A stretch of DNA of 64,000 nucleotides, from contig JAFSDI010000002.1 of the NCBI GenBank assembly GCA_017436325.1, forward strand, positions 35,457-99,456. Direction: 5' to 3'. The position numbers and the translations under genes are program-made. Positions 1 through 64,000 of the stretch are shown here, in pieces. This stretch comes from Alphaproteobacteria bacterium (GTDB lineage: Bacteria; Pseudomonadota; Alphaproteobacteria; Rs-D84). The notes beneath the pieces were generated by a model. That model was not told the origin of the DNA. It worked only from the letters and a program-made list of their open reading frames with translations, and searched no databases. How positions within the stretch are numbered: position 1 is the stretch's first letter; every line of letters begins with the position of its first letter.

Positions 1-408
1 ATCATAATCACTAAATATATTACCAAGACCAACTGAATAGTCATAGGGGTAAAATAATCTGTCTATCACACCTGCAATACCTGGAAAATTCGGGTCTGTA
101 TAATTTAATAATAAAAGTTCCGATATATTATCAGTTGGGATTTGTGTTGTGCCGTGGTTTTCAATAAATTCCTCGCCAAATAAAAGTTCTAAATCACCTG
201 AAATAACGTCACGATACGTCAATTCTGCCGGCGTTCCAATAATTTCTGACAAAGTTGTTAATTCACTTTTATCTGCCTTAGAATTCAGTGATTCCATTGT
301 TGCATAATCTGCGATTTTCTCGTCAAAGAACCCGCGCGAAATAATAGATGCGCCTGCACTGCCCATAAATGTAACCCCAAAAACTGCACCAAGAAAAATT
401 TTATTCAT
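1..408 (-). CDS. Secreted protein, paralog 1 of a three-member family. The N-terminal 136 aa are in the window and the C-terminus runs off the left edge. It has a signal peptide followed by the motif ASIISRGFFDEKI.
   Basis: ATG at 408..406 is preceded by AAGGAG. Translation MNKIFLGAVFGVTFMGSAGASIISRGFFDEKIADYA is homologous to the N-termini of the ORFs at 55617 and 62787. It was missing from the ORF track because no stop codon lies in the window. Confidence 0.7.
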   Translation of the reverse strand, partial: MNKIFLGAVFGVTFMGSAGASIISRGFFDEKIADYATMESLNSKADKSELTTLSEIIGTPAELTYRDVISGDLELLFGEEFIENHGTTQIPTDNISELLLLNYTDPNFPGIAGVIDRLFYPYDYSVGLGNIFSDYD

Positions 409-420
409 ATTAACTCCTTT

Positions 421-700
421 CTTTGAATATAAAAATACCGCAGTGAAAACCTGCGGTCGGGGCGTTGCTAAATCATCTTGTTATTGACCCTGTTCGCCTT
501 TAGTGAATTTCACCTATTGCATAGCGAACAGCCCCCCGACCTTTTTTTTAGTCAGGGTATTTAAAATACAGTGCAAATACAGGGATTGATTTGTCGGAAT
601 AACGACACTTAATATATGACCACATATATTTGCACCGAACAAGATAGGCCTAGCACAGCCCCGAACCGGATTCCCACCCAGTTCGATATAAATTATAACA
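421..700 (-). promoter_or_regulatory. Conserved structured 5' leader (copy 1) with an intrinsic terminator hairpin (ACCGCAG..CTGCGGT followed by a T-run) upstream of secreted paralog 1.
   Basis: The reverse complement is about 85% identical to 55336-55606, including GGTGGGAATC.GGTTCGGGGCTG, the palindrome AATATATG..CATATATT, GTCGGGGGGCTGTTCGC and the terminator. Confidence 0.6.
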
Positions 701-735
701 TATCTTACAATTTTTTGTAAATTAAATTTTATATC

Positions 736-1419
736 TTAACAATCATTTAAAAAAGCTTCACGCATAATATCGTTAATTTCTGTCATTGATAATCCTGCGC
801 CTTGCAGATAATTGATTTGCATTTTTGTTGGTTTAAAAACAGCCGCGCTATGATCTGCGACATCTGGTTCACTTGAAATACGTTGCGCTGGCAAGAATTC
901 TGTTTTTGCGCCTTGCCCCACCATTGCAACAAATGATATATCTGATTTACATGCTGGACAGTCTTTATTGATAATCGCAACACCTGATAATTTAGATTGT
1001 GCATTTTTGCCGGCAAAAAGTTTATTTTTTACAAAAATAGCCGTATTTTTATATAAATGTTTTGCCTCGCAGTAATAATCTAGCATATCAGACATATTAT
1101 TCATAAAAACATTTGCTTTTATTTCAGAATTTTTACCGGCATTTTTGATAAAAATGTTAAAAAAAGCCGGCTTTTTATTTTTTACATTAACACTAACAAT
1201 AACGTTTTGATTATCGACCCCCAGTTCGATATTCAGCCGGCATTTACCGGCAATTTCCCCAACATAAATAATATGAACAGGTAAATCATATTTTTTATTG
1301 ATTGGTTTGTTTTCAAGTGTTGATAAATCTGGACAATAAACCCCATCGCGGTAAACAATAGTTTCCGCTGGGAAAGTTTTTATGTTGAATTCGTTCCACA
1401 TGTATGACATATTAAACAC
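736..1419 (-). CDS. SufB/SufD-family protein, C-terminal domain only. It is short at 227 aa and is an orphan, with no sufB or sufC adjacent.
   Basis: The C-terminus DVADHSAAVF...INYLQGAGLSMTEINDIMREAFLN matches the SufB/D C-terminal signature (H.A..g...l.YL.sRG......ll..aF). A copy of the palindromic repeat lies in-frame inside it at 1131-1180. Confidence 0.5.
   Translation of the reverse strand: MFNMSYMWNEFNIKTFPAETIVYRDGVYCPDLSTLENKPINKKYDLPVHIIYVGEIAGKCRLNIELGVDNQNVIVSVNVKNKKPAFFNIFIKNAGKNSEIKANVFMNNMSDMLDYYCEAKHLYKNTAIFVKNKLFAGKNAQSKLSGVAIINKDCPACKSDISFVAMVGQGAKTEFLPAQRISSEPDVADHSAAVFKPTKMQINYLQGAGLSMTEINDIMREAFLNDC
1131..1180. repeat. Palindromic repeat element, copy A (TACCGGCATTTTTGATAAAAATGTTAAAAAAAGCCGGC), lying in-frame inside the sufD-like CDS.
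   Basis: It has the same inverted-repeat core as the intergenic copies at 2534, 14741, 56206 and 58128. On the minus strand it is translated as ...KKPAFFNIFIKNAGKN.... Confidence 0.6.
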
Positions 1420-1437
1420 ATTATAAAGGATTTTAAT

Positions 1438-2517
1438 ATGGGATTCAACTGTGGTATTGTTGGTCTGCCAAATGTTGGTAAATCAACGTTATTTAATGCA
1501 TTAACACAAAGCGCGGCTGCAGATGCGCAAAATTATCCATTTTGTACTATTGAACCGAATACTGGTCGTGTTGTTGTGCCGGATGAAACATTGCATGCGC
1601 TTGCACGTGTTGCGGGCTCACAAAAAATTATTCCCACTCAGCTAGAGATTGTAGATATCGCAGGTCTTGTCAAAGGTGCATCAAGTGGCGAAGGTCTTGG
1701 GAATAAATTTTTGGGTAATATATTATCAACAGATGCGATAATTCATGTTGTACGTTGTTTTGAAAATGACGATATTGTCCATGTAAATGGCCGTATAGAC
1801 CCACTTGGTGATATTGAAACGATTGAAACAGAATTAATGTTGGCTGATATTGAAAGCCTGGAAAGACAGATAAAAAATCTTGAAAAAAAAGCACGTGGTC
1901 TGGATAAAGACGCAGCCAAATTATTATCAGATGCGATTACGATAAAAACAAATCTTGAAAAATCGATTCCTGCGCGCAATTGTGATACAGATGCCACACC
2001 ATTTAATTTATTAACATCAAAACCTGTAATATATGTATGCAATGTCGAAGAATCCGCCGCCGCCACAGGTAACAAGTATTCAGATATGGTTGTTGAAAAA
2101 TTCGGCAGTATTGCAGATGTTTTGATTATATCATCAAAGATAGAGATGGAAATTTCACAAATCATAGATATTGATGAACGCAAAATGTTTCTTGATGACC
2201 TTGGCTTAAAAGAATCTGGCTTAGATAAGGTTATCAAGACAGGTTACAAAACACTTGGGTTACAAACATATTACACAATTGGGCCAAAAGAAGCACATGC
2301 ATGGACAATAACTGTTGGAATGACTGCACCACAAGCCGCCGGTAAAATCCATACAGATTTTGAGCGTGGCTTTATCCGTGCAGAAATTATATCGCCATCA
2401 GATTTTATATCACTTGGTGGCGAAGTTGCAGTCAAAGAAGCGGGAAAAATGCGTCTTGTTGGTCGTGATTATATTATGAATAATGGCGACATATGTCATT
2501 TCTTATTCAATACTTAA
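1438..2517 (+). CDS. ychF: Ribosome-binding ATPase YchF (Obg-family GTPase).
   Basis: The G1 motif GLPNVGKST is present, and the protein has YchF length and a TGS-like C-terminus. Confidence 0.9.
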   Translation: MGFNCGIVGLPNVGKSTLFNALTQSAAADAQNYPFCTIEPNTGRVVVPDETLHALARVAGSQKIIPTQLEIVDIAGLVKGASSGEGLGNKFLGNILSTDAIIHVVRCFENDDIVHVNGRIDPLGDIETIETELMLADIESLERQIKNLEKKARGLDKDAAKLLSDAITIKTNLEKSIPARNCDTDATPFNLLTSKPVIYVCNVEESAAATGNKYSDMVVEKFGSIADVLIISSKIEMEISQIIDIDERKMFLDDLGLKESGLDKVIKTGYKTLGLQTYYTIGPKEAHAWTITVGMTAPQAAGKIHTDFERGFIRAEIISPSDFISLGGEVAVKEAGKMRLVGRDYIMNNGDICHFLFNT

Positions 2518-2533
2518 TCGATTTATCTTTTTA

Positions 2534-2585
2534 TAAAAATACCGGCTTTTTTAATAAAAATGTTAAAAAAAGCCGGTATTTTATT
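2534..2585. repeat. Palindromic repeat element, copy B (ATACCGGCTTTTTTAATAAAAATGTTAAAAAAAGCCGGTAT). It sits between the convergent ychF and pheT genes and could act as a bidirectional terminator.
   Basis: A perfect inverted repeat of about 17 bp is flanked by T/A runs. Confidence 0.7.
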
Positions 2586-2591
2586 TTTCTT

Positions 2592-4895
2592 TTATTTATC
2601 CCTAATACGGGCATTACATTTATTTTCAACCACATTAATTATATTCGTCTGTAATTCTTGTAATGCGACATCAGACATATTATCTGTTGGTTGTATTGTT
2701 ATTGTAAATGCGATTGATTTTTGTCCATCACCCATATCAAAAGCATCAAACACAACTATATTTGTTATACGATTATCAACAGACTTTGCAACAGATATTA
2801 ATTTATCTGCAGGCATATCAGAATCTGTGATAAATGCAAAATCGCGTGTGATTGGTTGATATTCAGACAAAGTGATATTTTTTGTATATTTTGCTTTTGG
2901 TATATTTAAAATATTATCAACAATTGCAATAACGACATTATTTTTTATATGCATTTTTTTTGCGACTGATGGGTGTAATTGTCCGAATTCTGCAATTTTC
3001 TTTTTACCTTGCATCAGTGCACCATATCGATATGGGTGCGCCCACAACGGTGTATTTTCTGTTGATATTGTAAAATTCTGACCTTTAAACAAAGAAATCA
3101 AGTCTGCTTTTACATCATAAATATCTATATCGCGATTACGTTTTGACCAATGGCGTGGTGCGTTCAAACCGCTGCGAACAATACATACAGATGTATGTTG
3201 TTGTTTTGGCATACTGCCATCGAATACTGTTCCTAATTCAAACAATGCCAGATTTGGATAACCGCGTTTTTCGTTATTAGAAACCGCAGTTAACAAACCA
3301 TACAGTAATCCATTACGCAATGTATCAAGGTCGGCGGTAATTGGATTAGCAATTTTTACAATTTCTTTATCGGACAAGATTTGTTCAATCTTTGAATTAC
3401 CGAATCCAAAAGAACGACACTCATTCAATCCGCGTGCCACCAACGTATGCTTAATATTTATTTCGTGTTCATTATGCGGGCGTGCAGTACCAGTTGTATG
3501 TTTACAAGATGTTGCTATATTTTCATATCCATAAATACGAATTAAATCTGCGACAATTGTTTCTGGTATTTTCACATCAACACGTGCGGGCATTGGTACA
3601 ACAACCCAGTCTTTATTTTTATAGTCGACTTGATACCCCAGTGCAACAAGAATATCACGTTGTATATCTTGTGCGATATCGATACCTGTTTTTTTCATAC
3701 ATAAATCAGGATTATATTTTAAAACGGTACTTGCAGTAATATCTGTACCGGCTGCAAAAGCAGATGTAACAACACCACCGCATTGTGCAGTAATAATATC
3801 CAATGCATACATTGCGGCATACCCTGTCATTGTTGGGTCAATACCGCGTTCATATCTGTATGATGCATCTGTTGATAACCCCAGTCTTTTTGCGGATTTG
3901 CGGACAGAAACAGGGTCAAAATAAGCAGATTCTAAAATAATATTTTTAGTTTTTTCTGTTGTTGCAGCGCGTGCGCCACCAATAACACCGGCCAGTGCCA
4001 GTATACCTGTTTCATCAGCAATGACCATATCGTTTTCTGTTAAAGTATGTTCATTACCAAACAAGTCTGTAAATTTTTCATCAGGCTCTGCCATACGAAC
4101 GATAATATTGCCATTTACTTCATCTGCATCAAAACAATGCATTGGTTGTCCTATATCAAAGCAAACATAATTTGTCGCATCAATTGGTGCATTCTTAGGA
4201 TTAATACCGATTGCTTTCAGTCGTGATGCGATTTTTAAATTACTTGGATTAATGGTTATATTACGAAGTTCTATCATTTTATAAGTTGGGCATTTATCTG
4301 TTTGCAATATAACATGACGTGAACCATCCACAGGAATAAATTCTTTGTCTGTATGTTCAATATATTGCCCAATACCAGTTGCAGATAAATCACGTGCGAT
4401 ACCACGTACTGCCAAATAATCAGGACGATTTGGTGTGATTCCCGCATCAAAAACAATCTTAGAATTAACAACATCGGAACCGATTTTGGTATTTTCAGGC
4501 AATTCTATAATACCACTGTGGTCATCACTAATCCCCAGTTCACGTGCGCTGCACATCATACCATCAGACAAAACGCCACGCAATTTACCCGAAGTAATTT
4601 CATTTCCATCTATGATACAACCTGGGGTTGCCAGTGCAGAAATTAAACCGACACGTGCATTTGGTGCGCCACATACGACCTGACGCAGTACACCTGTACC
4701 ATCATCGACACGTAAAACGTGCAGATGGTCGCTATTTTCGTGTGGTGTGCATTCTACAATACGCGCTGCAACTGGTGATTTTGGGGATTGTAAATCTTCA
4801 ACTTCTAAACCTATACGTGTCAGTGTATTTGCAATATCGTCTGCAGATGCATTTGTTTTTAAATATTCCATTAACCAATCATAAGTCCATTTCAT
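2592..4895 (-). CDS. pheT: Phenylalanine--tRNA ligase beta subunit.
   Basis: 767 aa. It has a tRNA-binding N-terminus, B3/4 and B5 domains and a C-terminal anticodon-binding domain. It lies directly downstream of pheS. Confidence 0.9.
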   Translation of the reverse strand: MKWTYDWLMEYLKTNASADDIANTLTRIGLEVEDLQSPKSPVAARIVECTPHENSDHLHVLRVDDGTGVLRQVVCGAPNARVGLISALATPGCIIDGNEITSGKLRGVLSDGMMCSARELGISDDHSGIIELPENTKIGSDVVNSKIVFDAGITPNRPDYLAVRGIARDLSATGIGQYIEHTDKEFIPVDGSRHVILQTDKCPTYKMIELRNITINPSNLKIASRLKAIGINPKNAPIDATNYVCFDIGQPMHCFDADEVNGNIIVRMAEPDEKFTDLFGNEHTLTENDMVIADETGILALAGVIGGARAATTEKTKNIILESAYFDPVSVRKSAKRLGLSTDASYRYERGIDPTMTGYAAMYALDIITAQCGGVVTSAFAAGTDITASTVLKYNPDLCMKKTGIDIAQDIQRDILVALGYQVDYKNKDWVVVPMPARVDVKIPETIVADLIRIYGYENIATSCKHTTGTARPHNEHEINIKHTLVARGLNECRSFGFGNSKIEQILSDKEIVKIANPITADLDTLRNGLLYGLLTAVSNNEKRGYPNLALFELGTVFDGSMPKQQHTSVCIVRSGLNAPRHWSKRNRDIDIYDVKADLISLFKGQNFTISTENTPLWAHPYRYGALMQGKKKIAEFGQLHPSVAKKMHIKNNVVIAIVDNILNIPKAKYTKNITLSEYQPITRDFAFITDSDMPADKLISVAKSVDNRITNIVVFDAFDMGDGQKSIAFTITIQPTDNMSDVALQELQTNIINVVENKCNARIRDK

Positions 4896-4910
4896 TTTAA
4901 ATCCCCTGTA

Positions 4911-5864
4911 TTAAAAACCAGCTTTTGTTAACCAACGAACATCATTGTCGTAAAATTGTCTAATATCATTCAGATTGTACTTCAGCATTGCAAGTCTATC
5001 CCAACCGAAACCAAATGCGAATCCTTGGTATTCATCTGGGTTAATACCGCAATTAACCAAGACGTTTGGATGAACCATACCTGCGCCCATAATTTCTAAC
5101 CATCGTCCATTTTTCCATTTTAAATCAACCTCTATTGATGGGTCTGTAAAAGGGAAATAAGACGGACGTATACGCAATTCAACATCATCTATTTCAAAGA
5201 AACGCTTTAAGAATGCGCGAATATCACCGATTAAATCAGACATCGTTATATTTTTATTGATATAAAGTCCTTCGATTTGACCGAACATAGGACTGTGTGT
5301 TGCGTCCATTTCTTTGCGATATGTTGAACCGACACCAAACATTTTAATTGGGACACCATCTGCCTCCATTGCGCGTATTTGGATTGCGGATGTTTGTGTA
5401 CGCAGAACATTACCGTCTTGCAGAAAGAAACTATCTTGCATATCGCGTGCAGGATGATAAGACGGTGTATTCAAAGCAGTAAAATTATGCCAATCATCTT
5501 CGACTTCTGGTCCTGTATACATTGTGTATCCAAAAGATTCCAGAATCTTAGAAATTTCAATCAGACTTTGTGTCAAAGGATGTAAAGTGCCACGATTTTC
5601 AGGCAAAGGATTTAGTGAAACATCTAATTTTTGTTTTTCCAAAGAAGCCATTAAAACAGCATTTTCTATTTCCGTTTGTTTTGTTTTAAATAATTCGCGC
5701 AGTGTTGTATTTTCTGTATTTAATGCAGCACGTGCATCATTATCCAGATTTTTCATTTCTTTTAAACGTGCAGTCATAGTACCGTTTTTTCCAAAGGTTT
5801 CGGTATACAGTGCCTGAAGTTCTTCCAGTGTTTGTGTATTTTTAATTTTATCTTGCATAATCAT
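4911..5864 (-). CDS. pheS: Phenylalanine--tRNA ligase alpha subunit.
   Basis: 317 aa with class II aaRS motifs (FRPSYFPFTDPS, GFAFGFGWDRLAM). Confidence 0.92.
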   Translation of the reverse strand: MIMQDKIKNTQTLEELQALYTETFGKNGTMTARLKEMKNLDNDARAALNTENTTLRELFKTKQTEIENAVLMASLEKQKLDVSLNPLPENRGTLHPLTQSLIEISKILESFGYTMYTGPEVEDDWHNFTALNTPSYHPARDMQDSFFLQDGNVLRTQTSAIQIRAMEADGVPIKMFGVGSTYRKEMDATHSPMFGQIEGLYINKNITMSDLIGDIRAFLKRFFEIDDVELRIRPSYFPFTDPSIEVDLKWKNGRWLEIMGAGMVHPNVLVNCGINPDEYQGFAFGFGWDRLAMLKYNLNDIRQFYDNDVRWLTKAGF

Positions 5865-5892
5865 ACTACCTTTCAGATGTTTTATTTAAACA

Positions 5893-5916
5893 AAAGCCGT
5901 CATCAGACGGCTTTTA
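5893..5916 (-). terminator. Hairpin with a T-tract between rplT and pheS. It is a candidate attenuator or terminator.
   Basis: AAAGCCGTC-ATCAG-ACGGCTTT. Confidence 0.45.
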
Positions 5917-5949
5917 TTATTACAAAAGATATACCCCGCCGACAAGGTA

Positions 5950-6318
5950 TTATTTTCCTTCGGCGTTGTTAAATCGTTTTGCTGTATCAACCAATTTTAC
6001 GAAATTAGCATCGCCAGCATATGCCATTTCGGCCAAAACCTTGCGGTCAAGTGCGATACCTGCTTTCTTTAAACCATTCATAAATTGGCTGTAAGTCATA
6101 CCATTTGCACGTACAGCGGCATTGATACGAACAATCCACAAACCACGAAATTCACGTTTTTTAACGCGGCGGTCGCGATATGCATACTGTCCTGCTTTTT
6201 CTGTTTTTTCACGTGCAGCGCGATATGTTGAATGATGACGGCCCAAATAACCTTTGGCACGCGCCAAAATCTTGTTATGTTTTTGTTTAACGGTTGTTCC
6301 GCGTTTTACTCTTGCCAT
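5950..6318 (-). CDS. rplT: 50S ribosomal protein L20.
   Basis: The N-terminus [18 protein letters not shown] is typical of L20. Confidence 0.93.
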
Positions 6319-6335
6319 GACTTATACCCTCTTGC

Positions 6336-6539
6336 TTATTTCAAACCATATGGGGCCAGAATTTTTGCCTGTCCAACCATATTATCATTTAAATATTGTG
6401 GCTTTGCACCTGCCTTGTTTGCACGGGCAGATTTTTTGCGAAGCAGTTTTTTATGAGAGTTGCGGGCAACACGAATTTTGCCAGTCGCAGTCATAGACGC
6501 ACGCTTTTTTAAGTACGACTTTGTTTTTAATTTTGGCAT
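6336..6539 (-). CDS. rpmI: 50S ribosomal protein L35.
   Basis: MPKLKTKS.... The start was moved to the internal Met, because the ORF-track extension overlaps mreC. No infC lies upstream. Confidence 0.85.
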   Translation of the reverse strand: MPKLKTKSYLKKRASMTATGKIRVARNSHKKLLRKKSARANKAGAKPQYLNDNMVGQAKILAPYGLK

Positions 6540-6661
6540 TTTATTTCCTTTTGATTTTATTGTTTTTTTTACATCTGATGGCAATGCCTGCCACTTTGAC
6601 TGACTTTTATTTTGACATAAATAAAGGAAAAATCAAGTTTTTATTGAATATCTATGTTTTT

Positions 6662-7504
6662 ATGTCTAAAGTATGCGCGATGAAACAGACCAAAACATCT
6701 TCCAAGGTATATCCATTAATACGTGCTGTTGCGACTGCATCGGTATTGCCTGTATTATTTATATACATTATGATTGCAAAGCCTGATTACAGAATTATGA
6801 ATGCGTTGGCACATATTGTTATTCCTGTTGCGCATACGATTGGTGATATTGTTACATGGCCAATACGTGCGGTTGGTCGCGCAATTGATAGTGTGGCAGA
6901 AATTTCGAATTTACGCAGTGAAAATGAAGAATTACGCATCAGGCTGGAACAGGCTTTATCTGATAAAGCAATGTGTGATGTTGTGATTTTAGAAAATAAA
7001 AAGTTAAATCGTGAACTTGATGTAAAAAATGCCCAGCCACGTGATGTGGTAATTGCGGACATTATTCATGATAACAGTGCGATTGGTCATAATACATTTA
7101 TTATCAATCGTGGTGTCAAAGATGGCATAGAAACTGGTATGGTTGTTGCGAATACAGATATGATAATGGCGGGTGTTGTTATTGATGTTGGTACAAATTT
7201 TTCACGGGTGCGCGCATTGACGGATTCTGATACTAATATTGCGGTTCGTGTTGTTGGGTCAGAGGTTTATGGTTTTATGACCGGCAATGGTTCGCGTTAT
7301 CCAACGATGGGTTTTTTTAGTGATCCAAAATTTCAACCAACCAAAGGTTTAAAATTAATAACCAGTAATATTTCTGGGGTATTACCTGCGGGCTTAATTG
7401 TTGGTGATATGATAGATGAAACAGATGTTAACGTTGTATCACCTGGTCAATTATCGCGTGTTATGGTACTAAAATTTGATACAACAGAAAACGAATATAA
7501 ATGA
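6662..7504 (+). CDS. mreC: Rod shape-determining protein MreC.
   Basis: An N-terminal transmembrane segment and a coiled coil (LRSENEELRIRLE) are followed by a beta-domain ending GVLPAGLIVGDM. The start was chosen at an internal ATG (6662, or possibly 6680) and is uncertain. Confidence 0.75.
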   Translation: MSKVCAMKQTKTSSKVYPLIRAVATASVLPVLFIYIMIAKPDYRIMNALAHIVIPVAHTIGDIVTWPIRAVGRAIDSVAEISNLRSENEELRIRLEQALSDKAMCDVVILENKKLNRELDVKNAQPRDVVIADIIHDNSAIGHNTFIINRGVKDGIETGMVVANTDMIMAGVVIDVGTNFSRVRALTDSDTNIAVRVVGSEVYGFMTGNGSRYPTMGFFSDPKFQPTKGLKLITSNISGVLPAGLIVGDMIDETDVNVVSPGQLSRVMVLKFDTTENEYK

Positions 7505-7953
7505 AAACAAAAATTATTATTTTTTTAAGACATATATTTCCTTTTCTTTTGACACTAGGACTGTGGCGTTTATCAGACAGTTTTTGGAATCCTGCGGGTA
7601 TATTGGCAATAATACCGATATTTTACTGTTCGTTTGTACGTTCTATTGATTGGTTTCCATTATTTTCTATTTTGATGTGTATTGCATTAGACTATAATTT
7701 TGAAACTGTATGTTATTGGTTGGCTATATATTGTCTGTTTTATTCGATTAACAGTTTTCAAAATATTATTGATATAACAAGTATGGAAAAAAATGGTATA
7801 TATGCATTTATGTTTTTTATAGGTTTATCTATACTTATTCAGGTCTGCACAAACTTTACAATAACAAATATTATTTCAGGTTTGCTTATATTTATCTGGT
7901 GCAGTATATTATATATACCGACAACTGTATTAATCCAAAGGATACAAGAATGA
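7501..7953 (+). CDS. mreD: Rod shape-determining protein MreD (polytopic membrane protein).
   Basis: A 150-aa hydrophobic protein lying between mreC and mrdA. Confidence 0.55.
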   Translation: MKTKIIIFLRHIFPFLLTLGLWRLSDSFWNPAGILAIIPIFYCSFVRSIDWFPLFSILMCIALDYNFETVCYWLAIYCLFYSINSFQNIIDITSMEKNGIYAFMFFIGLSILIQVCTNFTITNIISGLLIFIWCSILYIPTTVLIQRIQE

Positions 7954-9725
7954 TTGATACAGAAGTTTCACGTACATTTGATAGGCGCAGTGCTTTATTT
8001 TTGACTGCTGGTGCGGTATTAACATCTGCGCTGGTATTGCGTATGTTGCAAATGCAGTTGTTTAATTATCAAGATTATAAACAAAAAAGCGAGAATAATT
8101 CATTTCGTATACAAATAAATATGCCTGAACGTGGCAAGATTTTATCGCGCACAAAAACACCGATATCACATGACGAAGCGATATACAGAATTTATATAAT
8201 TCCAGAAGAAGCAACAGATATAGATTTATTGTTAAATGAAATACAGCAAGTATTAAACATAAAAGCGAAGAAAATAAATAAAATCAAGGCAAAAATAAAA
8301 AAACAAATGAAGTTTCAACCTGTATTAGTCAGTGAAAATACAGATTGGAAAACCTTGGCGAAATTGCAGGCAAAAAACCTTAAAGGCTTACATGTTGAAA
8401 ACGGTTATGCCAGAATATATGAAATGGGGCCTGCGGGTGCTCAGATATTTGGTTATGTTGGCGAACCGTCAAAGCCTGTTGCGAATACACCTTTTTTAAC
8501 AACTGGTATTACGGGGTTGGAAAAACGTTTTAATGATGATATGAAAGGTTTGTCTGGTCAAACTGTGATGATAACGAATGCGGTTGGTCGCGTTATTGGC
8601 GAAGATAAAACTCAATTTATATCGCCGACTGTTGGTGGAAATGTTCAAACAACAATCAGTAATCGTATACAACGCGTATTGTATGATGCACTTACCGAGC
8701 ATCGTTCTGGTTGTGGTGTTGTTCTTGACATAAATACAGGTGATATTTTGGCGATGGTTTCTGTACCTAGTTTTGACCCAAATATGTTTCGTGAATACGA
8801 TGGTGAAGAATATATAGATACACTACGTCAAGATATCGCAAAACCATTTATGAACAAAGCGGTCGAAGGATTATATCCCCCCGGTTCAACATTCAAGATA
8901 GTTGTTGCCTTGGCTGCATTAGAATCGGGCGCAGTAACAGAAAAAGAAAAAATATTTTGTCCAGGGCATTGGGACTATGGCGACAGAAGATATCATTGCT
9001 GGGACCATCAGGGGCATGGCAAGGTAAATCTGGTTGATGCGTTAAAGCATTCGTGTGACATTTATTTTTATCAAATTGCATTACGAATTGGTATAGATTC
9101 GATAAAAGAAATGGCGTTAAAACTTGGGTTACAAGAAAAATATATGGATGATATAATTGCGCGTGAAATGTCTGGTGTAATTCCGGACAGGTATTGGAAA
9201 GAAAAGAACATTGGTTACAGGTGGGTACATGGTGATACAGTTATATCTGGTATTGGCCAGGGATTTATATTAACAAATTGTTTACAGTTGGCGGTTATGA
9301 TGGCGCGAACCGCATCAAATAAACAGGTTGTTCCACGTCTGATTATGGATGGGCCAAGTCCTGTATTCAAGACATTAGGATTGCAAAGCAAAAATCTTAA
9401 AACGGTTCTCAAAGGATTAGAACAAGTGACAAAAAAAGGCGGTACAGCTGCAGGCAGTGCGATAAATATAGACGGCAAGAAAATGGGGGGTAAAACAGGT
9501 ACATCACAGGTTCGTAGTATTTCAAAGAAAGAACGCGAAAGTGGTGTTTTAACTAACGAACAATTAAAATGGCATATGCGTAATCATGGGTTGTTTGTTG
9601 GCTATGCACCAACTGACAATCCGCGATATGCGGTCTGCGTTATTACAGAACACGCTGGTGGCAGTGGGCCTGCAGCAAAAACAACAGCCAAGGTTATAAG
9701 TGAACTTTTAAAATATGGAATATAA
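7950..9725 (+). CDS. mrdA: Penicillin-binding protein 2 (peptidoglycan D,D-transpeptidase MrdA).
   Basis: The motifs STFK and KTGT are present. The start overlaps the mreD stop as ATGA. Confidence 0.88.
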   Translation: MIDTEVSRTFDRRSALFLTAGAVLTSALVLRMLQMQLFNYQDYKQKSENNSFRIQINMPERGKILSRTKTPISHDEAIYRIYIIPEEATDIDLLLNEIQQVLNIKAKKINKIKAKIKKQMKFQPVLVSENTDWKTLAKLQAKNLKGLHVENGYARIYEMGPAGAQIFGYVGEPSKPVANTPFLTTGITGLEKRFNDDMKGLSGQTVMITNAVGRVIGEDKTQFISPTVGGNVQTTISNRIQRVLYDALTEHRSGCGVVLDINTGDILAMVSVPSFDPNMFREYDGEEYIDTLRQDIAKPFMNKAVEGLYPPGSTFKIVVALAALESGAVTEKEKIFCPGHWDYGDRRYHCWDHQGHGKVNLVDALKHSCDIYFYQIALRIGIDSIKEMALKLGLQEKYMDDIIAREMSGVIPDRYWKEKNIGYRWVHGDTVISGIGQGFILTNCLQLAVMMARTASNKQVVPRLIMDGPSPVFKTLGLQSKNLKTVLKGLEQVTKKGGTAAGSAINIDGKKMGGKTGTSQVRSISKKERESGVLTNEQLKWHMRNHGLFVGYAPTDNPRYAVCVITEHAGGSGPAAKTTAKVISELLKYGI

Positions 9726-9731
9726 CATAAA

Positions 9732-10877
9732 ATGACAAAACAAACCCGTGTTTCTAATGCGAATATGATGACTTTTGCAGAAAAGTTAAGTCGTTTTTCA
9801 TGGGGTCTTTTTGTACCGATGTGTATGGTTTTGGCAATATCAATTGTTATTTTGTATTCTGCAGGTGGTGGTAATTGGCGGCCATATGCATTATCGCAAT
9901 TGATGAAAATTATTTTATCGTTTGGTGTTTTTTTTATTGCTGCCTTTATTAATATCAAGACCTGGATAAAGTCTGCATATGTTATTTATGCGATTGCATT
10001 AATAATGATTTTACTAGTAACATTTGTTGGTCATACTGGTATGGGTGCGCAGCGGTGGCTAAACCTGGGTTTTATACATATCCAACCATCTGAATTAATT
10101 AAGATAGCATTAGTCTTGGCGCTTGCGCGATATTTTGCATGGTTTAATTCAGTTGAACTTGGTCAATTCAAGAATTATCTTGCACCGATGATGATGTTAC
10201 TTGTGCCATTTGGTTTGATTGTTGCGCAACCGGATTTAGGAACTGCGTTATCATTAGGTATGATTGCGATTGGAATGTTTTATATAGTTGGTGCGAATAA
10301 AAAGTGGTTTATAATTGCTTTTCTGTTGGGTTTAATGGCTGCGCCTGTTGTTTGGTATGGTGGTCTGCATGATTATCAGCGCGGTCGTATAATTACATTT
10401 TTAAATCCAGACAGTGATATTCAAGGTGCTGGATACCAAATTAATCAGGCCAAGATTGCATTCGGCAGTGGTGGTATAACAGGCAAAGGATATATGAAAG
10501 GTTCACAATCACAGCAGTCGTTTTTGCCTGAAAAGCAGACTGATTTCATTTTTACAATGCTGGGTGAAGAGTTTGGTTTTGTTGGTGCGATATCATTGAT
10601 AACTATTTATACATGGATAGTTATTGTTTTATTTTGGACTGCCAAAAAGTGTCGAAATAGATTTGGTCAATTAATTTGTTTTGGTTTTATGTTGAACTTT
10701 TTTATATATTATTTTATAAATATCTCTATGGTTTTGGGATTATTGCCAACTGTTGGTGTACCGTTGCCATTAATGTCTTTTGGTGGCAGCAGCTTAATAT
10801 CACTAATGTTTGGTTTTGGGCTATGCCAAAACGCATATATACACAAGAATCAACAATTGTCTGCAAAAGGAAGTTAA
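9732..10877 (+). CDS. mrdB: SEDS-family peptidoglycan glycosyltransferase RodA.
   Basis: An FtsW/RodA-type polytopic membrane protein lying immediately after PBP2. Confidence 0.85.
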   Translation: MTKQTRVSNANMMTFAEKLSRFSWGLFVPMCMVLAISIVILYSAGGGNWRPYALSQLMKIILSFGVFFIAAFINIKTWIKSAYVIYAIALIMILLVTFVGHTGMGAQRWLNLGFIHIQPSELIKIALVLALARYFAWFNSVELGQFKNYLAPMMMLLVPFGLIVAQPDLGTALSLGMIAIGMFYIVGANKKWFIIAFLLGLMAAPVVWYGGLHDYQRGRIITFLNPDSDIQGAGYQINQAKIAFGSGGITGKGYMKGSQSQQSFLPEKQTDFIFTMLGEEFGFVGAISLITIYTWIVIVLFWTAKKCRNRFGQLICFGFMLNFFIYYFINISMVLGLLPTVGVPLPLMSFGGSSLISLMFGFGLCQNAYIHKNQQLSAKGS

Positions 10878-10881
10878 GGTT

Positions 10882-13119
10882 ATGAATTTACTTATCGTAG
10901 AATCACCATCAAAAGCAAAAACCATAGAAAAATATCTTGGTACAGGTTGGCGTGTAATCGCATCTGTTGGTCATGTTCGTGATTTAGTTCCTGAAAATGG
11001 CAGTGTTGATACAGAAAATAATTTCAAGATGAAATGGCAAATTATGCCAGGCAAAGAAAAGCAAATAAAATTAATTACAGACGAACTAAAAAAAGCAGAT
11101 GCAGTATATTTGGCCAGCGACCCTGACCGCGAAGGGGAAGCGATTGCGTGGCATTTGCTGGATATTCTAAAGGCAAAAAAACTATTAAAAGATAAAAAAG
11201 TTTATCGCGTTGCATTTCATGAAATTACTAAAAAAGCGGTCCAAGCAGCGATTGAATCACCACGTGAAATAGATAAAAATTTGGTTGATGCATATTTGGT
11301 CAGACGTGCGCTGGATTATTTGATTGGTTTTGGAATATCACCATTATTATGGCGCAGAAATTTAGGTAAATCTGCTGGTCGTGTACAATCGGTGGCGGTA
11401 AAGTTAGTTGTTGATCGTGAAAAAGAGATTGAATCTTTTAAACCGGTTGAATATTGGTCTTTGGAATCATTGTGTACGACAGGTTCTGGTGATTTCAAGG
11501 CAATGCTTAATAATTTTGATGGTCAGAAAATAGAAAAGATGACTATTGAAAACAAATCGTACATAGATAATATTTTATCGAAAATTGGCACACCGGAAAT
11601 AAATGCAAGTGTTGTAAATATTGACAAGAAAAAGACTACCAGAAAACCTGCCGCACCATTTACAACATCAACCCTGCAGCAAGAGGCGGCGCGAAAATTA
11701 TATTTTGCATCAAAACGCACGATGAGTGCCGCGCAAAAATTATATGAACAAGGTTTGATTACATATATGCGTACAGACGCAACTAATTTGAATGCGGATG
11801 CGGTAACTGAAATTCGTGGTTATATCAGTTGTGAATACGGTGAAAAATTTGTTCCAACATCACCAAATATCTATGCTACAAAATCTAAGAATGCCCAAGA
11901 AGCACACGAAGCAATCCGCCCAACACACTTTGACGCACCTGCAAAAAATCTTAGTGGTGATGAAGCAAAATTATATGATTTGATATGGAAACGAACAATT
12001 GCGTGTCAAATGACGAATGCAGAATTTGATTCTGTTTCTGCGGATATTCAAACAGAAAACAAGATGGCAATATTTCATGCGGTTGGTTCTACACGTACTT
12101 TTGATGGTTTTATGAAGGTTTATACCGAAGACAAAGATGACGAAGACGAAAAGAAAGAATCAAAATTACCACCATTGAATATTGGTGATACTGTAAAGAT
12201 AACGGAATTAATCCCAGAACAGCATTTTACACAGGCGCCACCAAGATATACCGAAGCATCACTTGTAAAAAAGTTAGAAGAACTTGGTATTGGTCGACCA
12301 TCTACATATGCAACAATTATGTCAACTATTGTTGATCGTGCATATGTTGAACAGGACAAACAAAGACGTTTTCATCCAACCAGTGGTGGCTGGGTTATTG
12401 CATCATATCTATCAAAGTATTTTGCAGATTTAGTTGATGTAAACTTTACTGCGAAAACAGAAGATACCTTGGACGATGTTTCAAATGGGAAACAAGACAA
12501 GATAACCGCATTGGAAAACTTTTGGGGGCCAACAAATAATATGATTGATGGTGCGCGTGGCATTAAAACATCTGAAATCATCGATGAAATTAATGAATTT
12601 ATGAACAAACATTTGTTCCCAGATGGTAATGATGTATGTCCAGAATGTGGCGCAAAGTTGGGTGTAAAACTGTCTAAATTTGGGCCTTTTATCGGGTGCG
12701 AGAAATATCCTGATTGTAAATATACAAAACAGTTGGGAAAAAACGATTCTACGGCACAGGCCACAGAAACCGCCGTACAGGCAAAATCTGATGTGGTTGA
12801 ACTTGGTGATGGTATTGAATTTCGTGTTGGAAAGTTTGGGCCATATGTAACAGATGGTGCAAAAAATGTTGCGGCTAAACAATATAATTCCGAAACGATT
12901 ACATTGGAAATTGCGCGTGAATTACTGGAAAACGCTGGTAAAAAGGCTGAACCTATTAAGCTAGGTGAAAACCCAGAAACCAAGAAAATGATTTTCTTTT
13001 ATCCGACTGGGCGCTATGGTGCATATATATCATCAAATCGTGTTAATGTATCTGTTGCGTCACAACCAGACCTAGAAACAGCGATAAAATTAATTAACAA
13101 TAAAATAAAGAAGAACTAA
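10882..13119 (+). CDS. topA: DNA topoisomerase I.
   Basis: The TOPRIM N-terminus MNLLIVESPSKAKTIEKYLG is present, with a C-terminal Zn ribbon (CPECG). The start was moved to the internal ATG with an AAGGAAG ribosome-binding site. Confidence 0.92.
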   Translation: MNLLIVESPSKAKTIEKYLGTGWRVIASVGHVRDLVPENGSVDTENNFKMKWQIMPGKEKQIKLITDELKKADAVYLASDPDREGEAIAWHLLDILKAKKLLKDKKVYRVAFHEITKKAVQAAIESPREIDKNLVDAYLVRRALDYLIGFGISPLLWRRNLGKSAGRVQSVAVKLVVDREKEIESFKPVEYWSLESLCTTGSGDFKAMLNNFDGQKIEKMTIENKSYIDNILSKIGTPEINASVVNIDKKKTTRKPAAPFTTSTLQQEAARKLYFASKRTMSAAQKLYEQGLITYMRTDATNLNADAVTEIRGYISCEYGEKFVPTSPNIYATKSKNAQEAHEAIRPTHFDAPAKNLSGDEAKLYDLIWKRTIACQMTNAEFDSVSADIQTENKMAIFHAVGSTRTFDGFMKVYTEDKDDEDEKKESKLPPLNIGDTVKITELIPEQHFTQAPPRYTEASLVKKLEELGIGRPSTYATIMSTIVDRAYVEQDKQRRFHPTSGGWVIASYLSKYFADLVDVNFTAKTEDTLDDVSNGKQDKITALENFWGPTNNMIDGARGIKTSEIIDEINEFMNKHLFPDGNDVCPECGAKLGVKLSKFGPFIGCEKYPDCKYTKQLGKNDSTAQATETAVQAKSDVVELGDGIEFRVGKFGPYVTDGAKNVAAKQYNSETITLEIARELLENAGKKAEPIKLGENPETKKMIFFYPTGRYGAYISSNRVNVSVASQPDLETAIKLINNKIKKN

Positions 13120-14741
13120 TGGCACCGACTAACAAGTTCAGCTATTCTAATTTTACAGACGAACTCAGGACAAGACTATCTGTATTAGATGTTGTTGGGC
13201 GTGTTGTGCCATTAACCAAAAAAGGGCAAAATTATTGGGGGTGTTGTCCATTTCATAATGAAAAGACCCCCAGCTTTTCTGTGAATGAAGAAAAAGGTTT
13301 TTATCATTGTTTTGGTTGTGGTGAACATGGCGATATAATTTCGTTTACAATGAAGCATAACAATATGGACTTTAAGTCTGCGATTACAGAACTTGCATCA
13401 CAGGCTGGGCTTAAGATGCCAGATTATAAACCGCGTGACCCACATATTGTAAAACGTGAAGAGGCCTTGTTTGATATTTGTGAAAAGGCTGCACAAACAT
13501 ATACCGAAAAATTATTTACCCCTGATGGTGCGGTTGCGCTTGCATACGCACGAAAACGTGGATTTACAGACGAAGATATAAAAAAATATCGTTTGGGCTA
13601 TGCGCCAAAAAATAACATAATTGCAAATAAATACGCAGAATCAAGGTATTTGACAGAATCTGGTCTTTGCAGACGTGGTGATTATGGCTTATATGATTTT
13701 TTTCGTGACAAATTGATGTTTCCGATTTTTAATGCCAACGGCAAAGTTGTTGCATTTTCTGGTCGTTCATTGGACGGCAGTGAGCCAAAGTATATAAATA
13801 CATCTGATACAGATGTTTTTCACAAAAGAAAAACAGTTTTTGGCTTGAATTTCGCCCGTGAAGGAATCCATCGTGCAAATCGCAGTATTATTGTCGAAGG
13901 ACAAATAGACGCAATAAAAATGCAATTGAACGGGTTTCCAGAAACTGTTGCACCATTGGGTACAGCACTGACCGAAGACCATATTGCATTATTGTGTAAG
14001 TCAAATCGAAATATAACATTTTGTTTTGATGGTGATGGTGCTGGTCAAAAGGCTGCGGCCCGCGCGTGTGAACTTGTTATGCAATTTTTGCGTGATACAT
14101 CTGATGTTAAATTTGCGTTTGTTAATGGTGGTAAAGACCCTGATGAAATTTTAACAAAATCAGGAACTGATGCAATGCGCAAGATAATAGATGACGCAAT
14201 ACCTTTGACTGAATTTTTGTGGGATTTAGCGAACAAGAATTTTATAACATCGACCCCTGGGGGGCGCGCACAGGCAGAAAAGTTTTTGGATACAAACATA
14301 GAAAAAATTATCGATACAGAATTAAAAAAACACTATAAACAAGAATACGACAAAAGGAAATTTCAGCACTGGCAAAGTTGGAAGCGTGTAAAAAAAACAA
14401 TTGACGTAAAGTTGCCTGATATTGACGATATCACGAAAAACACATTGGTTTATATTGTGAATACTTTCCCAGAATTAGCAGAACGGTATTTGGAATTTTT
14501 GGGTACATTGGGTGTTGATTTTGATGGCACTGTTACAGATTTAAACCTAGATTTTGATGCAGCAGAAAAATATATAGTATCTTTAAAATTGCAACGATAT
14601 TTAGAAAAATTAAACACTCGTAAAAAAGAACTAACGGACAAGTTGTTATCTGGGGATGAAAGTGTTCGTGAAGAAATTGCCGAAACAGATACAGAAATAA
14701 AGAAATATACAGAAAAATTAAAATTATTAATCACACTATAA
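13119..14741 (+). CDS. dnaG: DNA primase.
   Basis: It has the Zn-binding motif CPFHNEKTPSF...CFGCGEHGD and a TOPRIM domain. rpoD does not follow it. Confidence 0.9.
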   Translation: MAPTNKFSYSNFTDELRTRLSVLDVVGRVVPLTKKGQNYWGCCPFHNEKTPSFSVNEEKGFYHCFGCGEHGDIISFTMKHNNMDFKSAITELASQAGLKMPDYKPRDPHIVKREEALFDICEKAAQTYTEKLFTPDGAVALAYARKRGFTDEDIKKYRLGYAPKNNIIANKYAESRYLTESGLCRRGDYGLYDFFRDKLMFPIFNANGKVVAFSGRSLDGSEPKYINTSDTDVFHKRKTVFGLNFAREGIHRANRSIIVEGQIDAIKMQLNGFPETVAPLGTALTEDHIALLCKSNRNITFCFDGDGAGQKAAARACELVMQFLRDTSDVKFAFVNGGKDPDEILTKSGTDAMRKIIDDAIPLTEFLWDLANKNFITSTPGGRAQAEKFLDTNIEKIIDTELKKHYKQEYDKRKFQHWQSWKRVKKTIDVKLPDIDDITKNTLVYIVNTFPELAERYLEFLGTLGVDFDGTVTDLNLDFDAAEKYIVSLKLQRYLEKLNTRKKELTDKLLSGDESVREEIAETDTEIKKYTEKLKLLITL

Positions 14742-14786
14742 AAATACCGGCTTTTTTAATAAAAATGTTAAAAAAAGCCGGCAAAA
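14741..14786. repeat. Palindromic repeat element, copy C, between the convergent dnaG and addB genes.
   Basis: AAAATACCGGCTTTTTTAATAAAAATGTTAAAAAAAGCCGGC. Confidence 0.7.
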
Positions 14787-14804
14787 ATACAAACAAATAT
14801 TTAT

Positions 14805-17321
14805 TTAATCATTAACCCGCGCAAGGTCATCATATATTTTATATTTTTGGTCATTTGTTTCGTGATATTCGTATGACGCGCCACCTGCAGAATATATATT
14901 AAATAATTCTGTTACCTTATCGCGTGCGGCGCGTATCATATCGTTGGTTGTATTTGCATCGTATTCAATTAATCGAACGTCATTATTTTTCAGTTGCAAG
15001 AATTGCATAATTGGGAATTCAGATTTTTGTGTTGTACGAATTTTAAATCCGCCAGATTGCAACATTAATGCCTCTAATGGCAATTGTGGCATATTTCCAT
15101 CCATTAATTGTTTTTTTGATGGTGCAGTTCCTGTTTTTATATCCAGAACCCCGCCATCCCATATTCTGTCAGCGCGTGCACGAACATTACGTCCTGCGAT
15201 TTTTATATGTCCTGCGATTTCTGCGAAATGATTTGTTTTATTGGCAAAAACATCGACTAATACAGGTGCGATTTCAACGAATCTTTTATGCCAAAAGTGA
15301 TAAACAATACTATCTGCCCCCAGAATTTCGCGGGCCTTGGTATCCATTTGAGACACCAGATTTATTGCGTTAAAATCAGTTGTGTTTTCAATAACAGAAT
15401 GTACCAGATTTCCGAAATGTCGTGCATCAGGTAATGTCCAATAATCATCCATAACACGCAGTTTTAAAATATGTCGAACATAAAATGCATATGGATTGTG
15501 TATTAACATTTCTAATTCTGTTACATATACATCAGACCAATCTGGTGGTGGTAATGGTGCAGAATAGTCTAATCTTTGTTCGGGGACATTATCTTGATTA
15601 GTTATTGTTTGCAATAAATCTGTATTAATATTAAATTCAGCCCGTCGTGCGACAACACGTGAAATGAAACGTGATTCAGTGGTTTGCACCCCCCCCGCGA
15701 CAGCAGTTCGTATCCAATAAACTTGTGTACCACAAGACAGGTTTATAAAATCCAGTGCCTGTAAAGATACTTTTCTATCTGGTGACGGCAGTCCAATAGA
15801 TTGTGCGATTGATTTTGGTATCCAGTTATTCTCGTACCCGCGTGCAGGGAACATACCATCATTTAATCCGGTCATAATAACAATATCTGCCGTTTGCATA
15901 CGTGATTCTATTGTCCCCAGAACAACAACACTTGCATTATCGTTTATTTGTGGGCGCACAGATACCGCAGACAGACAGTCTGCAACAAATGCACGTGTAT
16001 CTGATAATGTTAAATTCATTCCGATATTTTGTAATATATCAGATAATTCTTTAATTGCGCACCATACTTGTGTACTGTCTGCATTATCTATTTGTACGGG
16101 TGGTGTCAAAGAATCTGAATACTCATCGATGATTTGTGCAATGGTATCAAACACATTATGATTAAATTGTGTATATATTTTATCGAATTTATTAGAATTA
16201 TTTTCAATCCAGTTATCTAGTATATTAAGAATTGCACGTCCTGCATCTGTCATTGTTCCAGGTGTACCAGATGAAAAATCTGCATCAATATCATTTGCGG
16301 ATAATTCCTGTGCGATACGTTGGTTTCCTGCGGCATCAGGTGTTATAACTAATACTGATTTATTATCTTTTATTGCCTGTTTTGCAATTTGTGCAACGAT
16401 TTTTGCTTCGACAGATTCACGTGGCGCAACAACAAGATTGCAATTCGTCAAATCAGTATTTATATCATTTTGTTTATCGCAATCATTTCCAAAAGCATAG
16501 TTCATAAAATCGATAACAGATTCGCCAACATCAATTGGTGTTATTTCATCAGGCGAAACACCGATGCGCCCCAGTAATTTATATTCTGCATTATATGGGT
16601 TGGTATCCAGCATAAAATCTTGAATTCGTCCACAGATTTTTCCGCTTAGCAATATTCGTCCGTGTTCCCGTTTTGCAATTTCTATCATCAAGTCAGCAGT
16701 TGCAGGTACACTGCCTGTTGAACCACATACAACAACTAGTTTATATTTATCCAGAACATTAATCCATGCGCGAATATCGTTATTTCTGACCTGTGTTGAT
16801 GTTTGTCGTCCATTGGCATAAACATCCATAAAATTTGAAAGTATATTTAAAATTTTTGCTTTATTTTGAAAATGTGTCGCATATTTTTCATCAACTAATT
16901 CAATCCAGTTTATATCTTTTGGGTTAATACCTTCGTTTTCCAGATAGTCTTGCATACGCACTAAATCGTGTGCGATGGGCAATGCAGTTGTCAGGTTACC
17001 AACATTTGCATCAGCGCTAAGCAATTTTGCCAGAATTGCGACACGTTCTGTTTTTGATATGATATTATTGTGGTCTGTTATTTCATTGTCTGTATCATCG
17101 TCATCTAAACCTTCGCCCAATGCGACAAGTTTTGGCAAGATTGCTGTACCACCGGATTTTTCTGCAATCATTTTTTCAACACAACGAACAGCGCGCCGAC
17201 TGGGCAAGAATATCAGCATATCTGCAATATCACTATTACATTCTGATATAATATACCACAATGCATCTAACATACGTGCAGGATTTGTTGCATAAAAGAT
17301 ATTGTTATTATTTAATCCCAA
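14805..17321 (-). CDS. addB: AddB-like double-strand-break repair nuclease (alphaproteobacterial AddB type). No addA is adjacent.
   Basis: The C-terminal PD-(D/E)XK-like motifs RADRI...LDIKTG are present, with an AddB-like N-terminus. It is short at 838 aa. Confidence 0.55.
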   Translation of the reverse strand: MGLNNNNIFYATNPARMLDALWYIISECNSDIADMLIFLPSRRAVRCVEKMIAEKSGGTAILPKLVALGEGLDDDDTDNEITDHNNIISKTERVAILAKLLSADANVGNLTTALPIAHDLVRMQDYLENEGINPKDINWIELVDEKYATHFQNKAKILNILSNFMDVYANGRQTSTQVRNNDIRAWINVLDKYKLVVVCGSTGSVPATADLMIEIAKREHGRILLSGKICGRIQDFMLDTNPYNAEYKLLGRIGVSPDEITPIDVGESVIDFMNYAFGNDCDKQNDINTDLTNCNLVVAPRESVEAKIVAQIAKQAIKDNKSVLVITPDAAGNQRIAQELSANDIDADFSSGTPGTMTDAGRAILNILDNWIENNSNKFDKIYTQFNHNVFDTIAQIIDEYSDSLTPPVQIDNADSTQVWCAIKELSDILQNIGMNLTLSDTRAFVADCLSAVSVRPQINDNASVVVLGTIESRMQTADIVIMTGLNDGMFPARGYENNWIPKSIAQSIGLPSPDRKVSLQALDFINLSCGTQVYWIRTAVAGGVQTTESRFISRVVARRAEFNINTDLLQTITNQDNVPEQRLDYSAPLPPPDWSDVYVTELEMLIHNPYAFYVRHILKLRVMDDYWTLPDARHFGNLVHSVIENTTDFNAINLVSQMDTKAREILGADSIVYHFWHKRFVEIAPVLVDVFANKTNHFAEIAGHIKIAGRNVRARADRIWDGGVLDIKTGTAPSKKQLMDGNMPQLPLEALMLQSGGFKIRTTQKSEFPIMQFLQLKNNDVRLIEYDANTTNDMIRAARDKVTELFNIYSAGGASYEYHETNDQKYKIYDDLARVND

Positions 17322-17865
17322 GTGTATTCCTTAATGGTTCTAAGCCTGTCTTTTTTTCAGCAGATGTCTGCAAGATTTCTGGCAACATTGCACCGTGTTC
17401 TGTATGTATAATTTCTTTTTGTTTTTCTTCGCGAATTTTTTTATCTTTTTTAGTATAGACTATTTGATAAGGAATTGCATTTCTATCACAGAAATCCATC
17501 AAGTCTAAATCAGAATCGCGTGCACCAATTCGTGAATCGATTAAAATAAACAATCGTTTTAATTGTCGCCTGTTTATCAAGTATTCTTCCAGTCTATTTA
17601 ACCATCGCATTGCATCTGTTTTTGATACCTTTGCATATCCATATCCAGGCAGGTCAACAATCATAACACGATCGTCAAGATTAAACAGGTTTAAACTTTG
17701 TGTGCGTCCTGGGGTATTAGACGTACGTGCAACAGATGTTCCTAATATTGCATTGATAAGCGAAGATTTACCAACATTACTGCGACCGATAAAAGCAAAT
17801 TCTGTAAATTGGGTATTGGGCAGTGATTTTACCGTTTCGAAACTACCTACAAATTTAATCATCAT
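17308..17865 (-). CDS. engB: Ribosome-biogenesis GTPase EngB/YihA.
   Basis: FIGRSNVGKSSLINAILG. Confidence 0.88.
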   Translation of the reverse strand: MMIKFVGSFETVKSLPNTQFTEFAFIGRSNVGKSSLINAILGTSVARTSNTPGRTQSLNLFNLDDRVMIVDLPGYGYAKVSKTDAMRWLNRLEEYLINRRQLKRLFILIDSRIGARDSDLDLMDFCDRNAIPYQIVYTKKDKKIREEKQKEIIHTEHGAMLPEILQTSAEKKTGLEPLRNTLGIK

Positions 17866-18655
17866 TGTTTCCTTTGTTCAACAAACGTCTATAAGCCTCT
17901 TTTTTTGACAGACCTGTTCGTGCTGCCAAATCAGCAGCGGCTGATTTCATCGATGTTGCAGCGATATCATTTACGATATCTGATATTTCTTCATCAGACA
18001 TTTTATGTTCTGGTCGTGGTGCAACAACGATAACGATTTCCCCGCGTGGTGGATTTATATTCATTAATTCAGCGGGATAACCGATAATAGTTTCTTCGTG
18101 GATTTTTGTAATTTCACGAACTATTGCGATTTGTCTTTCTGGCATAACACGTGCCATATGTGCAATGGTATTCATAATCCTATTTGGGCTTTCATAGTAA
18201 ATAATAGTATGCGGAATTTTATTATCGTCACGTAATTTTTTTTCATCAAAGAACCCACAAAAGGTAAATCTATCTGTTGGAAATCCTGACAAGACAAGTG
18301 CGCTGATTGCCGCCACAGGTCCTGGGACTATAAATACAGGTACATTTGCTGTTCGTGCTGCGCGAACAAGTCTAAATCCTGGGTCTGAAACGGCTGGCAT
18401 TCCTGCATCAGAAACACATGCGATTGCCATTCCTGATTGTATTTTTTCTATCAGTTCTGGTATGACATCACGTTCATTGTGTTCATGGCATGAAATACGT
18501 TTTGTTTTTATGTCAAAGTGCGATGCCAGTTTACCAAAAACACGTGTATCTTCCGCGGCGATTAAATCAACATTTTGCAGCACATTGATTGCACGTGGTG
18601 AAAAATCAGACAGGTTTCCAATTGGTGTTCCGACTATATAAAGTCCTGATTGCAT
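17855..18655 (-). CDS. rsmI: 16S rRNA (cytidine1402-2'-O)-methyltransferase RsmI.
   Basis: Tetrapyrrole-methylase fold: LYIVGTPIGNLSDFSPRA...AAEDTR. Confidence 0.85.
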   Translation of the reverse strand: MQSGLYIVGTPIGNLSDFSPRAINVLQNVDLIAAEDTRVFGKLASHFDIKTKRISCHEHNERDVIPELIEKIQSGMAIACVSDAGMPAVSDPGFRLVRAARTANVPVFIVPGPVAAISALVLSGFPTDRFTFCGFFDEKKLRDDNKIPHTIIYYESPNRIMNTIAHMARVMPERQIAIVREITKIHEETIIGYPAELMNINPPRGEIVIVVAPRPEHKMSDEEISDIVNDIAATSMKSAAADLAARTGLSKKEAYRRLLNKGNNDD

Positions 18656-18703
18656 TTTTAATCCTTTTATAGTAAAATAATACAAAATAAAACAGATTTT
18701 TCA

Positions 18704-20308
18704 ATGCGTATGAACAGATTTTTTATTTATTTTATACTAACTGGTATTTTATCAGGATGTGCAACAGATAACAAGGCTCCGTCAACCATTGATTGGTCTG
18801 ATATTGATACGACTGCGAACAGTTTGATGCCATCAAATTTATATGGGCGACCATCTGATGGTTATGGGACTGTTGTTGATGATGCGAATCGTAATATTGC
18901 GGTATTATTACCATTATCTGGGGTAAATGCTGCGGTTGGTCAGACGATACGTTCATCTGTTGTTGCGTCTGTATTATCTAGTGCACCGAACAGCCTATCT
19001 GTATCTTTCTTTGACACTGGAATTGACGCAATTGGTGCAATAAATAGCGCGCTTGAAATAAATCCTGATGTTATTATTGGCCCTGTTTTTGCGGACAATG
19101 CACGTATGCTTCGTGATATAAAGCCAAATAATTTACCTGTTTTATCATTTACGTCTGATGTATCTGCGTTGGGTGATGGTGTTATATCGATGGCATTAAT
19201 GCCTGCCAACGGGGTAGAGGCGATAATTCACGAAATGTCATCTGATAATATAAAGAATTTTATCATAATTGCACCGGATACAAATTCTGGTCATTTTATG
19301 GCTGGCGCTGCCAAGGCGGCATCGGAATATTACAGTCCTGAACTTAACGGTGTATTTTTCTATCAGGAATCAAATCCAGAATCAATCAAAGACATTGCAC
19401 AGTCTGCATCTATGAATGAAATGCGCAGTGCGGCCAACACGCGTGCGCGTGTGGTTATATCTGATATCTTAACGAACGAGCAGTTAAATATACTTGAAAA
19501 GTCCAATTTGAATAATCAGCTTGAAAAACTATCAAAAAAGGAAACGATTGGTGGTGTTCCTTATGATGCGGTATTATTCCTGGGGAATGCTAACGACAGC
19601 AAGACACTTGCGTCATTTTTACGGTATTATGATATTGCGGCATCGGATGCACGTTTTTATGGTACGACCATGTGGGATGGTGCAGATATCGCCAGTGATA
19701 TAACTATGTCTGGGGCAAAGTTTGCGACATTACCACAGGCAAAACCAGAATTTTATGCCTTGTATGAACAGGTTTCAAATATGCCTATATCACGTTTAGC
19801 ATCATTTGGATACGATGCAATGAATATGGCGATTGGAATGATGTATTCTGGTGATGATATGTTGTCTTATTTATTTAACCCCAGTGGTTACAATGGTACA
19901 GACGGTCTGTTCAGGATAAAAACAACCGGCGAGAATGAGCGTGCAGTACGCATTATGCAATTGGATGCATCTGGCACACCTGTTGAGGTTTGTTCTGCTG
20001 CGACAAACTTTATTACACCAATTTATAATGTTCAGCCAGATAAAATAAAGCCGATAAAATCTTTAGAAATCAAGACGGTTGGCATTGACCCTGATGATTA
20101 TATAAAAATCCCAGAACGTTTTCGTGATAAATATAACAGTGAACGAATTGGTGCGAATACACGAAATGCACCGATGATAGAACAAAGTAAAATTGTTGCT
20201 ATATTGCCAGATGAAGACAGTGAATCAGTCAAGACAGAAAATTACACACCTATAAAAAAAGAACAGGTAATGCGTTCTTATATTGAAGAGTACGAGATTT
20301 TTGAATAA
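18704..20308 (+). CDS. LppC/LpoA-family lipoprotein (penicillin-binding protein activator-like).
   Basis: It has a lipobox (LSGCAT) and a periplasmic-binding-protein-like fold. It is divergent from rsmI, as yraL and yraM are in E. coli. Confidence 0.55.
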   Translation: MRMNRFFIYFILTGILSGCATDNKAPSTIDWSDIDTTANSLMPSNLYGRPSDGYGTVVDDANRNIAVLLPLSGVNAAVGQTIRSSVVASVLSSAPNSLSVSFFDTGIDAIGAINSALEINPDVIIGPVFADNARMLRDIKPNNLPVLSFTSDVSALGDGVISMALMPANGVEAIIHEMSSDNIKNFIIIAPDTNSGHFMAGAAKAASEYYSPELNGVFFYQESNPESIKDIAQSASMNEMRSAANTRARVVISDILTNEQLNILEKSNLNNQLEKLSKKETIGGVPYDAVLFLGNANDSKTLASFLRYYDIAASDARFYGTTMWDGADIASDITMSGAKFATLPQAKPEFYALYEQVSNMPISRLASFGYDAMNMAIGMMYSGDDMLSYLFNPSGYNGTDGLFRIKTTGENERAVRIMQLDASGTPVEVCSAATNFITPIYNVQPDKIKPIKSLEIKTVGIDPDDYIKIPERFRDKYNSERIGANTRNAPMIEQSKIVAILPDEDSESVKTENYTPIKKEQVMRSYIEEYEIFE

Positions 20309-20316
20309 TAAAATTA

Positions 20317-20898
20317 TTAAAATTCATAAATAAATAATTTATGAGGGTATTTTTTTCTGTTGTAAATAACATAGCCTGATTTTGTGTCTATAACCCGTAC
20401 CGGTTTCAGTCCTTGGATTTCAAAGTTCAATGATATCAAGACATTAATTTTGTTTTTATAATTTGTTAACAATGGTGTTAATTTTGGCCCCAGATAGGCC
20501 AGTGCGATATCGAACTTTTCATCGGTGTTATCAAGAAATTTAAATGCATCAGTCTGAATTGTTTTTGATTTTTTTGACAGTGAAAAAAAGTCTAAAAATT
20601 TAGATATGCCTGCCGAAAAAGGCATATTTTCCAATGCGATAACGTTTGTGTCTGTGTGTTTTGCGACATATCGCGCCAGACCGCCGAAACCGGAACCGAT
20701 TTCTAATACATTTTTAGCATTTTTATAATAAGTATTAATTTGTTCAACAACTGCCTGGCGTGATTTTTTACGACTTGGCACAAATGGCGGTTGTTTACGA
20801 ACGAATGCGCAGTAAATATATTCTAAAGTTTTCATAAAAAAATATGCATAAAATAAAAAGAATAAAATCAGGATTGTATACAAAATAAATTCAAACAT
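20317..20898 (-). CDS. Membrane-anchored class I SAM-dependent methyltransferase of unknown target.
   Basis: An N-terminal transmembrane helix is followed by SAM motif I, VLEIGSGFGGLA. Confidence 0.55.
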   Translation of the reverse strand: MFEFILYTILILFFLFYAYFFMKTLEYIYCAFVRKQPPFVPSRKKSRQAVVEQINTYYKNAKNVLEIGSGFGGLARYVAKHTDTNVIALENMPFSAGISKFLDFFSLSKKSKTIQTDAFKFLDNTDEKFDIALAYLGPKLTPLLTNYKNKINVLISLNFEIQGLKPVRVIDTKSGYVIYNRKKYPHKLFIYEF

Positions 20899-20993
20899 CT
20901 GTAAACCGTTTTTTTTAATTATATATTCAGAATATCAGTATATAGAAAACAAGACAATAAAAAACCATACAATAAATGTATGGTTGAAATTTT

Positions 20994-21482
20994 TTATCGT
21001 GCGACATATTTATTCAAATGTGAAAACACAGCCATATGACATTCTGACCAAACAAGTGTGCTGTCTAATGTTGGTTTTACTTTCTTTGATTCAAGGTTTA
21101 TAACAGCATTCTTGGTTGTTTCAGAAATATTTGCAGGTCCATAGTATGTTATATTATATAAAGCCTGCAGATAGTTATGTTTTTTGTCTGTAAAGCAAAT
21201 ATTATTATCGTCAAAAGATATTAAATATTTACCATTATTAACCCTAATAGAATAACTATTGTCAGATTTTTTATGTGAAATTTCATACAAGCGTCTTTTG
21301 TCTGGTGTTTGTGCATAGGTAATCGTTTCGTTTGTACCGCTTGTATATATATCAAAATCAGTCTGCAGATTATTTTGTTTTAATACTTTGACTAATTGTT
21401 GCAGCAACAAAATAGACAGGTTGTATTTTTCGCGTGCCAGTCTTTTTTCTATCTGAAGTTTAACTCTTTCTGGTACTATCAT
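20994..21482 (-). CDS. Hypothetical protein of 162 aa. It has its own terminator, and its promoter region carries the 47-bp operator-like repeat.
   Basis: The ORF is supported by a downstream hairpin with a T-tract (AACCATACA..TGTATGGTT). No motif was recognised. Confidence 0.4.
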   Translation of the reverse strand: MIVPERVKLQIEKRLAREKYNLSILLLQQLVKVLKQNNLQTDFDIYTSGTNETITYAQTPDKRRLYEISHKKSDNSYSIRVNNGKYLISFDDNNICFTDKKHNYLQALYNITYYGPANISETTKNAVINLESKKVKPTLDSTLVWSECHMAVFSHLNKYVAR

Positions 21483-21560
21483 GCTAAAATCCTTTTGTTA
21501 TCGACAACAAATAGTACACTAATAAAAATAATTGTCAACCTAGTATAGTTTTTTTGGTTA

Positions 21561-21608
21561 CCTATGCAAATTGTGCAGAAAACAAACATCAGATTTTCTG
21601 ATTTAATA
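21561..21608. promoter_or_regulatory. Operator-like repeat, copy 1 (CCTATGCAAATTGTGCAGAAAACAAACATCAGATTTTCTGATTTAATA), containing the palindrome ATCAGA-TTT-TCTGAT. It lies upstream of the 162-aa gene.
   Basis: It is 46 of 47 nt identical to 22509-22556. Confidence 0.55.
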
Positions 21609-21646
21609 TTGCAGACAAAACTATTTAAAAAGAAATCGTTGTAATT

Positions 21647-22249
21647 TTACTTTAGCAAAATATAAATTAAATCGGTTAAATCATCAACGTTACCATTTAT
21701 TGTATCGTTCATATATCTTTCATACACAGAATGGTTATCAATCGGATTTAAATTTAATTTATATCCTTTTTGTAATGCAAGTAACCTTATAAATTCACGC
21801 TGTGTTCGTCCGTTACCTTCGCGAAAAGGATGTAAAAAATTAATACTATCCAAAATAATTGCTAATTTTTCTGCAAGCTTTTTTTTATTTAGGTTTTGAA
21901 TGTTATTTAATTCGGATAGTAAACCGTCAATATACGCAAACGCTTCATTAAAAGAATGCATAGGTAAAAATTGTCGTCCACCTTTTGCGATTTCAACTTT
22001 TCGCACTTCGTCAGCCCAATCATATACATCTTGGAATAAAAATTTATGTATTTTTAATAAATCATAACCATATTTAATTTTAATTGGGTTCTTTAATAAC
22101 TGTTCGGACCGATTTGCAACACATAGTGATTCAAAAGCAACCAATTCTTTATAATCTTTGATATTTTGTTTATTTAATAAAACACCGGCATCTTTATCGG
22201 TATAAAGATATTCATGGTCTATATATTTATAATCACCATTAAATAGCAT
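21647..22249 (-). CDS. Fic/Doc-family toxin (AMPylator-type Fic domain).
   Basis: The Fic motif HPFREGNGRTQR is present. Confidence 0.85.
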   Translation of the reverse strand: MLFNGDYKYIDHEYLYTDKDAGVLLNKQNIKDYKELVAFESLCVANRSEQLLKNPIKIKYGYDLLKIHKFLFQDVYDWADEVRKVEIAKGGRQFLPMHSFNEAFAYIDGLLSELNNIQNLNKKKLAEKLAIILDSINFLHPFREGNGRTQREFIRLLALQKGYKLNLNPIDNHSVYERYMNDTINGNVDDLTDLIYILLK

Positions 22250-22457
22250 TATGGATACGTTTTGCTAAATCATTCTGATTGATTTTACCTAATCTGTAAT
22301 CTCTGTATACTTCTATTAATGCCTTGTTTGGTTTAAAGCCTTCATAAATTTGCGAAGCAAGAACAGATGCAACAGAATCTAAAGTGTCTAAATCTGGAAA
22401 TTTAACACCGTATATAGTTAATTCTCGTCTGTTAAAATCAATATTATTTAATGTCAT
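22239..22457 (-). CDS. VbhA/FicA-like antitoxin carrying the inhibitory S-x-x-x-E-G motif.
   Basis: 72 aa, overlapping the Fic start by 11 nt. SQIYEG matches the [S/T]xxxE[G/N] motif that inhibits Fic. Confidence 0.65.
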   Translation of the reverse strand: MTLNNIDFNRRELTIYGVKFPDLDTLDSVASVLASQIYEGFKPNKALIEVYRDYRLGKINQNDLAKRIHNAI

Positions 22458-22508
22458 GCTGTTATTTTAAATTAAAAAAGAGCAATTTTCAAGTTGTAGT
22501 AAAATGTA

Positions 22509-22556
22509 CCTACGCAAATTGTGCAGAAAACAAACATCAGATTTTCTGATTTAATA
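22509..22556. promoter_or_regulatory. Operator-like repeat, copy 2, in the antitoxin-Fic promoter region.
   Basis: It is near-identical to 21561-21608 and contains the same palindrome. Confidence 0.55.
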
Positions 22557-22661
22557 CAACGGTTAAAGAGTTTAAAGATAAATGTCTAATTTCACCTGTG
22601 GGTGAAAATTGAATATTTGTTGAATTTATGATATTATTTTATAGAAAACAAAGGTTCTAAG

Positions 22662-23573
22662 ATGAGAACATCTTTACAAGATAAAGTTAAAACATTTATT
22701 GCATTAAAACTTCAGAGGAAACGAAATTTTTTAAAGAAATCTAATCAGTACAGATGGAATTCTCCTGTTTATTTGTTTACTAATGAAAATATTCATGATT
22801 ATTTAATACAACTTGATAATTTAAAGAATAAAAAGATTTTATGCGTTGCTGGCGGTGGTGACCATGTATTTGAATCTATTCTGGCGGGTTCGAAATATAT
22901 TGATTGTTTCGATATAAATTATTTGCAAAAACATATAATTGAATTGAAATCAAAAATGATAATTGCCTTACCGTATAATGAATTTATGGCTTTTTTCTTT
23001 GATAAAAAAGAATTTATGAATAAAAAGATTATCGCTCCTATTTTTCACACTTTTTCATCAGGCTTGCAACAATTTCTAAACATGTATTACAAAAGCAATA
23101 ACTTAGATTATTTTGAATACCGTGGCCCAACAATACCAAGATACGATATAAAAAAAATTTCATATATAAGAAATGTACGACAATATAATAAATTGAAAAA
23201 ATTGTTGCCAACCACACAAATCAATTTTATTAATTCTAATTGCAAAAACATAATAAATAAAACAAACCAAACATACGATGTAGTGCTGTTATCAAATATA
23301 TTTGACACTCGTTTTACGCGAAATAATATTAAATATAAACTATTTGATTTTTATAATAAATTTGTTCAACCGATATTTATACAATGTTTGAATCCTAATG
23401 GCAAAATTTGTTTTGCCTATATTTACGATGACAAACTGTATAATTCTTGTCTGAAACAGTCTATTAAAAATCTAATTTTACAAAAAAACACAAAAATATC
23501 TTCCATCATAATAGACAGTATAAATAAGGGGAACGATTCAAACATAGTTCTTTATTGTAAAAAGAAGCTTTAG
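22662..23573 (+). CDS. Hypothetical protein with a class I methyltransferase-like fold (possibly DUF3419/BtaA-like).
   Basis: ILCVAGGGDHVFE resembles a glycine-rich SAM loop and YDVVLLSNIFD a motif-II-like region. The sequence is very AT-rich. The assignment is weak. Confidence 0.35.
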   Translation: MRTSLQDKVKTFIALKLQRKRNFLKKSNQYRWNSPVYLFTNENIHDYLIQLDNLKNKKILCVAGGGDHVFESILAGSKYIDCFDINYLQKHIIELKSKMIIALPYNEFMAFFFDKKEFMNKKIIAPIFHTFSSGLQQFLNMYYKSNNLDYFEYRGPTIPRYDIKKISYIRNVRQYNKLKKLLPTTQINFINSNCKNIINKTNQTYDVVLLSNIFDTRFTRNNIKYKLFDFYNKFVQPIFIQCLNPNGKICFAYIYDDKLYNSCLKQSIKNLILQKNTKISSIIIDSINKGNDSNIVLYCKKKL

Positions 23574-23587
23574 AATCGGCAATCTCT

Positions 23588-23716
23588 GTTCGAAATTTGG
23601 TAAAAAATTGATGTTTTTTGAATATAACATTTTCGAACCACCAAAACGATATAAAAACCAAAGAAAAACCGCGCTTTGAAAGTGCGGTGTATCTCTTGGT
23701 GGGAATCAGCTTGCAT
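23588..23716. repeat. Island repeat A, an att-like scar. It contains the hairpin ACCGCGC..GTGCGGT and a degraded tRNA-Tyr 3'-end-like segment.
   Basis: It is about 80% identical to 24324-24452. Confidence 0.55.
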
Positions 23717-23808
23717 TAATCGAGCAGAAAATAGGTAAAAATATTGAAACTAACAATAAACTATGATAAAATACAACTAAGAATTGAAATAGACCAAGGA
23801 GCAATAAC

Positions 23809-24228
23809 ATGAGTTCTATAAAAGACAATAATTCCAAAGCGAACTATATTCGTTTGGCTACCCTTTTGTTAAACTATGAAAATGTATATGTAGATGTAAT
23901 ATGGACTAATAAAAAAGGTTCTTATGTTCCGCCTATCTATGCTTCTCATTTAATGTTGGATGAGAAAGCTGATTATACTGTTTACGAAGATGCTGGTAAA
24001 AAGAAAAAAATTTTTACATTTAATTTTATTCCTAGCAAAAAATCTACAATTACGTTGAATAATGGTGAGTCTTTGCAATTAAATATGGCTAAAAGTGCGA
24101 TGTTTGCAAGAAAACTTCTTAAAATACGTGAGTCCGATCTTGGGCGCGTGGAAGATGATTTTAAGAGAGAAATGGCAAGCAATATGCGATTGGCTTTGCA
24201 GTCGGTAAAAGAGGTATTACTTACGTGA
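23809..24228 (+). CDS. Hypothetical protein of 139 aa, carried as cargo between repeats A and B.
   Basis: It is an ORF with an AGGAG-like ribosome-binding site (caaggagc). No motif was recognised. Confidence 0.4.
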   Translation: MSSIKDNNSKANYIRLATLLLNYENVYVDVIWTNKKGSYVPPIYASHLMLDEKADYTVYEDAGKKKKIFTFNFIPSKKSTITLNNGESLQLNMAKSAMFARKLLKIRESDLGRVEDDFKREMASNMRLALQSVKEVLLT

Positions 24229-24323
24229 TAAAGATTGTAAAGAATCATAAAATTGCCACGATAGTGGCGATTTTTTATCTCTACCCGTAAGTTTAAGCAA
24301 TAAAACTATTAGAGTTTATAGTC

Positions 24324-24452
24324 GTTCGAAGATTGATAAAAATTAGTGTTTTTTTGGATATGCCTTCTTCGAACCACCCAAATAATATAAAAACCAAACA
24401 AAAACCGCACCTTTATGGTGCGGTGTATCTTTTGGTGGGGGTGGCTGATTCC
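24324..24452. repeat. Island repeat B, an att-like scar. It ends in TGGTGGGGGTGGCTGATTCCC, which resembles the tRNA-Tyr 3' end.
   Basis: It is a tandem copy of repeat A and lies proximal to tRNA-Tyr. Confidence 0.55.
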
Positions 24453-24617
24453 CTCGGACAAATGTCCTGCGGGGCATTCGTTAGCACTCGAACTGCGCAC
24501 TGCTTGTTCTCGCTTACTCATTGTCGAACCTGCAATCTTTCGATTGCGTGTTTCAAATCCATAAAACACAACACACCAAAAATAAATGGCCGCCTTTCAG
24601 CGACCATTTATTTTTAG

Positions 24618-24704
24618 TGGTGGGAGTGGCTGGATTCGAACCAGCTCAGGCTTAAGCCAACAGATTTACAGTCTGCCCCGGCTCTCCAACTCCGGCGCAC
24701 GCCC
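24618..24704 (-). tRNA. tRNA-Tyr (GUA), type II with a long variable arm, CCA-encoded.
   Basis: Manual folding gives a D-arm CCGG/CCGG, the anticodon loop CUGUAAA and a T-arm GCUGG-UUCGAAU-CCAGC. There is one acceptor mismatch (4:69) and C at position 8, so the gene is slightly atypical. Confidence 0.7.
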
Positions 24705-24705
24705 A

Positions 24706-24728
24706 ATCCTTGGTGCGAGCAGCGGGAA
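24706..24728 (-). repeat. 23-nt duplicate of the tRNA-Gly(UCC) 3' end, including CCA. It directly abuts the tRNA-Tyr 5' end and looks like an att footprint.
   Basis: The string ATCCTTGGTGCGAGCAGCGGGAA is identical at 24820-24842. Confidence 0.6.
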
Positions 24729-24824
24729 ACCGAATGAATAAGAACACAATGAGTTGCGTTATTAGCAACGAATTGATGTTCGCGTCATGAGATTACCCAA
24801 CTCACCTGCTCAACACCTTATCCT

Positions 24825-24899
24825 TGGTGCGAGCAGCGGGAATCGAACCCGCATTTCAAGCTTGGAAGGCTTGCATACTAGCCTTTGTACTATGCTCGC
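24825..24899 (-). tRNA. tRNA-Gly (UCC).
   Basis: The acceptor is GCGAGCA/UGCUCGC, the anticodon loop CUUCCAA and the T-arm GCGGG-UUCGAUU-CCCGC, with CCA encoded. Confidence 0.85.
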
Positions 24900-25039
24900 A
24901 ACAAAATCAAAGCCTTATGATTATATACAAAAGAAAATCAAAATCAAGAATAAAGTAAAAAAAATATGTACTTTATTTGATAAAAAAACAATGTTATAAA
25001 ATTAGCATAAAAAGACCGGCGTTTTTTGCCGGTGATTTT

Positions 25040-26134
<1,095 letters not shown>

Positions 26135-26211
26135 TCACAGTTTGTAAAAAATCAAGGAAACACAACAAAAAATATTTGATTTATTTTTTTTTATGGTAAT
26201 ATAAATCCGCT

Positions 26212-26625
26212 ATGAAAAGAGATACAATAAAAAAACACGAAGATTTTGCGACTGCGATGAATGATCCATCTGCACGTTCTGCCTATTTTCTGATACGGGC
26301 AAAGAAGGCTAAGTATGAAAATGATCCACGTTATGGTATATCGGTGACAAAGCGCAGTTTTAAACACGCAGTAGACAGGAATCGTGCGAAAAGAATGTTG
26401 CGTGATTGGATTGCATTCAACGAAGATTTGTTGCGTCCAGAATGGGATTATATTTTCATTGTTCGCAAGGATATTTTTTGTGCAGATTGCTATACTGGGC
26501 GTGGCGCAATGAGAAAAGCATTGCGATATATGCAGAAATTACCGCTTGAACCATCATCTGAATGTGGTGTTGTGCAATCACAAAACAAAGAATCTTTACC
26601 AGAAATTGAAGAAACACAAGAATAA
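26212..26625 (+). CDS. rnpA: Ribonuclease P protein component.
   Basis: The basic RnpA core ...[10 protein letters not shown]... is present and the gene lies upstream of yidD. No rpmH precedes it. Confidence 0.7.
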
Positions 26626-26650
26626 TTTTTTTGTTAATATTGCCTGTGCG

Positions 26651-26845
26651 ATGGTACGTATGTATCAGTTTATTATATCACCAATAATTGGTGGTCGCGC
26701 TGTGTGTCGTTTTGTCCCAACGTGCAGCGAATATACCCGTCTTGCATTAGAAAAATATGGCATATTGCGTGGTATATGGCTTGGAATAAAAAGAATCAGT
26801 CGTTGCAGACCTGGTGGTGGTTATGGTTACGACCCTGTTCCTTGA
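26651..26845 (+). CDS. yidD: Membrane protein insertion efficiency factor YidD.
   Basis: [28 protein letters not shown]. Confidence 0.85.
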
Positions 26846-26909
26846 CAACGCGCTATAATATGGTACAATTTTAAACTATGCTAGGCAATAAATATAAAAA
26901 GGATAACAA

Positions 26910-27347
26910 ATGTCTTTTCGTGCAACCGTTGAATCTATGTCAAAAATCATGGACGATATGGGTATAACAGAACTTGATTTAGAGCGACAATTTTTATTCG
27001 GTGTATATCGCAAACATATCCATTTATCGAAACAAAAAACAGTTGCGGTATCGGGTGCGACCGCCACAGATATCAAGACGGTCAAAACAGACGCAACAAC
27101 AAATCCTGTTACAGGATATACATTAAAATCACCAATGGTCGGTGTTGTTTATTTGGCGCCGGAACCTGGGGCAGAAACATTTGTAAAGGTTGGTACCGCT
27201 GTCAAGGTTGGTGATACTGTTGCATTGGTCGAAGCGATGAAAACCTTTAATCCGATTAAATCTGATAAAGACGGCATTGTCAAAGAAGTATTGGTTACTG
27301 ATGGGGCTGCTGTTGAATTTGACCAACCTTTAATTGTTATTGAATAA
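26910..27347 (+). CDS. accB: Biotin carboxyl carrier protein.
   Basis: The biotinyl domain is present (EAMKTFNPI). Confidence 0.85.
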   Translation: MSFRATVESMSKIMDDMGITELDLERQFLFGVYRKHIHLSKQKTVAVSGATATDIKTVKTDATTNPVTGYTLKSPMVGVVYLAPEPGAETFVKVGTAVKVGDTVALVEAMKTFNPIKSDKDGIVKEVLVTDGAAVEFDQPLIVIE

Positions 27348-27357
27348 TATTAGAAAT

Positions 27358-28704
27358 ATGTCACAAATAAAAAAAGTTTTAATTGCAAATCGCGGTGAAA
27401 TTGCGCTGCGTATAATTCGTGCGTGTCGCGATATGGGTATACGAACTGTTGCGGTGTATTCGACTGCAGACAAGGATGCGATGCATGTACAACTTGCGGA
27501 TGAGTCTGTATGTATTGGGCCTGCGCCGGCGCGTGATTCTTATTTAAATGAATCTGCGATTATAACTGCGGCATTATTGACCAATTCTGATGCGATTCAC
27601 CCAGGGTATGGATTTTTGTCAGAACGTGCAGACTTTGCGAACAAGGTTGAACAGCATGGTATGATATGGGTTGGGCCTGCACCAGAAATGATTACAAAAA
27701 TGGGTGACAAGGTTAACGCAAAAAAAACCGCAATAGAGTGTGGATTACCAGTTGTCCCAGGGTCTGATGGCGCAATAGAAACGTTGGAATCTGCGCTTGA
27801 TTGGGCTGAAAGGATTGGATATCCTGTTATGCTAAAGGCTGCGGCTGGTGGCGGTGGACGCGGTATGCGCGCAGTGATGAACAAAGACAATATGGCAGAG
27901 GCTTTTAATCTGACCAAGAATGAGGCAAAATCTGCATTTGGTAATGATACCTTATATATGGAAAAATTATTGACACATCCACGTCATATTGAATTTCAGG
28001 TATTGGGTGATAAGCATGGCAACGTTGTTATTTTTGGTGAACGTGATTGTTCATTGCAACGCCGTAATCAAAAAGTTATGGAAGAATGCCCTGCGGCAAT
28101 TCTGACACAAAAACAACGCGATGATATGATAGAGGTTTGTAAGTCTGCGGCTAAGAAAATGGGTTATACGAATGCTGGGACTTTTGAATTTATGTTCCAA
28201 GACGGCAAGTTTTATTTTTTAGAGATGAACACCCGTCTGCAGGTTGAACATCCTGTGACAGAAATGGTTTATGGTATTGATTTGGTTCGCGAACAAATTC
28301 GTATTGCTGCGGGCGAAAAGCTGGGGTATACCCAGTCAAATGTTATTCCAAACGGTCACGCAATAGAATTTCGTATTAATGCAGAAGATTCGGAAACATT
28401 TATGCCAAATCCTGGGACAATCAGCTTGTATGCGCCATCTGGTGGGCTGGGGGTACGTGTAGATAGTGCTGTTTACACAGGTTACACTATACCGCCAACG
28501 TATGATTCTATGATTGCAAAGTTAATTGTTCATGCACAAAATAGACCTGCTTGTATTATGCGTGCAGCGCGTGCATTGGATGAATTTGTTATCGAAGGTG
28601 TCAAGACAACAATCCCACTGCAGCAAAAATTGTTAAAAAATAAAGATGTTAAGCAGTTGAACTTTGATAACAAGTGGCTAGAAGGTTTTTTAAAGAAAGA
28701 ATAA
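27358..28704 (+). CDS. accC: Biotin carboxylase.
   Basis: ATP-grasp fold. KKVLIANRGEIALRIIRA. Confidence 0.93.
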   Translation: MSQIKKVLIANRGEIALRIIRACRDMGIRTVAVYSTADKDAMHVQLADESVCIGPAPARDSYLNESAIITAALLTNSDAIHPGYGFLSERADFANKVEQHGMIWVGPAPEMITKMGDKVNAKKTAIECGLPVVPGSDGAIETLESALDWAERIGYPVMLKAAAGGGGRGMRAVMNKDNMAEAFNLTKNEAKSAFGNDTLYMEKLLTHPRHIEFQVLGDKHGNVVIFGERDCSLQRRNQKVMEECPAAILTQKQRDDMIEVCKSAAKKMGYTNAGTFEFMFQDGKFYFLEMNTRLQVEHPVTEMVYGIDLVREQIRIAAGEKLGYTQSNVIPNGHAIEFRINAEDSETFMPNPGTISLYAPSGGLGVRVDSAVYTGYTIPPTYDSMIAKLIVHAQNRPACIMRAARALDEFVIEGVKTTIPLQQKLLKNKDVKQLNFDNKWLEGFLKKE

Positions 28705-28731
28705 AGAAAGTCCGGTATTTACCGGATTTTT

Positions 28732-28917
28732 TTAAATAAAACTTATTGGATGTTTTGATGCTGATATAAACATTATTAATTGATATGTATTTGGTTTTAT
28801 CGAATGTGAACACATATAATTATATTCTGATTCAGAAATGTTCATAGAATTACAAACATCAATTATACTAAGGCCACATTTTTTACGTATATATTCTAAT
28901 TCTTGACCAATTGACAT
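28732..28917 (-). CDS. Small XRE-family helix-turn-helix protein of 61 aa.
   Basis: LEYIRKKCGLSIIDVCNSMNISESEYN fits the HTH_XRE pattern. Confidence 0.4.
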   Translation of the reverse strand: MSIGQELEYIRKKCGLSIIDVCNSMNISESEYNYMCSHSIKPNTYQLIMFISASKHPISFI

Positions 28918-28954
28918 AGCGGTAACCTCTTGTTTGTTTTATATAAAAACCACC

Positions 28955-29115
28955 GCAAAACAGGGTGGTTGGAGGTTAGAACTTTGCACAACAGTATGCT
29001 CAGCGGTTATTCAATATATTTACCGCCCTCCAACCATTTGTTGGAGCGATTAACGTCTGCGCAGACGGCTATCGCGAGAGTTCTAATCTCGCATAATGGG
29101 TTCCCCATTACAATC
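28955..29115 (+). ncRNA. Candidate structured RNA or leader. It contains several hairpins with competing stems: GGTTGGAGG, CCTCCAACC and GTTGGAG.
   Basis: It has the perfect palindrome CGTCTGCGCAGACG, the stem GCGAGAG..TCTCGC and the stem AATGGG-TTC-CCCATT. It contains no convincing coding sequence. Confidence 0.3.
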
Positions 29116-29143
29116 GGTATTATATCCCATAACAAATATTATT

Positions 29144-29170
29144 TGCAATTATTATTTTCTTTGTTATAAT
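29144..29170 (+). promoter_or_regulatory. Putative sigma70 promoter for tRNA-Val (TTGCAA, 15 nt spacer, TATAAT).
   Basis: A -35/-10-like pair lies about 23 nt upstream of the mature tRNA 5' end. Confidence 0.3.
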
Positions 29171-29192
29171 GTGCGCAGTTTTGAATAGTTTT

Positions 29193-29269
29193 GGGTGGTT
29201 AGCTCAGTTGGTTAGAGCGTTACGTTGACATCGTAAAGGTCGTTGGTTCGAGTCCAATACCACCCACCA
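29193..29269 (+). tRNA. tRNA-Val (GAC).
   Basis: The acceptor is GGGUGGU/ACCACCC, the anticodon loop UUGACAU, with CCA encoded. Confidence 0.88.
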
Positions 29270-29278
29270 CGAATAAAA

Positions 29279-29305
29279 AAACACCGGTTTTTATCCGGTG
29301 TTATT
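29279..29305. terminator. Bidirectional hairpin terminator (ACACCGGTTTTTATCCGGTGT).
   Basis: It lies between tRNA-Val and the hlyD-like gene. Confidence 0.6.
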
Positions 29306-29311
29306 CTTTAT

Positions 29312-30523
29312 TTATCTGCGTGGTCCGCCGCGCATTGGGTTCATAGATTGTGTTTGATTCGTTGATTTAGCGCCGTTTTTTCCGACTATTATCTTGTCAC
29401 CCATTTTGATTTCGTCTGATATTATTTCTGTTTCTGTTGCGGTGCTTAAACCCTTGGTATATGGGATTAATACAATCTCATCATTACGCAAGATTGCCAT
29501 ATGGCTGGCTGGTGTTGCGCCATTCGCGTTTTCGATAAAGTTATCAAAGCTGCGAACCAAGAAAGCTGCGTTTGGTGCTTTCCATATATTATCGCGTTCT
29601 GAAATAATAATTGTGACGAATGCAGTCATACCTGGCATTAACCGCAGGTCAGAATTATCGACATCGATTACAACTGTATAAACAACGACATTTGATGTGG
29701 TTGTTGGTGACAATCTTATTTGTTTAACAACGCCATTAAATGTTTCTGTTGGATATGCATCGACTGTAAAAGATACCGGCTGATTGTCTTTGATTACCCC
29801 GATATCAGCTTCTGAAACTGCTGTTTCGATTTGCATTTTAGTAAGGTCTTCTGCGATTTCGAATAAATCAGGTGTTTGAAATGATGCTGCCACAGTTTGT
29901 CCGACATCAACCTTGCGCGATATTACTGTCCCATCTACAGGTGAAGAAATTGTCGCATACCCCAGATTAGTGACAGCACGGTCATACTGTGATTGCATAC
30001 GATTGACTGATTGTTCGGCTTGTTCGTATGCAGCTTCTGATTTTTCCATTTCTGCGCGTGATATAAAACCTTCGTCATATAAGTATTCATTTCTTTCAAA
30101 TTCGCTTTTTGCCAAATCGCGTTGAGAGATTGCACTATCCAGCGATGCTTTTGCTTCATTAACAGATGCCTGTAATACAGACGGTTCTATTGTTAATAAT
30201 ATATCACCTTTTTTCACCTTTGAATTAAAGTCAACATACAGATTATCAATGGTTCCAGACACTTGTGAACCGACATTAACTGTATTAACAGGTTTGATTT
30301 CGCCGGTTGCACTGACGACTTGTTTCAGGTCGCCGTGGGTTATATTAACGGTCACGAACTCATTTTTCTTATCTGTGCTGTCCCCAAAGAAAATTTTTAT
30401 TCCGACAAAAACAGAAATCAATAACAAAATCCACCATTTTTTTTGCCAAATAAACCTAAATACTTTCTTTATAAAAGATGTTTTTTTTACATTTGGATTA
30501 TTTGGTGTTATCTTTTTTTTCAT
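29312..30523 (-). CDS. HlyD/MFP-family periplasmic adaptor subunit (efflux or type I secretion).
   Basis: An N-terminal transmembrane segment is followed by a biotinyl/lipoyl-like hairpin and a coiled coil. It overlaps tolC by 4 nt. Confidence 0.8.
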   Translation of the reverse strand: MKKKITPNNPNVKKTSFIKKVFRFIWQKKWWILLLISVFVGIKIFFGDSTDKKNEFVTVNITHGDLKQVVSATGEIKPVNTVNVGSQVSGTIDNLYVDFNSKVKKGDILLTIEPSVLQASVNEAKASLDSAISQRDLAKSEFERNEYLYDEGFISRAEMEKSEAAYEQAEQSVNRMQSQYDRAVTNLGYATISSPVDGTVISRKVDVGQTVAASFQTPDLFEIAEDLTKMQIETAVSEADIGVIKDNQPVSFTVDAYPTETFNGVVKQIRLSPTTTSNVVVYTVVIDVDNSDLRLMPGMTAFVTIIISERDNIWKAPNAAFLVRSFDNFIENANGATPASHMAILRNDEIVLIPYTKGLSTATETEIISDEIKMGDKIIVGKNGAKSTNQTQSMNPMRGGPRR

Positions 30524-31848
30524 TCGTCATCTCCATCGTTTAACTTTAATTTTAATTCACCGACTGCCAATGCGACTGCAGCGCGTTTAGTGAATAAGTC
30601 GTATTTTGCAGCGTTATTTTGTTTTTCTGCATCGACCAGTTCTGACTGTGCGGTTTGCCAATCCAGCATAGTTGCGCGCCCTACCTTATACATACCGGCT
30701 GTTACTTTTTCGCTTTCTGTTGCCGATTTTAACAGTGTTTCAGATTGTTTCAGAACATTTTGTGCCGTTTTATAGTTGTGATATGCGGTAAAGATATCCA
30801 GTGATGCATTATCATTTACGGCACGTTCTTGTTCGACTGCGCGTTCATAGTTATATTGTGCAGCGCGTGCATTATACATATTTGCGAAACCAGAAAACAA
30901 CGGCATAGATGCCCTGATACCGATACTGCCACTTATATTGTCTTGCCCTGCCCCGAATGTTTCGCTTGGTTGATTGTTCCAAGAAATTGAACCAGACGCA
31001 GAAATTGTTGGCAGATTGCTAAGCAAAAGGCTGTTTCTGCGATACCATGCAGAATCTTTATTTGCTGTTGCGCGTAATATATCTGGTCTTGTTTTTTGTG
31101 CTTGTTCAAACAGTTCATCCAGTGTTTGTGTTTCTTGTGGCGTTCCTATTTCAGACGGCAGGTCTTTGATAGTTATTTCTTGGTCTGCTGGGAAAGACAG
31201 TTTGCTAAGCAGTGTTCCTTGTGCAATCTTAAGATTATTTTTTGCACGTTCCAAATCTAAGTCACGACTGGCCAATGTTGTATCTGCGCGCAATACATCG
31301 GCCTTAGCCACTGCGCCGGCTTTGAATTTTTTTTGTGCTGTATCATGTGCTGTTTTTGCGACCTTGTGCAGCATTTCTGCGGATTTAACATCGGCCTGTG
31401 CTTTTAACAGATTATAATAAGAACCAATAACGGAATAAACATAATTTTGAACACTTTCATCATAGTCAAAACCACTTGCCCGCCATGCCGCCACTGATTG
31501 GTTTACATCATTAAGTCTTTTTCCAAAATCAAATATCAGATAAGATGCCGACAATGATGCACCATAAGACCAATCGCCCCATTTTTCATTACGATATGGC
31601 AGTGACGCATTTCCAGATAAATTAACACTTGGTAAATAGTCTGCATAACTTGCGTTTTTTGACATTCTTGCAGATTCATAAGACAGGAATGCAGCGGCAG
31701 TCTGTGGGTTTCTGCACAATCCTAAATCGATAACTTGTCTTAAATCCATCGCTTCATTTGGCACAGACATTCGTGTCATACATTCATCAAATGCTGCATT
31801 TGCAACAAAAGGATATAAAAAAGCAAGTAAAAACATAGTATATTTCAT
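30520..31848 (-). CDS. TolC-family outer membrane channel.
   Basis: It has a signal peptide and two OEP repeats. Confidence 0.8.
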   Translation of the reverse strand: MKYTMFLLAFLYPFVANAAFDECMTRMSVPNEAMDLRQVIDLGLCRNPQTAAAFLSYESARMSKNASYADYLPSVNLSGNASLPYRNEKWGDWSYGASLSASYLIFDFGKRLNDVNQSVAAWRASGFDYDESVQNYVYSVIGSYYNLLKAQADVKSAEMLHKVAKTAHDTAQKKFKAGAVAKADVLRADTTLASRDLDLERAKNNLKIAQGTLLSKLSFPADQEITIKDLPSEIGTPQETQTLDELFEQAQKTRPDILRATANKDSAWYRRNSLLLSNLPTISASGSISWNNQPSETFGAGQDNISGSIGIRASMPLFSGFANMYNARAAQYNYERAVEQERAVNDNASLDIFTAYHNYKTAQNVLKQSETLLKSATESEKVTAGMYKVGRATMLDWQTAQSELVDAEKQNNAAKYDLFTKRAAVALAVGELKLKLNDGDDE

Positions 31849-31939
31849 AAAAAATCTCTCTCTAATAATTTTATTTTAATAATACTAATTTTTCAGTTGA
31901 AATACAATTATTTTTTGCGTAATATAACCATACCTTGAT

Positions 31940-32013
31940 GGCCTGGTGGCAGAGTGGTTATGCAGAGGACTGCAAATCCTTCTATGCCGGTTCGATTCCG
32001 ACCCAGGCCTCCA
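31940..32013 (+). tRNA. tRNA-Cys (GCA).
   Basis: The acceptor is GGCCUGG/CCAGGCC with discriminator U and CCA, and the anticodon loop is CUGCAAA. Confidence 0.88.
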
Positions 32014-32067
32014 AAATTAGAAAAACAGCCCTTGCGGCCGTTTTTTTTATTTTGTATTATCGTCATT

Positions 32068-33147
32068 ATGATAACGACATTAAGCCTAACAGATTTCAGA
32101 AATCATAAAACCAGCAGAATAGATACCTGTGGTTGCCAGAATATAATAATAACTGGGCCAAATGGTTCTGGCAAAACCGCAATACTAGAAGCGGTTTCAA
32201 TGCTGTCTGGTGAACGTGGTATGCGTGGTGCATCGATGTCAGATATGGCGCGTTTTGGCGGAAATGGTGGTTTTAGTGTGTTTGCGAACCTATCAGATGA
32301 AACAGAATTATCGGTCAGTTTTAATAATGGTGATACAAATCGCCGTGCCAGAATCGATGGTGACAGCGCCGCATTATCAGATTTATCAAAGCATATGCGC
32401 ATTGTTTGGTTGACCCCAAAAGAAGATAGGTTGTTTGTCGACAGTGCGTCTGACAGGCGTTCGTTTTTTGACAGACTGGTATCCAGTTTTGATTCTGCGC
32501 ATTCTGGTCGTACTGCCAGATTATCAAAGTTATTAACAGAACGTGCATTCGCATTAAAAAATGGTTCAGATTCAAATTGGTTAAATGCGCTGGATGTTCA
32601 GATTGCAGGCATATCTGTTGCGATATCTGTTGCGCGCATTCAATATGCGGGTCAGTTAAATTATTTTTTATCGCGTTGTGCGGTATCTGTTTCTGGTATG
32701 ACCGAACAGATGTTAATAGATGGAATGACTGCAGGTGATGCAGAACGTGCATATTTATCATACTTACAGGATAATCGTGTATTATGTGGTGATAAAATGA
32801 TACTTGATGGCCCGCATAAATCTGATTTTGGTGTTTATAATCAAGAACTTGGATTACCGGCATATTTAACCAGCACCGGTCAACAAAAAACAGTTTTAAT
32901 AGACCTGATATTGGCGCATGCGAAACTAGTATTTACAAAAACATCAAATCGCGTAATAGTTCTTTTGGACGAGGCTGCAGCCCACCTAGATTCATTTGCA
33001 CGATTAAATATGTTTACCTCTCTTGGGAAATCACAGGCGCAAGTTTGGGCGACTGGCCTTGACCCAGATGTATTTAAAAACGTACCAAATGCAAAATTTG
33101 TTGCTTGCCTTGATGGTGGAATAAATAATATACTACAGCCGGAGTAA
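32068..33147 (+). CDS. recF: DNA replication and repair protein RecF.
   Basis: The Walker A motif GPNGSGKTAILEAV is present. The start was moved to the Met downstream of tRNA-Cys. The gene is not in a dnaA-dnaN context. Confidence 0.85.
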   Translation: MITTLSLTDFRNHKTSRIDTCGCQNIIITGPNGSGKTAILEAVSMLSGERGMRGASMSDMARFGGNGGFSVFANLSDETELSVSFNNGDTNRRARIDGDSAALSDLSKHMRIVWLTPKEDRLFVDSASDRRSFFDRLVSSFDSAHSGRTARLSKLLTERAFALKNGSDSNWLNALDVQIAGISVAISVARIQYAGQLNYFLSRCAVSVSGMTEQMLIDGMTAGDAERAYLSYLQDNRVLCGDKMILDGPHKSDFGVYNQELGLPAYLTSTGQQKTVLIDLILAHAKLVFTKTSNRVIVLLDEAAAHLDSFARLNMFTSLGKSQAQVWATGLDPDVFKNVPNAKFVACLDGGINNILQPE

Positions 33148-33152
33148 AAAAT

Positions 33153-33617
33153 ATGTCAAAAATTGATTATCAAACATTATTAGACAATGCGCTAAAGTCT
33201 GTTGTCAAAGATGCCTTAATTCACGCACAATTTAATGGCTTGGGTGATGGTACACATTTTTATATAACATTTCGCACACGTGATAATGGTGTGGTATTGC
33301 CTGATTTCCTGCGTATACGTTATCCTGATTTAATGACGATAGTATTGCAGTATTCTTACAATAATCTAAATGTTTCGGACAAAGAATTTGGTGTTCAGCT
33401 AACATTTGATGGTCGCCCATTTTTTATACGCGTTCCATTTTCTGCGCTGGTTGAATTCAAAGACCCATCTGTTGATTTTATGTTATCGTTTCAGAATATG
33501 GCGCAACCAAATAACGAAAATACAGATATAGAATTACCACTAGAAGAAAGGTCAGATACTATCCCAGACCCAGGTCGGGTTGTATCGTTGGATGATTTTA
33601 GACGTAATAAAAAATAA
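33153..33617 (+). CDS. SspB-like ClpXP adaptor (stringent starvation protein B family).
   Basis: The pattern P..L.I.YP....IVL...NL.V.D..F...L.F.G....I.VPF.A...F matches SspB spacing. Confidence 0.45.
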   Translation: MSKIDYQTLLDNALKSVVKDALIHAQFNGLGDGTHFYITFRTRDNGVVLPDFLRIRYPDLMTIVLQYSYNNLNVSDKEFGVQLTFDGRPFFIRVPFSALVEFKDPSVDFMLSFQNMAQPNNENTDIELPLEERSDTIPDPGRVVSLDDFRRNKK

Positions 33618-33666
33618 CAGGACTTAACAGTCCTGTTATATTATAGACCAATCTGGAACAATGAAT

Positions 33667-34395
33667 TTATAAATCTTTCCAATGGCAAATAACGATTGCG
33701 TGTTCTGTATCGCCGGTTTTGATTTTGTGTCGACTAACCAGTCCATCAATCATAACATCTATACAGACTTCTGGTGCGTCTGGTTTTATTTCTTTTTTAA
33801 AGTTAATATCAATTTTTGCTAATTTATGTTGATTTCTGTATTCATATCCGACACTTTCGGTTGCCCATACAGCATAGATAGCATTATTTATATGTTGATT
33901 AACATCTATATCATCAAATCTGCACTTAAAAATATGCGTTTTATTAGTTTCAAAGTCTGGGAATTTTTCAAATGCGCAATTATATGCACGGTTATGCACA
34001 ATAACATCAGATGACAAGTGTTTTTCCAACGCTAATGGTCTGCGACTGGTTAAATCAATTAAAATCCATTGTGATGTTGCGCGTACTACCAGACGACCAT
34101 CTGCCCCCCGTACTTCAAAATCACGTGTTGCACGTAAAGCGTCTTGACAAGATGGCCATGTGGCAAAGGTCAGTTCTTCACCTTCGTGTGGCAGTTCAAT
34201 AATATCGACCAGATAATACATAACAACCCATCCGATATTATTTTCAAGACAATATGTTCGCCCGCATCCCAGAATTTCTGCGTGTCTGTCCGCGATAGAT
34301 TGTAATTCATTCATCAATATCAGCGGTCTTACATTTCCGTATCTATCACACTGATAGGCCTGTAAAGTACGTTTTTCAACCAGTTTTTCTGCCAT
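33667..34395 (-). CDS. Acyl-ACP thioesterase (FatA/FatB-type, double hotdog fold).
   Basis: The DIDVNQHINNAIY motif (NQHVNN) is present at about 240 aa. The start was moved to the internal Met. Confidence 0.6.
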   Translation of the reverse strand: MAEKLVEKRTLQAYQCDRYGNVRPLILMNELQSIADRHAEILGCGRTYCLENNIGWVVMYYLVDIIELPHEGEELTFATWPSCQDALRATRDFEVRGADGRLVVRATSQWILIDLTSRRPLALEKHLSSDVIVHNRAYNCAFEKFPDFETNKTHIFKCRFDDIDVNQHINNAIYAVWATESVGYEYRNQHKLAKIDINFKKEIKPDAPEVCIDVMIDGLVSRHKIKTGDTEHAIVICHWKDL

Positions 34396-34405
34396 GGTAT
34401 TTTTT

Positions 34406-36811
34406 TTAGCCTTGTATATTATTTTGTGCAACAATAAAATCCAACGTATCACCAACCTGAATATCGTTTGCGCGTGCGGCTGATTTAATCAATCCATGCA
34501 GTACGGTTGGTACATCAGATGGTATCACAAGGGTTTCTAGTTTTGCGCCATTTCCAATTTTGCGTTCAGTTCGCATACCACGAATATTCTTCAATATTTC
34601 TAATGCAATATCCATCATAGAAACGTCTGTATTATATTCAGAAATGACATCTGGATACGCGGTAAGGTGTAATGTTTCGCCACCTTCGGCTGGCTTGTAA
34701 ATTTGTTGCCATAATTCTTCGGTCAAGAATGGTATAAACGGTGCATACAGCCCAATTATTGCACGCAGAACGGTATAAAGTGTCCATTGTGCAGACAGTT
34801 TTGATTCTGTGCTATATTTTTCAGGTGCCCAGAAACGGTCTTTGATAAATTCCAGATATTGGTCGCAGAATATATCCCAAAAGAAAGTATCAATTGCGGC
34901 GCGTGAATTATAGTTATCATATTTATCTAAATGTTTGCGTACTTCTGCAACTGTTTTATTTAATTCAGACAAAACCCATCTATCTTCGATAAATCTTTCA
35001 GTTACTGGGATTTGTTTTGCGGTATTTGGTTCAAAGTCAGACAAGTTCATCAAAGTATATTTTGCCGCGTTCCATAATTTTGTAAGTAATTTAGAACCAC
35101 GTTTTACTTCATCATCTGAATATCTGATATCTGTACCGATTGGCGCAGTTGCAATCCAATATCGCAACGCGTCAACACCAAATTTTTCAACTGTATCTAA
35201 TGGGTCTGTACCGTTTCCCTTGGTTTTGGACATTTTTTGTCCTTTGGAATCGCGAACCAAACCGTGAAAGTTCACTGTTTTAAAAGGCACTTGTCCCATG
35301 ACATAGATACCCATCATCACCATACGTGCAACCCAAAAGAAAATGATATCAGCCGCAGTATACAACAAATCTGTCGGATAATATTTATTTAGTTCCAATG
35401 TATCTGTTGGCCAACCCAGTGTTGAAAAAGGCCATAATCCAGATGAAAACCAAGTATCTAATACGTCTGGGTCACGTGTAAGTTCTTTGCCACCTGACAT
35501 TTCGATTGCGGCTGCTTCTGTTTCTGCAACGTATACATTACCATCTGCATCGTACCACGCAGGTATATGATGTCCCCACCACAGTTGACGTGAAATAGTC
35601 CATGGGCGAATATTTTTCATCCATGCCATAAACAAGTTATATCTGTGTTCTGGCATAAATTTAATTTCACCATTTTCAACGGCTTTTATTGCTGGGATTG
35701 CCAGTTTTTCTGCATCAACAAACCATTGGTCTGTCAGGTATGGTTCTACTGGAACTTGTGCGCGTTCAGAATATGGTGTTGGGATTATTTTATCTTCAAT
35801 TTTCACCAACAGTCCTGCTGCATCGATATCTGCTACAATTGCTTCGCGTGCCTTATACCTATCCATTCCGCGATATTTTTCAGGAACAACAGGATTGTCA
35901 TTTAATTTCGCATCTGGTGTCAAAATACATACTGGTTTCAGATTGTGACGAACACCAACTTCCCAGTCGTCAAAGTCGTGTGCAGGTGTAATTTTCACAG
36001 CGCCTGTTCCTTTTTCTGGGTCTGCGTGTTCATCAGCGATGATTGGTATTTCGATATTTGTCAGTGGAATAATTGCGTATTGTCCGACCAGATGTTTTAG
36101 TTTTTCATTTTCTGGGTGAACTGCAATTGCCTGGTCGCCAAAGAGGGTTTCTGGACGTGTAGTTGCAATTTCAATAACACCACCACCAACCAATTGATAA
36201 TTAAAGTAGTAAAATTTACCTTTTTCTTCCCGTGTTTCTATTTCTAAATCAGATATAGATGTCATTTGTTTAGGACACCAGTTTACAAGACGTTTTTCAC
36301 GATAGATTAATCCTTCGTTATACATTTTCACGAATAGTTTGGTGACTGCTGCAGACAGCCCGTCATCCATAGTAAATCTTTCGCGTTGCCAAACAGGTGT
36401 CAATCCCAAAATATGCAATTGGTTCATAATCTGACCACCTTTATCAGCTTTCCATTTCCATGCCGCATCTAGTTTTTCCTGCAAGGACAAGCTGTGCGGA
36501 TTGATTCCGCGTTTTGACAGGTCGCGTTCAACCAACAATTGTGTTGCAATAGATGCATGGTCTGTCCCTGGTTGCCACAAGACATCAAATCCGGCCATAC
36601 GTTTATATCTGCATATAATATCGGTCAAAACATTATCCAACGCGTGGCCCATATGCAGGCTTCCAGTTACGTTTGGTGGTGGCATCATAATGCAAAATGC
36701 GGGCTTATCTGAATTTACATCATTGTTCCAGAAATTATTCTTGTCCCAAAATTCTTGGATTCTTGATTCTATTTCGCGCGGATTAATATTTTTGCCTAGT
36801 TCGATATTCAT
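34406..36811 (-). CDS. valS: Valine--tRNA ligase in a short form of about 800 aa that lacks the C-terminal coiled-coil.
   Basis: PPPNVTGSLHMGHA and KMSKTKGN are present. Confidence 0.88.
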   Translation of the reverse strand: MNIELGKNINPREIESRIQEFWDKNNFWNNDVNSDKPAFCIMMPPPNVTGSLHMGHALDNVLTDIICRYKRMAGFDVLWQPGTDHASIATQLLVERDLSKRGINPHSLSLQEKLDAAWKWKADKGGQIMNQLHILGLTPVWQRERFTMDDGLSAAVTKLFVKMYNEGLIYREKRLVNWCPKQMTSISDLEIETREEKGKFYYFNYQLVGGGVIEIATTRPETLFGDQAIAVHPENEKLKHLVGQYAIIPLTNIEIPIIADEHADPEKGTGAVKITPAHDFDDWEVGVRHNLKPVCILTPDAKLNDNPVVPEKYRGMDRYKAREAIVADIDAAGLLVKIEDKIIPTPYSERAQVPVEPYLTDQWFVDAEKLAIPAIKAVENGEIKFMPEHRYNLFMAWMKNIRPWTISRQLWWGHHIPAWYDADGNVYVAETEAAAIEMSGGKELTRDPDVLDTWFSSGLWPFSTLGWPTDTLELNKYYPTDLLYTAADIIFFWVARMVMMGIYVMGQVPFKTVNFHGLVRDSKGQKMSKTKGNGTDPLDTVEKFGVDALRYWIATAPIGTDIRYSDDEVKRGSKLLTKLWNAAKYTLMNLSDFEPNTAKQIPVTERFIEDRWVLSELNKTVAEVRKHLDKYDNYNSRAAIDTFFWDIFCDQYLEFIKDRFWAPEKYSTESKLSAQWTLYTVLRAIIGLYAPFIPFLTEELWQQIYKPAEGGETLHLTAYPDVISEYNTDVSMMDIALEILKNIRGMRTERKIGNGAKLETLVIPSDVPTVLHGLIKSAARANDIQVGDTLDFIVAQNNIQG

Positions 36812-36981
36812 ATTAATTATCCTGTTGTTTTTTTCATAACTTATAAGCAAATCCTATCAGAATAAAATAAAAATTCAAGAAAAAGACCATAATCACAACG
36901 TGGTGTAAGAACACGAAAAAATTAAAAAGAAAAAAACAACTGGAATTTATTTTTTGTATGGGTTATAGTGCGTTTCGCATT

Positions 36982-37057
36982 GCCGGTGTAGCTCAGTTGG
37001 TAGAGCATCTCATTCGTAATGAGGGGGTCGTAGGTTCAAGTCCTATCACCGGCACCA
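36982..37057 (+). tRNA. tRNA-Thr (CGU).
   Basis: The acceptor is GCCGGUG/CACCGGC, the anticodon loop UUCGUAA, with CCA encoded. Confidence 0.85.
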
Positions 37058-37194
37058 TATATTTAAATCCCATAGATTGGGATTTTTTTTATATATCGTG
37101 CTTGCAATTTGAATAAATACATTGTAGACTAAATGCCGATGAAACAAACAACAATAATTATTATTAAATAATGGTCGCATGCGCTTTGGCACGT

Positions 37195-37225
37195 GGCTGG
37201 GGCGCGTTTGCGCCCATTTTTAATA
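37195..37225 (+). promoter_or_regulatory. Leader hairpin with a T-tract ahead of ileS (GGGCGCG-TTT-GCGCCC, then TTTTT). It is a candidate attenuator.
   Basis: It lies 20 nt upstream of the ileS ATG. Confidence 0.3.
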
Positions 37226-37244
37226 TAAAAATCGGAGTTAAAAA

Positions 37245-40200
37245 ATGTCATATCCAAAAACAGATACAAAAGCAGACTTTACCGCGCTGGAACAACAGGT
37301 TTTGAATTATTGGCGCGAAAATAACACGTTTCATAAGTCGTTGGAACAGACAAAACGTGGTCGTCCATTTTCATTTTATGACGGGCCACCATTTGCAAAT
37401 GGTTTGCCACACTGGGGGCATCTGGGGGTTTCGGTTGTCAAAGATATGATTGCGCGTTATCAAACAATGCATGGTCGGTATGTTGTACGCGAACTGGGGT
37501 GGGACTGTCACGGGTTACCTGCCGAAAACTCTGTTGAAAAAAAGCAGGGACGCAGCGCGAAAAACATTGTTGCCTCAGATGGTATTTCTGCATTCTGTGA
37601 TATGTGTCGCACAGACGTTATGACATATGCAAATGAATGGAATCGCTTTATTACTCGTATGGGGCGCTGGGTTGATATTGGTGATGGATATGGTTATAAA
37701 ACCATGGACAAGAATTATATGGAATCCATGCTGTGGACATTAAAGTCACTGTATGAAAAAGGTTTGTTGTATAAAGATTACAGTGTTAATCCGTTTGACT
37801 GGGTAAATGGCACGGTTGTATCTAATTCCGAAGCGTCACAAGATTACCGTGAAATTGTTGATGATGCTGTGACGGTATGGTTTGAACTTGAAAATGGCGA
37901 CCGTGCGATTGCATGGACAACGACACCATGGACATTACCTGCGAACAGTGCATTGGCTGTTAACCCGAATATGACATATCTGCGTATGCAGGATACAGAT
38001 GGTGCTGTTTATATTATTGCTGAAACGCGCTTAAAGGCATATGAAAAACAGTTTTCAACAACAACAGAGGTTGGTCGTATATCTGGTGCTGAATTAGCTG
38101 GTATGCACTATAGTCCACTGTTTCCTTATTATGAAAACCCAACAGGTTTGTTGTATCAGGTAATTCCTGCGGATTATGTATCTGATTCTGATGGTACTGG
38201 TATTGTTCATATTGCGCCGGCATATGGTGCTGACGACTTTTGGGCGGCAAAAAATATCGACCCAAAGTTCCCAGTACTGTTGAATGTTGATAATTATGGA
38301 AACTTTACAGATGATGTTTTAGATTTTGCGGGACAAAATATATTCGCAGCAACACCTGCAATTCTGGAATGGTTAAAAACAAATGGTAAATTAATCAAGA
38401 AAGAACAGTACAAGCACAGTTATCCATTTGGCGACCGCAGCAAAGAAAAATTAATTTACCGTGCGACAGATTCTTGGTATATTGATGTGCCAAAAATCAA
38501 AGATAAATTAATTGCGAATAATAATCAGGTTAATTGGACATCTGCTGGTGAACGTTTCCGTTCGTGGATAGAAGGCGCACGTCCATGGTCGATTTCACGC
38601 AATCGATTCTGGGGTATGCCGTTGCCAATCTGGGAACGTGACGGTGAATACAAAGTATTTGGTTCAATCGCAGAATTAGAAGATTTCTTTGGTGTGCCTG
38701 TTAAAGATTTGCACAGACCAACATTAGATAAACTGACCAAAGACGGCTGGACACGTATCCCTGATGTTTTGGATTGCTGGGTAGAATCAGGTTCTATGCC
38801 ATGGGCATCATTACATTATCCGTTTGAAAACCAAGATAAATTTGCAGCGACATTCCCTGCGGACTATATTATCGAAGGTCAAGATCAAACACGTGGTTGG
38901 TTTTATGCCTTGATGGTTTTAGCAACAGCATTGTTTGACAAGCCTGCATTTATGGCGGTATCGGCAAACGGTATGGTTGTTGATGAAAATAAAAAGAAGT
39001 TTTCAAAATCTTTGCGCAACTTTGTAAACCCAGCAGAACAAATCGAACAATATGGTGCGGATGCAGTTCGTTTGTTTATCTTAGGCTCTAATTTTATGAA
39101 GGCCGAACCAGTGCCTGTTGATAAAGAAGGCAAAGTTTTTGCGGAATCAACAAAAACATTACAGACGCCATTATGGAATGCGTATCATTTCTTTACATTG
39201 TACGCAAACGCAGGAAACGTTACTGCGCACGAAATGACGAATCCGGAAAATCCATTGGATAAATATATTCTGGCGGAATTGTCAGAATTGACATCGGTGG
39301 TTGATGACGCATTAAACGAATATAAACCAGATGCTGCAATCAAAGAATTTGTTCGTTTCTTGGATGTTTTGAACAACTGGTACATCCGTCGTGGACGTAC
39401 GCGTTTCTGGGACGAAGAACAGGCTGCGTTTGATACGCTGTATACAGTTCTAACTGTATTATGTCGCCTGTTGGCACCATTTGCGCCATTTATTTCAGAA
39501 TATATCTATCGCAATTTAACGGGGGCAGAATCTGTACACTTAACAGATTTTCCATCTGCAACAAATTCTGACAAGCAAATTGTTGAAGATATGCGTCGCG
39601 TACAATCTATTGTTTCTGTTGGCAAGCAATTACGCGAACAGTACAAATTACGCAACAGATTACCATTGAATTCGTTGACAGTTGCTGGTGTTTCTATGCC
39701 TGAATACAGCGATATTATCAAGGAAGAATTGAATGTTAAATCAGTTGTATTCTGTGAAACATTTGATAATGTTGCGGACAGTTTTATATATCTGATTACG
39801 CCAAAAATTGGCGCACGTCTGGGTGGTGCATTAAAAGAAATTATCCCTGCGGTAAAACGTGGCGATTATCAGATTGTCGGTGATTCTTTGGTTACAGCTG
39901 GTCATACATTGAACGCGGACGAATTTGAAAATCGCTTAACTGTTCGTGGTGGTGTATCTGGTGCGGCATTACCTGATAATACTGCTGTTATTGTTCTGGA
40001 TACAGAAGTAAGCGCGGATTTAGTTGCCGAAGGTTTGGCGAATGATGCCCTGCGTTTTATCCAAGATACGCGCAAGGCAGCCGGTCTGGATGTTTCGGAC
40101 AGGATTATGTTAACTTATTGTGCTGACCCAGCCTTGGCGAATGCGATTGAACAACATCGTAAGCGTATAATGCACGATGCGCTTATCCGTGAAATGGTTT

Positions 40201-40268
40201 CGGGTTCTGGTGAATATAGCACTGAAATCGAAGGCTATGCATTAAGTATTTCTGTTGCAAAGGCATAA
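37245..40268 (+). CDS. ileS: Isoleucine--tRNA ligase (type 2, eukaryote-like).
   Basis: WTTTPWTLPAN is present. The HIGH-like motif is PHWGH and the KMSKS-like motif is KFSKS. Confidence 0.85.
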   Translation: MSYPKTDTKADFTALEQQVLNYWRENNTFHKSLEQTKRGRPFSFYDGPPFANGLPHWGHLGVSVVKDMIARYQTMHGRYVVRELGWDCHGLPAENSVEKKQGRSAKNIVASDGISAFCDMCRTDVMTYANEWNRFITRMGRWVDIGDGYGYKTMDKNYMESMLWTLKSLYEKGLLYKDYSVNPFDWVNGTVVSNSEASQDYREIVDDAVTVWFELENGDRAIAWTTTPWTLPANSALAVNPNMTYLRMQDTDGAVYIIAETRLKAYEKQFSTTTEVGRISGAELAGMHYSPLFPYYENPTGLLYQVIPADYVSDSDGTGIVHIAPAYGADDFWAAKNIDPKFPVLLNVDNYGNFTDDVLDFAGQNIFAATPAILEWLKTNGKLIKKEQYKHSYPFGDRSKEKLIYRATDSWYIDVPKIKDKLIANNNQVNWTSAGERFRSWIEGARPWSISRNRFWGMPLPIWERDGEYKVFGSIAELEDFFGVPVKDLHRPTLDKLTKDGWTRIPDVLDCWVESGSMPWASLHYPFENQDKFAATFPADYIIEGQDQTRGWFYALMVLATALFDKPAFMAVSANGMVVDENKKKFSKSLRNFVNPAEQIEQYGADAVRLFILGSNFMKAEPVPVDKEGKVFAESTKTLQTPLWNAYHFFTLYANAGNVTAHEMTNPENPLDKYILAELSELTSVVDDALNEYKPDAAIKEFVRFLDVLNNWYIRRGRTRFWDEEQAAFDTLYTVLTVLCRLLAPFAPFISEYIYRNLTGAESVHLTDFPSATNSDKQIVEDMRRVQSIVSVGKQLREQYKLRNRLPLNSLTVAGVSMPEYSDIIKEELNVKSVVFCETFDNVADSFIYLITPKIGARLGGALKEIIPAVKRGDYQIVGDSLVTAGHTLNADEFENRLTVRGGVSGAALPDNTAVIVLDTEVSADLVAEGLANDALRFIQDTRKAAGLDVSDRIMLTYCADPALANAIEQHRKRIMHDALIREMVSGSGEYSTEIEGYALSISVAKA

Positions 40269-40271
40269 GAT

Positions 40272-40472
40272 ATGGCAAAGATATTTTGTGCAAATATATA
40301 TCGGGATTGCTGTTGGCGTTCCTTGGACGGGGTTTGTTGTGCGGCCCCTGACAAGGAATGCGACCGCAAGACATTTGTAGATGACCCAGTTCAAGAACTT
40401 ATATTGTCGTATATGATAAAAATAGACAGACAAAATCAAGTCTTGTTCTTACAAAAACAAAATCAAAAGTAA
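40272..40472 (+). CDS. Small Cys-rich ORF of 66 aa with 6 Cys, translationally coupled between ileS and nth.
   Basis: Its start lies 3 nt after the ileS stop, and its stop overlaps the nth ATG (TAATGA). It is of doubtful reality. Confidence 0.25.
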   Translation: MAKIFCANIYRDCCWRSLDGVCCAAPDKECDRKTFVDDPVQELILSYMIKIDRQNQVLFLQKQNQK

Positions 40473-41116
40473 TGACACCGGCACAATATTTTGATGCAGT
40501 TATTCCGACCGTTGATATGACGATACGGTCGGAACTGTATCATACAAATGAATTTAACTTTGCGGTGGCTGTGATACTGTCTGCACAGGCAACCGATAAA
40601 AAAGTTAATGAAGTAACCCCTGCCCTATTCGCAGTTGCACCAACCCCGCAGAAAATGTTAGAACTGGGGCTTGATGGTTTAAAGGAACATATTCGTGTTA
40701 TTTCATTCTTTAATAACAAGGCCAAAAATATCATCGCATTATCAGAACAATTATCTGCGATTGGTATGACCGATACTTTCCCATCAGAATACCATAATCG
40801 CGATAGTTTGATGAAGTTGTCTGGCATCGGACAAAAGACTGCTAATGTTGTGTGTAATGTTTTATGGGGTGCGCCAAACATTGGTGTGGATACGCATGTT
40901 TTTCGCAATGCACATCGATATGGCTGGGTTGGGATTGAAGATAACACCCCAGAAAAAGTTGAACGGAAATTATTGCAATTGATTCCAAAGAAATATCATC
41001 CTGTGGTAAATCATGTTATGGTTTTACATGGCCGATATGTATGTAAAGCATTGCGGCCAGATTGTGCAAATTGCCCTGTGCGCAAAATATGTCCGGTAAT
41101 TAATGGTATAAAATAA
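40472..41116 (+). CDS. nth: Endonuclease III.
   Basis: HhH-GPD fold with the 4Fe-4S cluster motif CKALRPDCANCPVRKIC. Confidence 0.88.
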   Translation: MTPAQYFDAVIPTVDMTIRSELYHTNEFNFAVAVILSAQATDKKVNEVTPALFAVAPTPQKMLELGLDGLKEHIRVISFFNNKAKNIIALSEQLSAIGMTDTFPSEYHNRDSLMKLSGIGQKTANVVCNVLWGAPNIGVDTHVFRNAHRYGWVGIEDNTPEKVERKLLQLIPKKYHPVVNHVMVLHGRYVCKALRPDCANCPVRKICPVINGIK

Positions 41117-41139
41117 AATCCGCCCAATTGGGCGGTATA

Positions 41140-41910
41140 TTATTTTAATTCCAGCATTAATCCGCAATGGTCTGTTGGCTTATCTGCCAGTCTTGGGCCC
41201 ATATCGATTTCACAGTTTTTTATCATTTTTGTTGCGACCTTGTTGCACAAGAAATAATCTAAACGTAAACCTTGTTTGTTTCCAATTGTATCGCGTCCGC
41301 GATATCCATACCATGTATATCCAATTTCATCTGGATGCAGGCTGCGCCATGCATCTGTCCAACCGCTGTCCAACCATTTTTGCATAATTTCGCGCGCTTG
41401 TGGGGATGCGATTGCAATACCGACATAGTTTCGTGGCGACCAAACATCACGGTCTTCGATTGCGACATTAAAATCACCACCGATTATAACGGGTTCTGCC
41501 GAGTCAAGATATTGTTCGATATAATTTGTAAATTTATTCATCCATTCCAGTTTATACGGAAATTTTGGTGAATCAACAGTATCACCATTTGGCATATATG
41601 TATTAATCAGGCGTATACGCCCATCGACAACACATTCGATAAATCTGGCGTTAACATCTGGGTATATTGGCATACCAATCACAGTATCTTCGATAGAATA
41701 TTTAGAAAAAACTGCGACCCCATTCCAACTTTTTTGACCGAACACCTTGATATTATAACCGAATTCATCAAACAGCATATATGGGAAATTTGCTGTTTCG
41801 ACTTTCAGTTCTTGAACCATAATCACATCGTATTCACCGCTGCGCAGTATATCCATAAAGCTTTCGATGTGCGCCCGTATAGAGTTAATGTTTAGTGTTA
41901 AAATTTTCAT
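41140..41910 (-). CDS. xthA: Exodeoxyribonuclease III.
   Basis: MKILTLNINSIRAH, EEP fold. The start was moved to the internal Met. Confidence 0.85.
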   Translation of the reverse strand: MKILTLNINSIRAHIESFMDILRSGEYDVIMVQELKVETANFPYMLFDEFGYNIKVFGQKSWNGVAVFSKYSIEDTVIGMPIYPDVNARFIECVVDGRIRLINTYMPNGDTVDSPKFPYKLEWMNKFTNYIEQYLDSAEPVIIGGDFNVAIEDRDVWSPRNYVGIAIASPQAREIMQKWLDSGWTDAWRSLHPDEIGYTWYGYRGRDTIGNKQGLRLDYFLCNKVATKMIKNCEIDMGPRLADKPTDHCGLMLELK

Positions 41911-41980
41911 ATTTGCATTCCTGTTATCTTTAGGTATAATATCAAGCGTCCAATATAAAAACAACAAGGAATTTTAAGAT

Positions 41981-43561
41981 ATGAATATGTATCAATTACT
42001 GGAACGCACCGCGCAAACATATCCAGATAACTTGTATCTGGTTCGCGAAGGCGTTGCATACAAAGATTTTATTAATTTGGTAAAGGCACGTGCCGCATCG
42101 CTTGATGCAGCGGGGCTAAAGAAAGGCGACATTGTTGGTATTTTGTCACATAACATACCAGAATTTCCAATTACTATGTTTGCGATATGGTATTTGGGTG
42201 GAACGGTATTGTTACTGGATACGAATTTAACACCGTTTGAATATGACAATATGGCATCGATAACAAATTGCCATTTGGTATGTGCAGAAAAATCATTTGT
42301 TTATAAAACAGATAAATTTAAATTCTATGACATCACTAAAAAAGACAAGGGTGTAAATCCAGACTTGAAACCAGCCGCGGTTGAATCAACAGATATCGCA
42401 ACGATGTCCTTCACATCTGGTTCGACCGGCGTACCAAAGGTTGTGCCTTTGACACACTTTAATATCGTTGAATGCGCAAATTCATTGGAGTCAATGGCAG
42501 AATGGATACGTCCTGGGGACTATTTGTATGGATTCTTGCCAATGTATCATGTGTTTGGTTTTGGGGTTGAAATCTTGGCAACGTTGCATTATGGCGCGGG
42601 GGTCTTGTTGCAACCAACAATTAATCCAAAAGAAATTATGGCAGACTTTAAAAAATTCAGTCCGCAAATTATACCTGCTGTACCACGCCTGTGGGAGGTT
42701 TTTCGTAACAAAATCATCGATAATATCAAGGCACAAAAGAAATGGTGGTTGGTATCATTTGTTTTGAAATATGGAAAAATTCTTGAAAAAATCGGACTTG
42801 GGTTCTTGGTACGTAAGGTACAAAAACCTATCTTGGATGTATTTGGTGGGCGTGCGCGTTTATTGATTGCGGGTGGCGCTGCAACCAAGCCAGAGGTTGA
42901 AACTTTTTACGAACGGCTTGGGCTGACATTTATCCAAGGTTATGGTTTAACCGAAACAGTTGGGCCAATCTGTATTTCAAAGCCAACCAAAAAGCGTTTT
43001 CCATTTGCATTTGGTGCCCCAACAATTAATAACGAATGCGAAATTCGTGATAAGAACGAAGATGGTGTTGGTGTGCTGTGGCTGCGTGGTCACCAGGTAT
43101 TTGGTGGTTATTTAAACAACGATGCTGCAAATGCAGAAATCTTTGACGAGCGTGGATTTTTTAACACGGGTGATATGGTATCAATGGATAAAAACGGTGA
43201 ATTACATTTCGCTGGTCGTAAAAAACAAGTTATTGTTTTGGACAGTGGTAAAAACGTTTATCCTGATGAGTTAGAAGGTCTATTCATCACAATACCTGGT
43301 GTAAAAAACGTTGCGGTATTTGAACATCGTGTCAAAGACAAAACCGTCACATACGGCGTATTTAGTGTCGAAGAAGGTATGACGATGGAAAAACTAAGTG
43401 CCGAAGTTGCGGCGGCAAATAAAAAAGTTGCAAGTTATAAATGGGTAACACATTTTGCGATGACAACCGAAGATTTGCCTTTGACCAGCACGCAAAAGGT
43501 AAAGCACCATATTGTTCGTCAAAATCTGATTGATGGAAAATATCCAGACAGACACGAATAA
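41981..43561 (+). CDS. AMP-dependent synthetase/ligase (acyl-CoA synthetase family).
   Basis: The AMP-binding motif SFTSGSTGVPKVV is present. Confidence 0.7.
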   Translation: MNMYQLLERTAQTYPDNLYLVREGVAYKDFINLVKARAASLDAAGLKKGDIVGILSHNIPEFPITMFAIWYLGGTVLLLDTNLTPFEYDNMASITNCHLVCAEKSFVYKTDKFKFYDITKKDKGVNPDLKPAAVESTDIATMSFTSGSTGVPKVVPLTHFNIVECANSLESMAEWIRPGDYLYGFLPMYHVFGFGVEILATLHYGAGVLLQPTINPKEIMADFKKFSPQIIPAVPRLWEVFRNKIIDNIKAQKKWWLVSFVLKYGKILEKIGLGFLVRKVQKPILDVFGGRARLLIAGGAATKPEVETFYERLGLTFIQGYGLTETVGPICISKPTKKRFPFAFGAPTINNECEIRDKNEDGVGVLWLRGHQVFGGYLNNDAANAEIFDERGFFNTGDMVSMDKNGELHFAGRKKQVIVLDSGKNVYPDELEGLFITIPGVKNVAVFEHRVKDKTVTYGVFSVEEGMTMEKLSAEVAAANKKVASYKWVTHFAMTTEDLPLTSTQKVKHHIVRQNLIDGKYPDRHE

Positions 43562-43665
43562 AACCAATCCCCCAAAAAAATGGGGGATTTTTTTACCGAC
43601 ATTTTGTTTGATTTTAATGTTTGTTGTTGATATATTAACAATCTGAATTCACAAGGGAAATAGAA

Positions 43666-44202
43666 ATGAAAAAATACATTTTAATTATTTCGATTATACT
43701 TGGTACATTGTTTCTGGACCAATTGTCAAAGGGGGTGTTAATTTATCTTATATCAGGAACAGTACCGTTATTTGGTGCGGCATGGGATGTTGTTCCTGTT
43801 TCATATTTGATGGCAAATGTATTTGATTTTTTCAATATTGTGTTTACATGGAATTTTGGTGCTTCTTTTTCGATGTTTCGCACACTTGGTGAATCTGCGC
43901 CATTTATTATAATTATTATTACAGGCATTGTTATTGGTATGCTTATGTATTATTTATTAACGCGTGCAAGACGATATGAAATAATACCATTATCGTTGGT
44001 ATGTGGTGGTGCGATTGGGAACTTGGTTGACAGAATTCGTTTTGGCGCGGTTGTTGACTTTTTAGATTTTCATATTGGTGGATTACATTGGCCTGCATTT
44101 AATGTGGCTGATATCTGTATTGTTTTTGGTGTTGGTTTGTATTTATTAAACTTGTATTTAGCACGAAAAAAATGTTTAAAATCAATAAAGGATGGTAAAT
44201 AA
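43666..44202 (+). CDS. lspA: Lipoprotein signal peptidase II.
   Basis: TWNFGASFSMF and NLVDR are present, with 4 transmembrane segments. Confidence 0.88.
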   Translation: MKKYILIISIILGTLFLDQLSKGVLIYLISGTVPLFGAAWDVVPVSYLMANVFDFFNIVFTWNFGASFSMFRTLGESAPFIIIIITGIVIGMLMYYLLTRARRYEIIPLSLVCGGAIGNLVDRIRFGAVVDFLDFHIGGLHWPAFNVADICIVFGVGLYLLNLYLARKKCLKSIKDGK

Positions 44203-44204
44203 CA

Positions 44205-45767
44205 ATGGTTCAATATATGGATAAAAATTCTGGTTTTAATATGTGGAATGCAAATAAAAATGCTGTGCAACGAAAATCGCCTTTATCGGGTTTTTTGTGG
44301 TGGTTGTTAATATTTATTTTTGCCTGGTGGGCAATTGGTGCGATAATGAATCCAACGACACCGACATCGGCTGTACCTGATGTACAAATAAGCGAAGATA
44401 TTACATCTGTTCCTGTCACAAATATTTCATCGGATAAAATCAAGGCGGATATCCAAGGGCTGCGTATATCAAATGTTGAATTATTAGAATATGCAAAAAC
44501 GCCTGATTCCCAGGAATCGATTGTTTTATTAGGTTCAGATGGGAATTTTATAGAATCAGGTCTGCTTGCAACTGGGACAACTGCGCCTGTTTCGAAAACA
44601 ATATGGGCAATTAGTGATGATGGCGCACAGGTTTGGAATAATCCTGATGGTGTCAGATTTATTCGTCATATTAACACAGACGGATATCTAATTACTATTA
44701 CAGATAGCATTGAAAATAATTCTGGCAAAGATATTGCGATTGCACCATATGTACGAATTGTAAAAGACAACGATATGCAGTCTGCATCTGGTGTTTCTGC
44801 TGGTGCGATATCTTATGTAAATTCAGATGTCGAAGATTTGACGTGGGCGCAACTGGACAAGAAATCCTATGCATATTCAACTGCAACAGGTTTTGCAGGT
44901 TTTGCAGATCAATATTGGGAAACTGTTGCATCAATGGATTCAGTTGACCAAACGATACGTATAAAGAAATCTGGTGACAAATATATGACAGACAGTGCTG
45001 CCGCGGCATTATCTGTTGCGGATGGTGACACAAGAACCCTGACAACAAACATTTATGTTGGTCCGCGCGACCAAACAGTTTTAAATTCTGTTGATTCAAA
45101 AATTTCTGGTATTGCAGACACTATTGATTATGGTTGGTTTTGGTTCTTAGCACGTCCAATGTTATGGGTATTAAATGGCATAAATCACGTTGTAATGAAT
45201 TACGGTGTGGCCATTATTGTTATGACTATATTATTGCGCCTGTTGATGTGGCCATTGACGCGCAAGTCATATACATCGATGGCGGCGATGCAAAAAATGC
45301 AACCAGAAATGCAGCGTATACAAAAATTATATGGCAATGATAAAATGCGTCTGCAGATGGAAATGATGAAATTGTATCAAACATACAAGACTTCACCGAT
45401 GTCTGGTTGTTTACCAATGTTGATTCAGATTCCAATATTCTTTGCATTATACAAGGCATTATTAGTTTCTGTTCAGATGAGAAATGCGCACTTTTTATGG
45501 ATTTCTGACTTATCTGTAATGGATCCATATTTTATATTGCCAATATTAATGGGTTTAACAATGTGGGCACAACAATATTTACAGTCTGCAAATAAATCTG
45601 CGCCATCGAATGATGTTGTTGCGCAAACGCAAAAGATGATGAACTGGATGCCATTATTGTTCACAATTATGTTTGCGTGGATGCCTGCTGGTTTGGTATT
45701 GTATTGGACTGTATCTAATGTATTTGGTATCATTCAAATGGAAATCATTAAAAGGCAAGGTAAGTAA
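44205..45767 (+). CDS. yidC: Membrane protein insertase YidC.
   Basis: 520 aa with a large periplasmic domain and the conserved C-terminal transmembrane core. Confidence 0.88.
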   Translation: MVQYMDKNSGFNMWNANKNAVQRKSPLSGFLWWLLIFIFAWWAIGAIMNPTTPTSAVPDVQISEDITSVPVTNISSDKIKADIQGLRISNVELLEYAKTPDSQESIVLLGSDGNFIESGLLATGTTAPVSKTIWAISDDGAQVWNNPDGVRFIRHINTDGYLITITDSIENNSGKDIAIAPYVRIVKDNDMQSASGVSAGAISYVNSDVEDLTWAQLDKKSYAYSTATGFAGFADQYWETVASMDSVDQTIRIKKSGDKYMTDSAAAALSVADGDTRTLTTNIYVGPRDQTVLNSVDSKISGIADTIDYGWFWFLARPMLWVLNGINHVVMNYGVAIIVMTILLRLLMWPLTRKSYTSMAAMQKMQPEMQRIQKLYGNDKMRLQMEMMKLYQTYKTSPMSGCLPMLIQIPIFFALYKALLVSVQMRNAHFLWISDLSVMDPYFILPILMGLTMWAQQYLQSANKSAPSNDVVAQTQKMMNWMPLLFTIMFAWMPAGLVLYWTVSNVFGIIQMEIIKRQGK

Positions 45768-45830
45768 AAATTAATGCAAAAAATAAGAACGCTGAAAAAT
45801 ATCAGCGTTCTATTTTTTTTGATATATTGC

Positions 45831-48233
45831 TTATATCTGTGCGCGAACCTCTTCCACTTCATAGCATTCTACGCGGTCACCTTCTTTTAAGTCGTTATAC
45901 TTATCAAAAGACATACCAAATTCGACACCACCAGATACTTCTTTAACCTCATTCTTTTCGCGGCGCAGTTGTCCAATTTTACCGTCATATATAACAACGT
46001 TATTACGCAACAGACGAACGAAAGCATCTCTCTTTATTACACCTTCGGTCAGGCGGCAACCTGCGACACGAACACCTTTACCCACAGTGAACAATGCGAT
46101 AACATCGGCATAACCGATAAATGTTTCACGTTTTTCTGGTGCCAATTTACCCGACATAATTTCTTTAATTTCATCTGTGATACGATATACGACACTGTGG
46201 TATCTGATATCAACACCATTATTGCGTGCCATATCACGAACACTGGAATCTGCGCGGACATTAAATGCAATAATAACTGCACCCGATGCTGTCGCCAGAC
46301 GGATATCGCCTTCGGTAATTTGACCGACCCCAGAAGATAGAATTTCGACACCGACTTTATCGGTATTTATATCTTTTATCATATCTGAAATTGCTTCAAC
46401 AGAACCTTGAACATCTGCGCGCAAAACGATTGGTAAAATTAATTTTTTATTTTCGTCACGTTTTGCAAACAGTTCTTCCAAAGACGTGCGTTTAACTGCA
46501 TTTGCTTTATCTTTTGTTTTTTGTGCACGGTATGCTGCAACTTCACGTGTTTGTGCTTCGTTTTCCATAACGCGTAAGTCATCGCCGGCACTTGGCACAG
46601 AATTCAGCCCCAGAACCATTGCTGGTTGTCCTGGTCGAACAGATTTCACACGTTCGCCCATTGAGTTTATCAGTCCGCGTACGCGACCAAAAGTTTCACC
46701 GACAACGAATACATCGCCAATTTTTAGTGTTCCCTGACGCATCAATATTGTTGCCACCGGCCCTAAGCCCTTTTCTTGTTTTGCTTCGACAACATATGCG
46801 ACCGCCGGCATATCTGCATCTGCCTTTAGTTCCATAATTTCTGCCTGCAACAGAATTGCTTCTTCAAGTTTGTCTAATCCGATTTTCTGTTTTGCCGATA
46901 TTTCGACACATTGCACATCGCCCCCCATATCTTCGACTTGGACTTCTTGTTGCAACAAGTCTGTCTTTACGCGCATCGGATTTGCTTCTGGCAGGTCTAT
47001 TTTATTAATTGCCACAATAAAAGGAACCTTTGCAGCGCGAATATGATTAATTGCTTCGATTGTTTGTGGCATAATAGAATCATTAGCCGCCACAACCAGA
47101 ACAACTATATCAGCCATTTGTGCACCACGCGCACGCATTGCTGTAAAAGTTTCGTGCCCAGGTGTGTCCAAGAAAGTAATCATTGCACCAGATTTAGTTT
47201 TAACTTCATACGAAGAAACGTGTTGTGTAATTCCACCCGCTTCACCGGCAACAACGTTTGCATTACGGAATGCGTCCAGCAAGGATGTTTTACCATGGTC
47301 TACGTGTCCTACAACAGTGACGACTGGTGCGCGTGGTGTTAAATTTTCTGGATTTGGTTCACGTTCTAATATATCTGCATATGGTTTTACGTCAACACGT
47401 TTTACTGTTGCGCCAAATTCACCTGCGATTAATTCTGCAGTATCCGCATCAATAGACTGGTTAACAGAAACCATCATACCCATTTCCATCAATTTTTTGA
47501 TAACATTGCCTACTTTTTCAGCCATCGCAGCGGCTAAATCTTTTACGGTAATTGTATCACCCAAAGAAACGATATGTTCAACCTTTTGTGGTGCAGAAAA
47601 TACTGCACGTGCTTTTTCACGAAAACGCTTCAGTGAGGCTTCTGAACGGCGGCGATTTGCGCCACGAATCCCGATTTCATCATCGTCATCATCATTTCCC
47701 ATAACAATATCACGCAAATGAATCTTGCCGGATTTCTTAAAGTCTTTTTTTGCATTTGCAAACCGGTTTGCACGATTATCGTCATCATCATCAGCGCGGT
47801 TTTTACGTGTGTTTCCTGCTGGTGCATTATTCGTAAAGACCTTGCGTTGTTGTGTTTGTGTTTTTGGTTTTTGTTCCACAACGGTGTCATCGGCAACTTT
47901 TTCAGCCGTGTTTTCACGTGCAGCCAACTGTTCACGAACTTGTTCGTATTCACGATTTTCGCGTTCTATTTCTGCATCACGTGCGGCGCGTGCGGCCGCT
48001 TCTTCAGCCTCGCGTTTTTTACGTTCTTCTTCACGTGCCTTTGCGGCAGCCAGCACTGCGCGCAGTTTTTCATCTGTTGCATTACGTGGTGCAGGTGGTG
48101 TTGATGGTTCGTCGCGCAGTTCTTTACTGTTTGGTGCAACAACACGGCGGCGGCGTTCAACGAACACCGCATCACCTTTTTTGCTGCGTACTGCATCAGT
48201 TGTCACAGATTTTCCAAGTGTTAATGTTGCCAT
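45831..48233 (-). CDS. infB: Translation initiation factor IF-2.
   Basis: The G-domain motif [12 protein letters not shown] is present, with a basic N-terminal region. Confidence 0.93.
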
Positions 48234-48256
48234 TATATACTTACTCCGTACTAAAT

Positions 48257-49792
48257 TTATTCTTCTTCCTGATTGATATTATATGCGATTTCACGTGCTT
48301 TCATAATAATACGACCCGCCAAGCGATTAGATATTGTATCTTCGCCCAAGATTTCCAACAATTCATCTGTTGATAAATCTGCCAGTTCCTGTAAAGATTT
48401 GATACCATTTTCACCCATTTTCATAATGATAGGCCGTCTTACAAATGTAAAGTTTAACAAATCATCTGTCATACCCAATTTATGGCCGCCATCCAGATAG
48501 TCTTGTTCGATTTTATCCAGATAACCTTTTGCACGTTTTTGCAGTTCCGCGGCTAATTCAGGATTAAATCCTTCGATTTCTTCCAATTCTTTGACATCGA
48601 CAAATGCGATTTCTTCGATTGTACGGAATCCTTCTGTAATTAACAGTCGTGCAATCATTTCATCGACATCCAGCCCACTGATGAACAGTTCAGTTTTTTC
48701 TTGGAATTCTTTTGCGCGCCGTTCTTGTTCTTCGGCCTCGCTCATAACATCAATATTCCATCCTGTCAATTGTGATGCCAGACGTACATTTTGTCCACGT
48801 CTGCCAATTGCTAATGACAATTGGTCTTCTGTGACAACGACCGCAGCGCTGTGAGTATCCTCATCAACGATAATTTTTGCGACCTTGGCTGGTTGCACAG
48901 CGTTTACAATAAATACAGCAGGGTCTTCGGAATACAGTATAACGTCAATTTTTTCACCGTTGCACTCATTGATAACAGGTTGTATACGTGTTCCCTTGAT
49001 ACCAACTGTCATACCGACTGCATCAATAGATGGGTCTGCTGTTTCCACTGCGATTTTTGCGTGTGACCCAGGGGCGCGTGAAACAGATTTGATTTTAATA
49101 ATACCTTCATATATTTCTGGAACTTCCTGTGCGAACAGTTTTTCCATAAACATTGGGTGTGTACGTGTCAAGAATATCTGTGGTCCTGTATTAGAACGTG
49201 ATACATCCAATATTAATGCGCGAATACGGTCACCTACGTTTAAGCGTTCGCCTGGGATTAATTCTGTTCCCTTGATAAAGCCTTCGGCTTTGCCGTTAAT
49301 ATCAACGAACACACTGCCGAATTCGACACGTTTTACAACGACGCTAACGATATCACCAATATTGTCTTTGAATTCTTCATATTGGCGACCTTTTTCAGCA
49401 TCGCGTACACGTGTAGTCATCATTTGTTTTGCGGTTTGAAATGCCATACGGCCAAATTCTGGTTCTGGCAAAGCATCTTCTACTACATCACCGACAACAG
49501 GGTTTTTAGCATATTTTTTTGCTTGTTCAACAGTCAGCATTGTGTTTGGGTTGTATTCTTCAACAGATTCAGGGCTATCAATAACTGTAAACAAACGTTT
49601 TACACGAATTGCGCCATTTTTACGGTCAATAGCTGATGTGATATCAAATTCTTCGCCATATTTGTGTTTTGCGATTTTTGTAATTGCAGCTTCCAAAGAA
49701 CCGAATACAACTTCACGGTCGATTTGTTTTTCTTGGGCCAGCGAATCAATCGACAGCAATAAATCTTGACGTGGCATCGAAACAAAAGACAT
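48257..49792 (-). CDS. nusA: Transcription termination/antitermination factor NusA.
   Basis: S1 and KH domains are present, plus C-terminal acidic repeats. No rimP lies upstream. Confidence 0.9.
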   Translation of the reverse strand: MSFVSMPRQDLLLSIDSLAQEKQIDREVVFGSLEAAITKIAKHKYGEEFDITSAIDRKNGAIRVKRLFTVIDSPESVEEYNPNTMLTVEQAKKYAKNPVVGDVVEDALPEPEFGRMAFQTAKQMMTTRVRDAEKGRQYEEFKDNIGDIVSVVVKRVEFGSVFVDINGKAEGFIKGTELIPGERLNVGDRIRALILDVSRSNTGPQIFLTRTHPMFMEKLFAQEVPEIYEGIIKIKSVSRAPGSHAKIAVETADPSIDAVGMTVGIKGTRIQPVINECNGEKIDVILYSEDPAVFIVNAVQPAKVAKIIVDEDTHSAAVVVTEDQLSLAIGRRGQNVRLASQLTGWNIDVMSEAEEQERRAKEFQEKTELFISGLDVDEMIARLLITEGFRTIEEIAFVDVKELEEIEGFNPELAAELQKRAKGYLDKIEQDYLDGGHKLGMTDDLLNFTFVRRPIIMKMGENGIKSLQELADLSTDELLEILGEDTISNRLAGRIIMKAREIAYNINQEEE

Positions 49793-49829
49793 TTATACAC
49801 TCCTTTGCGTTTGTTATATGTCTTAGTGA

Positions 49830-49859
49830 AAGAGCGGGGTTTCTTGCGACCCCGCTCTT
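49830..49859 (-). promoter_or_regulatory. A 10-bp stem-loop in the nusA 5'-UTR (AGAGCGGGGT..ACCCCGCTCT).
   Basis: It is a perfect inverted repeat about 40 nt upstream of the nusA start and is not followed by a U-tract. Confidence 0.35.
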
Positions 49860-49973
49860 AAAATTAACTTTTAAGAACACATATATTATTAAGTTCGAAT
49901 CGTAAAATTGCAAGAAAAAAACAAAATATAAATATGTGGAATCTATAATTTTTTTATTTATAATTTACCTGCT

Positions 49974-51017
49974 ATGATAAAACTGATTAAATCTTTATTT
50001 ATGCCGGCCGCGGTTAAAACTACGGCTGGGGCCTTGGCGACAAAGTTTGGGTTAGAATTACGCGGTAACCCAAGCGCCCCCGTACGTGGGGTTGCGCCAA
50101 TTGCTGATGCGCGTGCGGGTCAATTGGCATTTTATTCAACAGAACAAAATAGTAATGCCTTTAAAATTTTACCAATAGATGTCTTAAAGAAAACGCGTGC
50201 ATCGGTTATTTTGGTTCAACCGGATCAGGCGCAATACGCACCTGATGGTGCGACATTGTTAATAACAGATACACCACGTGGCAATATTGTAAAAATACTG
50301 GGGGAAATTTATCGCGAAAAACCCCGCTTTGGAATCAGCAAAAATTCACGTATTGAACGTGGTGTTTTCTTTCGTAAAAAAAGAACAAATTATGTTGGTG
50401 ACTTTGTGACAATTGAACGCGGTGCCGTGATAGAACCAGATGTAAAAATATATTCTGGTGCTTTTATTGGGCGCAATGTTGTTCTGGGGCGCGGGACTAT
50501 TGTACACAGTGGTGCGCACATAGAAAACGCGACAATTGGTTCAGAATGCGTAATAAATGCGAATTCTGTTATTGGCAAGGATGGATTTGGTTATACTAAA
50601 CAAGATGGTCATAATATATTTATTCCACATGTTGGTCGTGTTGTTTTCGGGGACAGGGTTTCTGTTGGCGCAAACACTTGTATTGACAGGGGTGCTATGA
50701 CGGACACCACGATTGGTGCCGGTACCAAGATTGATAATTTATGCCAGATTGCACACGGTGTTGTTGTTGGGTGTGAATGTTTCTTGGCCAGTGGTGTTGG
50801 TTTGGCTGGTGGTGTTGTTATTGGTGACAATGTTTTACTGGGTGGTCATGTTGGTATTGCCAATGGTGTTCGTGTTGGGGATAACGCATCTGTTGGCGCA
50901 AACAGTGGTGTATTCCGTAACATACCAGATGGTGAAACATATATGGGGTATCCTGCTGGCCCTGGAACAGAATTTATGCGTCATTATGCATGGCTGCGCA
51001 AGAATACAAAAAAATAA
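49974..51017 (+). CDS. lpxD: UDP-3-O-acylglucosamine N-acyltransferase.
   Basis: A left-handed beta-helix with hexapeptide repeats. Confidence 0.85.
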   Translation: MIKLIKSLFMPAAVKTTAGALATKFGLELRGNPSAPVRGVAPIADARAGQLAFYSTEQNSNAFKILPIDVLKKTRASVILVQPDQAQYAPDGATLLITDTPRGNIVKILGEIYREKPRFGISKNSRIERGVFFRKKRTNYVGDFVTIERGAVIEPDVKIYSGAFIGRNVVLGRGTIVHSGAHIENATIGSECVINANSVIGKDGFGYTKQDGHNIFIPHVGRVVFGDRVSVGANTCIDRGAMTDTTIGAGTKIDNLCQIAHGVVVGCECFLASGVGLAGGVVIGDNVLLGGHVGIANGVRVGDNASVGANSGVFRNIPDGETYMGYPAGPGTEFMRHYAWLRKNTKK

Positions 51018-51034
51018 CCAAAGGAATTAAATCG

Positions 51035-51481
51035 ATGTTTGATGCTAAGCAAATTGAAGAAATTATTCCACATCGTGGGCATATGCGCCTGATTGATGAG
51101 GTGCGTGAATTTAATGATACCAGTGCGGTTGGTGTAAAATACGTTCGTGACGATGAATTTTGGTGTGACGGTCATTTTCCGGGCGATCCGATTATGCCTG
51201 GGGTATTACAGGTCGAAGCATTGGCGCAAACCGCGTGTTTTGTTGCGTTCAAACGTATGACAGAAGAGCAGCGCGATGGTATGTTGGGCTATTTTACGAC
51301 AATGGAAAAGATAAAATTTTCACATATGGTTCGTCCTGGGGATAAATTGGAATTGCATGTTGAACTGTTGACGACAAAGATGAAGTTATATAAATTTCAC
51401 GGTATTGCGTTTGTTGGCGGTAAAAAAGTAGCAGAGGCAACCTTTACAGCTGTATTGCAAAAGGTAGAAGATCGGCCTTAA
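51035..51481 (+). CDS. fabZ: 3-hydroxyacyl-ACP dehydratase FabZ.
   Basis: IPHRGHMRLID and DGHFPGDPIMPGV are present. The start was moved to the internal Met. Confidence 0.9.
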   Translation: MFDAKQIEEIIPHRGHMRLIDEVREFNDTSAVGVKYVRDDEFWCDGHFPGDPIMPGVLQVEALAQTACFVAFKRMTEEQRDGMLGYFTTMEKIKFSHMVRPGDKLELHVELLTTKMKLYKFHGIAFVGGKKVAEATFTAVLQKVEDRP

Positions 51482-51573
51482 CCCACACAAAGATATGGTA
51501 TTTATTAAAAAACAAAAAAGTTAAAATAATACTTGCAATCTGAAAAAATATGTGTAAAGATATACCACGCAAT

Positions 51574-51650
51574 GCGAGCGTAGCTCAGTTGGCTAGAGCG
51601 CAACCTTGCCAAGGTTGAGGTCGAGGGTTCGAGCCCCTTTGCTCGCACCA
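51574..51650 (+). tRNA. tRNA-Gly (GCC).
   Basis: The acceptor is GCGAGCG/UGCUCGC, the anticodon loop UUGCCAA, with CCA encoded. Confidence 0.85.
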
Positions 51651-51775
51651 GTATTCGCGGTGTCGGCATTGCTGACACCGTTTTTTCTTAAAAAGAAAAG
51701 GCAATAAGGTCGAATTTGATTATGAAAAACAGTTCGAAAAAATTTTTTTAATGCAAAGTGCGACCATCGAATAAT

Positions 51776-51803
51776 GACGGGCGCACTTTTGTGCGCCCGT
51801 TTC
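51776..51803 (+). promoter_or_regulatory. Leader hairpin before lysS (CGGGCGCAC-TTTTGT-GCGCCCG, then TTTC).
   Basis: It lies 30 nt upstream of the lysS ATG. Confidence 0.3.
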
Positions 51804-51831
51804 AAATAAAATAGAAACAAAAGGTAAAAAT

Positions 51832-53310
51832 ATGTCAGAACAACAGACACAAAATACACCGATATCAACAAATGAATTAACTGCGCGTCTGCAAAAGGCG
51901 GAAAATATCAAGGCACGCGATGGTGTTGTCTGGAAAGACAAATTTGACCGTACGCATACTATTGAACAGGCACGTGACTTGGCAGATAATACGCCTGTAA
52001 AGCTGGCTGGACGTGTAACTGCGTTACGCTGGTTGGGTAAATTGATGTTTGGTCGTATCTATGACATTAATGGCGAAATTCAGTTTTCGATGTCTCGCGA
52101 AGAACTGGGTGACGAGAATTATAAGTTTATGAAGGCCAATGTTGATTTGGGTGATTTTATTGGCATTACAGGTGAATTGTATCACACAACGGCTGGCGAA
52201 TTGACTGTACGTGTATCGAATTACGACATTTTGGCCAAGGCTTTGCGTCCGTTACCAGAAAAGTATCATGGTTTAACAGATATGGAAACACGTTATCGTC
52301 AACGTTATCTAGATATTATTTCTAATCCAGATGCACGTAATGCATTATTGGGGCGCTTTAAGATGACACAGTACTGGCGTGACTTTATGAACAAGAATGG
52401 ATTTTTGGAAATAGAAACACCTGTATTACAGAATATTGCATCTGGTGCTGCGGCGCGTCCATTTACAACGCATCACAATGCGTTGGATACTGATTTTCAA
52501 TTGCGCATTTCGCCGGAATTATTTTTAAAGCAGGCAATTGGCGCAGGCTTTGACCGTGTGTATGAAGTTGCCAAGGATTTCCGCAACGAAGGTATGGATG
52601 CGACACATTTGCAAGAATTTACTATGGTTGAATGGTATGCAGCATATTGGGATTATAATAAAAATATCCAATTTACATGGGATTTAATCCAAGACCTGTT
52701 GATGAAGTGTCGCGGCACATTGCAGATTGAATACCAAGGAACAAAATTAGATTTCAGCAGTTATGAAATGGTTGATTACACGGCCAAGATGAATGAGTTT
52801 TTTGGTTGTGACATTTTGGATTTCGAAGATGTAAATGAATTACGTCAGCGCTTGGTTGACAATGGAATGTTCCCGATGTCTGAATTAGAAGATTTAAAAT
52901 CATTACCTGCGCTGGTTGATTATGTTTACAAGCGCAAGATTCGTAACGGCATAATAAATCCAACATTTTTGTACAATTATCCATCTTATATGGTTCCATT
53001 GGCGCGCCGTAACAATGATGATGTTCGCCGTATAGATATGTATCAGTTGCTGGTTTGTGGTTCTGAAATTTGCAAGGGGTATTCTGAACTTGTAAATCCG
53101 ATTCAGCAACAGCAAGCCTTTGAAGAACAGGCGCGCAATATTGCAGATGGTGATGACGAAGCCTTTAATCCTGACAACGATTTTGTACGTGCGATGGAAC
53201 ATGGTTTTCCACCGATTTCTGGTGTTGGTATGGGCGTTGACAGATTGGCCAGCATTATATTTGACCAGCCTACATTACGTGATGTTGTACTGTTTCCAAT
53301 GATGAAATAG
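51832..53310 (+). CDS. lysS: Lysine--tRNA ligase, class II.
   Basis: The class II motif 3 GFPPISGVGMGVDRL is present, with an OB-fold N-terminus. Confidence 0.9.
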   Translation: MSEQQTQNTPISTNELTARLQKAENIKARDGVVWKDKFDRTHTIEQARDLADNTPVKLAGRVTALRWLGKLMFGRIYDINGEIQFSMSREELGDENYKFMKANVDLGDFIGITGELYHTTAGELTVRVSNYDILAKALRPLPEKYHGLTDMETRYRQRYLDIISNPDARNALLGRFKMTQYWRDFMNKNGFLEIETPVLQNIASGAAARPFTTHHNALDTDFQLRISPELFLKQAIGAGFDRVYEVAKDFRNEGMDATHLQEFTMVEWYAAYWDYNKNIQFTWDLIQDLLMKCRGTLQIEYQGTKLDFSSYEMVDYTAKMNEFFGCDILDFEDVNELRQRLVDNGMFPMSELEDLKSLPALVDYVYKRKIRNGIINPTFLYNYPSYMVPLARRNNDDVRRIDMYQLLVCGSEICKGYSELVNPIQQQQAFEEQARNIADGDDEAFNPDNDFVRAMEHGFPPISGVGMGVDRLASIIFDQPTLRDVVLFPMMK

Positions 53311-53318
53311 GAAGAATT

Positions 53319-54725
53319 ATGACCGAACGAAACCAAGAAAATTTAACAGCCGCCTTGATACTTGAAAATGACCGCAAGAATATTGCAGCATTGGAATCTG
53401 CACGTCTTGATGGCAGAATTAATGACGAAGCGGCTGAATATCTAAAATTTTTGTATTCAGATAGTTTCTATTGGTTTCGTGAGGTATTTTATATTCTTGG
53501 CAAGTGTTTTGGTGCGCCAAAGACCGCTGTTATGCGTTATGACTATGAACGTGATTGCGCCATAGAAGAACCGATTAGTATTGCGGACATTAATCCATTA
53601 AATGCATATATTGTTCAGCATCGTCTGGATAACGACCCGATGCGAAATCAGTTTTTTACAAGTTCGGCTGGGCATAAAATTGACTTGGCTGTATCATCGA
53701 TTGTAACGGTTATTGTTGGTGCGCAAAAAACAGTATCGCGTGCACTGGATAAAATTGTTGGTAAATACTATGAATCATACATAGAAGAAGTTGCAGGAAC
53801 AGTATATAACGTGATTTCCTCGCACGAGCGTGAGGCATCAGCGCGTGCTGTTGCAGAAAAAATAAAGGCAAAATTAAAAGAGAAATATATTTCTACGCCG
53901 GCTGAAACCGTATTATCGATTATTGGTTCTGGGCACGAAAAGATTGCTGCAGATTTGGTTCGTGCATTGGATAAAATCAAAAAGCCACGTATGCGTCTGC
54001 AAGACATATGGCGCGTAAAGTGTCTGTTTGACTTAATACCACAGGCGCGCACTTTTATAGAGCGGATTCAAGCGATGATGCCAGACAGAATATTATCTGT
54101 GCGTGATTGCTTTTATAATATGCAAAATCCGCGCAATTATCGTGATGCAAAGGTTGTTATAAATATCGGCCCAAACAAAGACACTGTAATCCCGATGGAG
54201 ATTATATGTCAGGTTCGTACATTCTTTGAATTTGAAAATAAAACACATTGTGTTTATGAAAGTGCGCGTAAAACAAAATCGAAAAAATCCGATGTGCTTG
54301 AAGCAAAGCTGGCTGTTTTTTACGAAGATGGTGTCAAGGCATACAATCGTATGATTTGCAAATGTCTGGATGATTTATTTGACAGGGTTGGTTGGAATAT
54401 TTTATACAGTCAGGACAACATTGTTTCTGTTCTTGATGGTTTTCCAAAGGAATGCAAATTGTATTATCCGCAAAAGGTGCTTGATAATATCATAGAAAAA
54501 CTAGATGATGCGATACAAAATGAATTATTTCAAATATCGAATGCACCGACAAAATTAACCAAGGCCCAAGAATCAAATATTTTTCATTTTATGGCGCGTT
54601 TTGTTTTGGTTTCTGCGATGCCTTATATGCAAAATGATTGGGCGATAACAGGGGACAGTCAATCTGCGCGTTTATTTAATTTTGTAATGAAAGAAGTTCA
54701 ACGTTATTACAAGAAATCAGCCTGA
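53319..54725 (+). CDS. Protein of 468 aa with a central RelA/SpoT-like nucleotidyltransferase (alarmone-synthetase-like) domain.
   Basis: ...RDCFYNMQNPRNYRDAKVVINI...MEIICQVRTFFEFENKTHCVYESARK resembles DYIa.PK.nGYrSlH...EiQIRT...WAe.eH..YK. The match is not certain. Confidence 0.45.
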   Translation: MTERNQENLTAALILENDRKNIAALESARLDGRINDEAAEYLKFLYSDSFYWFREVFYILGKCFGAPKTAVMRYDYERDCAIEEPISIADINPLNAYIVQHRLDNDPMRNQFFTSSAGHKIDLAVSSIVTVIVGAQKTVSRALDKIVGKYYESYIEEVAGTVYNVISSHEREASARAVAEKIKAKLKEKYISTPAETVLSIIGSGHEKIAADLVRALDKIKKPRMRLQDIWRVKCLFDLIPQARTFIERIQAMMPDRILSVRDCFYNMQNPRNYRDAKVVINIGPNKDTVIPMEIICQVRTFFEFENKTHCVYESARKTKSKKSDVLEAKLAVFYEDGVKAYNRMICKCLDDLFDRVGWNILYSQDNIVSVLDGFPKECKLYYPQKVLDNIIEKLDDAIQNELFQISNAPTKLTKAQESNIFHFMARFVLVSAMPYMQNDWAITGDSQSARLFNFVMKEVQRYYKKSA

Positions 54726-54853
54726 TTTAACAAGAAAATATACCCAATTAGTATTTTTGCTTTCTTCTTGCGTTAATGTATTAAAATTGGCAAAATAATA
54801 TCAGGTTCTTGATAGTCTTAGGGAACCATAACCAGCATAGGAAAGGATACAAT

Positions 54854-55195
54854 ATGCGTCAAGGAAAAGTAAAATGGTACAATGGTAAAAAATGTTTTGG
54901 CTTTATCAGCCCTGACACACCAAACGAAGACGGCAACACAGATGATGTATTTGTTCATTCAAGTTCTTTAAAGGCCGCCGGCATCAGATTTTTGAACGAA
55001 AATGATATTGTTGAATTCGAAGATGAGGTTCGCAATGACAAATTATCTGTCACGACTATCAATCTTATTCAACGTGATGAAGAGGCTGCACGCCAATTCC
55101 AAGAACGCCGTGCAGAACGTCGTCGTGCAATCGAAGAACGTAAACAACGCAAGGAGAAATCATCGCGTCGTGGTTTTGCATTCTGGAAAAAATAA
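54854..55195 (+). CDS. Cold-shock domain protein with a 45-aa Arg/Glu/Lys-rich C-terminal tail.
   Basis: GKVKWYNGKKCFGFI is followed by the tail ...RAERRRAIEERKQRKEKSSRRGFAFWKK. Confidence 0.8.
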   Translation: MRQGKVKWYNGKKCFGFISPDTPNEDGNTDDVFVHSSSLKAAGIRFLNENDIVEFEDEVRNDKLSVTTINLIQRDEEAARQFQERRAERRRAIEERKQRKEKSSRRGFAFWKK

Positions 55196-55197
55196 AA

Positions 55198-55228
55198 TAA
55201 AAAAGCCGGCATTTGCCGGTTTTTTTGT
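55198..55228. terminator. Hairpin terminator AAAAAGCCGGCATTTGCCGGTTTTTTT.
   Basis: A member of the ACCGG..TTTACCGG hairpin family. Confidence 0.6.
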
Positions 55229-55335
55229 GTTTTTTTTATATTAATTTCATATTTTCAGATATTGATATTGTATTTTACTTATACGGCAAAAATATTTTTT
55301 ATATTTACAAAAAATCATAAACTATGTTATAATTC

Positions 55336-55606
55336 ACAATGAACTGGGTGGGAATCTGGTTCGGGGCTGTCGTAGGCCTTATGACTTCCGGTGCAAATAT
55401 ATGTGTGCATATATTAAGTGTCGTTATTCCGACAAAATATTCCCTGTATTTGCACTGTAATTTTGATAAACCCTGACTTTTTTGTCGGGGGGCTGTTCGC
55501 TATACAACAGGTGAATTCACCAAAGGCGAACAGGGTCATTGAAGTCATGATTTACGAACTCCCCGACCGCAGGATTTTTCACTGCGGTTTTTGTTTTAAT
55601 CAAAGG
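55336..55606 (+). promoter_or_regulatory. Conserved structured 5' leader (copy 2), ending in an intrinsic terminator (ACCGCAGGATTTTTCACTGCGGTTTTTGTTTT), upstream of secreted paralog 2.
   Basis: See the entry at 421-700. The long-range stem is CTGTTCGC..GCGAACAG, with sub-hairpins GGTGAATTCACC and AATATATGTGTGCATATATT. Confidence 0.6.
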
Positions 55607-55616
55607 AGTTTATAAA

Positions 55617-56201
55617 ATGAAAAAGCTATTAATTAGCACGATATTGGGGGGTGTACTTACCTGCCCTGCCCTTGCATCAATTGTGTCACGTGGTTTTTTA
55701 GAAGAAACGCTTGATTCCTATGCGACTTTTTCAGCGGTGAATTCTCGTTTTGGGGCTTGGCGGCAAGGCGGGTCTGTTTATGGATTCGCGTCGGGATCTG
55801 ATGGTTATGCGGATACTTTTCTATCTCTTCTTTCTGCAAATGGCCTACGTAGTGTTTATCCGGTTTCTTTGGCTGAAATGATATATGCTTTATATGGTAC
55901 AGATAAAGAAAAAGGGTTGATATCATCAATATTTTCTGGCTGGTCTAATGATGGACGTTATTATCGTGGATTATTTCAAATAGATTCTGATTTAAGTACA
56001 TTGACTGATAGAGTTATATTAAATAGAGAAGAAATATCAGCGCTTAATGCAAAAATTGACGGCAAAATAAATAATTTATCAACAACTGCCAGTAACGGAA
56101 AGTATGTTTTAACAGCGGTCAAGGAAGGCGACCAGACTACTTATGCCTGGGAACCAATTGACCGTTCTGAAACAGAAAGCGCAATCCCCACAGATGAATA
56201 A
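55617..56201 (+). CDS. Secreted protein, paralog 2 of the family (194 aa).
   Basis: The signal peptide is followed by ASIVSRGFLEETL. The C-terminus GKYVLTAVKEGDQTTYAWEPIDRSE is shared with paralog 3. Confidence 0.7.
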   Translation: MKKLLISTILGGVLTCPALASIVSRGFLEETLDSYATFSAVNSRFGAWRQGGSVYGFASGSDGYADTFLSLLSANGLRSVYPVSLAEMIYALYGTDKEKGLISSIFSGWSNDGRYYRGLFQIDSDLSTLTDRVILNREEISALNAKIDGKINNLSTTASNGKYVLTAVKEGDQTTYAWEPIDRSETESAIPTDE

Positions 56202-56205
56202 AGTA

Positions 56206-56316
56206 AAAAATGCCGGCTTTTTTTAGTAAAAATATTAAAAAAAGCCGGTAAAATACATACTGTGAAAAAATAATAGACTTGTTAAAAAAATACCGGCTTT
56301 TACCGGTGTTTTTTGA
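56206..56316. repeat. Composite palindromic element, copy D: a long inverted repeat, a spacer, then the hairpin ATACCGGCTTTTACCGGTG. It lies between the paralog-2 gene and parB.
   Basis: It has the same architecture as 58128-58236. Confidence 0.65.
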
Positions 56317-56323
56317 TGTTTTT

Positions 56324-57202
56324 TTATTTTGATAATTTTTCTATCAATTCAAATAATTGAACTCTGGTATCAAAAGATATAATAATCTGCCCTGCCCCGC
56401 CGCGTTTTTCTGATATTTTCACTTTTGCGCCAAGTACAGATTTTACCTGTGATTCCATATTTTTTATGGTCTGTGAATCGATGTTTTTTTGTATGTGTGC
56501 ACGTGTATTTTTTGCGCGTGGTGCATTTTTTACCATTTTATCCGCATCGGCCACAGATAATTTTTCTGCGATAATTTTATGTGCTAATTCTTCTGGGTTT
56601 TCTGCCACCGCGATTGTTCGTGCGTGTGATGCGGAAAGTTCACCTTGCTGAACAAGTTGTTGAACAGAATCTGGCAATGTGGTCAGGCGCATTATATTAC
56701 GTATATAACTTTCTGATTTTCCGATTAATCTTGACAGGTCGTTTAATTCGTATTCGCAACATTCCATCAGGTTTTTATATGCATTTGCTTCTTCGATTGC
56801 GTTCAAATTTTCACGTTGAACATTTTCAATCAGTGCAATTTCCATTGCGTTTTCGTTTGATACAACCTTTACTAGTGCTGGAATTTCTGTTTCGCCAGCT
56901 AATTTAGACGCGCGAAAGCGCCTTTCGCCGGCGATAATTTCATACATATATGGCTTGTCATTGACGGCGCGCAACAAGATTGGTTGCAGTACACCTTTTT
57001 CACGTATTGATGCAGCTAAATCACTTAATTCTGCGTCTGTGAATGTTTTTCGTGGCTGATTAGGATTCGCGCCAATCTGTGCCAACGGTATTTTTTTTAC
57101 AACAACCCGTTCTGCTGGTGATAACAAAGATATATCAGGTATTGTACCGCGTGTTGATTGCAGTTCTGACAAACCGCGCCCCAGTCCAAATTTAGTCGCC
57201 AT
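56324..57202 (-). CDS. parB: Chromosome partitioning protein ParB.
   Basis: The ParB box ...GERRFRASKLAG... is present, with an HTH. Confidence 0.9.
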   Translation of the reverse strand: MATKFGLGRGLSELQSTRGTIPDISLLSPAERVVVKKIPLAQIGANPNQPRKTFTDAELSDLAASIREKGVLQPILLRAVNDKPYMYEIIAGERRFRASKLAGETEIPALVKVVSNENAMEIALIENVQRENLNAIEEANAYKNLMECCEYELNDLSRLIGKSESYIRNIMRLTTLPDSVQQLVQQGELSASHARTIAVAENPEELAHKIIAEKLSVADADKMVKNAPRAKNTRAHIQKNIDSQTIKNMESQVKSVLGAKVKISEKRGGAGQIIISFDTRVQLFELIEKLSK

Positions 57203-57974
57203 AATTTTCTCCTGTTGTTCTTTCTATTACTTCTGTTGCTACGCGTAAATATGCCTGTGCCCCTGTTGAATTAAAGTCATAAAACAGCGCTGGTTTTCCG
57301 TGGCTGGGTGCTTCTGAAACACGGATGTTTCGTGGCACAACTGTTTTAAAAACCAATTCACCAAATGTTTTGCGAACATCATCATCAACGGCGCGTGTTA
57401 ATCCATATCGGCGGTCATACATTGTTAATAAAACCCCCAGAATTTTTAATTCAGGATTCCATTTTTCCTGCACGACTGTAATTGTATCAACCAGTTGCTG
57501 AATGCCCTCAAGCGCAAAAAATTCGCATTGAAGTGGTACAATAACAGAATCTGCCGCGGTTAGTGCGTTAATTGTTAGATAGCCCAAAGCCGGCGGACAG
57601 TCAAACAGAATATAATCATAATAGTCTTTTATAGGTGTCAATGCATCGCGCAATCTGAATTCACGGTTTTCCATATCTAACAGGTCTATATCTGCGCCGG
57701 CCAATGCTTGTGATGATGGTAATAAATGCAGCCCAGATACTGCTGTGGTTAATATATTATCTGCGGCACTTGCGGTGCCCATAATCACACCATATGCGCT
57801 TTGGCGATGTGATGCGCGTTCAAACCCCAGTCCTGTACCCGCGTTTCCTTGTGGGTCTAAATCTATTAATAATACACGTTTTTTTATCGCTGCCAGCGAG
57901 CTGCCGATATTTATAGCGGTTGTTGTCTTTCCTACCCCGCCCTTTTGATTTGCGAATGCTATTATTTGTGTCAT
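57192..57974 (-). CDS. parA: Chromosome partitioning ATPase ParA/Soj.
   Basis: The deviant Walker A motif NQKGGVGKTTTAINIG is present. Confidence 0.92.
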   Translation of the reverse strand: MTQIIAFANQKGGVGKTTTAINIGSSLAAIKKRVLLIDLDPQGNAGTGLGFERASHRQSAYGVIMGTASAADNILTTAVSGLHLLPSSQALAGADIDLLDMENREFRLRDALTPIKDYYDYILFDCPPALGYLTINALTAADSVIVPLQCEFFALEGIQQLVDTITVVQEKWNPELKILGVLLTMYDRRYGLTRAVDDDVRKTFGELVFKTVVPRNIRVSEAPSHGKPALFYDFNSTGAQAYLRVATEVIERTTGENYGD

Positions 57975-58127
57975 ATTTCCTTTCCGTATTTTTTCGATTT
58001 AAACAATATAAGAATACTGCGATTCGGTCAAGGTTTAAGTGTTGCTTTTAATAAAAACTACTAAAAACAATATGTTATATTGTGTTTCATATGAAATGAA
58101 CTTGTGTATTTGTTTTTTTTATAAATA

Positions 58128-58236
58128 AAAAGCCGGTTTTTTTGATAAAAAAGTTAAAAAAGGCCGGTAAAATTAAAAAAATCAAAGTATAGTAAAATTG
58201 TTGAAAAAAATACCGGCATTTACCGGTGTTTTTTTA
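58128..58236. repeat. Composite palindromic element, copy E, between rsmG and parA.
   Basis: AAAAAGCCGGTTTTTTTGATAAAAAAGTTAAAAAAGGCCGG ... ATACCGGCATTTACCGGTG. Confidence 0.65.
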
Positions 58237-58272
58237 GTGTTTTTAATAATTTTTTGATTGTTTCATATGAAA

Positions 58273-58833
58273 TTAGTTCTTTGGGTCAACGATAATGATA
58301 AATCCATCACCTGTTTTTGATGGGATAAGTTGATAATCAAATTTATATTTCGTTTTTGCGATATCGATTTCGCCGGCAATTTCGCGTCCTTTTAGCAGAA
58401 AAAGCCGGTGTTTAGTTGTTGCGACATAGTCCATTATTTTTACTAATGATGCAAATGCGCGTGCTGTAAATACAAAATCGCTTGTTTTTGCCGGTAAATG
58501 CCGGATAAAGTCTTCCAATCTGCCGTGATAAACTGTCAGGTTGTTCAGTTTTAATTCTTCTTTTACGGTGTTCAGGAAAGAAACTTTTTTCCCGATTGAT
58601 TCAACGCATGTTACATTCCATCCCAAGATAGCCAATACAACACCTGGGAACCCTGCCCCACTGCCCATATCGATGATATTGACATTTTGTGGCAAAACGT
58701 CTGCAAGTTGTGCAGAATCGGCAATATGTCTGGTTTCTATATCGTTTAATGTACTTGGTGCGACCAGATTCATCCGTTTTGACCATTGTCGCAGCAAGTT
58801 TGCATAATGTTCGAATTTGACTTTATTGTTCAT
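58273..58833 (-). CDS. rsmG: 16S rRNA (guanine527-N7)-methyltransferase RsmG (GidB).
   Basis: SAM motif IIDMGSGAGFPGVVLAI. The start was moved to the internal Met. No mnmG lies upstream. Confidence 0.85.
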   Translation of the reverse strand: MNNKVKFEHYANLLRQWSKRMNLVAPSTLNDIETRHIADSAQLADVLPQNVNIIDMGSGAGFPGVVLAILGWNVTCVESIGKKVSFLNTVKEELKLNNLTVYHGRLEDFIRHLPAKTSDFVFTARAFASLVKIMDYVATTKHRLFLLKGREIAGEIDIAKTKYKFDYQLIPSKTGDGFIIIVDPKN

Positions 58834-58854
58834 AAGCGCTATTCTAACATAATC

Positions 58855-60495
58855 ATGAAGAAAAAAGAAACTATATTTATTATATCTTGTTTGTTGCTGA
58901 CGGTAATTATTGTTGGTGGCATAATTGGGCGGCATATAATGCGTGATAACACCCAGAATTATTCAGAGCTGGCGGTGGATTCAAACTATCGATTTCCTGC
59001 GCGACAGTTTGGTGGTTTTTTAGCGGCACAGCATGCGATATACGTGAATGATTTCCCAGGGGCAGAGCGGTTTTCAGCATCATTAAAAGATATTCAGTAT
59101 CCAATTGTAAAAAATACCAAGATGATATCAGAATTCTTAAGCGGTTTTTTGCCGTATGATGCAAAGCTATTAAAGTCAGAAAAGACGATGCCTGCGACAT
59201 TAATTTATGATGCTTATCTGGTAAAGAACAATAATTGGAAAGAATTTCATAATCGTCACAAAACGGATACTGTTGCATTACTTGCGCCATTACGCATATG
59301 GTCTGCGATTGCGAATAATTGGCGCACAAACACCTTTAAATACATTGATACATTACCGACAAACGAATCGTGGAAATCCTTTATTCGTGGACAAATATAT
59401 GCTGAATTAGGCAATTTAGACAGTGCGGTTATGCATTTTGAAAAGGTTGCGCCAGAATTTATGAATATAAATGATTATATGTATCTGATGTCATTTTATA
59501 CACATCATGATATGAATGACAGGGCGGAAAAACTGCGCCAAGACTTTACATCACGTCCTGGTGGGATGTTTTTAGCAAATTATAATGATTTTCCTGATTG
59601 GTCTGTGTACAGTGGTTATGCAAATGCGTTGGCATTTAGTATGATTCAGAATGTTTCGCACACACATGCGCTGATGTATTCGGATATGGCGATGGTATTG
59701 TTGCGTTTTTCACAGATAATTGCGCCAAAATTTGCATCAACGAACAATGTGATTGATTATTACATTGGTCAATTTTACTTCAAGAACGTTGGTAATTGGT
59801 CTGATTCATTTGCGAATATAAATGAAAAAAGTCCATTTTATTTATTTGCAAAAATGCGTATTGCGGAAAAGACCGGTGATATTAGTCATCTAGAATATAT
59901 CCTAGAACGCGCGCCACTATTTGTTCCTGCGGTAAATAAGTTGACGGGTCATTATATACGCAATGGCAATTATCGTTCTGCATTGCGTGTTATAGATAAT
60001 ACTTTATCTGCAGATGGTGTTTCAGAATTTGCGCGTGCATTTTTTACCAAGGGCAGGGCATATATTCATTATTCCTTTGGCGATTATGCGGCGGCGCAAA
60101 AAGATATAGATTATGCAAAGCAGTATTTAAAAGGCGATGCAGAATTAATGTCAATTCAGGCCAAGGTATGGGCGGCACAGAATATTGAATTAGACAGTGC
60201 TTATAATTATGCGATGATTTTAGTTCGTAACAATCCATCTGACATATTGGCGTGGGATACATTGGGGCGTGTTGTTGCGGTTCGTGAAGGCAATAATGCT
60301 GCGCTTGAAATGTTGGTTCGTGTTGGTGATGTTTCAGAAACGTGTTCGTCTTTATATGAAAATATGGGTGATTTATACATTGCAACTGGCGATATAGAAA
60401 AAGCAAAGCAATCATACAGTCGCGCAATAGAATTATCTGATGATGGTTTGGTTGTTGTTCCAAATATAGAAAAGAAATTACGGAAAATAAAATGA
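58855..60495 (+). CDS. Membrane-anchored tetratricopeptide-repeat protein.
   Basis: An N-terminal transmembrane helix is followed by C-terminal TPR-like repeats. Confidence 0.6.
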   Translation: MKKKETIFIISCLLLTVIIVGGIIGRHIMRDNTQNYSELAVDSNYRFPARQFGGFLAAQHAIYVNDFPGAERFSASLKDIQYPIVKNTKMISEFLSGFLPYDAKLLKSEKTMPATLIYDAYLVKNNNWKEFHNRHKTDTVALLAPLRIWSAIANNWRTNTFKYIDTLPTNESWKSFIRGQIYAELGNLDSAVMHFEKVAPEFMNINDYMYLMSFYTHHDMNDRAEKLRQDFTSRPGGMFLANYNDFPDWSVYSGYANALAFSMIQNVSHTHALMYSDMAMVLLRFSQIIAPKFASTNNVIDYYIGQFYFKNVGNWSDSFANINEKSPFYLFAKMRIAEKTGDISHLEYILERAPLFVPAVNKLTGHYIRNGNYRSALRVIDNTLSADGVSEFARAFFTKGRAYIHYSFGDYAAAQKDIDYAKQYLKGDAELMSIQAKVWAAQNIELDSAYNYAMILVRNNPSDILAWDTLGRVVAVREGNNAALEMLVRVGDVSETCSSLYENMGDLYIATGDIEKAKQSYSRAIELSDDGLVVVPNIEKKLRKIK

Positions 60496-61355
60496 GAGTA
60501 GGTGTGATAGGTGCTGGTGCCTGGGGCACGGCCTTAGCATTAACTGCATCACGCAGTGGTAACGATGTTTTATTATGGTCTTATGATGGTTTATACAAGT
60601 CTTTTGATGGTGTATCTATGCCAGAAACCATTCGTATAACATCACAGGATTCAGACTTATATAACACGGATGTTTGGTTAATTGTGACACCGGCTGCGCA
60701 TTTTCGTGAAACGCTCAGAAAAATGCGTGATTATTACAATGGTCAACCGATTATTATATGTACCAAGGGTGCAGAATGTTCGACTGGCGAATTTATGTCA
60801 GAAATTGTTGCCTCAGAAATCCCGCAGGGCAGGGCGGTCGGCGTACTCTCTGGGCCGCAATTCGCATCAGAGGTTGCACATGGTGTTCCAACTGGTTCGA
60901 CCTTGGCGGGTGATACGACTGTTCTTGATGCGGGGCATCAGGCGCTTAGTGCGCTGTATTTAATGGATACAGATGATGTGATTGGGACACAGATTTGTGG
61001 TGTTGGCAAGAATGCGGTTGCGTTAATTTCAGGTTATTGCAGTGTTGCCTGCGCTGGCGAGAATGAGCGTGCATTGATATTCACCCGCGCCTGGGATGAG
61101 GTTGTAAATATCGGTCTTGCGATGGGGGCGAATTTGCGCACATTTCTTGGTTTATGCGGTATTGGTGATTTGTTCTTATCTGCGACCAGTGTAACCAGTC
61201 GAAATTATTCAGGTGGTGTTGCGATTGCGTCTGGTCAGATTCCAGATGGCACAGTCGAAGGTTTGTTTGCGATTTGTGGTTTAACCAATCGTGCACATAG
61301 TCTGGGCATAGAAACACCTGTGCTTGATGATATGTGTGCCCGTATAAAGAATTAA
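60492..61355 (+). CDS. gpsA: Glycerol-3-phosphate dehydrogenase [NAD(P)+], short form.
   Basis: MRVGVIGAGAWGTALA Rossmann motif. Confidence 0.85.
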   Translation: MRVGVIGAGAWGTALALTASRSGNDVLLWSYDGLYKSFDGVSMPETIRITSQDSDLYNTDVWLIVTPAAHFRETLRKMRDYYNGQPIIICTKGAECSTGEFMSEIVASEIPQGRAVGVLSGPQFASEVAHGVPTGSTLAGDTTVLDAGHQALSALYLMDTDDVIGTQICGVGKNAVALISGYCSVACAGENERALIFTRAWDEVVNIGLAMGANLRTFLGLCGIGDLFLSATSVTSRNYSGGVAIASGQIPDGTVEGLFAICGLTNRAHSLGIETPVLDDMCARIKN

Positions 61356-61357
61356 AA

Positions 61358-61388
61358 AACAGCCGGTATTTACCGGCTTTTTTTATGA
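61358..61388. terminator. Hairpin terminator AACAGCCGGTATTTACCGGCTTTTTTT.
   Basis: It lies between the convergent gpsA and radical-SAM genes. Confidence 0.65.
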
Positions 61389-61389
61389 A

Positions 61390-62397
61390 TTATCTCTCGA
61401 TATAATTTGGTAAAAAGAATGTTTTTATTTTAACTCTTATTTCTTCCAATTTTGTTTTAATAACTAAATCCTTGCGGATTTCATCAAGTGGTCTTGGGTT
61501 ATTGTTTTTATCGCGCCATGGCACTGTGATTTTTCTACCAGAATTTTCACCAAGTGTGACATTTCCTGCGGCATCAAAGGCCATTAACAGTGTCAAAGAT
61601 TCAGGTGAACCACCCAAGAAATTAAACTGTGGGAAATCGGTTGGTTTTGCCTCGCTCAGATTTTTTGCGCGTCCATTTGCAAAAGGTGCGGGTGAAAAAG
61701 AAGGTATAATGAATATATTTTTATTTAATATATCGAAAAGTTGTCCTGATGTAAAATCCACGGTTTTTTCTAGGCTTATATTATATGTGTTCTTTAGTTT
61801 CAATAGCAGTTTTTCATACATATCCTTATCGCTATCAAACCCAGAGATATGAAACAGCATAGATTGTTTTAATTCTTTATTTTGTGCGAATTCCTTAAGT
61901 ATTTTATAGTTATTTTCCAGTGCATTAGGATGATATTTATCCAATGATAGCGATATTTGATAGGCAAAAGGTCTATGATTATTGCTGCAACTTATCAAAT
62001 CTTGCAGAATATTTTTCTGTAAATTTTGTTTTTCTATCCATGCACCGTTAGTTTTTAAATCCAGTAAAATATTTTTATCGGTTATATAATTGATTAAATT
62101 TGGCACATAATTAATATCGTGATGTTCATAGGCACTCATTAATTCGCCACCGGTAATAATCACATTGTTACAGAATTTAGTATCCTGTAAAGCGGAATCG
62201 ACATAGTATTTTACAACGGATTCTGGGATAAAGGTCTTACTACGATTTTTATCGGACGACTCGCAACAGTGTGGACAATTATACCAACACCAATGTGTGG
62301 CTTTAAAAATCATAAAATAGGGCAGATTTTGTACCAGTTCGGATGCTGGGAAAAATTTGTTGAATTTTCTTTCAAAAGATTTGCTAAATTTAAACAT
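61390..62397 (-). CDS. Radical SAM enzyme of unknown function (no SPASM domain).
   Basis: It has the CxxxCxxC motif CWYNCPHC and the glycine-rich SAM motif IITGGELM. Confidence 0.65.
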   Translation of the reverse strand: MFKFSKSFERKFNKFFPASELVQNLPYFMIFKATHWCWYNCPHCCESSDKNRSKTFIPESVVKYYVDSALQDTKFCNNVIITGGELMSAYEHHDINYVPNLINYITDKNILLDLKTNGAWIEKQNLQKNILQDLISCSNNHRPFAYQISLSLDKYHPNALENNYKILKEFAQNKELKQSMLFHISGFDSDKDMYEKLLLKLKNTYNISLEKTVDFTSGQLFDILNKNIFIIPSFSPAPFANGRAKNLSEAKPTDFPQFNFLGGSPESLTLLMAFDAAGNVTLGENSGRKITVPWRDKNNNPRPLDEIRKDLVIKTKLEEIRVKIKTFFLPNYIER

Positions 62398-62469
62398 TGG
62401 AAACGTATACTACACAAAATAATATGTCTGTCAATATGTTTTTTTATAAATTTTTTTAGATTTACAAAA

Positions 62470-62786
62470 AAATAAAATCTGTGTTATAATAGAGGATGAA
62501 ATCGCAGGGATGCGCTTTCGGGGCCTTAGAAAAGCCTATCTACAATCCATATGATAAGAATCATATTGGAAATCCGTGCATTAATGGCGCGGTATTGCGC
62601 TATTTTTTGTACCCATAACCCCAAAGGCAATGTTTTTTTGTCGGGGTGCCATCGGTTATACCACAGGGGCTATTGGCCCCAAAGGCCGATGGGATCGGTA
62701 TTGTAGACGATTTTTCTAACACCCCGACCGCCAAAATCCTGTGGCGGTTTTTTAGTTTAACGCACGGAACCAAAGGGGCAACGAAA
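62470..62786 (+). promoter_or_regulatory. Conserved structured 5' leader (copy 3, more diverged), with an intrinsic terminator (CCGACCGCCAAAATCCTGTGGCGGTTTTTT), upstream of secreted paralog 3.
   Basis: It shares GG.TG..AATC..., TTGTCGGGG, a palindromic ATATGAT..ATCATAT element and the terminator architecture with leaders 1 and 2. Confidence 0.5.
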
Positions 62787-63962
62787 ATGAAAAGACTCTT
62801 AACCGCTGGCATATTCGGCACGATATTGGGAATTGTTGGCGCAGGCACTGCAAACGCATCAATCGTATCAAGCGGATTTTTAGACGAAAAATTAACAGAA
62901 TACGCACTCAGCACATCACTAGACCTGAAAGCAAACCAAAGTGACCTAACCGCATTAAATGATATTGTTGGAATAAAAAACTGGAATCTTGTTTTAAATT
63001 TAAAACTTGGGGAATTTCCACATTTATCTGAATTATTTCCAAATTTAGTACCAGACAAAGGAATGCCCTTCGCAGATATATCAAACTATATAATTGGTGA
63101 TTTAACATATATCAGCGGCCCAAGTCTTGCCGGTGTGACGGATAAGTTATTAAATGGTTGGACAAATTCTGATGGTGAAACATATCTTGGTCTAAAAGAT
63201 ATAAATACCAAAATCGGCAACCTGCCAAGTGGGGATTTTCCTGAATTTCCAGGATATGAGCATCTCTCTTATATTGGACAACCGCTTACATATCCAACAA
63301 GTTTAGCAGAATTAATTACTGCACTATACGGCAACTTAGAAACTGACTCACGAGGATTATTGTCAGGTATTATTACGGGCTTTCCATTAAATGGTAACCC
63401 TGATGAGTCTGTAGGCCTAATGCCAAACTTTTGGCTTGCGAATGAAGCAAACTATCTTGCCAACGCAAATGCCACTAAAATCGGTACCGTACCTTCTGGA
63501 AAAAATCTTGCAGGTATGATAAGTGAAACCGATGCCAAAATCGGTGTTTTACCACCAGACACAACAGTTACTGGTATGATGGGGAACCCTGTTTTGTTAC
63601 ATTATGAACAGAATATAATACCATTATATGACCTTATTCTTTTTGGCAGTAAAGGGCTAATAGTAGCTAATCCAATAACCGGGGCCATCATACCATTTCC
63701 ATTATTGGGCTTGCATGATATTACTGCTAAAGTTAATAAAATCGGTGACCTGCCAACAGAATATGCGACTGTTGGGGCGGCGCTGACCGCGATTAAGGGC
63801 ATTGCCGAAGATGCCAAGGCTGCGGCACTGGCGGCAATCCCAGACCCTAAGCAAGAGGGTTCAAGCGGTAAATTTGTCTTAACTGTTGATATTGTTGGCG
63901 ATAATGCGACCTATCACTGGGAAAAGATAGATCGCGAGGGCGAAACTACCACTACCGAATAA
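62787..63962 (+). CDS. Secreted protein, paralog 3 (391 aa), with internal KIG.LP repeats.
   Basis: The signal peptide is followed by ASIVSSGFLDEKL. The repeats are TKIGNLPSG, TKIGTVPSG, AKIGVLPPD and NKIGDLPTE. The C-terminus is GKFVLTVDIVGDNATYHWEKIDREGE. Confidence 0.7.
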   Translation: MKRLLTAGIFGTILGIVGAGTANASIVSSGFLDEKLTEYALSTSLDLKANQSDLTALNDIVGIKNWNLVLNLKLGEFPHLSELFPNLVPDKGMPFADISNYIIGDLTYISGPSLAGVTDKLLNGWTNSDGETYLGLKDINTKIGNLPSGDFPEFPGYEHLSYIGQPLTYPTSLAELITALYGNLETDSRGLLSGIITGFPLNGNPDESVGLMPNFWLANEANYLANANATKIGTVPSGKNLAGMISETDAKIGVLPPDTTVTGMMGNPVLLHYEQNIIPLYDLILFGSKGLIVANPITGAIIPFPLLGLHDITAKVNKIGDLPTEYATVGAALTAIKGIAEDAKAAALAAIPDPKQEGSSGKFVLTVDIVGDNATYHWEKIDREGETTTTE

Positions 63963-64000
63963 CCCACCCAAATCCCCTGTGCAAACAGGGGATTAATTAT

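Follow-up and report, generated by a model that had tools for sequence, protein, structure and literature searches.

A family of predicted terminator hairpins in Rs-D84/Candidatus Enterousia Alphaproteobacteria, with a seemingly old, dually constrained member inside a SufD-like gene

The palindromic repeats of the window (the whole stretch of 64,000 nucleotides that was analysed) appear to belong to a lineage-wide set of terminator hairpins in the Rs-D84/Candidatus Enterousia group of Alphaproteobacteria, and one of them lies inside the coding sequence of a SufD-like gene. Our leading interpretation of the whole, held with about as much confidence as doubt and read from sequence, is that this gene copy is old, is put to dual use, and would most likely act as a putative one-way insulator for the divergent ychF gene. 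There are signs here of an unusual combination, namely a coding segment under dual constraint, the same sequence, loop included, serving as a predicted terminator at many genes, and a gene hairpin that seemingly came first. The case thereby offers a tractable system for the origin of terminator families and for the insulation of divergent promoters buried in neighbouring genes.

A hairpin repeat family at gene 3' ends

The 24-nt core of the repeat, AATAAAAATGTTAAAAAAAGCCGG, was matched in the window at 1147-1170, 2553-2576, 14758-14781, 56225-56248, and 58144-58167 (copies 1 to 5, with 1, 0, 0, 2, and 3 mismatches, respectively), with all five cores on the + strand and 0 core matches in dinucleotide shuffles of the window. 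A five-copy profile run against the window gave exactly five strong matches, at 45-51 bits, with the rest at or below ~23 bits. The core matches, the shuffles, and the profile scan together bear out the original prediction of a five-copy palindromic repeat, and its copies are indeed homologous members of one family. The unit is ~45-50 nt long and consists of a CCGG(C) clamp, T6/A6 arms, and an A/T-rich centre, AAYATTTTTAT; the consensus first quoted for it is exact for copy 2 but not for the other four. Folding each copy, as had been proposed, gave long hairpins for all five, with z-scores of -2.8 to -7.9 on the + strand and fold energies of -14 to -24 kcal/mol.

Copy 2 (2534..2585, - strand) is located between the convergent genes ychF (+) and pheT (-) and has U-rich tails on both strands, which makes it a bidirectional terminator by sequence. 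Copy 3 (14741..14786, - strand) lies between the convergent dnaG and PD-(D/E)XK nuclease genes, starting at the dnaG stop codon and ending 19 nt short of the nuclease gene's stop. Copy 4 (56206..56256, - strand) lies between a convergent hypothetical gene and parB, downstream of parB, and copy 5 (58127..58173, - strand) lies between the tandem genes parA and gidB. All four intergenic copies had been proposed as bidirectional terminators; they do occupy terminator-type sites, but copies 3-5 carry a U-tract on one strand only, the - strand. The U-rich tail of the intergenic copies has the consensus GCCGG-TAATTTTTT in the orientation of the profile, and going by its orientation the intergenic copies of the window all point one way, serving the - strand genes pheT, the nuclease gene, parB, and gidB.

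Near each of copies 4 and 5, at a distance of ~30-45 nt, there is another, short hairpin, AAAAAAATACCGGCWTTTACCGGTGTTTTTT, which the original prediction had missed and which we refer to as type 2. The short hairpins follow the pattern ACCGGC-WTTT-ACCGGT with A and T tracts, and copies 4 and 5 sit past them as seen from the gene. The one near copy 4, AAAAAAATACCGGCTTTTACCGGTGTTTTTT at 56286..56315, lies 9 nt past the parB stop and has both an A-tract and a T-tract, so that it is bidirectional by sequence, and the one near copy 5, AAAAAAATACCGGCATTTACCGGTGTTTTTTT at 58206..58236, lies 37 nt past the gidB stop (neither is assigned a strand).

Besides the window, the related sequence scanned comprised 80 loci (~1.46 Mb) and 10 metagenome loci. 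The orthologs of the SufD-like protein and the 80 orthologous loci, taken from species-representative genomes, all come from uncultured gut Alphaproteobacteria, many of them labelled Candidatus Enterousia, and the Candidatus Enterousia group falls within the order Rs-D84 and has genomes of ~0.75-1.0 Mb (PMC12306168). Across the window and the 80 loci, we counted ~55 intergenic copies, of which 41 have convergent neighbours, 11 have tandem ones, and 0 have divergent ones, and nearly all of them begin 0-40 nt past a stop codon. A search of the JGI metagenome collection returned only 10 exact intergenic-type matches, all 10 of which are at gene 3' ends.

The outer stem of the intergenic copies carries compensatory changes, with A-U in 18 vs C-G in 12 at one pair and U-A in 14 vs A-U in 12 at another. 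Scored for covariation, the copies reach 0.112 vs 0.086 in shuffles, 2/500 of which get as high, and this score exceeds that of all slid controls. Similar compensatory stem evolution is known from Bacillus cereus terminators (PMC5381666). In the pheT/ychF spacer, the copy occupies the same position in ~17 or more species, is inverted in one, and has no strong match in some, and this synteny indicates that copies are retained over the long term. The active or recent spread that had been proposed for the family is not what a copy kept at the same site across many species looks like, even though there is a sign of turnover in that intergenic copies are slightly more alike within a genome than between genomes (5.8 vs 7.4 differences, p = 0.004). 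From their sequence, position, and covariation, the intergenic copies are best read as predicted intrinsic terminators that are stable rather than mobile.

Other identities for the repeat were considered. Rfam searches of the whole window at gathering thresholds, and of positions 1-2700 at E-value thresholds, retrieved only tRNAs and chance-level matches, and a simple terminator scanner misses the element owing to the scanner's own loop and stem limits. A parS identity was rejected, the one match being at chance level and elsewhere in the window. Integron attC sites, a dif/XerD arm, IHF sites, and CtrA boxes gave partial matches with the wrong spacing or copy number and were dropped.

Terminator-like repeat families such as SPRITE and REP are multi-copy short hairpins at gene 3' ends, with the look or action of terminators or of 3'UTR elements (PMC10969869; bioRxiv 10.64898/2026.03.23.713779). 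The Enterousia intergenic copies are likewise short, multi-copy, hairpin-forming, and located at gene 3' ends; however, SPRITE and REP elements are extragenic and considered mobile, whereas the Enterousia family has syntenic copies and a seemingly older member in a coding sequence. REPs are linked to RAYT transposases, and a 5' GTAG-like tetranucleotide of the REP type was not apparent in the alignment of the repeat copies. With bidirectional intrinsic terminators the family shares a GC-clamped stem, an A-tract plus a U-tract, and short convergent spacers, a description that copy 2 fits exactly; from these it departs in the single-strand U-tracts of copies 3-5 and in the position of copy 1 ~430 nt inside a coding sequence, and ordinary terminators do not have a single sequence, loop included, across loci and species. 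The DUS of Neisseria and the USS of Pasteurellaceae are short motifs of 9-12 nt, present in hundreds to thousands of copies, many in genes, and their inverted pairs form terminators, while inside coding regions they constrain codons. Here, by contrast, the conserved unit is a whole 35-nt hairpin including its loop, the full element is found in one gene only, and CCGG is not over-represented (97 observed vs 85 expected), a lack of bias on which we also rejected CCGG as a restriction or uptake signal.

The SufD-like gene and the constraint on its copy

Copy 1 (1131..1183, + strand) lies, as the original prediction had it, within the ORF at 736..1419 on the - strand and leaves the reading frame intact. 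The SufD-like gene itself spans 736..1410 on the - strand and encodes 224 aa from an ATG at 1410, the start in the ORF list being a GTG at 1419. Its product scores 26.9 bits against Pfam PF01458, for which the cut-off is 27, its ortholog profile matches E. coli SufD with E = 0.0014 (PDB SufD chains), and a Foldseek search with the AlphaFold model returned SufB and SufD chains as the best matches with a probability of 1.0. As modelled, the gene product is a short SufB/D-type beta-helix protein with the SUFBD core fold. Read on the - strand, copy 1 encodes K-K-P-A-F-F-N-I-F-I-K-N-A-G-K, and in the model, which has a mean pLDDT of 89.6, residues 72-93 form one continuous beta-strand with a block pLDDT of ~96; the copy 1 segment is, on this model, a core beta-strand of the SufB/D-type fold.

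The original prediction took copy 1 for an in-frame insertion behaving like a Rickettsia palindromic element (RPE) and proposed that orthologs be compared for its presence or absence. We ran this comparison, and its outcome is the one that the prediction itself had named as its refutation, the orthologs having the same peptide segment. Twenty orthologs at 63-85% identity, all 218-226 aa long, align without gaps at the copy 1 segment, and the peptide KKPAFFNIFIKNAGKNSEI that it encodes is the most conserved stretch of the protein among them. The segment is always present and gap-free in orthologs at 54-85% identity as well as in homologs at 30-49%, and it is gap-free in 62 codon-aligned orthologs. 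In 17 distant homologs at 21-57% identity, recovered by a library-wide profile search, it is present at equal length and with no gap, while its sequence fades gradually, as in KKPAFLNIFIKN, NKINSELNININN, and TSGATKLRIEINP. With orthologs and distant homologs both free of gaps and the segment forming a core beta-strand in the model, the proposed insertion is not borne out.

The likeness to RPEs is also limited. In both cases, a reduced-genome alphaproteobacterium has a family of palindromic repeats, one member of which lies in frame in a protein-coding gene. However, RPEs are ~150 bp long, occur in dozens of unrelated genes, and form extra in-frame peptide segments that are absent from orthologs (PMC10969869), whereas here the unit is ~45 nt, there is a single host gene, no indel is seen against any homolog, and the segment is a constrained core beta-strand. 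No intragenic copy outside the SufD-like gene was found in the window, the 80 loci, or the 10 metagenome loci. RPEs are, moreover, units of ~100-150 bp from the genus Rickettsia, and the related loci here are from Rs-D84/Candidatus Enterousia metagenome-assembled genomes. With no insertion, one host gene only, and a unit of ~45-50 nt, RPE-like behaviour falls away together with the insertion.

Codon usage was compared over the 62 codon-aligned orthologs. Pro81 is encoded by CCG in 60/61 orthologs (such counts, as well as the 50/62 given below, are over related sequences and hence not over independent events), as opposed to the other conserved Pro columns, where all four codons are used with 1.2-1.9 bits of entropy. 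Ala91 is GCC in 31/33, and where Thr replaces it the codon is always ACC; Ile86 is ATT in 60/61, Phe87 is TTT in 58/59, and Asn94 is AAT in 57/57. Measured by sliding along the gene and relative to its own codon usage, synonymous diversity stands at 0.33-0.55 of expectation at codons 77-97, which hold the copy 1 element, at 0.5-0.6 at codons 51-59, which hold a short hairpin described below, and at 0.2-0.6 at codons 1-22, compared with 0.8-1.0 over most of the remaining gene, where there is a mild dip at codons 122-128. The three constrained patches all fall within the first ~98 codons.

When 79 gene copies were compared with 44 intergenic ones, variation was confined in both sets to the same five core positions; all other positions, the centre AAYATTTTTAT among them, do not vary, with 10/11 loop bases invariant in both. 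Judged from these sequence comparisons, the gene copy is selected as nucleotides in addition to amino acids, and its sequence thus has two uses. This documents dual coding clearly, and within a very compact genome, as ~60 nt specify a conserved beta-strand and, at their synonymous sites, a hairpin; it also bears on how much of apparent protein conservation is nucleotide constraint.

Strand asymmetry and the divergent ychF gene

The hairpin of copy 1 (1136-1170) is followed at 1171-1183 by a U-rich tail, CTTTTTATTTTTT, which is found on the + strand only, i.e., antisense to the SufD-like gene and sense for ychF. Over the 79 gene copies, the 12 nt past the hairpin read approximately CUUUUUAUUUUU in the antisense direction and GAAAAAUUCUGA in the sense direction. 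The sense strand is A-rich on both sides of the gene copy, and as a result an antisense transcript reads as the hairpin plus CUUUUUAUUUUU and a sense transcript as the hairpin plus GAAAAAUUCUGA. The antisense RNA has the more stable fold in 50/62 orthologs, with a mean margin of 2.2 kcal/mol. Across genomes, hairpin stability did not differ according to whether a convergent gene abuts; in the window, the downstream neighbour of the SufD-like gene is on the same strand, and no convergent gene is located there. We also rejected a conserved ncRNA that would use the gene hairpin as its terminator, because the 330-nt spacer beyond the gene, where it would lie, shows no conservation in relatives.

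The ychF GTPase gene (1438..2517, + strand) is divergent from the SufD-like gene and separated from it by a 27-nt spacer. In 60/60 orthologous loci, the gene upstream is a divergent ORF as long as ychF, separated by the 27-nt spacer in ~50 of them by the ORF caller; Pfam established its identity as ychF only in the window and the distant homolog loci. Inside the SufD-like coding sequence, downstream of both of its hairpins, we found a promoter-like site on the ychF strand, TTTACC-18-AATAAT (1243..1272, + strand), which scores 9/12. On the ychF strand, a -10-like (TATAAT-like) hexamer is present at the same aligned position, over codons H46-I47-I48-Y49, in 31/62 orthologs. From this we tentatively infer that 1243..1272 might be a ychF promoter.

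The second of the two hairpins inside the gene is a type-2-like one, GCCGGCATTTACCGGC (1234..1252, + strand), which in the sense direction forms the codons A-G-K-C-R of the SufD-like gene. In sequence type it agrees with the short type-2 terminators that follow gidB and parB, its order and orientation relative to copy 1 are the same as in the tandem pairs near those two genes, and it overlaps the -35 hexamer of the promoter-like site on the ychF strand. At this hairpin, 27/29 orthologs use CGG for Arg58, and wherever that CGG is present the codon before it ends in C (TGC, AAC, CAC, or TAC), so that CCGG is kept.

In the insulator reading that we favour, the gene hairpin followed by CUUUUUAUUUUUU on the opposite strand would be a one-way terminator; it is the presence of the U-tract on the opposite strand only that leads us to suppose that transcription might be stopped in one direction ahead of the promoter of the divergent ychF. 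The terminator would lie ~100 nt upstream of that promoter, itself within the SufD-like coding sequence. On the ychF strand, the two intragenic hairpins could together serve as an insulator or one-way terminator that would keep stray, antisense, or read-through transcription from the embedded ychF promoter and from ychF. The SufD-like mRNA would meanwhile pass unterminated, since on the sense strand the hairpin is followed by GAAAAAUUCUGA and, by sequence, should not cause termination. A conserved antisense promoter downstream of the hairpin, as for a discrete antisense RNA, was not found, and the site at window positions 946-975 falls in a region without synonymous constraint.

Age of the gene hairpin and competing explanations

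The clamps CCG GCx ... xCC GGx are kept in 5/5 homologs that share 39-47% identity and come from contigs with 26-52% GC, a small sample, and the homolog at 52% GC retains TTT TTA ... ATT TTT against its own codon usage. One of the five (L094) is without the antisense-side U-tract. The distant homologs keep the clamps and not the loop, and the intergenic terminators that we read in two distant contigs (L094 and L095) are unrelated in sequence. As the clamps are thus found in lineages with other sampled types of terminator, the base of the gene hairpin appears, on this small sample, to be older and more widespread than the intergenic family. The intragenic hairpin is kept over an entire bacterial order and beyond. 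It is possible, though doubtful, that the coding-embedded hairpin was the progenitor of the Enterousia intergenic terminators, or that the two share a dedicated sequence-specific partner. If true, part of a gene would have been turned into a regulatory module for reuse elsewhere, which is the reverse of a repeat invading a gene.

The shared partner can also be taken as an explanation in its own right. In it, a protein or RNA would recognise the hairpin with its loop, in RNA or in DNA form, the gene copy would be a regulatory site for this partner, and termination would be secondary. We consider this unlikely, if worth weighing. In its favour, gene (n=79) and intergenic (n=44) copies are invariant at the same positions, including the 10/11 loop bases, and copies 4 and 5 adjoin good type-2 terminators and are in that sense redundant as terminators. 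Pairing of the loop in two registers explains its near-identity only in part; nevertheless, much of the loop does pair in an alternative register on one strand, which accounts for part of the invariance, and the retention of clamps but not loop in distant homologs counts against a partner that reads the loop. No candidate partner emerged, the repeat belongs to no Rfam family, and it bears no resemblance to parS.

Rather improbable, in our view, is that the hairpin acts as a structure in the sense-strand mRNA, whether as a translational pause for beta-helix folding, an mRNA stability element, or an attenuator. The synonymous constraint is indeed centred on the hairpin, the sense RNA folds too, at ~-10 to -12 kcal/mol, and the sequence 6 nt ahead of the hairpin, A AAA AAT, looks slippery. 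However, the antisense fold is the more stable in the majority of orthologs noted above, the U-tract is antisense only, and a -1 shift would meet an immediate stop codon with no obvious product.

An ancient insertion, or equal-length replacement, of a terminator-like palindrome into the ancestral gene before the family diverged, followed by its domestication, is very unlikely. It would account for the gene having both hairpin types in the order and orientation of the tandem terminators downstream of parB and gidB, and for a nucleotide identity with the intergenic copies that extends to the loop. Against it, homologs down to 21-30% identity have an equal-length strand whose sequence fades gradually, the CCGG clamps are found in lineages with other terminators, which makes the gene hairpin apparently older than the family, and the continuing synonymous constraint would be left unexplained.

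Passive homogenisation, in which a functionless gene copy would be kept alike by gene conversion with the ~35-60 intergenic copies per Mb, is highly improbable. The greater likeness of intergenic copies within than between genomes is in its favour, but an intergenic copy differs from the gene copy of its own genome by 4.37 differences vs 4.30 from the gene copies of other genomes (p = 0.64), so there is no signal of concerted evolution between gene and intergenic copies, an idea we rejected on that result. Because the own-genome gene copy is no closer, the likeness of gene and intergenic copies points to shared constraint and not to ongoing conversion. The fixed differences between the two sets, at position 30 and in the 3' tail, have never been transferred, and the clamps are conserved where no family is seen.

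We give next to no credence to the view that a selfish RPE- or MITE-like palindrome has of late entered the SufD-like gene in frame and is now spreading through the genome. In its favour, one family member does lie in frame within a coding sequence, copies are slightly more alike within a genome (5.8 vs 7.4 differences between genomes, p = 0.004), and one spacer copy (L029) is inverted relative to other species. Against it, all the orthologs and distant homologs have the segment without a gap, it forms a core beta-strand, the nucleotides of the gene copy are the same in 79 genomes in which synonymous sites are otherwise near saturation, no other gene has a copy in ~1.5 Mb, and many species share the copy in the pheT/ychF spacer at a syntenic position. 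Setting this reading aside removes a false positive, as an in-frame palindrome alone is no evidence of RPE-like invasion and needs to be checked against orthologs.

The SufD-like protein and its shared start region with ychF

The SufD-like gene (736-1410, minus strand) encodes a 224-aa "mini-SufD", pared down to the beta-helix core plus the C-terminal helices. Its divergent partner is invariably an ORF of the length of ychF, a GTPase gene, and this ORF was identified as ychF wherever it was checked. The pairing spans close relatives through to homologs of 35-49% identity, on contigs of 26-52% GC, and no other suf genes were seen adjoining the SufD-like gene at the loci inspected.

The first 11 codons of the SufD-like gene (1378-1410) read ATG TCA TAC ATG TGG AAy GAA TTC AAy ATA AAA, and their synonymous sites show essentially no variation among 62 orthologs. 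The spacer between the SufD-like gene and the divergent ychF-length ORF measures 27 nt in about 50 of the 60 loci, and a promoter-like site for the SufD-like gene, TTGAAT-17-TATAAT (1448-1420), lies inside ychF. Judging from these sequence features, the start regions and putative promoters of the two genes evidently overlap at 1380-1437.

The downstream side of the SufD-like gene

Downstream of the SufD-like gene, about 330 nt (400-735) are without genes, which is unusually long for a genome that is approximately 90% coding. This stretch contains a terminator-like hairpin on the minus strand (457-437) and a GC-rich patch (640-690); it lacks DNA-level conservation in relatives and has no Rfam match. 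The tandem downstream neighbor is a minus-strand ORF (1-400) that extends past the start of the window and whose product appears to carry a signal peptide (MNKIFLGAVFGVTFMGSAGA...). A convergent gene takes this position instead at 28 of 60 related loci, and it often overlaps the stop codon.

Short CCGG hairpins

The most frequent terminator-like hairpin within the window is of a second, shorter type, with the pattern A-tract-RCCGGY-WTTTW-RCCGGY-T-tract, and is found at 25016-25032, 28712-28725, 29284-29298, 55206-55219, 56293-56306, 58213-58226, and 61363-61376. CCGG is the stem clamp favored by this genome. The 14-mer CCGGCATTTACCGG occurs three times in the window, i.e., within the SufD-like coding sequence (1237-1250), at the predicted terminator of gidB (58213-58226), and as the reverse complement within the gidB coding sequence (58491-58504). 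As a result of this last copy, a second gene also carries a terminator-type CCGG hairpin.

Spacer variation in relatives and 4-mer composition

At a related locus (L029:8830-8877), the palindrome copy in the spacer between pheT and ychF is inverted relative to the copy found at that site in other species, and its center, GAGTGTTTTTATC, has diverged. The opposite orientation together with the diverged center indicates a probable local inversion or replacement. In a distant relative, the spacer upstream of ychF carries a short tandem repeat, GTGGTTC in four copies (L093:5962-5990).

Over the whole window, GATC is nearly missing: trinucleotide frequencies predict about 230 occurrences, and 17 are observed. 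CATG reaches 0.41 of expectation, and CCGG and other 4-mers have observed-to-expected ratios close to 1. The shortage of GATC and CATG suggests possible restriction avoidance or a methylation-related bias.

What the first reader, a model, noticed from the sequence alone, without database searches (positions are those of the whole stretch)
20317..24704. Accessory island at tRNA-Tyr bounded by tandem att-like scars; cargo is a Fic toxin-antitoxin, two methyltransferase-like genes and unknowns, with no integrase left
To the left of tRNA-Tyr there are two homologous repeats of about 125 bp (23588-23716 and 24324-24452). Each contains a hairpin and a segment resembling the tRNA-Tyr 3' end. Repeat B has TGGTGGGGGTGGCTGATTCCC against the tRNA's TGGTGGGAGTGGCTGGATTC, and the segment is more degraded in repeat A. 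Successive integrations at one tRNA with partial decay would produce exactly this pattern. The enclosed genes are strongly AT-rich and Lys/Asn/Ile-rich and have no housekeeping role: a membrane-anchored SAM methyltransferase, a 162-aa unknown, Fic with its antitoxin, a methyltransferase-like 303-aa protein and a 139-aa unknown. No integrase or transposase remains.
Basis: partly seen in the sequence, partly recalled or inferred. Interest (0 to 1): 0.6.

Follow-up and report, generated by a model that had tools for sequence, protein, structure and literature searches.

The report
Gene-cassette array beside tRNA-Tyr
The 4.3 kb between lpoA and tRNA-Tyr is this strain's copy of a variable array of tiny one-gene cassettes found across gut Candidatus Enterousia, each cassette ending in a copy of the tRNA's last bases, and no recombinase gene lies in or next to the array.

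Summary
Repeats A and B are 80% identical, each has a terminator hairpin, B carries 14 of 15 bases of the tRNA-Tyr 3' end, GC drops to 27-30%, a Fic/VbhA pair is present, and no integrase is present.

Comparison with 40 related Candidatus Enterousia genomes and 26 metagenome loci changes the reading. The lpoA-to-tRNA-Tyr gap ranges from 33 bp (empty site) to 5.4 kb, and its contents almost never match. The repeats are not decayed scars. They are a conserved 115-nt module (R) that marks one end of each small cassette.

On the + strand a cassette reads: TGGTGGGA core, a Y or X module, usually one gene, R, then the next core. I found 34 complete cassettes of 0.5-1.6 kb. A 99%-identical strain has an extra GNAT cassette placed exactly at the tRNA core. 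The window's o303 cassette recurs in another species at a different array position.

None of about 70 loci has an integrase in the array. Successive insertion at the tRNA is therefore supported, but loss of an integrase is not. The cassettes are probably moved in trans. Conserved serine recombinases are candidates, by inference only. X is a new structured element family that ends in tRNA-like 3' tails.

The parts
20317..20898 (-). o193: membrane-anchored protein that is weakly SAM-methyltransferase-like. It is the oldest, lpoA-proximal cargo.
   Evidence: Pfam hits are all below cut-off. Homologues at 53-70% aa identity sit in the same position in L004, L020, L023, L025, L030, L031 and L048. 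In L097 a homologue lies inside a Y..R cassette.
20994..21482 (-). o162: cargo of unknown function.
   Evidence: No Pfam or PHROG hit. No homologue in the intervals of the 40 relatives.
21559..21655 (+). Y1: a copy of the Y module that lacks the core. Its first 50 nt (21559-21608) form the left copy of the 98%-identical direct repeat flanking fic/vbhA.
   Evidence: nhmmer E 7e-15. Direct repeat D2. Alignment to Y copies of relatives.
21647..22249 (-). Fic toxin with the HPFREGNGRTQR active-site motif.
   Evidence: PF02661, E 1.3e-15. The motif was read in the translation.
22239..22457 (-). VbhA-type antitoxin. It overlaps fic by 11 nt and carries the inhibitory motif S-Q-I-Y-E-G.
   Evidence: PF18495, E 2e-4, 21.7 bits against a cut-off of 25.9. 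Translation.
22505..22614 (+). Y2: a Y module that is frameshifted and lacks the core. Positions 22507-22556 are the right copy of the 50-nt repeat. Y2 is the left end of the o303 cassette.
   Evidence: nhmmer E 3e-17. In L195 the same cassette has a canonical Y.
22662..23573 (+). o303: a DUF3419 (BtaA-like, SAM-dependent-like) protein, cargo of a Y..R cassette.
   Evidence: PF11899, E 3.8e-13. The 1181-nt cassette is 88.6% identical in L195, at a different array position.
23588..23703 (+). R_A: the R module, with two TTCGAA motifs and terminator hairpin 23668-23688. It ends in the core.
23697..23819 (+). Y3: a Y module that starts with the core TGGTGGGA (23697-23704). Its small reading frame is cut short (..AENR*). 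It is the left end of the o139 cassette.
   Evidence: nhmmer E 1e-14. Junction table. Translations.
23809..24228 (+). o139: cargo of unknown function, followed by terminator hairpin 24249-24274.
   Evidence: No Pfam or PHROG hit. The identical protein occurs in strains whose array differs downstream.
24324..24439 (+). R_B: the R module, with hairpin 24404-24424.
24433..24570 (.). X: a conserved three-hairpin element. The end farthest from the tRNA (24433-24451) copies the last 19-20 nt of tRNA-Tyr.
   Evidence: 76-98% identical in at least 11 other species, always next to tRNA-Tyr. Stems covary. No Rfam family matches.
24574..24619 (.). term1: a bidirectional terminator hairpin directly after tRNA-Tyr.
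   Evidence: (I5). The identical hairpin forms the whole lpoA-tRNA gap in L047.
24618..24704 (-). tRNA-Tyr(GTA), the anchor of the array. Its first 45 nt from the 3' end are identical in 41 of 42 loci.

Best explanation
The lpoA-to-tRNA-Tyr interval is a lineage-wide array of very small mobile gene cassettes anchored at the 3' end of tRNA-Tyr.

Read on the window's + strand, a cassette has four parts:
1. A core identical to the reverse complement of the tRNA's last bases (TGGTGGGA, up to 20 nt in X).
2. A conserved left module. This is either Y (about 120 nt, carrying a small conserved reading frame) or X (about 140 nt, three hairpins).
3. Usually one cargo gene, in either orientation.
4. The R module (about 115 nt, with two TTCGAA motifs and a terminator hairpin), which abuts the next core.

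Cassettes enter or leave by recombination between cores. New ones arrive next to the tRNA, and older ones drift toward lpoA and lose clean ends. From the tRNA outward the window holds an X/term1 unit, the o139 cassette, the o303 cassette, a fic/vbhA unit between two Y copies, and then o162 and o193.

Shown: the anatomy, its recurrence, the empty sites, and gain or loss at strain level at the core.

Inferred: that exchange is site-specific and is catalysed in trans by a recombinase encoded elsewhere. The conserved 199-aa serine recombinase of this lineage, or the 519-aa serine recombinase found beside it in some genomes, are the candidates.
For: **Hotspot**
- In 40 relatives the synteny PDDEXK-engB-rsmI-lpoA ... 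tRNA-Tyr-tRNA-Gly is kept.
- The gap varies from 33 bp to 5.4 kb and holds 46 unrelated protein clusters.

**Locus-specific modules**
- R, X and Y were found only in this interval, always in one orientation. The search covered the window, the 47 related loci and the 120 loci from the metagenome scan, about 1.5 Mb in all.
- None was found on viral contigs.

**Junction rule**
- The junction reads: any terminator hairpin, then TGGTGGGA, then one of tRNA-Tyr, X, Y, X' or X''.

**Cassettes**
- 34 complete Y..R units of 511-1610 bp were found, nearly all with one ORF of 78-429 aa.
- Cargo includes GNAT, racemase, APH-like kinase, HD, peptidases, lipoproteins and unknowns.

**Mobility**
- L076 and L077 are about 99% identical to the window. 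L076 has Y-GNAT-R after term1+TGGTGGGA, exactly where L077 and the window have the tRNA.
- The o303 cassette is 88.6% identical in L195. There it sits next to X and the tRNA, without the o139 cassette.
- An o193 homologue is a cassette in L097.

**No recombinase in cis**
-.

**Recombinase lead**
- A 199-aa serine recombinase is conserved at 83-95% aa identity in more than 120 clusters.
- In L131 it abuts an array. In L198-200 its gene is followed by a tRNA-like 3' end, then R, then variable cassettes with X-like units. Two strains are identical up to ..CCAACCA and diverge after it.
- A remnant of its C-terminus lies beside an R-type hairpin in L019 and L024.
Against: - No circular cassette and no excision junction was observed.
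- No recombinase is shown to act on these sites. The 199-aa recombinase sits in very different contexts and may simply belong to an element integrated at tRNA-Gln. It is absent from the window.
- Cargo orientation is mixed (16 + and 18 -), unlike integrons.
- The fic/vbhA unit and the o162/o193 genes lack canonical core/R ends.
- A 144-bp strain deletion joins two TCGAACC motifs. That could equally be microhomology-mediated, so ordinary recombination contributes.
- All data come from metagenome assemblies, which break at these repeats (L003, L070).
Confidence: 0.6

Rival explanations
1. No dedicated recombinase is involved. The array is built and shuffled by ordinary homologous recombination and microhomology-mediated joining after DNA uptake. 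The perfectly conserved tRNA-Tyr/tRNA-Gly genes act as one anchor, and the shared R, Y, X or lpoA sequences act as the other.
For: - No recombinase in cis in about 70 loci.
- The tRNA is identical across species.
- R and Y offer 100+ nt of 75-98% identity.
- A 50-nt, 98%-identical repeat flanks fic/vbhA, and the tails beyond it diverge.
- A 144-bp deletion joins 7-8-nt TCGAACC repeats.
- RecA is present in the lineage.
Against: - Homologous exchange can move junctions that already exist but cannot create them. The same 8-nt core is joined to at least six unrelated hairpin types on one side and five different right-hand partners on the other.
- Identity between L198 and L199 switches from 100% to about 75% exactly at the CCA end.
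Confidence: 0.25
2. Ordinary integrase-bearing genomic islands or prophages integrated one after another at tRNA-Tyr. They then decayed, losing their integrases and most genes and leaving att scars.
For: - Direct repeats of the tRNA 3' end are present.
- Composition is atypical.
- Empty sites exist in relatives.
- Tandem accretion with partial tRNAs is known from tycheposon islands.
Against: - No integrase or fragment of a tyrosine recombinase was found in any of about 70 arrays.
- Units are 0.5-1.6 kb and usually hold one gene, with conserved ends kept at 75-98% identity. That is not what random decay predicts.
- A strain-level insertion is a single 0.8-kb cassette.
- No phage hallmark is present among the cargo.
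Confidence: 0.1
3. R and X are functional parts of the tRNA-Gly/tRNA-Tyr transcription unit: terminators, plus a processed RNA like the rtT RNA of the E. coli tyrT operon. On this view they were duplicated by unequal crossing-over, and the genes between them arrived by unrelated routes.
For: - In L009, L026, L049, L014 and L044, R directly follows the real tRNA-Tyr.
- X is strongly conserved, structured, and ends like the tRNA.
- From my own knowledge, the E. coli tyrT operon has 178-bp downstream repeats, each ending in 19 nt of tRNA-Tyr. Its rtT RNA is mentioned in the paper read.
Against: - No match to Rfam RtT or to any other family.
- X-like and R units with other tRNA-like tails also occur away from tRNA-Tyr, inside other variable gene arrays.
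- Strains with half of X deleted exist.
- This view does not explain Y, or the regular structure of roughly one gene per unit.
Confidence: 0.05

Closest known systems
Tycheposon-seeded genomic islands of Prochlorococcus (Hackl et al., bioRxiv 10.1101/2020.12.28.424599)
   Same: - Streamlined genomes.
- Islands seeded at tRNA genes.
- Incoming elements push older ones inward.
- Partial tRNA copies are scattered through the island.
- Strain-level gain and loss.
   Different: - Tycheposons carry their own tyrosine recombinase and replication genes, and are several kb long.
- Here the units are 0.5-1.6 kb, usually hold one gene, have conserved R and Y/X ends, and never carry a recombinase.
Integron cassette arrays (IntI, attI, attC). 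Comparison from my own knowledge.
   Same: - Head-to-tail array of small cassettes, mostly with one gene.
- Each cassette has a structured recombination-site-like end of 60-240 nt whose structure is better conserved than its sequence (X).
- Cargo is rich in acetyltransferases, toxin-antitoxin pairs, lipoproteins and unknowns.
- New cassettes enter at one fixed end.
   Different: - No IntI next to the array.
- The fixed end is a tRNA 3' terminus, not attI.
- The sites are not attC (no R/L boxes).
- Cargo lies in either orientation and has its own terminators.
CIMEs and site-specific accretion at tRNA or other att sites (reviewed in PMC5704250, listed; not read)
   Same: - Elements flanked by att repeats.
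- They lack recombination genes.
- They form tandem arrays and depend on a recombinase supplied in trans.
   Different: - CIMEs derive from ICEs or IMEs by deletion, and a related ICE supplies the integrase.
- No such parent element was found here, and the units are far smaller and uniform.
rtT repeats of the E. coli tyrT operon (Rfam RF00391; my own knowledge, and the mention)
   Same: About 180-nt units lie downstream of tRNA-Tyr, and each ends in about 19 nt of the tRNA's 3' end. The X/term1 unit of the window has exactly this layout.
   Different: - No sequence or covariance-model similarity.
- X is a family with several different tRNA-like tails, found inside gene-cassette arrays.
- No protein-coding cassettes are associated with rtT.
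Class I Fic toxin with VbhA-type antitoxin (VbhT/VbhA, FicT/FicA)
   Same: The Fic motif HxFx(D/E)GNGRxxR, an upstream overlapping small antitoxin, and the inhibitory (S/T)xxxE(G/N) motif are all present.
   Different: Here the pair is one cargo unit of the array, flanked by two Y copies that share a 50-nt, 98%-identical stretch.

Membership tests
tRNA-integrated genomic island | Lies at the 3' end of a tRNA gene, with an empty site in relatives | tested here: met
   The interval abuts the tRNA-Tyr 3' end. The gap is 33-66 bp in L027, L028, L007 and L047.
tRNA-integrated genomic island | Direct repeat of the tRNA 3' segment at an element boundary | tested here: met
   24433-24451 matches 24618-24637, with 0.03 matches expected by chance. 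The 8-nt core at 23697 is also present. There is no copy at the lpoA end.
tRNA-integrated genomic island | Integrase gene, or a remnant of one, inside the island | tested here: not met
   Pfam on all six window ORFs and on about 50 cargo or flanking ORFs of relatives, plus a motif scan of 1.47 Mb, found none in any array. The exception is one serine recombinase beside the L131 array.
tRNA-integrated genomic island | Atypical base composition | tested here: met
   GC is 0.295 against 0.372 in the flank. The interval is lower than the flank in 39 of 41 loci.
Integron | IntI tyrosine recombinase adjacent to the array | tested here: not met
   No tyrosine-recombinase domain or motif within about 10 kb on either side in the window or relatives.
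Integron | Array of small cassettes, each with a structured recombination site | tested here: inconclusive
   34 cassettes with conserved R and Y/X ends and covarying hairpins. That these ends are recombination sites is inferred from junctions only. They are not attC.
CIME (cis-mobilizable element) | Flanked by att sites and lacks recombination and transfer genes | tested here: met
   Core copies lie on both sides of the o139 and X units, and no mobility genes are present.
CIME (cis-mobilizable element) | A cognate integrative element in the same host supplies the integrase | not testable with these tools
   Only 64 kb of this genome is held. Serine recombinases exist elsewhere in the lineage, but no link is shown.
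Class I Fic/VbhA toxin-antitoxin | Fic domain with the HxFx(D/E)GNGRxxR motif | tested here: met
   PF02661, E 1.3e-15. HPFREGNGRTQR is present in the translation.
Class I Fic/VbhA toxin-antitoxin | Adjacent small antitoxin with the (S/T)xxxE(G/N) motif | tested here: met
   The 72-aa ORF overlaps fic by 11 nt and contains SQIYEG. The Pfam VbhA score of 21.7 bits is below the 25.9 cut-off.
RtT RNA (RF00391) | Match to the covariance model | tested here: not met
   No Rfam match other than tRNAs at E<=1 across 19.5-26.5 kb.
RtT RNA (RF00391) | A unit downstream of tRNA-Tyr that ends in the tRNA's 3' ~19 nt | tested here: met
   The X/term1 unit at 24433-24617 ends (on the minus strand) in GAATCAGCCACCCCCACCA.

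The most novel reading that the evidence does not exclude
Candidatus Enterousia carries an integron-like gene-capture system of a kind not yet described. Arrays of one-gene cassettes are anchored at tRNA genes (tRNA-Tyr here, tRNA-Gln-like sites elsewhere). Their recombination sites mimic a tRNA 3' end, using an X or Y module that ends in ..CCA followed by the R terminator module. The cassettes are moved in trans by a lineage-conserved serine recombinase rather than by a tyrosine integrase.
Probability: 0.25. Interest if true: 0.85.

Novelty: new variant of a known kind. Interest (0 to 1): 0.62.

Why it matters
Candidatus Enterousia has genomes of about 0.75-1.0 Mb, where mobile DNA is expected to be scarce. 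Even so, one intergenic site holds a turnover zone of single-gene cassettes shared across species. This gives a concrete and testable route for gene flow in a reduced-genome gut symbiont. The defined sites are R-core-Y, X and the tRNA-Tyr end, and there are two candidate recombinases. If the sites prove to be recombination substrates, this would be a gene-capture platform that parallels integrons but uses tRNA-end mimicry. Independently of that, X is an unannotated family of structured elements with clear covariation.

Tried and rejected
- **X as tmRNA or a known RNA.** ARAGORN and Rfam find nothing. The 5' and 3' ends of X do not covary as a closing stem.
- **X as protein-coding.** Loop indels would shift the frame.
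- **R, X or Y as genome-wide dispersed repeats or phage-borne sites.** They were found only in these arrays. The viral-contig hits were chance 16-mers.
- **Integrase just beyond tRNA-Gly.** The genes there are lol genes, mltA, recA, mnmE and the like.
- **Y peptide as the tail of a larger parent protein.** The database search (one of three allowed) returned only 33 ORFs of 35-76 aa from the same kind of contig, with no Pfam domain.
- **Y peptide related to the 64-aa ORF upstream of the large serine recombinase.** hhalign probability was 0.2%.
- **R as a decayed recombinase 3' end.** Only the L019 and L024 copies show this. nhmmer finds no R signal inside recombinase genes.
- **dif/Xer-like, attC-like or IS200/IS605-like end structure.** I considered these by eye from memory and saw no convincing match. 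They were not formally tested.
- **A strain lacking the fic/vbhA unit.** None was found among contigs carrying identical o162 or o303.
- **Strand of X.** G·U pairs are 10 against 5 and energies are nearly equal, so the strand is undecided.

Full report
**Observation**

ARAGORN places tRNA-Tyr(GTA) at 24618-24704 and tRNA-Gly(TCC) at 24825-24899, both on the minus strand. The two repeats are real. 23588-23703 and 24324-24439 are 80% identical over 116 nt, and each contains a hairpin that scores as an intrinsic terminator.

Repeat B runs into TGGTGGGGGTGGCTGATTC (24433-24451), against the tRNA's TGGTGGGAGTGGCTGGATTC. The 15-mer with up to two mismatches occurs only at these two places in 64 kb, with 0.03 expected. 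Repeat A shares only TGGTGGGA with the tRNA.

GC falls to 0.27-0.31 across 20-24 kb. Pfam confirms Fic, a sub-threshold VbhA antitoxin and DUF3419, and gives only weak methyltransferase signals for the 193-aa protein. No recombinase is present, and no phage families match beyond Fic-like ones.

**Organism and comparison**

The LpoA-like protein retrieves 47 loci from Candidatus Enterousia and related uncultured gut Alphaproteobacteria at 50-65% identity. The same contig occurs in several assemblies. These organisms have genomes of about 0.75-1.0 Mb.

In 40 relatives the order PDDEXK-engB-rsmI-lpoA ... tRNA-Tyr-tRNA-Gly is kept, but the distance from the lpoA stop to the tRNA-Tyr 3' end ranges from 33 bp to 5.4 kb. 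In L027, L028, L007 and L047 the gap is only a bidirectional terminator. L047's terminator is identical to window 24574-24617.

The 77 ORFs in these gaps fall into 46 clusters. Only the 193-aa protein has homologues in some relatives. The gap has lower GC than its flank in 39 of 41 loci. The interval is therefore accessory, and the site is a hotspot.

**The repeats are conserved modules**

Repeat unit R occurs in many relatives. In L009, L026, L049, L014 and L044 it abuts the real tRNA-Tyr, so its terminal TGGTGGG is the tRNA end itself.

The 140 nt between repeat B and the tRNA terminator (X, 24433-24570) is 76-98% identical in at least 11 species, always beside tRNA-Tyr. In L013, L015 and L022 its distal end is an exact 15-nt copy of the tRNA 3' end.

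The sequence after repeat A (Y, 23697-23819) is 91-97% conserved over its first 34 nt in many relatives.

The window holds two more Y copies, at 21559-21655 and 22505-22614. Their first 50 nt are the 98%-identical direct repeat that flanks fic/vbhA. Their tails resemble different Y variants.

R, X and Y hits lie only inside this interval and always in one orientation. No copy was found on viral contigs.

**Junction rule and cassette anatomy**

Every boundary reads as a terminator hairpin and T-run, then TGGTGGGA, then one of tRNA-Tyr, X, Y or two rarer elements. The hairpin comes in at least six unrelated sequence types.

A metagenome scan with a Y 20-mer gave 26 further genuine arrays. Across all data there are 34 complete Y..R units of 511-1610 bp, nearly all with a single ORF of 78-429 aa in either orientation.

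Cargo includes GNAT acetyltransferases, an Asp/Glu racemase, an APH-like kinase, an HD protein, S8 and S41 peptidases, lipoproteins, PNP_UDP, glycosyltransferases and many unknowns.

**Evidence of movement**

- Contigs L075-L077 are about 99% identical to the window around o139. They lack window 24376-24519, a deletion joining the TCGAACC of R_B to the TCGAACC of X.
- L077 then continues into tRNA-Tyr as the window does. L076 has Y-GNAT-R after term1+TGGTGGGA, exactly at the tRNA core.
- The o303 cassette is 88.6% identical over 1181 nt in L195, a more distant genome. There it has a canonical R|Y left end and lies next to X and the tRNA, without the o139 cassette.
- An o193 homologue forms a Y..R cassette in L097.
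- I found no strain lacking fic/vbhA.
- Short contigs L003 and L070 break at the 50-nt repeat, as expected for assembly graphs.

**X and Y**

X has three hairpins separated by nearly invariant linkers: GGTTCGAnAAnnAGTA, ACGAATGCCCCGCAG and GAGGGAAT, read in the tRNA's direction.

Among 26 distinct copies, the second and third stems differ completely between variants yet always pair. The pairs are almost all Watson-Crick. G·U counts of 10 against 5 do not settle the strand, or whether X acts as RNA or as single-stranded DNA.

X-like copies in other variable regions end in other tRNA-like tails, such as ..GTGCGCCCCAACCA and ..GGCACAACCA. No Rfam family matches.

Y carries a frame reading WWE.AC.NRAENKQEF.DLMQ.VKEFKEKWL... 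It shows more third-position variation and a higher synonymous share than the other frames. However, it has no consistent start codon, and its first 48 nt are conserved at all codon positions. Its only database relatives are 33 ORFs of 35-76 aa from the same kind of contig.

**Recombinase question**

No tyrosine-recombinase domain or motif occurs in the window, in any array, or within about 10 kb of the relatives' arrays.

One array (L131) ends in a truncated tRNA-Tyr copy followed by a 199-aa resolvase-type serine recombinase. That protein is conserved at 83-95% identity in more than 120 clusters, all 199-201 aa apart from one of 208, from alphaproteobacterial MAGs. It is absent from the window.

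Its contexts vary:
- In L198-200 the gene is followed by about 215 nt ending in a tRNA-Gln-like 3' end, then R, then variable genes with X-like and R units. L198 and L199 are identical up to ..CCAACCA and about 75% alike after it.
- In L204-210 it lies beside a 62-64-aa ORF and a 519-aa large serine recombinase, whose 3' end overlaps tRNA-Gln(CTG).
- A remnant of the small recombinase's C-terminus lies next to an R-type hairpin in L019 and L024.

This is an association, not proof of function.

**Interpretation**

The data fit a tRNA-anchored array of integrase-less mini-cassettes that turn over by recombination at a core equal to the tRNA's 3' end. The repeats, though, are functional cassette ends rather than scars, and nothing indicates that an integrase was ever present.

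Ordinary homologous or microhomology recombination between the shared modules clearly contributes. It remains the main rival for the whole process.

The closest described systems are:
- tycheposon islands;
- CIME accretion;
- integron arrays (from my own knowledge);
- the rtT repeats downstream of E. coli tyrT, for X (from my own knowledge).

**Limits**

All sequences come from metagenome assemblies. Only 64 kb of this genome is available. No circular intermediates, transcripts or enzyme activities were examined.

Noticed in passing
window 24433-24570; also L013, L015, L018, L019, L022, L024, L033, L043, L045, L088, L103, L104, L113, L141, L199:8122-8248, L199:8924-9022, L204:2745-2834: X is an unannotated family of ~140-nt elements with three hairpins. 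The stems covary completely, the linkers are invariant, and the tails copy different tRNA 3' ends. No Rfam match.
   Followed up: partly
window 21559-21655, 22505-22614, 23697-23819; about 45 copies in other loci: The Y module carries a conserved small reading frame (WWE.AC.NRAENKQEF.DLMQ.VKEFKEKWL) with a coding-like substitution pattern but no consistent start codon. Only short lineage-specific ORFs match it.
   Followed up: partly
window 21559-21608 and 22507-22556: A 50-nt direct repeat, 98% identical, brackets the fic/vbhA pair exactly. It is the shared 5' part of two Y copies whose tails differ, as expected for a recent recombination joint.
   Followed up: partly
window 24376-24519 versus L075, L076, L077: Strains about 99% identical to the window lack these 144 bp. 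The joint lies in TCGAACC motifs of R_B and X, so half of X is dispensable in those strains.
   Followed up: yes
window 24900-28704: mreB, rnpA, yidD, accB and accC follow tRNA-Gly only in this lineage. In relatives tRNA-Gly is followed by a conserved block that includes lolD and lolC/E-like genes. There is therefore a synteny break at the tRNA pair.
   Followed up: partly
L131:6944-7543; P0001-P0120; L198-L211: A 199-aa resolvase-type serine recombinase is conserved at 83-95% identity across the lineage and always sits in variable regions. In some genomes it lies next to a 519-aa large serine recombinase whose 3' end overlaps tRNA-Gln(CTG).
   Followed up: partly
L036:~5255-5350 and L037:~16318-16450 (interval coordinates): A unit between R and tRNA-Tyr starts with 19 nt of the tRNA 3' end and later contains TCGAACCAGT. 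It looks like a tRNA-Tyr pseudo-copy with an insertion in the T-loop.
   Followed up: no
L020:12883-13090: X is partly duplicated in tandem, and the junction hairpin has a different sequence.
   Followed up: no
L033:8595-8622 and L131:6690-6770: An inverted copy of the tRNA-Tyr 3' end lies on the far side of the terminator hairpin, extending it into a long palindrome.
   Followed up: no
L201:4321-4899: tRNA-Gln(TTG) is followed by an 81-aa GIY-YIG gene and then an R module. R-ended units are therefore not restricted to tRNA-Tyr.
   Followed up: no
window 24618-24704: The tRNA-Tyr acceptor stem has a C4·U69 mismatch, flagged in the Rfam alignment. Its score is modest (39 bits), yet the compared 45 nt from its 3' end are identical in 41 of 42 loci.
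   Followed up: no

Follow-up and report, generated by a model that had tools for sequence, protein, structure and literature searches.

Three paralogous genes in the stretch of DNA analysed here (64,000 nt; hereafter the window) are preceded by structured non-coding leaders, which raises the question of whether these leaders serve the paralogs alone and what they control. The original prediction had described homologous leaders before the three genes, and all three are found where it had placed them; in addition, a fourth, divergent copy lies on the minus strand at 29036–28943, its RNA extending over ~29112–28943 (Table 1). In each copy, a conserved sigma-70 promoter is followed by two hairpins, a 5′ one and a small one, then by the strands of two long-range helices (LR1 and the hypervariable LR2), a three-way junction and an intrinsic terminator, and finally by the ribosome-binding site (RBS) and the ATG; the leader RNA is ~250 nt long. 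By global alignment, leaders 1 and 2 are 79% identical, somewhat below the ~85% first estimated, and leader 3 is the more diverged copy, as proposed (57–58% identity to leaders 1 and 2). The coding DNA of the paralogs is only 52–58% identical, bearing out the claim that the leaders are better conserved than the genes behind them.

Leaders 1–3 each have a promoter and a terminator hairpin with a T-run, and a motif pattern matched the window three times, exactly at these leaders, where 0 matches were expected. Minimum free energy (MFE) folding against dinucleotide shuffles gave z-scores far beyond chance, at −5.5, −6.1 and −4.1 for leaders 2, 1 and 3 (leader 1, −6.07; leader 3, −4.11) and −4.26 for leader 4, the latter being recognised by our covariance model of the 3′ domain (R1; see below) with 26.6 bits (E 2e-4, filters off). 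Pfam searches returned no family for the paralogs and none for the 61-aa ORF behind leader 4, whose N-terminus looks, by reading, like that of an XRE-type HTH protein. A cold-shock-domain gene adjoins leader 2, possibly by coincidence.

Table 1. Positions of the leaders, their elements and the genes behind them (window numbering)
Feature	Position	Strand	Sequence and remarks
Leader 2 promoter	55304–55333	+	−35 TTTACA 55304–55309; 18-nt spacer; extended −10 TGtTATAAT, −10 at 55328–55333
Leader 2 RNA	55341–55597	+
5′ terminal hairpin	55341–55362	+	GAACUGG-GUGGGAAU-CUGGUUC
Small hairpin P2	55363–55379	+	GGGGCU/GGCCU; loop UCGUAG 55370–55375 = LR1 5′ strand
LR2 5′ strand	55381–55388	+	AUGACUUC, hypervariable 'barcode'; partner GAAGUCAU 55541–55548
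Variable inner 5′ domain	55389–55470	+	contains the AAUAUAUG..CAUAUAUU hairpin and GUCG-UUAUUC-CGAC
seg2	55471–55477	+	CCCUGAC; local hairpin with seg3; proposed anti-antiterminator
Three-way junction	55484–55568	+	sRNA-Xcc1-like
P1	55484–55492 with 55559–55568	+	seg3 GUCGGGGGG with seg4 CUCCCCGAC(C)
P2a and P2b	55493–55500 with 55526–55533; 55510–13 with 55518–21	+	internal loop UAUACAACA
P3	55536–38 with 55548–50	+	UCA/UGA; loop = LR2 3′ strand 55541–55548
J3/1	55552–55557	+	UUACGA = LR1 3′ strand
Intrinsic terminator	55565–55597	+	GACCGCAG / CUGCGGU(U) + U-run
RBS; leader 2 paralog	55603–55608; 55617–56201	+	AAGGAG; 194 aa, signal peptide
Leader 1	431–721	−	promoter −35 721–716, −10 697–692; RNA ~684–431; 3′ domain 542–431; 94 bits
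Leader 1 paralog	starts 408	−	continues past window edge
Leader 3	62461–62754	+	promoter −35 62461–66, −10 62485–90; RNA ~62498–62754; 3′ domain 62638–62754; 102.8 bits
Leader 3 paralog	62787–63962	+
Leader 4, divergent subfamily	28943–29148	−	promoter TTGCAA-18-TATAAT 29148–29119; RNA ~29112–28943
ORF behind leader 4	28917–28732	−	61 aa

A promoter-leader module in front of unrelated genes

Homologues of the leader, ~200 in number, occur in MAGs of gut and rumen Alphaproteobacteria (Candidatus Enterousia, order Rs-D84, reduced genomes). Apart from the paralogs, the genes behind them are unrelated and encode secreted or surface proteins (an autotransporter, a YadA anchor, many unknown secreted proteins), DNA methyltransferases, HsdM, a UvrD-like helicase, GT2 and GT1-like glycosyltransferases and small HTH proteins. 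Near-identical leaders even stand in front of unrelated genes in different MAGs. The leader is a portable promoter-leader module and not specific to the paralogs to which the original prediction had tied it. A BLAST search of leader 2 against phage records gave no match.

The promoter of leader 2 (TTTACA-18-TGtTATAAT) agrees with the consensus at 11 of 12 positions and has the TG in addition. Across 150 homologues, a −35 element, 17–18 nt and a TG-n-TAtAAT motif recur at a constant distance from the 5′ hairpin, and column counts reveal both the promoter and the initial transcribed sequence to be strongly conserved, with T in 146 and A in all 150 homologues at the first two −10 positions and counts of 146, 131 and 99 for the TTG of the −35 element. 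For leader 2, the base of the 5′ hairpin is the probable start of the RNA. At the other end, the distance from the CCGC of seg4 (the 3′ strand of P1) to the ATG has a median of 45 nt across the family (IQR 42–49), which leaves no room for a further promoter. The terminator stem is followed by a T-run (U-run in the RNA) in 152 of 175 copies, and 119 of 178 copies have an ORF starting 42–49 nt past seg4. The other 59 lack an ORF with ATG and RBS inside 120 nt by this crude rule and, at one locus, two modules stand in tandem so that one leader has no gene directly behind it; hence, some copies may be free-standing RNAs.

Helices of the leader and their covariation

Compensatory covariation across the homologues backs every main helix, albeit weakly for the P2 stem. 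The 5′ terminal hairpin (8 pairs) is 95.2% paired, as compared to 82.8% after shuffling, with compensatory changes in 7 pairs and U-G wobbles that are compatible with the sense strand only. For the stem of the small hairpin P2, the corresponding values in the MAFFT alignment are 81.2% and 79.8%, which is weak support within the window's family. LR1, which joins the loop of this hairpin to J3/1, is 95.9% paired against 69.8% in the shuffled control (6 pairs), and its three central pairs occur in all four Watson-Crick types. LR2 is a different duplex in each leader (AUCUUGUU/AACAAGAU in leader 1, UCUACAAU/AUUGUAGA in leader 3). Taken together, LR1 and LR2 form a duplex of −16.75 kcal/mol between cognate strands versus −5.35 kcal/mol between non-cognate ones, and when set against 20 non-cognates the cognate partner came out best in 121 of 126 cases; no trans partner for these barcodes was found above chance elsewhere in the window. 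The inner 5′ domain between LR2 and seg2 adopts at least two architectures across the family by reading, the second being that of leader 3. Although the shared elements listed in the original prediction are present in the leaders, its palindrome AATATATG..CATATATT falls into this variable domain and is not family-wide, and CTGTTCGC..GCGAACAG, taken for a long-range stem, is a local arm of the three-way junction.

The helices of the 3′ domain were modelled as covariance model R1. In alignment A3, 96.0% of cells are paired, compared to 86.2% in shuffled controls, and 22 of 28 pairs show compensatory changes; in alignment A4 the values are 95.3%, 80.9% and 26 of 28. Sliding the partners reduced pairing to 30–51%. 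At gathering score, Rfam returned only tRNA and tmRNA from the window and 18 homologous loci, and to that extent no known class matches, as initially stated. Nevertheless, the Rfam model of sRNA-Xcc1 (RF02221) aligns over its full length (1–87 of 87) to leaders 2 and 3 with 31.1 and 28.0 bits, short of its gathering score of 53 and of the 69–73 bits of true members, and R1 reciprocally matches five of five true sRNA-Xcc1 RNAs, in each case at the corresponding position and with 51 to 18 bits. The 3′ domain and sRNA-Xcc1 are distantly related, and the earlier statement on known classes goes too far.

Since the seg2 loop varies in length, MAFFT could not align seg2, and a duplex test with shuffled controls was used: the stretch upstream of seg3 pairs with seg3 at −14.6 kcal/mol, compared to −9.4 kcal/mol for shuffled stretches, and does better than these in 127 of 134 copies. 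In variants, seg2 and seg3 change together (L162, the L143 group, L142, copy 4 of the window, L005, L046 and L072). The terminator has an 8-bp stem that is 95.8% paired and shows compensatory changes, and its first four bases, GACC, are at the same time the last four of seg4, so that the stem includes four shared positions (G-U/G-C, A-U, C-G, C-G). Covariation thus backs a chain of mutually exclusive pairings, i.e., seg2 with seg3, seg3 with seg4 (P1), and seg4 with the terminator strand. Indeed, variants exchange all four strands jointly, yielding GUCGGGG, GCCGGGG, GGUCGGGUAU, GGUUGGAGG, GGUCAGGAGG, GGCAGGAGA and GGUCAGGGUG types. Leader 4 is a case in point, its four switching segments being coherently swapped on reading the sequence (seg2 CUCCAAC, seg3 GGUUGGAGG, seg4 CCUCCAACC, terminator AACCACC/GGUGGUU plus U-run). 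When folding was constrained to either state, the median difference was 2.4 kcal/mol and the terminator state was favoured in 74% of 132 copies. As the overlap between P1 and the terminator amounts to only 4 nt, both helices could partly coexist. The seg2:seg3 hairpin, for its part, could be no more than an aid to co-transcriptional folding.

Three further pairings were considered, of which the last two were discarded. The 5′ GGGG and the seg4 CCCC, which close a 'rod' in the MFE fold, are both invariant, so that covariation is uninformative on their pairing. By reading, copies without GGGA in the 5′ hairpin loop or with another seg2 lack a change that would maintain GGGA:UCCC pairing between this loop and seg2, and copies with other seg2 sequences show no matching change in the 5′ GGGG.

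A predicted attenuation switch and its alternatives

The core of the original prediction, a conserved, structured sense-strand leader with an intrinsic terminator and alternative pairings, is upheld, the alternative pairings now by compensatory changes in the ~200 homologues. Of its two functional proposals, riboswitch or attenuator, the latter offers the best reading: the leader likely acts in cis as a transcription-attenuation switch, i.e., a self-contained promoter-leader module in which premature termination would control the gene behind. Drawing on the helices, their 4-nt overlap, the co-variation of the segments, the near-equal energies of the two states and the fixed positions of promoter and ATG, we infer the following order of events. 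Transcription would begin at the base of the 5′ hairpin and, in the growing RNA, seg2 (CCCUGAC) would pair locally with seg3 (GUCGGGG), after which the small-hairpin loop and the linker after it would pair with the J3/1 strand and the P3 loop to form LR1 and LR2. On its synthesis, seg4 (CUCCCCGACC) would face two alternatives. In the ON state it would oust seg2 and close the junction with seg3 as a 10-bp P1, occupying GACC and leaving ~4 bp for the terminator, such that RNA polymerase reads into the gene. In the OFF state, seg2:seg3 would persist and GACC would enter the 8-bp terminator stem (GACCGCCN/NGGCGGUY plus U-run), halting transcription ~20 nt upstream of the RBS. Regulation would act on the junction held by LR1 and LR2, the stability of which would rise or fall with some signal; a protein or a small molecule could provide it, as could a cue of physical or kinetic nature.

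Were the signal a small molecule, the leader would be a riboswitch, which is a special case of the attenuation switch and overlaps with it in likelihood; we regard this as possible, yet doubtful. The pocket would be formed by the junction, with its conserved UAUACAACAG/AAAG internal loop, together with LR1 and LR2, and the ligand would favour P1 and hence read-through. Several features are in line with this proposal: the fold is complex, deeply conserved and forms a covarying domain of the 5′ UTR; unpaired invariant nucleotides are common to the leaders and to sRNA-Xcc1 RNAs of other proteobacterial classes and phages; the terminator overlaps the closing stem P1 in the manner of an expression platform, which is a computational result resting on the GACC in both helices; the two states are near-isoenergetic; and there are many copies per genome, as with second-messenger riboswitches or T-boxes. 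Conversely, ~250 nt is large for this class, the relatives in phages and integrons precede anti-repressor (ant), BRO and symE genes, and the downstream genes do not converge on one metabolite or pathway. Their mixed nature gives no hint of a metabolite, and a small-molecule riboswitch thus stays an unproven sub-hypothesis.

Alternatively, read-through might depend on a protein, either an antiterminator that recognises the leader (of the Q type, the NusG-paralog LoaP/RfaH-like type or the cold-shock-protein type) or a promoter-proximal modifier of RNA polymerase. This view, which we consider rather unlikely, likewise overlaps with the attenuation switch, the RNA fold being the recognition element. 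The genes behind the leaders, being surface, polysaccharide and foreign genes, resemble RfaH, UpxY and LoaP regulons in kind. In phage Aaphi23, moreover, an Xcc1-type leader directly follows a Q-like antiterminator gene and precedes ant and a holin gene. The strong conservation of the promoter and the initial transcribed sequence would also fit, as would the cold-shock-domain gene next to leader 2, if its position is no coincidence. However, processive antitermination does not require the competition among seg2, seg3, seg4 and the terminator for which covariation argues, and no candidate factor was found.

It is improbable that the terminated ~250-nt transcript is itself the product, acting in trans as a free-standing sRNA, with downstream expression as an incidental leak of the terminator. 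The strong promoter and terminator of its own, the leader without a gene directly behind it at the tandem locus and a separate promoter behind one Xcc1 copy in Neisseria would suit an sRNA, and in Xanthomonas, the sole source of Northern blot and RACE data, sRNA-Xcc1 accumulates as an RNA of ~88–100 nt with mapped ends, confirmed by Northern blot (PMC2996969). Yet in most copies the ORF follows seg4 too closely to admit a promoter; besides, the leaders have no conserved single-stranded seed, their most variable segments pair intramolecularly, and the rest of the window yielded no site complementary to them. A related notion assigns LR1 and LR2 the role of address labels: the terminated RNA, or an Xcc1-like 3′ domain processed from it, would pair in trans with nascent transcripts and tip their fold. 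As the LR1 and LR2 pair differs in every copy of a genome, such pairing could be limited to transcripts of the RNA's own locus. We give this idea little weight; if true, it would provide per-gene RNA feedback or bistable ON/OFF control of surface, restriction-modification and glycosyltransferase genes, that is, RNA-programmed phase variation in small-genome gut symbionts, and the same principle might hold in phage and integron Xcc1 leaders.

Very little speaks for a promoter cassette spread by duplication, gene conversion or MITE-like mobility without any function of the RNA fold, or for a fold of single-stranded DNA akin to integron attC. While the near-identical leaders before unrelated genes and the sRNA-Xcc1 relatives in integron cassettes could be read in this way, pervasive compensatory changes preserve pairing despite complete sequence turnover, and many G-U pairs would become C-A mismatches on the opposite strand. 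Promoter, fold, terminator, RBS and ORF keep a constant order on one strand, as opposed to the either-orientation occurrence of repetitive extragenic elements or MITEs, and reading of the sequences showed neither terminal inverted repeats nor target duplications. That the fold is set by translating a short leader ORF, as in leader-peptide attenuators, is hardly credible: leader 2 does contain, by reading, a 45-codon ORF from an ATG at 55340, but no RBS precedes this start, the NTG at this position is ATG in only ~42% of copies, the median ORF measures 22 codons, and leader lengths spread evenly over the three mod 3 classes with no conserved ORF.

The leaders would add a large and structurally elaborate RNA family, absent from Rfam at threshold, in which a three-way junction and two long-range helices are combined with a predicted terminator switch of three tiers. 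The family is put to use many times per genome (four times in 64 kb) in an uncultured gut order of reduced genomes (Rs-D84, Ca. Enterousia). Since dozens of unrelated accessory genes carry the module, it would place them under one common control. The classes concerned, adhesin-like surface proteins, restriction-modification methyltransferases and glycosyltransferases, are ones that typically vary in host-associated bacteria.

Comparison with known systems

With terminator/antiterminator attenuators (trp-type 1:2 / 2:3 / 3:4, T-box and riboswitches), the leaders share a chain of exclusive helices that ends in a terminator before the RBS and, as in riboswitch expression platforms, bases shared between the closing stem and the terminator. 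Unlike trp-type attenuators, they have no leader peptide, and no T-box or other Rfam riboswitch matched them. They further differ from known attenuators in that the overlap is just 4 nt and that two long-range helices link the 5′ domain to the junction. The c4 antisense RNA system in the immI region of phages P1 and P7 (a1b1 - c4 - a2b2 - icd - ant) comprises a leader RNA before an anti-repressor gene. Here, two short segments of variable sequence base-pair with a structured RNA at two of its loops, and specificity lies in the segment sequences. The sRNA-Xcc1 relatives, too, lie upstream of ant and BRO genes, and in Xylella they are annotated beside C4 and isrK (PMC12189769). In contrast to c4, which found no Rfam match in the window leaders, these end in an intrinsic terminator as their output, and reading of the sequence at the RBS showed nothing like a second, a2b2-type target. 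Type III toxin-antitoxin loci such as ToxIN have the same order of promoter, structured RNA, terminator and protein gene, the RNA consisting of tandem 36-nt repeats and the gene encoding a toxin endoribonuclease. The leaders resemble them in the terminator between RNA and ORF, but form a single non-repetitive fold of ~250 nt, and the proteins behind are mutually unrelated and mostly secreted.

The closest counterpart is sRNA-Xcc1, first found in Xanthomonas campestris, annotated in integron cassettes, plasmids, Stx-type and APSE phages, Xylella and Neisseria, and reportedly trans-acting, as the title of Chen et al. 2011 has it. Leaders 2 and 3 have the architecture of RF02221, sharing with it the 9-bp P1 (GGYCGGGG/CCCCGRCC), the P2 arm with an AUACAA internal loop and the P3 hairpin. 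Moreover, five sRNA-Xcc1 relatives have, 5′ of the Rfam core, a hairpin (recognised by eye) whose loop and following linker are complementary to J3/1 and the P3 loop in the order of LR1 and LR2, and, like the window leaders, the relatives stand upstream of genes on the same strand (bioRxiv 10.1101/2025.06.18.660453). What sets the window leaders apart is the hairpin at their 5′ end, the large and variable inner domain and the terminator overlapping P1; they also occur many times per Rs-D84 chromosome before surface, restriction-modification and glycosyltransferase genes instead of ant, BRO or symE. RF02221 itself appears to cover no more than the 3′ portion of a longer leader. On this view sRNA-Xcc1, reported to act in trans in plant pathogens, phages and integrons, would become the 3′ domain of a longer leader that acts in cis and has conserved partner sequences upstream, and what it does could be tested in hosts that grow in culture, such as E. 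coli with Stx phages, Neisseria, Pseudomonas and Xanthomonas.

Four leaders in the window and the genes they precede

Three homologous leaders were recovered where the original prediction had placed them, each ahead of a paralog gene, and every element it had listed was found in the three-leader alignment. Leaders 1 and 2 proved 79% identical, rather than the ~85% claimed, and leader 3 is 57-58% identical to the other two. The coding regions, compared over their first 408 nt, are 52-58% identical and the paralog proteins 28-39% (local alignments), which bears out the proposal that the leaders are better conserved than their genes. Fold z-scores against dinucleotide shuffles were −6.07, −5.52 and −4.11, and a pattern uniting two conserved blocks matched exactly these three sites of the window, with 0 expected. 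A near-consensus promoter precedes each leader, and the hairpin with its U-run ends ~20 nt 5′ of AAGGAG and ATG. The gene directly 5′ of leader 2 (54809-55225) encodes a protein with a cold-shock domain and a basic tail at the C-terminus, and has its own strong terminator (55200-55225). Cold-shock proteins can serve as antiterminators; the adjacency may be coincidence.

A fourth, divergent copy had been missed. Leader 4 matched R1, our covariance model of the 3′ domain, at 26.6 bits (E 2e-4, filters off), folds with a z-score of −4.26, and carries its own promoter and switching segments wholly unlike those of the other copies. A Pfam search of the ORF behind it returned no family; read by eye only, the N-terminal sequence MSIGQELEYIRKK is like that of XRE-type HTH proteins.

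We found 154 relatives of the paralog protein. They are unnamed without exception, come from uncultured Alphaproteobacteria, and occur only in these metagenome-assembled genomes (MAGs), several per MAG. Pfam detected no domain in the family. Among the window paralogs and collected relatives P0001-P0120, lengths run from 194 to >600 aa, and a signal peptide, a conserved N-terminal block (ASIVSxGFLDEKL..DLKANQSDLT), a highly variable middle region and a conserved C-terminal block (GKFVLT..Y.WE.IDR) make the family look like a variable surface protein.

Features of the leaders and of the related Xcc1 loci
Feature	Position (strand)	Sequence or remark
Leader 1	window ~431-700 (reverse complement)
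Leader 2	window 55336-55606	promoter TTTACA, 18-nt spacer, TGtTATAAT (11/12 matches plus TG)
Leader 3	window 62470-62786
Paralog genes	window 55617-56201; 62787-63962; 1-408(−)
Leader 4, whole feature	window 28943-29148(−)	promoter TTGCAA-18-TATAAT
Leader 4, 3′ domain	window 29036-28943(−)
Leader 4, LR1	(−)	UUAGAAC/GUUCUAA
Leader 4, switching segments	(−)	CUCCAAC / GGUUGGAGG / CCUCCAACC / GGUGGUU
ORF after leader 4	window 28732-28917(−)	61 aa
P1 (three-way junction helix)		seg3 GGUCGGGGAG with seg4 CUCCCCGACC
P2 arm (three-way junction)		conserved internal loop formed by UAUACAACAG opposite AAAG
P3 (three-way junction)		short stem, UCA with UGA
LR1 (long-range helix)		loop of the small hairpin that directly follows the 5′ hairpin, with J3/1, the strand linking P3 to seg4
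LR2 (long-range helix)		next 8-10 nt after the LR1 5′ strand, with the P3 loop; window pairs AUGACUUC/GAAGUCAU, AUCUUGUU/AACAAGAU, UCUACAAU/AUUGUAGA
Xcc1 RNAs with unannotated upstream partner sequences	L190 1350-1570; L191 1370-1572; L192 1395-1580; L193 1100-1284; L194 1085-1294
Xcc1 terminator-like hairpin	L191 ~1395-1432; L192 ~1418-1462; L193 ~1128-1168; L194 ~1106-1146

A candidate terminator switch

R1 matched 72 copies in metagenome and viral loci and 113 in genome loci and the window. Its 28 pairs were 96.0% paired in a first alignment (86.2% when shuffled, 30-51% with slid partners) and 95.3% paired in a second (80.9% shuffled), with compensatory covariation at 22 and 26 of them, respectively, counts that are biased in favour of R1, since it was the template for both alignments. 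The control with slid partners speaks for a real signal. Since the first set was selected by a 5′ pattern, seg3 and seg4, two strands of the competing pairings, were free to vary in it.

Outside the junction, the 5′ terminal hairpin was 95.2% paired (82.8% shuffled) and LR1 95.9% (69.8% shuffled), with CG, GC, AU and UA all common at its three middle pairs; the small P2 stem reached 81.2% (79.8% shuffled) and so lacks clear support in this family. The combined LR1+LR2 duplex scored −16.75 kcal/mol between cognate 5′ and 3′ strands versus −5.35 kcal/mol between non-cognate ones, and for 121 of the 126 leaders the cognate partner outscored every one of 20 random partners. Variation also marks the inner 5′ domain, which has at least two designs; the palindrome AATATATG..CATATATT listed in the original prediction is present but belongs to this variable part. 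Upstream of the most distant paralog examined (32% identity; L005, 9800-10000), where R1 reported no match, reading by eye found P2 (GGGU-CUAACUA-ACCC), LR1 (CUAACUA/UAGUUAG), LR2 (AAUACUUCGA/UCGAAGUAUU), seg3 GGUUGGAG, seg4 CUCCAACC and a terminator. Because this plan is the same, the leader family is wider than R1 detects.

The terminator stem comprises 8 bp (GACCGCCN/NGGCGGUY, 95.8% paired). It begins with GACC, the four bases that end seg4 and that also pair with seg3, so that a full P1 leaves a terminator of ~4 bp and a full terminator shortens P1. When the 3′ part was folded twice, with GACC forced into the terminator or into P1, the median difference was 2.4 kcal/mol and the terminator state was favoured in 74% of 132 copies; the three window copies gave −46.8 vs −43.6, −42.6 vs −43.5 and −52.9 vs −53.3 kcal/mol. 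Further upstream, the strand seg2 (CCCUGAC) pairs with seg3 at −14.6 kcal/mol, compared with −9.4 in shuffled windows, and did better in 127 of 134 copies. The strongest evidence for the proposed switch is that the four strands change together: CCCCGG..CC / GGCCGGGG / CCCCGGCC / GGCGGCC at locus L162, GCCUGGCC / GGUCGGGUAU / AUACCCGACC in the L143 group, and CCCUAAC / GUUGGGG at L142. Divergent subfamilies use wholly different words (GGUUGGAGG, GGUCAGGAGG, GGCAGGAGA, GGUCAGGGUG), each with a matching seg2, seg4 and terminator strand; leader 4 of the window is a member of one of them.

Covariation and energy calculations point to a scheme in which seg2:seg3 would be the anti-antiterminator, seg3:seg4, closing the junction, the antiterminator, and seg4 with the downstream strand the terminator; a signal would act on the folded junction plus LR1 and LR2. 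The cis-regulatory, attenuator-type reading, which the original prediction had offered beside a riboswitch, is well supported computationally. A protein factor may be at work, or the terminated RNA may act in trans; a later paper on sRNA-Xcc1, by Chen and colleagues in 2011, reportedly has "trans-acting" in its title. A coding leader was rejected (the NTG at its start is ATG in ~42% of copies, ORFs opening there run to a median of 22 codons, and the lengths of the leaders spread evenly over the three classes modulo 3), as were duplication alone (pairing stays while sequence turns over, and the frequent G-U pairs fit the sense strand only) and a two-orientation repeat element (the order of promoter, fold, terminator, RBS and ORF is constant).

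Copies, hosts and variable long-range strands

The leader is also present at loci of paralog relatives with 56%, 39% and 35% identity. Across one genome per species, a DNA pattern of the 3′ part found at least 113 stretches, of which ~100 of those listed are true copies; among the matches listed, the true copies belong to MAGs of gut or rumen origin with the label Alphaproteobacteria, Candidatus Enterousia or Rickettsiales, and the remainder were chance matches in high-GC genomes. Candidatus Enterousia is part of order Rs-D84, a group with reduced genomes of ~0.75-1.6 Mb and an animal-gut habitat (PMC12306168). The 5′ hairpin pattern added 68 stretches from metagenomes, and IMG/VR contigs two copies. 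One typical copy lies on a contig binned as Bacteroides fragilis (L042), which is probably mis-binned Alphaproteobacteria.

The supposed tie to the paralogs did not hold: in the collected loci, the gene behind the leader is usually another. Most products have a signal peptide or are lipoproteins or membrane proteins, of many kinds without relation to one another (a crude rule gives 72 of 119 a signal-like N-terminus); an autotransporter carrying Pmp repeats and YadA-type anchors are among them. Other genes encode an EcoRI-like methyltransferase, HsdM, C5 and N6/N4 methyltransferases, a UvrD-like helicase, GT2 and GT1-like glycosyltransferases and small HTH proteins. This mixed set speaks against a metabolite-specific riboswitch; of the original "riboswitch or attenuator", the first half is unproven and the second has good computational support. 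The promoter keeps a fixed distance from the 5′ hairpin (−35 columns T146 T131 G99; −10 columns T146, A150/150 and A127 at position 4; TG before the −10 in more than half of copies), 152 of 175 copies have a U-run after the hairpin, and the ATG comes a median of 45 nt past seg4 (IQR 42-49). On these grounds the copied unit comprises promoter, leader and terminator. At L046 (~6350-6894) two complete modules stand in tandem, each with its own promoter (3′ domains 6519-6629 and 6792-6894), and a lipoprotein gene adjoins the second only. On an IMG/VR contig (L189, 225-5104) two genes immediately precede a copy, one of HTH type (3449-3775), the other reverse-transcriptase-like and bearing a YVDD motif (3772-4746). 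A large serine recombinase gene is found at 225-1844, and the whole may represent an integrative element or serve in defence.

LR2, whose strands we call the barcode, is the fastest-changing part of the leader, its loops being 52% identical where the remaining 3′ domain is 90-95% identical. No two copies of one genome or contig had LR1+LR2 in common, and cross-pairing within genomes scored −5.3 versus −16.8 kcal/mol for cognate strands (50 ordered pairs). Identical barcodes recur across MAGs, before different genes. Relaxed constraint explains part of this variability; selection against cross-pairing among many co-expressed leaders may contribute, and the barcode may confer locus-specific action in trans, for which a search of the window found no partner.

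Relation to sRNA-Xcc1 and to classical attenuation

The original prediction held that no known class matches. At gathering score, Rfam indeed returned no leader match in the window and 18 homologous loci, but at relaxed thresholds one meaningful match emerged: leaders 2 and 3 aligned at their junction with the whole of the sRNA-Xcc1 model (RF02221), leader 2 at 31.1 bits (E 0.0016) and leader 3 at 28.0 bits (E 0.0078). Both scores lie below the model's gathering score of 53, so that the window RNA is not a member by that measure. Conversely, R1 matched five of five true Xcc1 RNAs (three confirmed at 69-73 bits), from Neisseria gonorrhoeae, a Nitratidesulfovibrio plasmid, a Pseudomonas plasmid, E. 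coli phage P13374 and phage Aaphi23, at the same spot (51.1, 35.1, 24.0, 20.3 and 17.8 bits). By eye, in these five cases and without statistics, a small hairpin lies 80-130 nt 5′ of the Rfam core, its loop complementary to J3/1 and the following linker to the P3 loop (for example UUGAAC/GUUCAA and CACAAAGC/GCUUUGUG), which is the LR1/LR2 arrangement of the window leaders. Given the reciprocal matches and these upstream partners, the window RNA and Xcc1 most likely belong to one superfamily, the former as a distant and extended branch, and the RF02221 model appears restricted to the 3′ domain of a longer leader.

In the phage and plasmid Xcc1 leaders, the long-range 5′ strands are separated from the junction by a conserved terminator-like hairpin (AGCGG..CCGC-(N)CCCG(A/U)CAGAC..GCGG, then U7), which has a loop resembling seg2. 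The Xcc1 RNAs lie on the same strand as, and upstream of, BRO, Ant, KilA-N and Q-like genes; according to the literature, Xcc1 precedes symE in Xanthomonas integron cassettes and an ORF6N gene in APSE phages. For Xcc1 itself, an RNA of ~88 nt whose ends were mapped has been reported (PMC2996969).

The chain of seg2, seg3, seg4 and terminator shares the 1:2 / 2:3 / 3:4 logic of classical attenuation. The kind of RNA is already known; new here is a terminator/antiterminator leader related to sRNA-Xcc1, of high relevance to RNA biology and to reduced-genome gut symbionts, and the function of the widespread Xcc1 RNAs is now directly testable.

What the first reader, a model, noticed from the sequence alone, without database searches (positions are those of the whole stretch)
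55617..56201. Family of three secreted paralogs with a conserved post-signal-peptide motif and C-terminus and a hypervariable middle
The genes at 1-408 (minus strand, truncated by the window edge), 55617-56201 and 62787-63962 share a signal peptide followed immediately by A-S-I-(V/I)-S-(R/S)-G-F-(L/F)-(D/E)-E-(K/T)-(L/I). They also share a C-terminal block G-K-(Y/F)-V-L-T...T-Y-x-W-E-x-I-D-R. Their central regions differ greatly in length (194 aa against 391 aa). Paralog 3 carries four K-I-G-x-(L/V)-P repeats. I could not match the family to any characterised one. The architecture, with conserved export and anchor ends and a variable core, is typical of surface or antigen families in host-associated bacteria.
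Basis: seen in the sequence. Interest (0 to 1): 0.7.

Follow-up and report, generated by a model that had tools for sequence, protein, structure and literature searches.

The report
Mosaic secreted proteins behind structured RNA leader
The three genes are real members of an uncharacterised, fast-shuffling family of exported proteins from uncultured gut Alphaproteobacteria, and each one sits behind a large, previously undescribed folded RNA leader that probably switches it on and off.

Summary
Three paralogs (1-408 minus, truncated; 55617-56201; 62787-63962) share a Sec-type signal peptide and the mature N-terminus SI(V/I)S(R/S)GF(L/F)(D/E)E. The two complete ones also share a C-terminal GK(Y/F)VLT...TYxWExIDR block.

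They belong to a narrow family: 187 clusters among 1.84 billion representatives, all unnamed. It occurs in gut and rumen Alphaproteobacteria MAGs, with up to 10 copies per genome. N- and C-terminal types are recombined, and core length ranges from 79 to 988 aa.

A covariance model finds exactly three copies in the window and about 95 in other gut metagenome contigs, upstream of diverse, mostly signal-peptide genes. Covariation is overwhelming and supports two mutually exclusive helices, so a switch is likely. The only Rfam resemblance is a sub-threshold match to sRNA-Xcc1.

Protein function and the leader's trigger remain unknown.

The parts
55617..56201 (+). Paralog 2, 194 aa. Layout: signal peptide (cleavage predicted after ALA20), SIVSRGFLEE motif, small alpha/beta domain (about residues 81-120), long helix 126-154, C-terminal beta-hairpin 163-180, acidic tail.
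62787..63962 (+). Paralog 3, 391 aa. Same N- and C-terminal ends as paralog 2, four KIGx(L/V)P repeats, and an Ala-rich helix before the C-terminal hairpin.
1..408 (-). Paralog 1, N-terminal 136 aa only, cut by the window edge. Its first 57 aa are nearly identical to P0144 (211 aa), after which the two diverge.
55304..55333 (+). Promoter TTTACA-18-(TG)TATAAT of the 55617 unit, matching the consensus at 11 of 12 positions.
55340..55598 (+). Structured leader RNA of the 55617 unit.
- P1 55341-62, with GGGA loop at 55350-53
- GGGG 55363-66
- P3 and P4 5' strands 55368-88
- P5 55389-55457
- CCCUGAC 55471-77
- GUCGGGGGG 55484-92
- P7 55493-55533
- P4 and P3 3' strands 55541-57
- CUCCCCGAC 55559-67
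- Terminator hairpin 55566-88 plus U-run
- The Shine-Dalgarno sequence (55603-08) lies just downstream of the leader
   Evidence: (185.8 bits)
56285..56314 (+). Terminator-like hairpin downstream of the 194-aa gene. It is bidirectional and shared with the convergent parB gene.
62461..62490 (+). Promoter TTTACA-18-(TG)TATAAT of the 62787 unit.
62497..62758 (+). Structured leader RNA of the 62787 unit, with its terminator hairpin at 62726-62749. Compared with the other two copies it carries compensatory changes in P1, P3, P4 and the terminator.
   Evidence: (163.3 bits)
692..721 (-). Promoter TTTACA-18-(TG)TATAAT of the truncated paralog.
427..685 (-). Structured leader RNA of the truncated paralog, with its terminator hairpin at 457-437. 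It is 81% identical in DNA to the 55617 leader.
   Evidence: (171.1 bits)

Best explanation
The three genes are dispersed, self-contained expression units of a lineage-specific multigene family.

Shown:
- Each unit has a near-consensus sigma-70 promoter, then a ~260-nt pseudoknotted leader RNA ending in an intrinsic-terminator hairpin, then a ribosome-binding site and the ORF.
- The ORF begins with a Sec-type signal peptide.
- Family members are mosaics. Conserved N-terminal and C-terminal modules are recombined around a core of very variable length.
- The leader is a real structured RNA. It is shared with about 95 other units that precede diverse, mostly exported proteins.

Inferred for the protein:
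- It is exported across the inner membrane.
- It forms an elongated, probably trimeric, coiled-coil fibre. The C-terminal helix plus beta-hairpin would act as the oligomerisation nucleus. The invariant mature N-terminus SI(V/I)SxGF(L/F)DE would act as the docking or targeting end.
- The variable core would be the exposed, diversifying part.

Inferred for the leader:
- It acts in cis as a transcription-attenuation switch.
- One conformer has the CCCUGAC/GUCGGGG hairpin plus the 5' GGGG paired to CCCC. It leaves the terminator intact (OFF).
- The other conformer has the Xcc1-type stem GUCGGGGNG/CN'CCCCGAC, which forms a pseudoknot with the long-range helices P3 and P4. It takes the bottom 2-3 base pairs of the terminator (ON).
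- The signal that selects the conformer is unknown.
For: Family:
- 154 homologues with near-identical ends and variable middles.
- 187 representative clusters out of 1.84 billion.
- 10 loci in one MAG.
- N-type and C-type combinations include all four 'gametes', and core length spans 79-988 aa.
- At the syntenic gpsA-linked site, gpsA is 78% identical but the paralog only about 38%.

Export:
- The n-h-c signal peptide with AxA is seen directly in the sequence.
- Relatives carry a conserved Cys pair in the C-terminal hairpin, which suggests a disulfide and so a location outside the cytoplasm.

Fibre:
- AF2 gives long helices plus a terminal beta-hairpin.
- Relative P0324 passes the Pfam Fibritin_C threshold (E = 6e-10). 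Relative P0121 passes Alanine_zipper (E = 6e-7).

Leader:
- The upstream DNA is conserved.
- Single-sequence folding gives z = -5.6.
- RNAalifold finds 25 of 55 pairs compensatory in 13 sequences. The same fold appears in 73 non-redundant sequences.
- Cognate versus non-cognate P3/P4 duplex energy is -19.8 versus -10.2 kcal/mol, p = 6e-31.
- The covariance model finds exactly three hits in the window, all upstream of the paralogs, and 95 strong hits elsewhere.
- 95.4% of cells are paired, against 31-49% when the partners are slid. 34 of 46 pairs are compensatory. 0 of 500 shuffles reach the observed values.

Switch:
- Both helices that use GUCGGGG covary.
- Hairpin pair 206/229: CG 23, UG 22, UA 20, GU 6, AU 4.
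- Pseudoknot pair 237/397: AU 41, GU 30, UA 14.

Promoters and terminators.
Against: - No experimental or expression data are available.
- AF2 monomer models are poor (pLDDT 57-60).
- The window proteins themselves hit no Pfam coiled-coil or fibritin model.
- Profile comparison of the C-terminus with the T4 foldon is not significant (probability 0.9%).
- No outer-membrane secretion or anchoring route is identified, so a periplasmic location is equally possible.
- The two RNA conformers overlap the terminator by only 2-3 nt. At column 405 the few variants preserve the terminator pair rather than the pseudoknot pair.
- The G and C tracts were fixed by the search pattern used to collect most instances, so their invariance says nothing.
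- About a third of genes downstream of the leader elsewhere lack a signal-peptide-like N-terminus.
Confidence: 0.55

Rival explanations
1. The proteins stay in the periplasm as structural tethers or spacers, in the manner of Braun lipoprotein. They would be coiled coils linking the outer membrane, the peptidoglycan or other envelope parts, not exposed surface or antigen proteins.
For: - A Sec signal peptide is present but no outer-membrane targeting feature was found.
- The Alanine_zipper model (OprI/Lpp-type trimeric coiled coil) is matched in relative P0121. The window protein has an Ala-rich helix before its C-terminus.
- In distant relatives the tandem arrays lie next to OmpA and OMP beta-barrel genes.
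Against: - There is no lipobox Cys.
- Extreme length variation (79-988 aa cores), module shuffling and rapid divergence are unusual for a spacer of fixed periplasmic width. They are typical of exposed proteins under diversifying selection.
Confidence: 0.2
2. The family is an antigenic-variation system that works by gene conversion. The conserved leader and N-terminus, together with the conserved C-terminus, would serve as homology arms for swapping central cassettes between copies, as in Anaplasma msp2/p44 or Borrelia vlsE.
For: - Metagenome homologues are mosaic, with 80-99% identity over about 20% of the length next to unrelated cores.
- All N-type and C-type combinations are found.
- P0144 is near-identical to paralog 1 for 57 aa and then diverges.
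- Two of the window leaders are 81% identical in DNA.
Against: - Every copy is a complete gene with its own promoter, leader, signal peptide and stop codon. There is no single expression site and there are no silent cassettes.
- The three window copies carry different C-terminal types, and no recent conversion tract is visible between them.
- Recombination over evolutionary time explains the mosaics without a programmed mechanism.
Confidence: 0.15
3. The upstream RNA is a stand-alone trans-acting small RNA, as sRNA-Xcc1 was described, that merely lies upstream. The ORFs would then be expressed constitutively by leaky read-through.
For: - It has its own promoter and a canonical terminator.
- It gives a sub-threshold but recurrent full-length match to sRNA-Xcc1, at 29-48 bits.
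- Xcc1 homologues are reported as expressed sRNAs (PMC12189769).
Against: - In the 66 non-redundant instances where a downstream ORF could be called, an SD-preceded start codon follows the leader core (the CCCCGACCG motif) in the same orientation at a median of 46 nt, too close for a separate promoter.
- Published Xcc1 copies also sit directly upstream of genes: symE in Xanthomonas integron cassettes and an ORF6N gene in APSE phages.
- Two alternative helices both covary.
Confidence: 0.15
4. The genes are remnants of phage tail-fibre or fibritin genes, or gene-transfer-agent fibres, rather than cellular envelope proteins.
For: - Relatives match Fibritin_C.
- The N-terminal Y-A-T-x-x-x-L-x-x-K-A-(D/N)-x-S-(D/E)-L segments and the 'P-x-DG-x-YVL...G...W' C-termini of some relatives resemble motifs that I recall from phage fibres. 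That is memory, not a test.
- One leader copy lies on an IMG/VR contig.
Against: - Signal peptides are present on all members.
- There is no PHROG hit and no Foldseek hit to viral structures.
- The neighbours are housekeeping genes such as parAB, gidB, gpsA and ychF.
- No phage genes were seen nearby.
Confidence: 0.05

Closest known systems
sRNA-Xcc1 (Rfam RF02221)
   Same: - The 3' third of the leader aligns to the whole 87-nt model. This covers the outer stem GUCGGGGNG/CN'CCCCGAC, the hairpin with the UAUACAACAGG-type loop, and the following C-rich tail.
- The match recurs in most leaders tested, at 29-48 bits.
- The outer stem covaries here.
- Published Xcc1 copies are also multi-copy and lie directly upstream of accessory genes.
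   Different: - No copy reaches the gathering score of 53 bits.
- The RNA here is about 235-260 nt.
- It has an extra 5' domain (P1 with a GGGA loop, and P5).
- The place of Xcc1's second hairpin is taken by long-range helices P3 and P4, which pair with the 5' domain and make a pseudoknot.
- It is found in gut Alphaproteobacteria chromosomes rather than in integron cassettes of Xanthomonas.
T4 fibritin (wac), Pfam Fibritin_C PF07921 with the foldon
   Same: - The architecture is similar: a conserved N-terminal end, a segmented helical rod of variable length, and a short C-terminal beta-hairpin after a helix.
- One relative (P0324) passes the Fibritin_C threshold on its coiled-coil part.
   Different: - The window proteins do not match PF07921.
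- The C-terminal profile compared with the foldon is not significant.
- These proteins carry signal peptides and are cellular, not virion parts.
Trimeric autotransporter adhesins (YadA, BadA, Vomp)
   Same: These are multi-copy, recombining families of length-variable coiled-coil surface fibres in host-associated Proteobacteria. This comparison rests on my own knowledge.
   Different: There is no YadA-type C-terminal beta-barrel anchor and no head or neck domains. No Pfam hit at all was obtained.
Msp2/P44 (Anaplasma) and VlsE (Borrelia) variable surface antigens
   Same: Both have conserved ends flanking a hypervariable centre, with mosaic evolution.
   Different: Here there are no silent cassettes and no single expression site. 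Every copy is autonomous, with its own promoter and leader.
Terminator-type riboswitches and leader attenuators
   Same: - A promoter-proximal, highly conserved, covarying multi-helix fold is followed at once by an intrinsic terminator and then a ribosome-binding site.
- Two mutually exclusive helices both covary.
- Many unpaired nucleotides are conserved, and a GNRA-type loop is invariant.
   Different: No ligand or binding protein is known. The fold matches no Rfam riboswitch. The downstream genes share no metabolic theme, only a bias towards exported proteins.

Membership tests
sRNA-Xcc1 (RF02221) | Covariance-model score at or above the Rfam gathering score of 53 bits | tested here: not met
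   The window copy scores 31.1 bits. Other leaders score 29-48.3 bits. All are full-length matches to model positions 1-87.
sRNA-Xcc1 (RF02221) | Outer stem closing a junction that contains the hairpin with the AUACAA loop | tested here: met
   The stem is 98.3% paired. Its variable pair covaries: AU 41, GU 30, UA 14. Helix P7 also covaries.
sRNA-Xcc1 (RF02221) | A second local hairpin inside the junction, with the whole RNA a stand-alone molecule of about 87 nt | tested here: not met
   That region instead pairs with the 5' domain (P3/P4). The conserved unit is 238 model positions.
Fibritin_C (PF07921) with the foldon | Pfam match above the cut-off | tested here: not met
   The three window proteins match no families at E <= 1. 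Only the distant relative P0324 passes, at 39.6 bits against a cut-off of 21.
Fibritin_C (PF07921) with the foldon | C-terminal foldon homology | tested here: not met
   hhalign of the C-terminal profile A6 against the T4 fibritin C-terminus gives probability 0.9%. An hmmsearch against PDB sequences gives no fibritin hit.
Fibritin_C (PF07921) with the foldon | Trimeric assembly | not testable with these tools
   Only monomer structure prediction was available.
Trimeric autotransporter adhesins | C-terminal YadA-type membrane anchor domain | tested here: not met
   No Pfam hit. The C-terminus is a 20-residue hairpin followed by an acidic tail.
Braun or OprI-type lipoprotein (Alanine_zipper PF11839) | Lipobox Cys after the signal peptide, plus an alanine-zipper match | tested here: not met
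   No Cys lies at the predicted cleavage site. The window proteins have no Pfam hit. Only relative P0121 matches.
Sec-exported proteins (signal peptidase I substrates) | An n-region with K or R, a hydrophobic h-region and an AxA cleavage motif | tested here: met
   Seen directly in the sequences: MKKLLISTILGGVLTCPALA|S...GAGTANA|S and ...GSAGA|S. SignalP was not available.
Gene-conversion antigenic variation (msp2 or vls type) | One expression site plus promoterless silent cassettes | tested here: not met
   All three window copies, and 10 of the 12 family loci fetched from genome contigs, have their own leader. The promoter itself was confirmed only for the three window copies.
Terminator-type riboswitch or attenuator | A conserved covarying fold directly followed by an intrinsic terminator and the regulated ORF | tested here: met
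Terminator-type riboswitch or attenuator | A specific ligand or factor that changes termination | not testable with these tools
   This needs in-line probing and in vitro transcription.

The most novel reading that the evidence does not exclude
The leader may be a new class of large pseudoknotted cis-regulatory RNA, either a riboswitch or a factor-dependent attenuator. It would place a whole set of accessory, mostly exported proteins of gut Alphaproteobacteria, including this mosaic fibre family, under one common signal. The published 'trans-acting' sRNA-Xcc1 family would then be a truncated relative of the same cis-acting module.
Probability: 0.35. Interest if true: 0.8.

Novelty: new variant of a known kind. 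Interest (0 to 1): 0.66.

Why it matters
Uncultured gut and rumen Alphaproteobacteria are almost unstudied. This result gives them two new features.

- A diversifying, multi-copy family of exported proteins. It is a candidate for interaction with the host or with phages.
- A large, well-supported structured RNA that precedes about 100 different accessory genes in the sampled metagenomes.

If the RNA is a switch, it defines a regulon and a testable sensor in organisms that cannot yet be grown. It would also prompt a second look at sRNA-Xcc1, which has been treated as a trans-acting virulence sRNA in Xanthomonas and Xylella.

Tried and rejected
Protein searches that gave nothing:
- Pfam, NCBIfam and PHROGs scans of the three proteins gave no significant hit.
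- phmmer and profile hmmsearch against PDB sequences gave nothing.
- AF2 on two paralogs with family alignments gave poor models, pLDDT 59.8 and 57.1.
- Foldseek against BFVD gave nothing at E <= 0.001.
- The afdb50 library was not available.
- The foldon-homology idea was not supported by hhalign.
- Cluster look-up of distant members returned no names.

RNA checks:
- Rfam at gathering threshold found only tRNAs in the window.
- The leader as a coding region (gene callers extend ORFs into it) was rejected, because its variation is compensatory at the RNA level.
- Further leader copies in the window were sought by blastn and by the covariance model. None were found beyond the three.
- The leader was sought in front of the distant tandem-array subfamily and is absent there.

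Literature:
- A search on RF32 gut Alphaproteobacteria found nothing about these proteins.

Full report
**1. Observation**

- Paralog 2 is 55617-56201 (+), 194 aa.
- Paralog 3 is 62787-63962 (+), 391 aa. The mechanical ORF list extends it to GTG 62646, but that stretch is the RNA leader.
- Paralog 1 is 1-408 (-), 136 aa, cut by the window edge.

All three start with a typical n-h-c signal peptide ending in AxA (ALA, ANA, AGA). This is followed by SI(V/I)S(R/S)GF(L/F)(D/E)E..(Y)A. The two complete proteins end with GK(Y/F)VLT..GD..TYxWExIDR and an acidic, Thr-rich tail. The four KIGx(L/V)P repeats are present.

tblastn inside the window gives E = 6e-14 to 2e-6 for the N-terminal parts and about 1e-4 for the C-terminal block. 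It also finds a shared central region at about 31% identity (YP.SLAE.I.ALYG...). No other copies exist in the window.

**2. The protein family**

*Database searches.* Pfam, NCBIfam, PHROGs and PDB sequence searches give nothing for the three proteins.

*Size and distribution.*
- A word-indexed search of 5.8 billion proteins finds 154 homologues. None has a functional name. The named ones come from 'Alphaproteobacteria bacterium' MAGs.
- An exhaustive profile search of 1.84 billion cluster representatives finds only 187 at E <= 1e-3.
- Among GTDB species genomes the family occurs in three MAGs. There are ten loci in one sheep-rectum MAG (RGIG6362), one in a goat-colon MAG and one in a third MAG.

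*Mosaic structure.*
- Many hits are 80-99% identical over about 20% of the query and unrelated elsewhere.
- Among 151 full-length members, 21 N-terminal types combine with 7 C-terminal types. All four combinations of N1/N4 with C0/C1 are present. The distance between the two anchors ranges from 79 to 988 aa.
- Paralog 1 is nearly identical to P0144 for 57 residues and then diverges.
- Downstream of gpsA the window and RGIG6362 carry a paralog at the same site. There gpsA is 78% identical but the paralog only about 38%.

*A more distant branch.* It has the N-terminus MKKLTAGIF...A(I/V)(T/A)SK(A/G)YVD and the C-terminus ...GKYVLTA..G..TYxWExIER. It occurs in other gut Alphaproteobacteria MAGs. 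There it forms tandem arrays of five or six paralogs next to OmpA and OMP beta-barrel genes. Some of these members have a conserved Cys pair in the C-terminal block, which fits an extracytoplasmic location.

**3. What the protein looks like**

AF2 monomer models are poor overall (pLDDT 59.8 and 57.1). They agree on four elements:
- an N-terminal helix after the signal peptide;
- a small alpha/beta domain (pLDDT 74-86);
- a long helix;
- a C-terminal beta-hairpin (pLDDT about 73-75).

Two relatives pass Pfam thresholds for trimeric coiled-coil models. P0324 passes Fibritin_C at E = 6e-10, and P0121 passes Alanine_zipper at E = 6e-7. The window proteins pass neither.

I suspected that the C-terminal 'IPxPxxEGxxGKFVL...G...YxWxxI' block is foldon-like. 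Profile comparison with T4 fibritin does not support homology (probability 0.9%).

The fibre or trimer model is therefore an inference from architecture. The C-terminus is not an anchor in any recognisable sense.

**4. The upstream region**

Aligning the 400 bp around the three start codons shows that the ~290 bp upstream is conserved. It is better conserved than the coding sequence, and two copies are 81% identical.

Each copy has the same promoter, TTTACA-18-(TG)TATAAT, at 55304-33, 62461-90 and 721-692. The transcript folds far better than shuffled controls (z = -5.6). It ends in a GC-rich hairpin plus U-run about 20-30 nt before the ribosome-binding site. The hairpin stem differs between copies in a compensatory way (CCGCAG/CUGCGG against CCGCCA/UGGCGG).

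*Conservation in related loci.*
- The same leader precedes 10 of the 12 family loci from the MAGs.
- RNAalifold on 13 copies gives 55 pairs, of which 25 have compensatory changes. These include long-range helices joining the 5' and 3' thirds.

*Wider distribution.*
- A restrictive pattern from the 3' domain found 84 metagenome stretches and one IMG/VR contig.
- These stretches are full-length copies of the same ~235-nt RNA.

*Covariation in 73 non-redundant copies.*
- The same helices recur with abundant covariation.
- An alignment-free test shows that each 5' segment pairs best with its own 3' segment. Energies are -19.8 against -10.2 kcal/mol, p = 6e-31, and the cognate partner is the best in 69% of cases.

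*Covariance model.*
- A model (R1) finds exactly three copies in the window, at 55340-55598 (+), 427-685 (-) and 62497-62758 (+).
- On the model-based alignment 95.4% of cells are paired, against 31-49% when the partners are slid. 34 of 46 pairs are compensatory. 0 of 500 shuffles reach the observed values.

**5. Two conformers**

The strand GUCGGGG(N)G can pair with either of two partners.
- Upstream CCCUGAC, forming a local hairpin. Its extra pair 206/229 covaries: CG 23, UG 22, UA 20.
- Downstream C(N')CCCCGAC. The N/N' pair covaries: AU 41, GU 30, UA 14.

The second helix crosses P3 and P4, so it forms a pseudoknot. It also uses the bottom 2-3 nt of the terminator stem.

In the first conformer the 5' GGGG can pair with the CCCC tract and the terminator stays intact.

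Both alternatives are conserved by covariation, which is what a switch predicts. The assignment of ON and OFF states, and the nature of the trigger, are inferences.

**6. Relation to known RNAs**

Rfam at gathering threshold finds only tRNAs in the window. With permissive settings, the 3' third of the leader matches the entire sRNA-Xcc1 model (RF02221). The window copy scores 31 bits and other copies 29-48 bits, all below the gathering score of 53.

Published Xcc1 copies also lie directly upstream of genes: symE in Xanthomonas integron cassettes and an ORF6N gene in APSE phages. In Xylella they occur as five copies about 385 nt apart in a genomic island.

The leader here is about three times larger than Xcc1. 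It replaces Xcc1's second hairpin with the long-range P3 and P4 helices.

**7. What the leader precedes elsewhere**

Among 66 non-redundant downstream ORFs:
- 45 have signal-peptide-like N-termini by a crude hydrophobicity rule;
- at least 13 have a lipobox;
- the median length is 173 aa;
- the start codon lies a median of 46 nt after CCCCGACCG.

A few carry the (T/A)SKxYVD motif of the wider superfamily. Several units lie next to tRNA genes.

The leader is therefore a general module for accessory, mostly exported proteins. It is not specific to this family.

**8. Verdict**

The finding is real, and the family is uncharacterised. The 'surface antigen' reading is plausible but unproven, and its 'anchor' element is not supported.

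The most solid new result is the structured leader RNA. The window context is ordinary housekeeping chromosome: infB, aminoacyl-tRNA synthetases, topA, a PBP, parAB, gidB and gpsA.

Noticed in passing
L002:3943-4121 (-): A degenerate second leader copy (56 bits) lies just past the 3' end of the paralog in this sheep-rectum MAG locus. It is on the opposite strand, so it points back into the gene. It may be a remnant or an antisense transcript source.
   Followed up: no
L007:2596-2668, L008:2387-2468, L024:699-771, L038:1295-1365, L043, L047:133-601: tRNA genes lie within a few hundred bases of several leader-plus-gene units. This hints that some units sit at island or integration hot spots.
   Followed up: no
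L107:5281-5360 (IMG/VR contig IMGVR_UViG_3300029906_000277): One copy of the leader lies on a contig classed as viral, upstream of an 82-aa ORF without a signal peptide. L106 carries a near-identical unit.
   Followed up: partly
L018-L022 (for example L021:1084-8004): In other gut Alphaproteobacteria MAGs (GC 45-51%) the wider superfamily forms tandem arrays of five or six paralogs. The arrays lie between OmpA and OMP beta-barrel genes on one side and a VTT-domain gene plus rbfA on the other. The spacers are short and there is no leader.
   Followed up: partly
window 53319-54725 (+): A 468-aa ORF directly upstream of the cold-shock-domain gene has no Pfam match at all. It is conserved in the other contigs that carry this locus.
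   Followed up: no
window 54809-55195 (+): This cold-shock-domain protein has an unusual C-terminal extension rich in Arg, Glu and Lys (...EEAARQFQERRAERRRAIEERKQRKEKSSRRGFAFWKK). It ends at a strong terminator just before the paralog's promoter.
   Followed up: no
window 61390-62397 (-): A 335-aa protein with a weak radical-SAM match (below the Pfam cut-off) lies between gpsA and the leader of paralog 3. The syntenic RGIG6362 locus (L010) has no detectable homologue of it in that gap.
   Followed up: partly
L015-L017 (Logan contigs): Three short-read assemblies of the 194-aa gene all break 132 nt upstream of the start codon, inside the leader. This is what a multi-copy repeat would cause.
   Followed up: no
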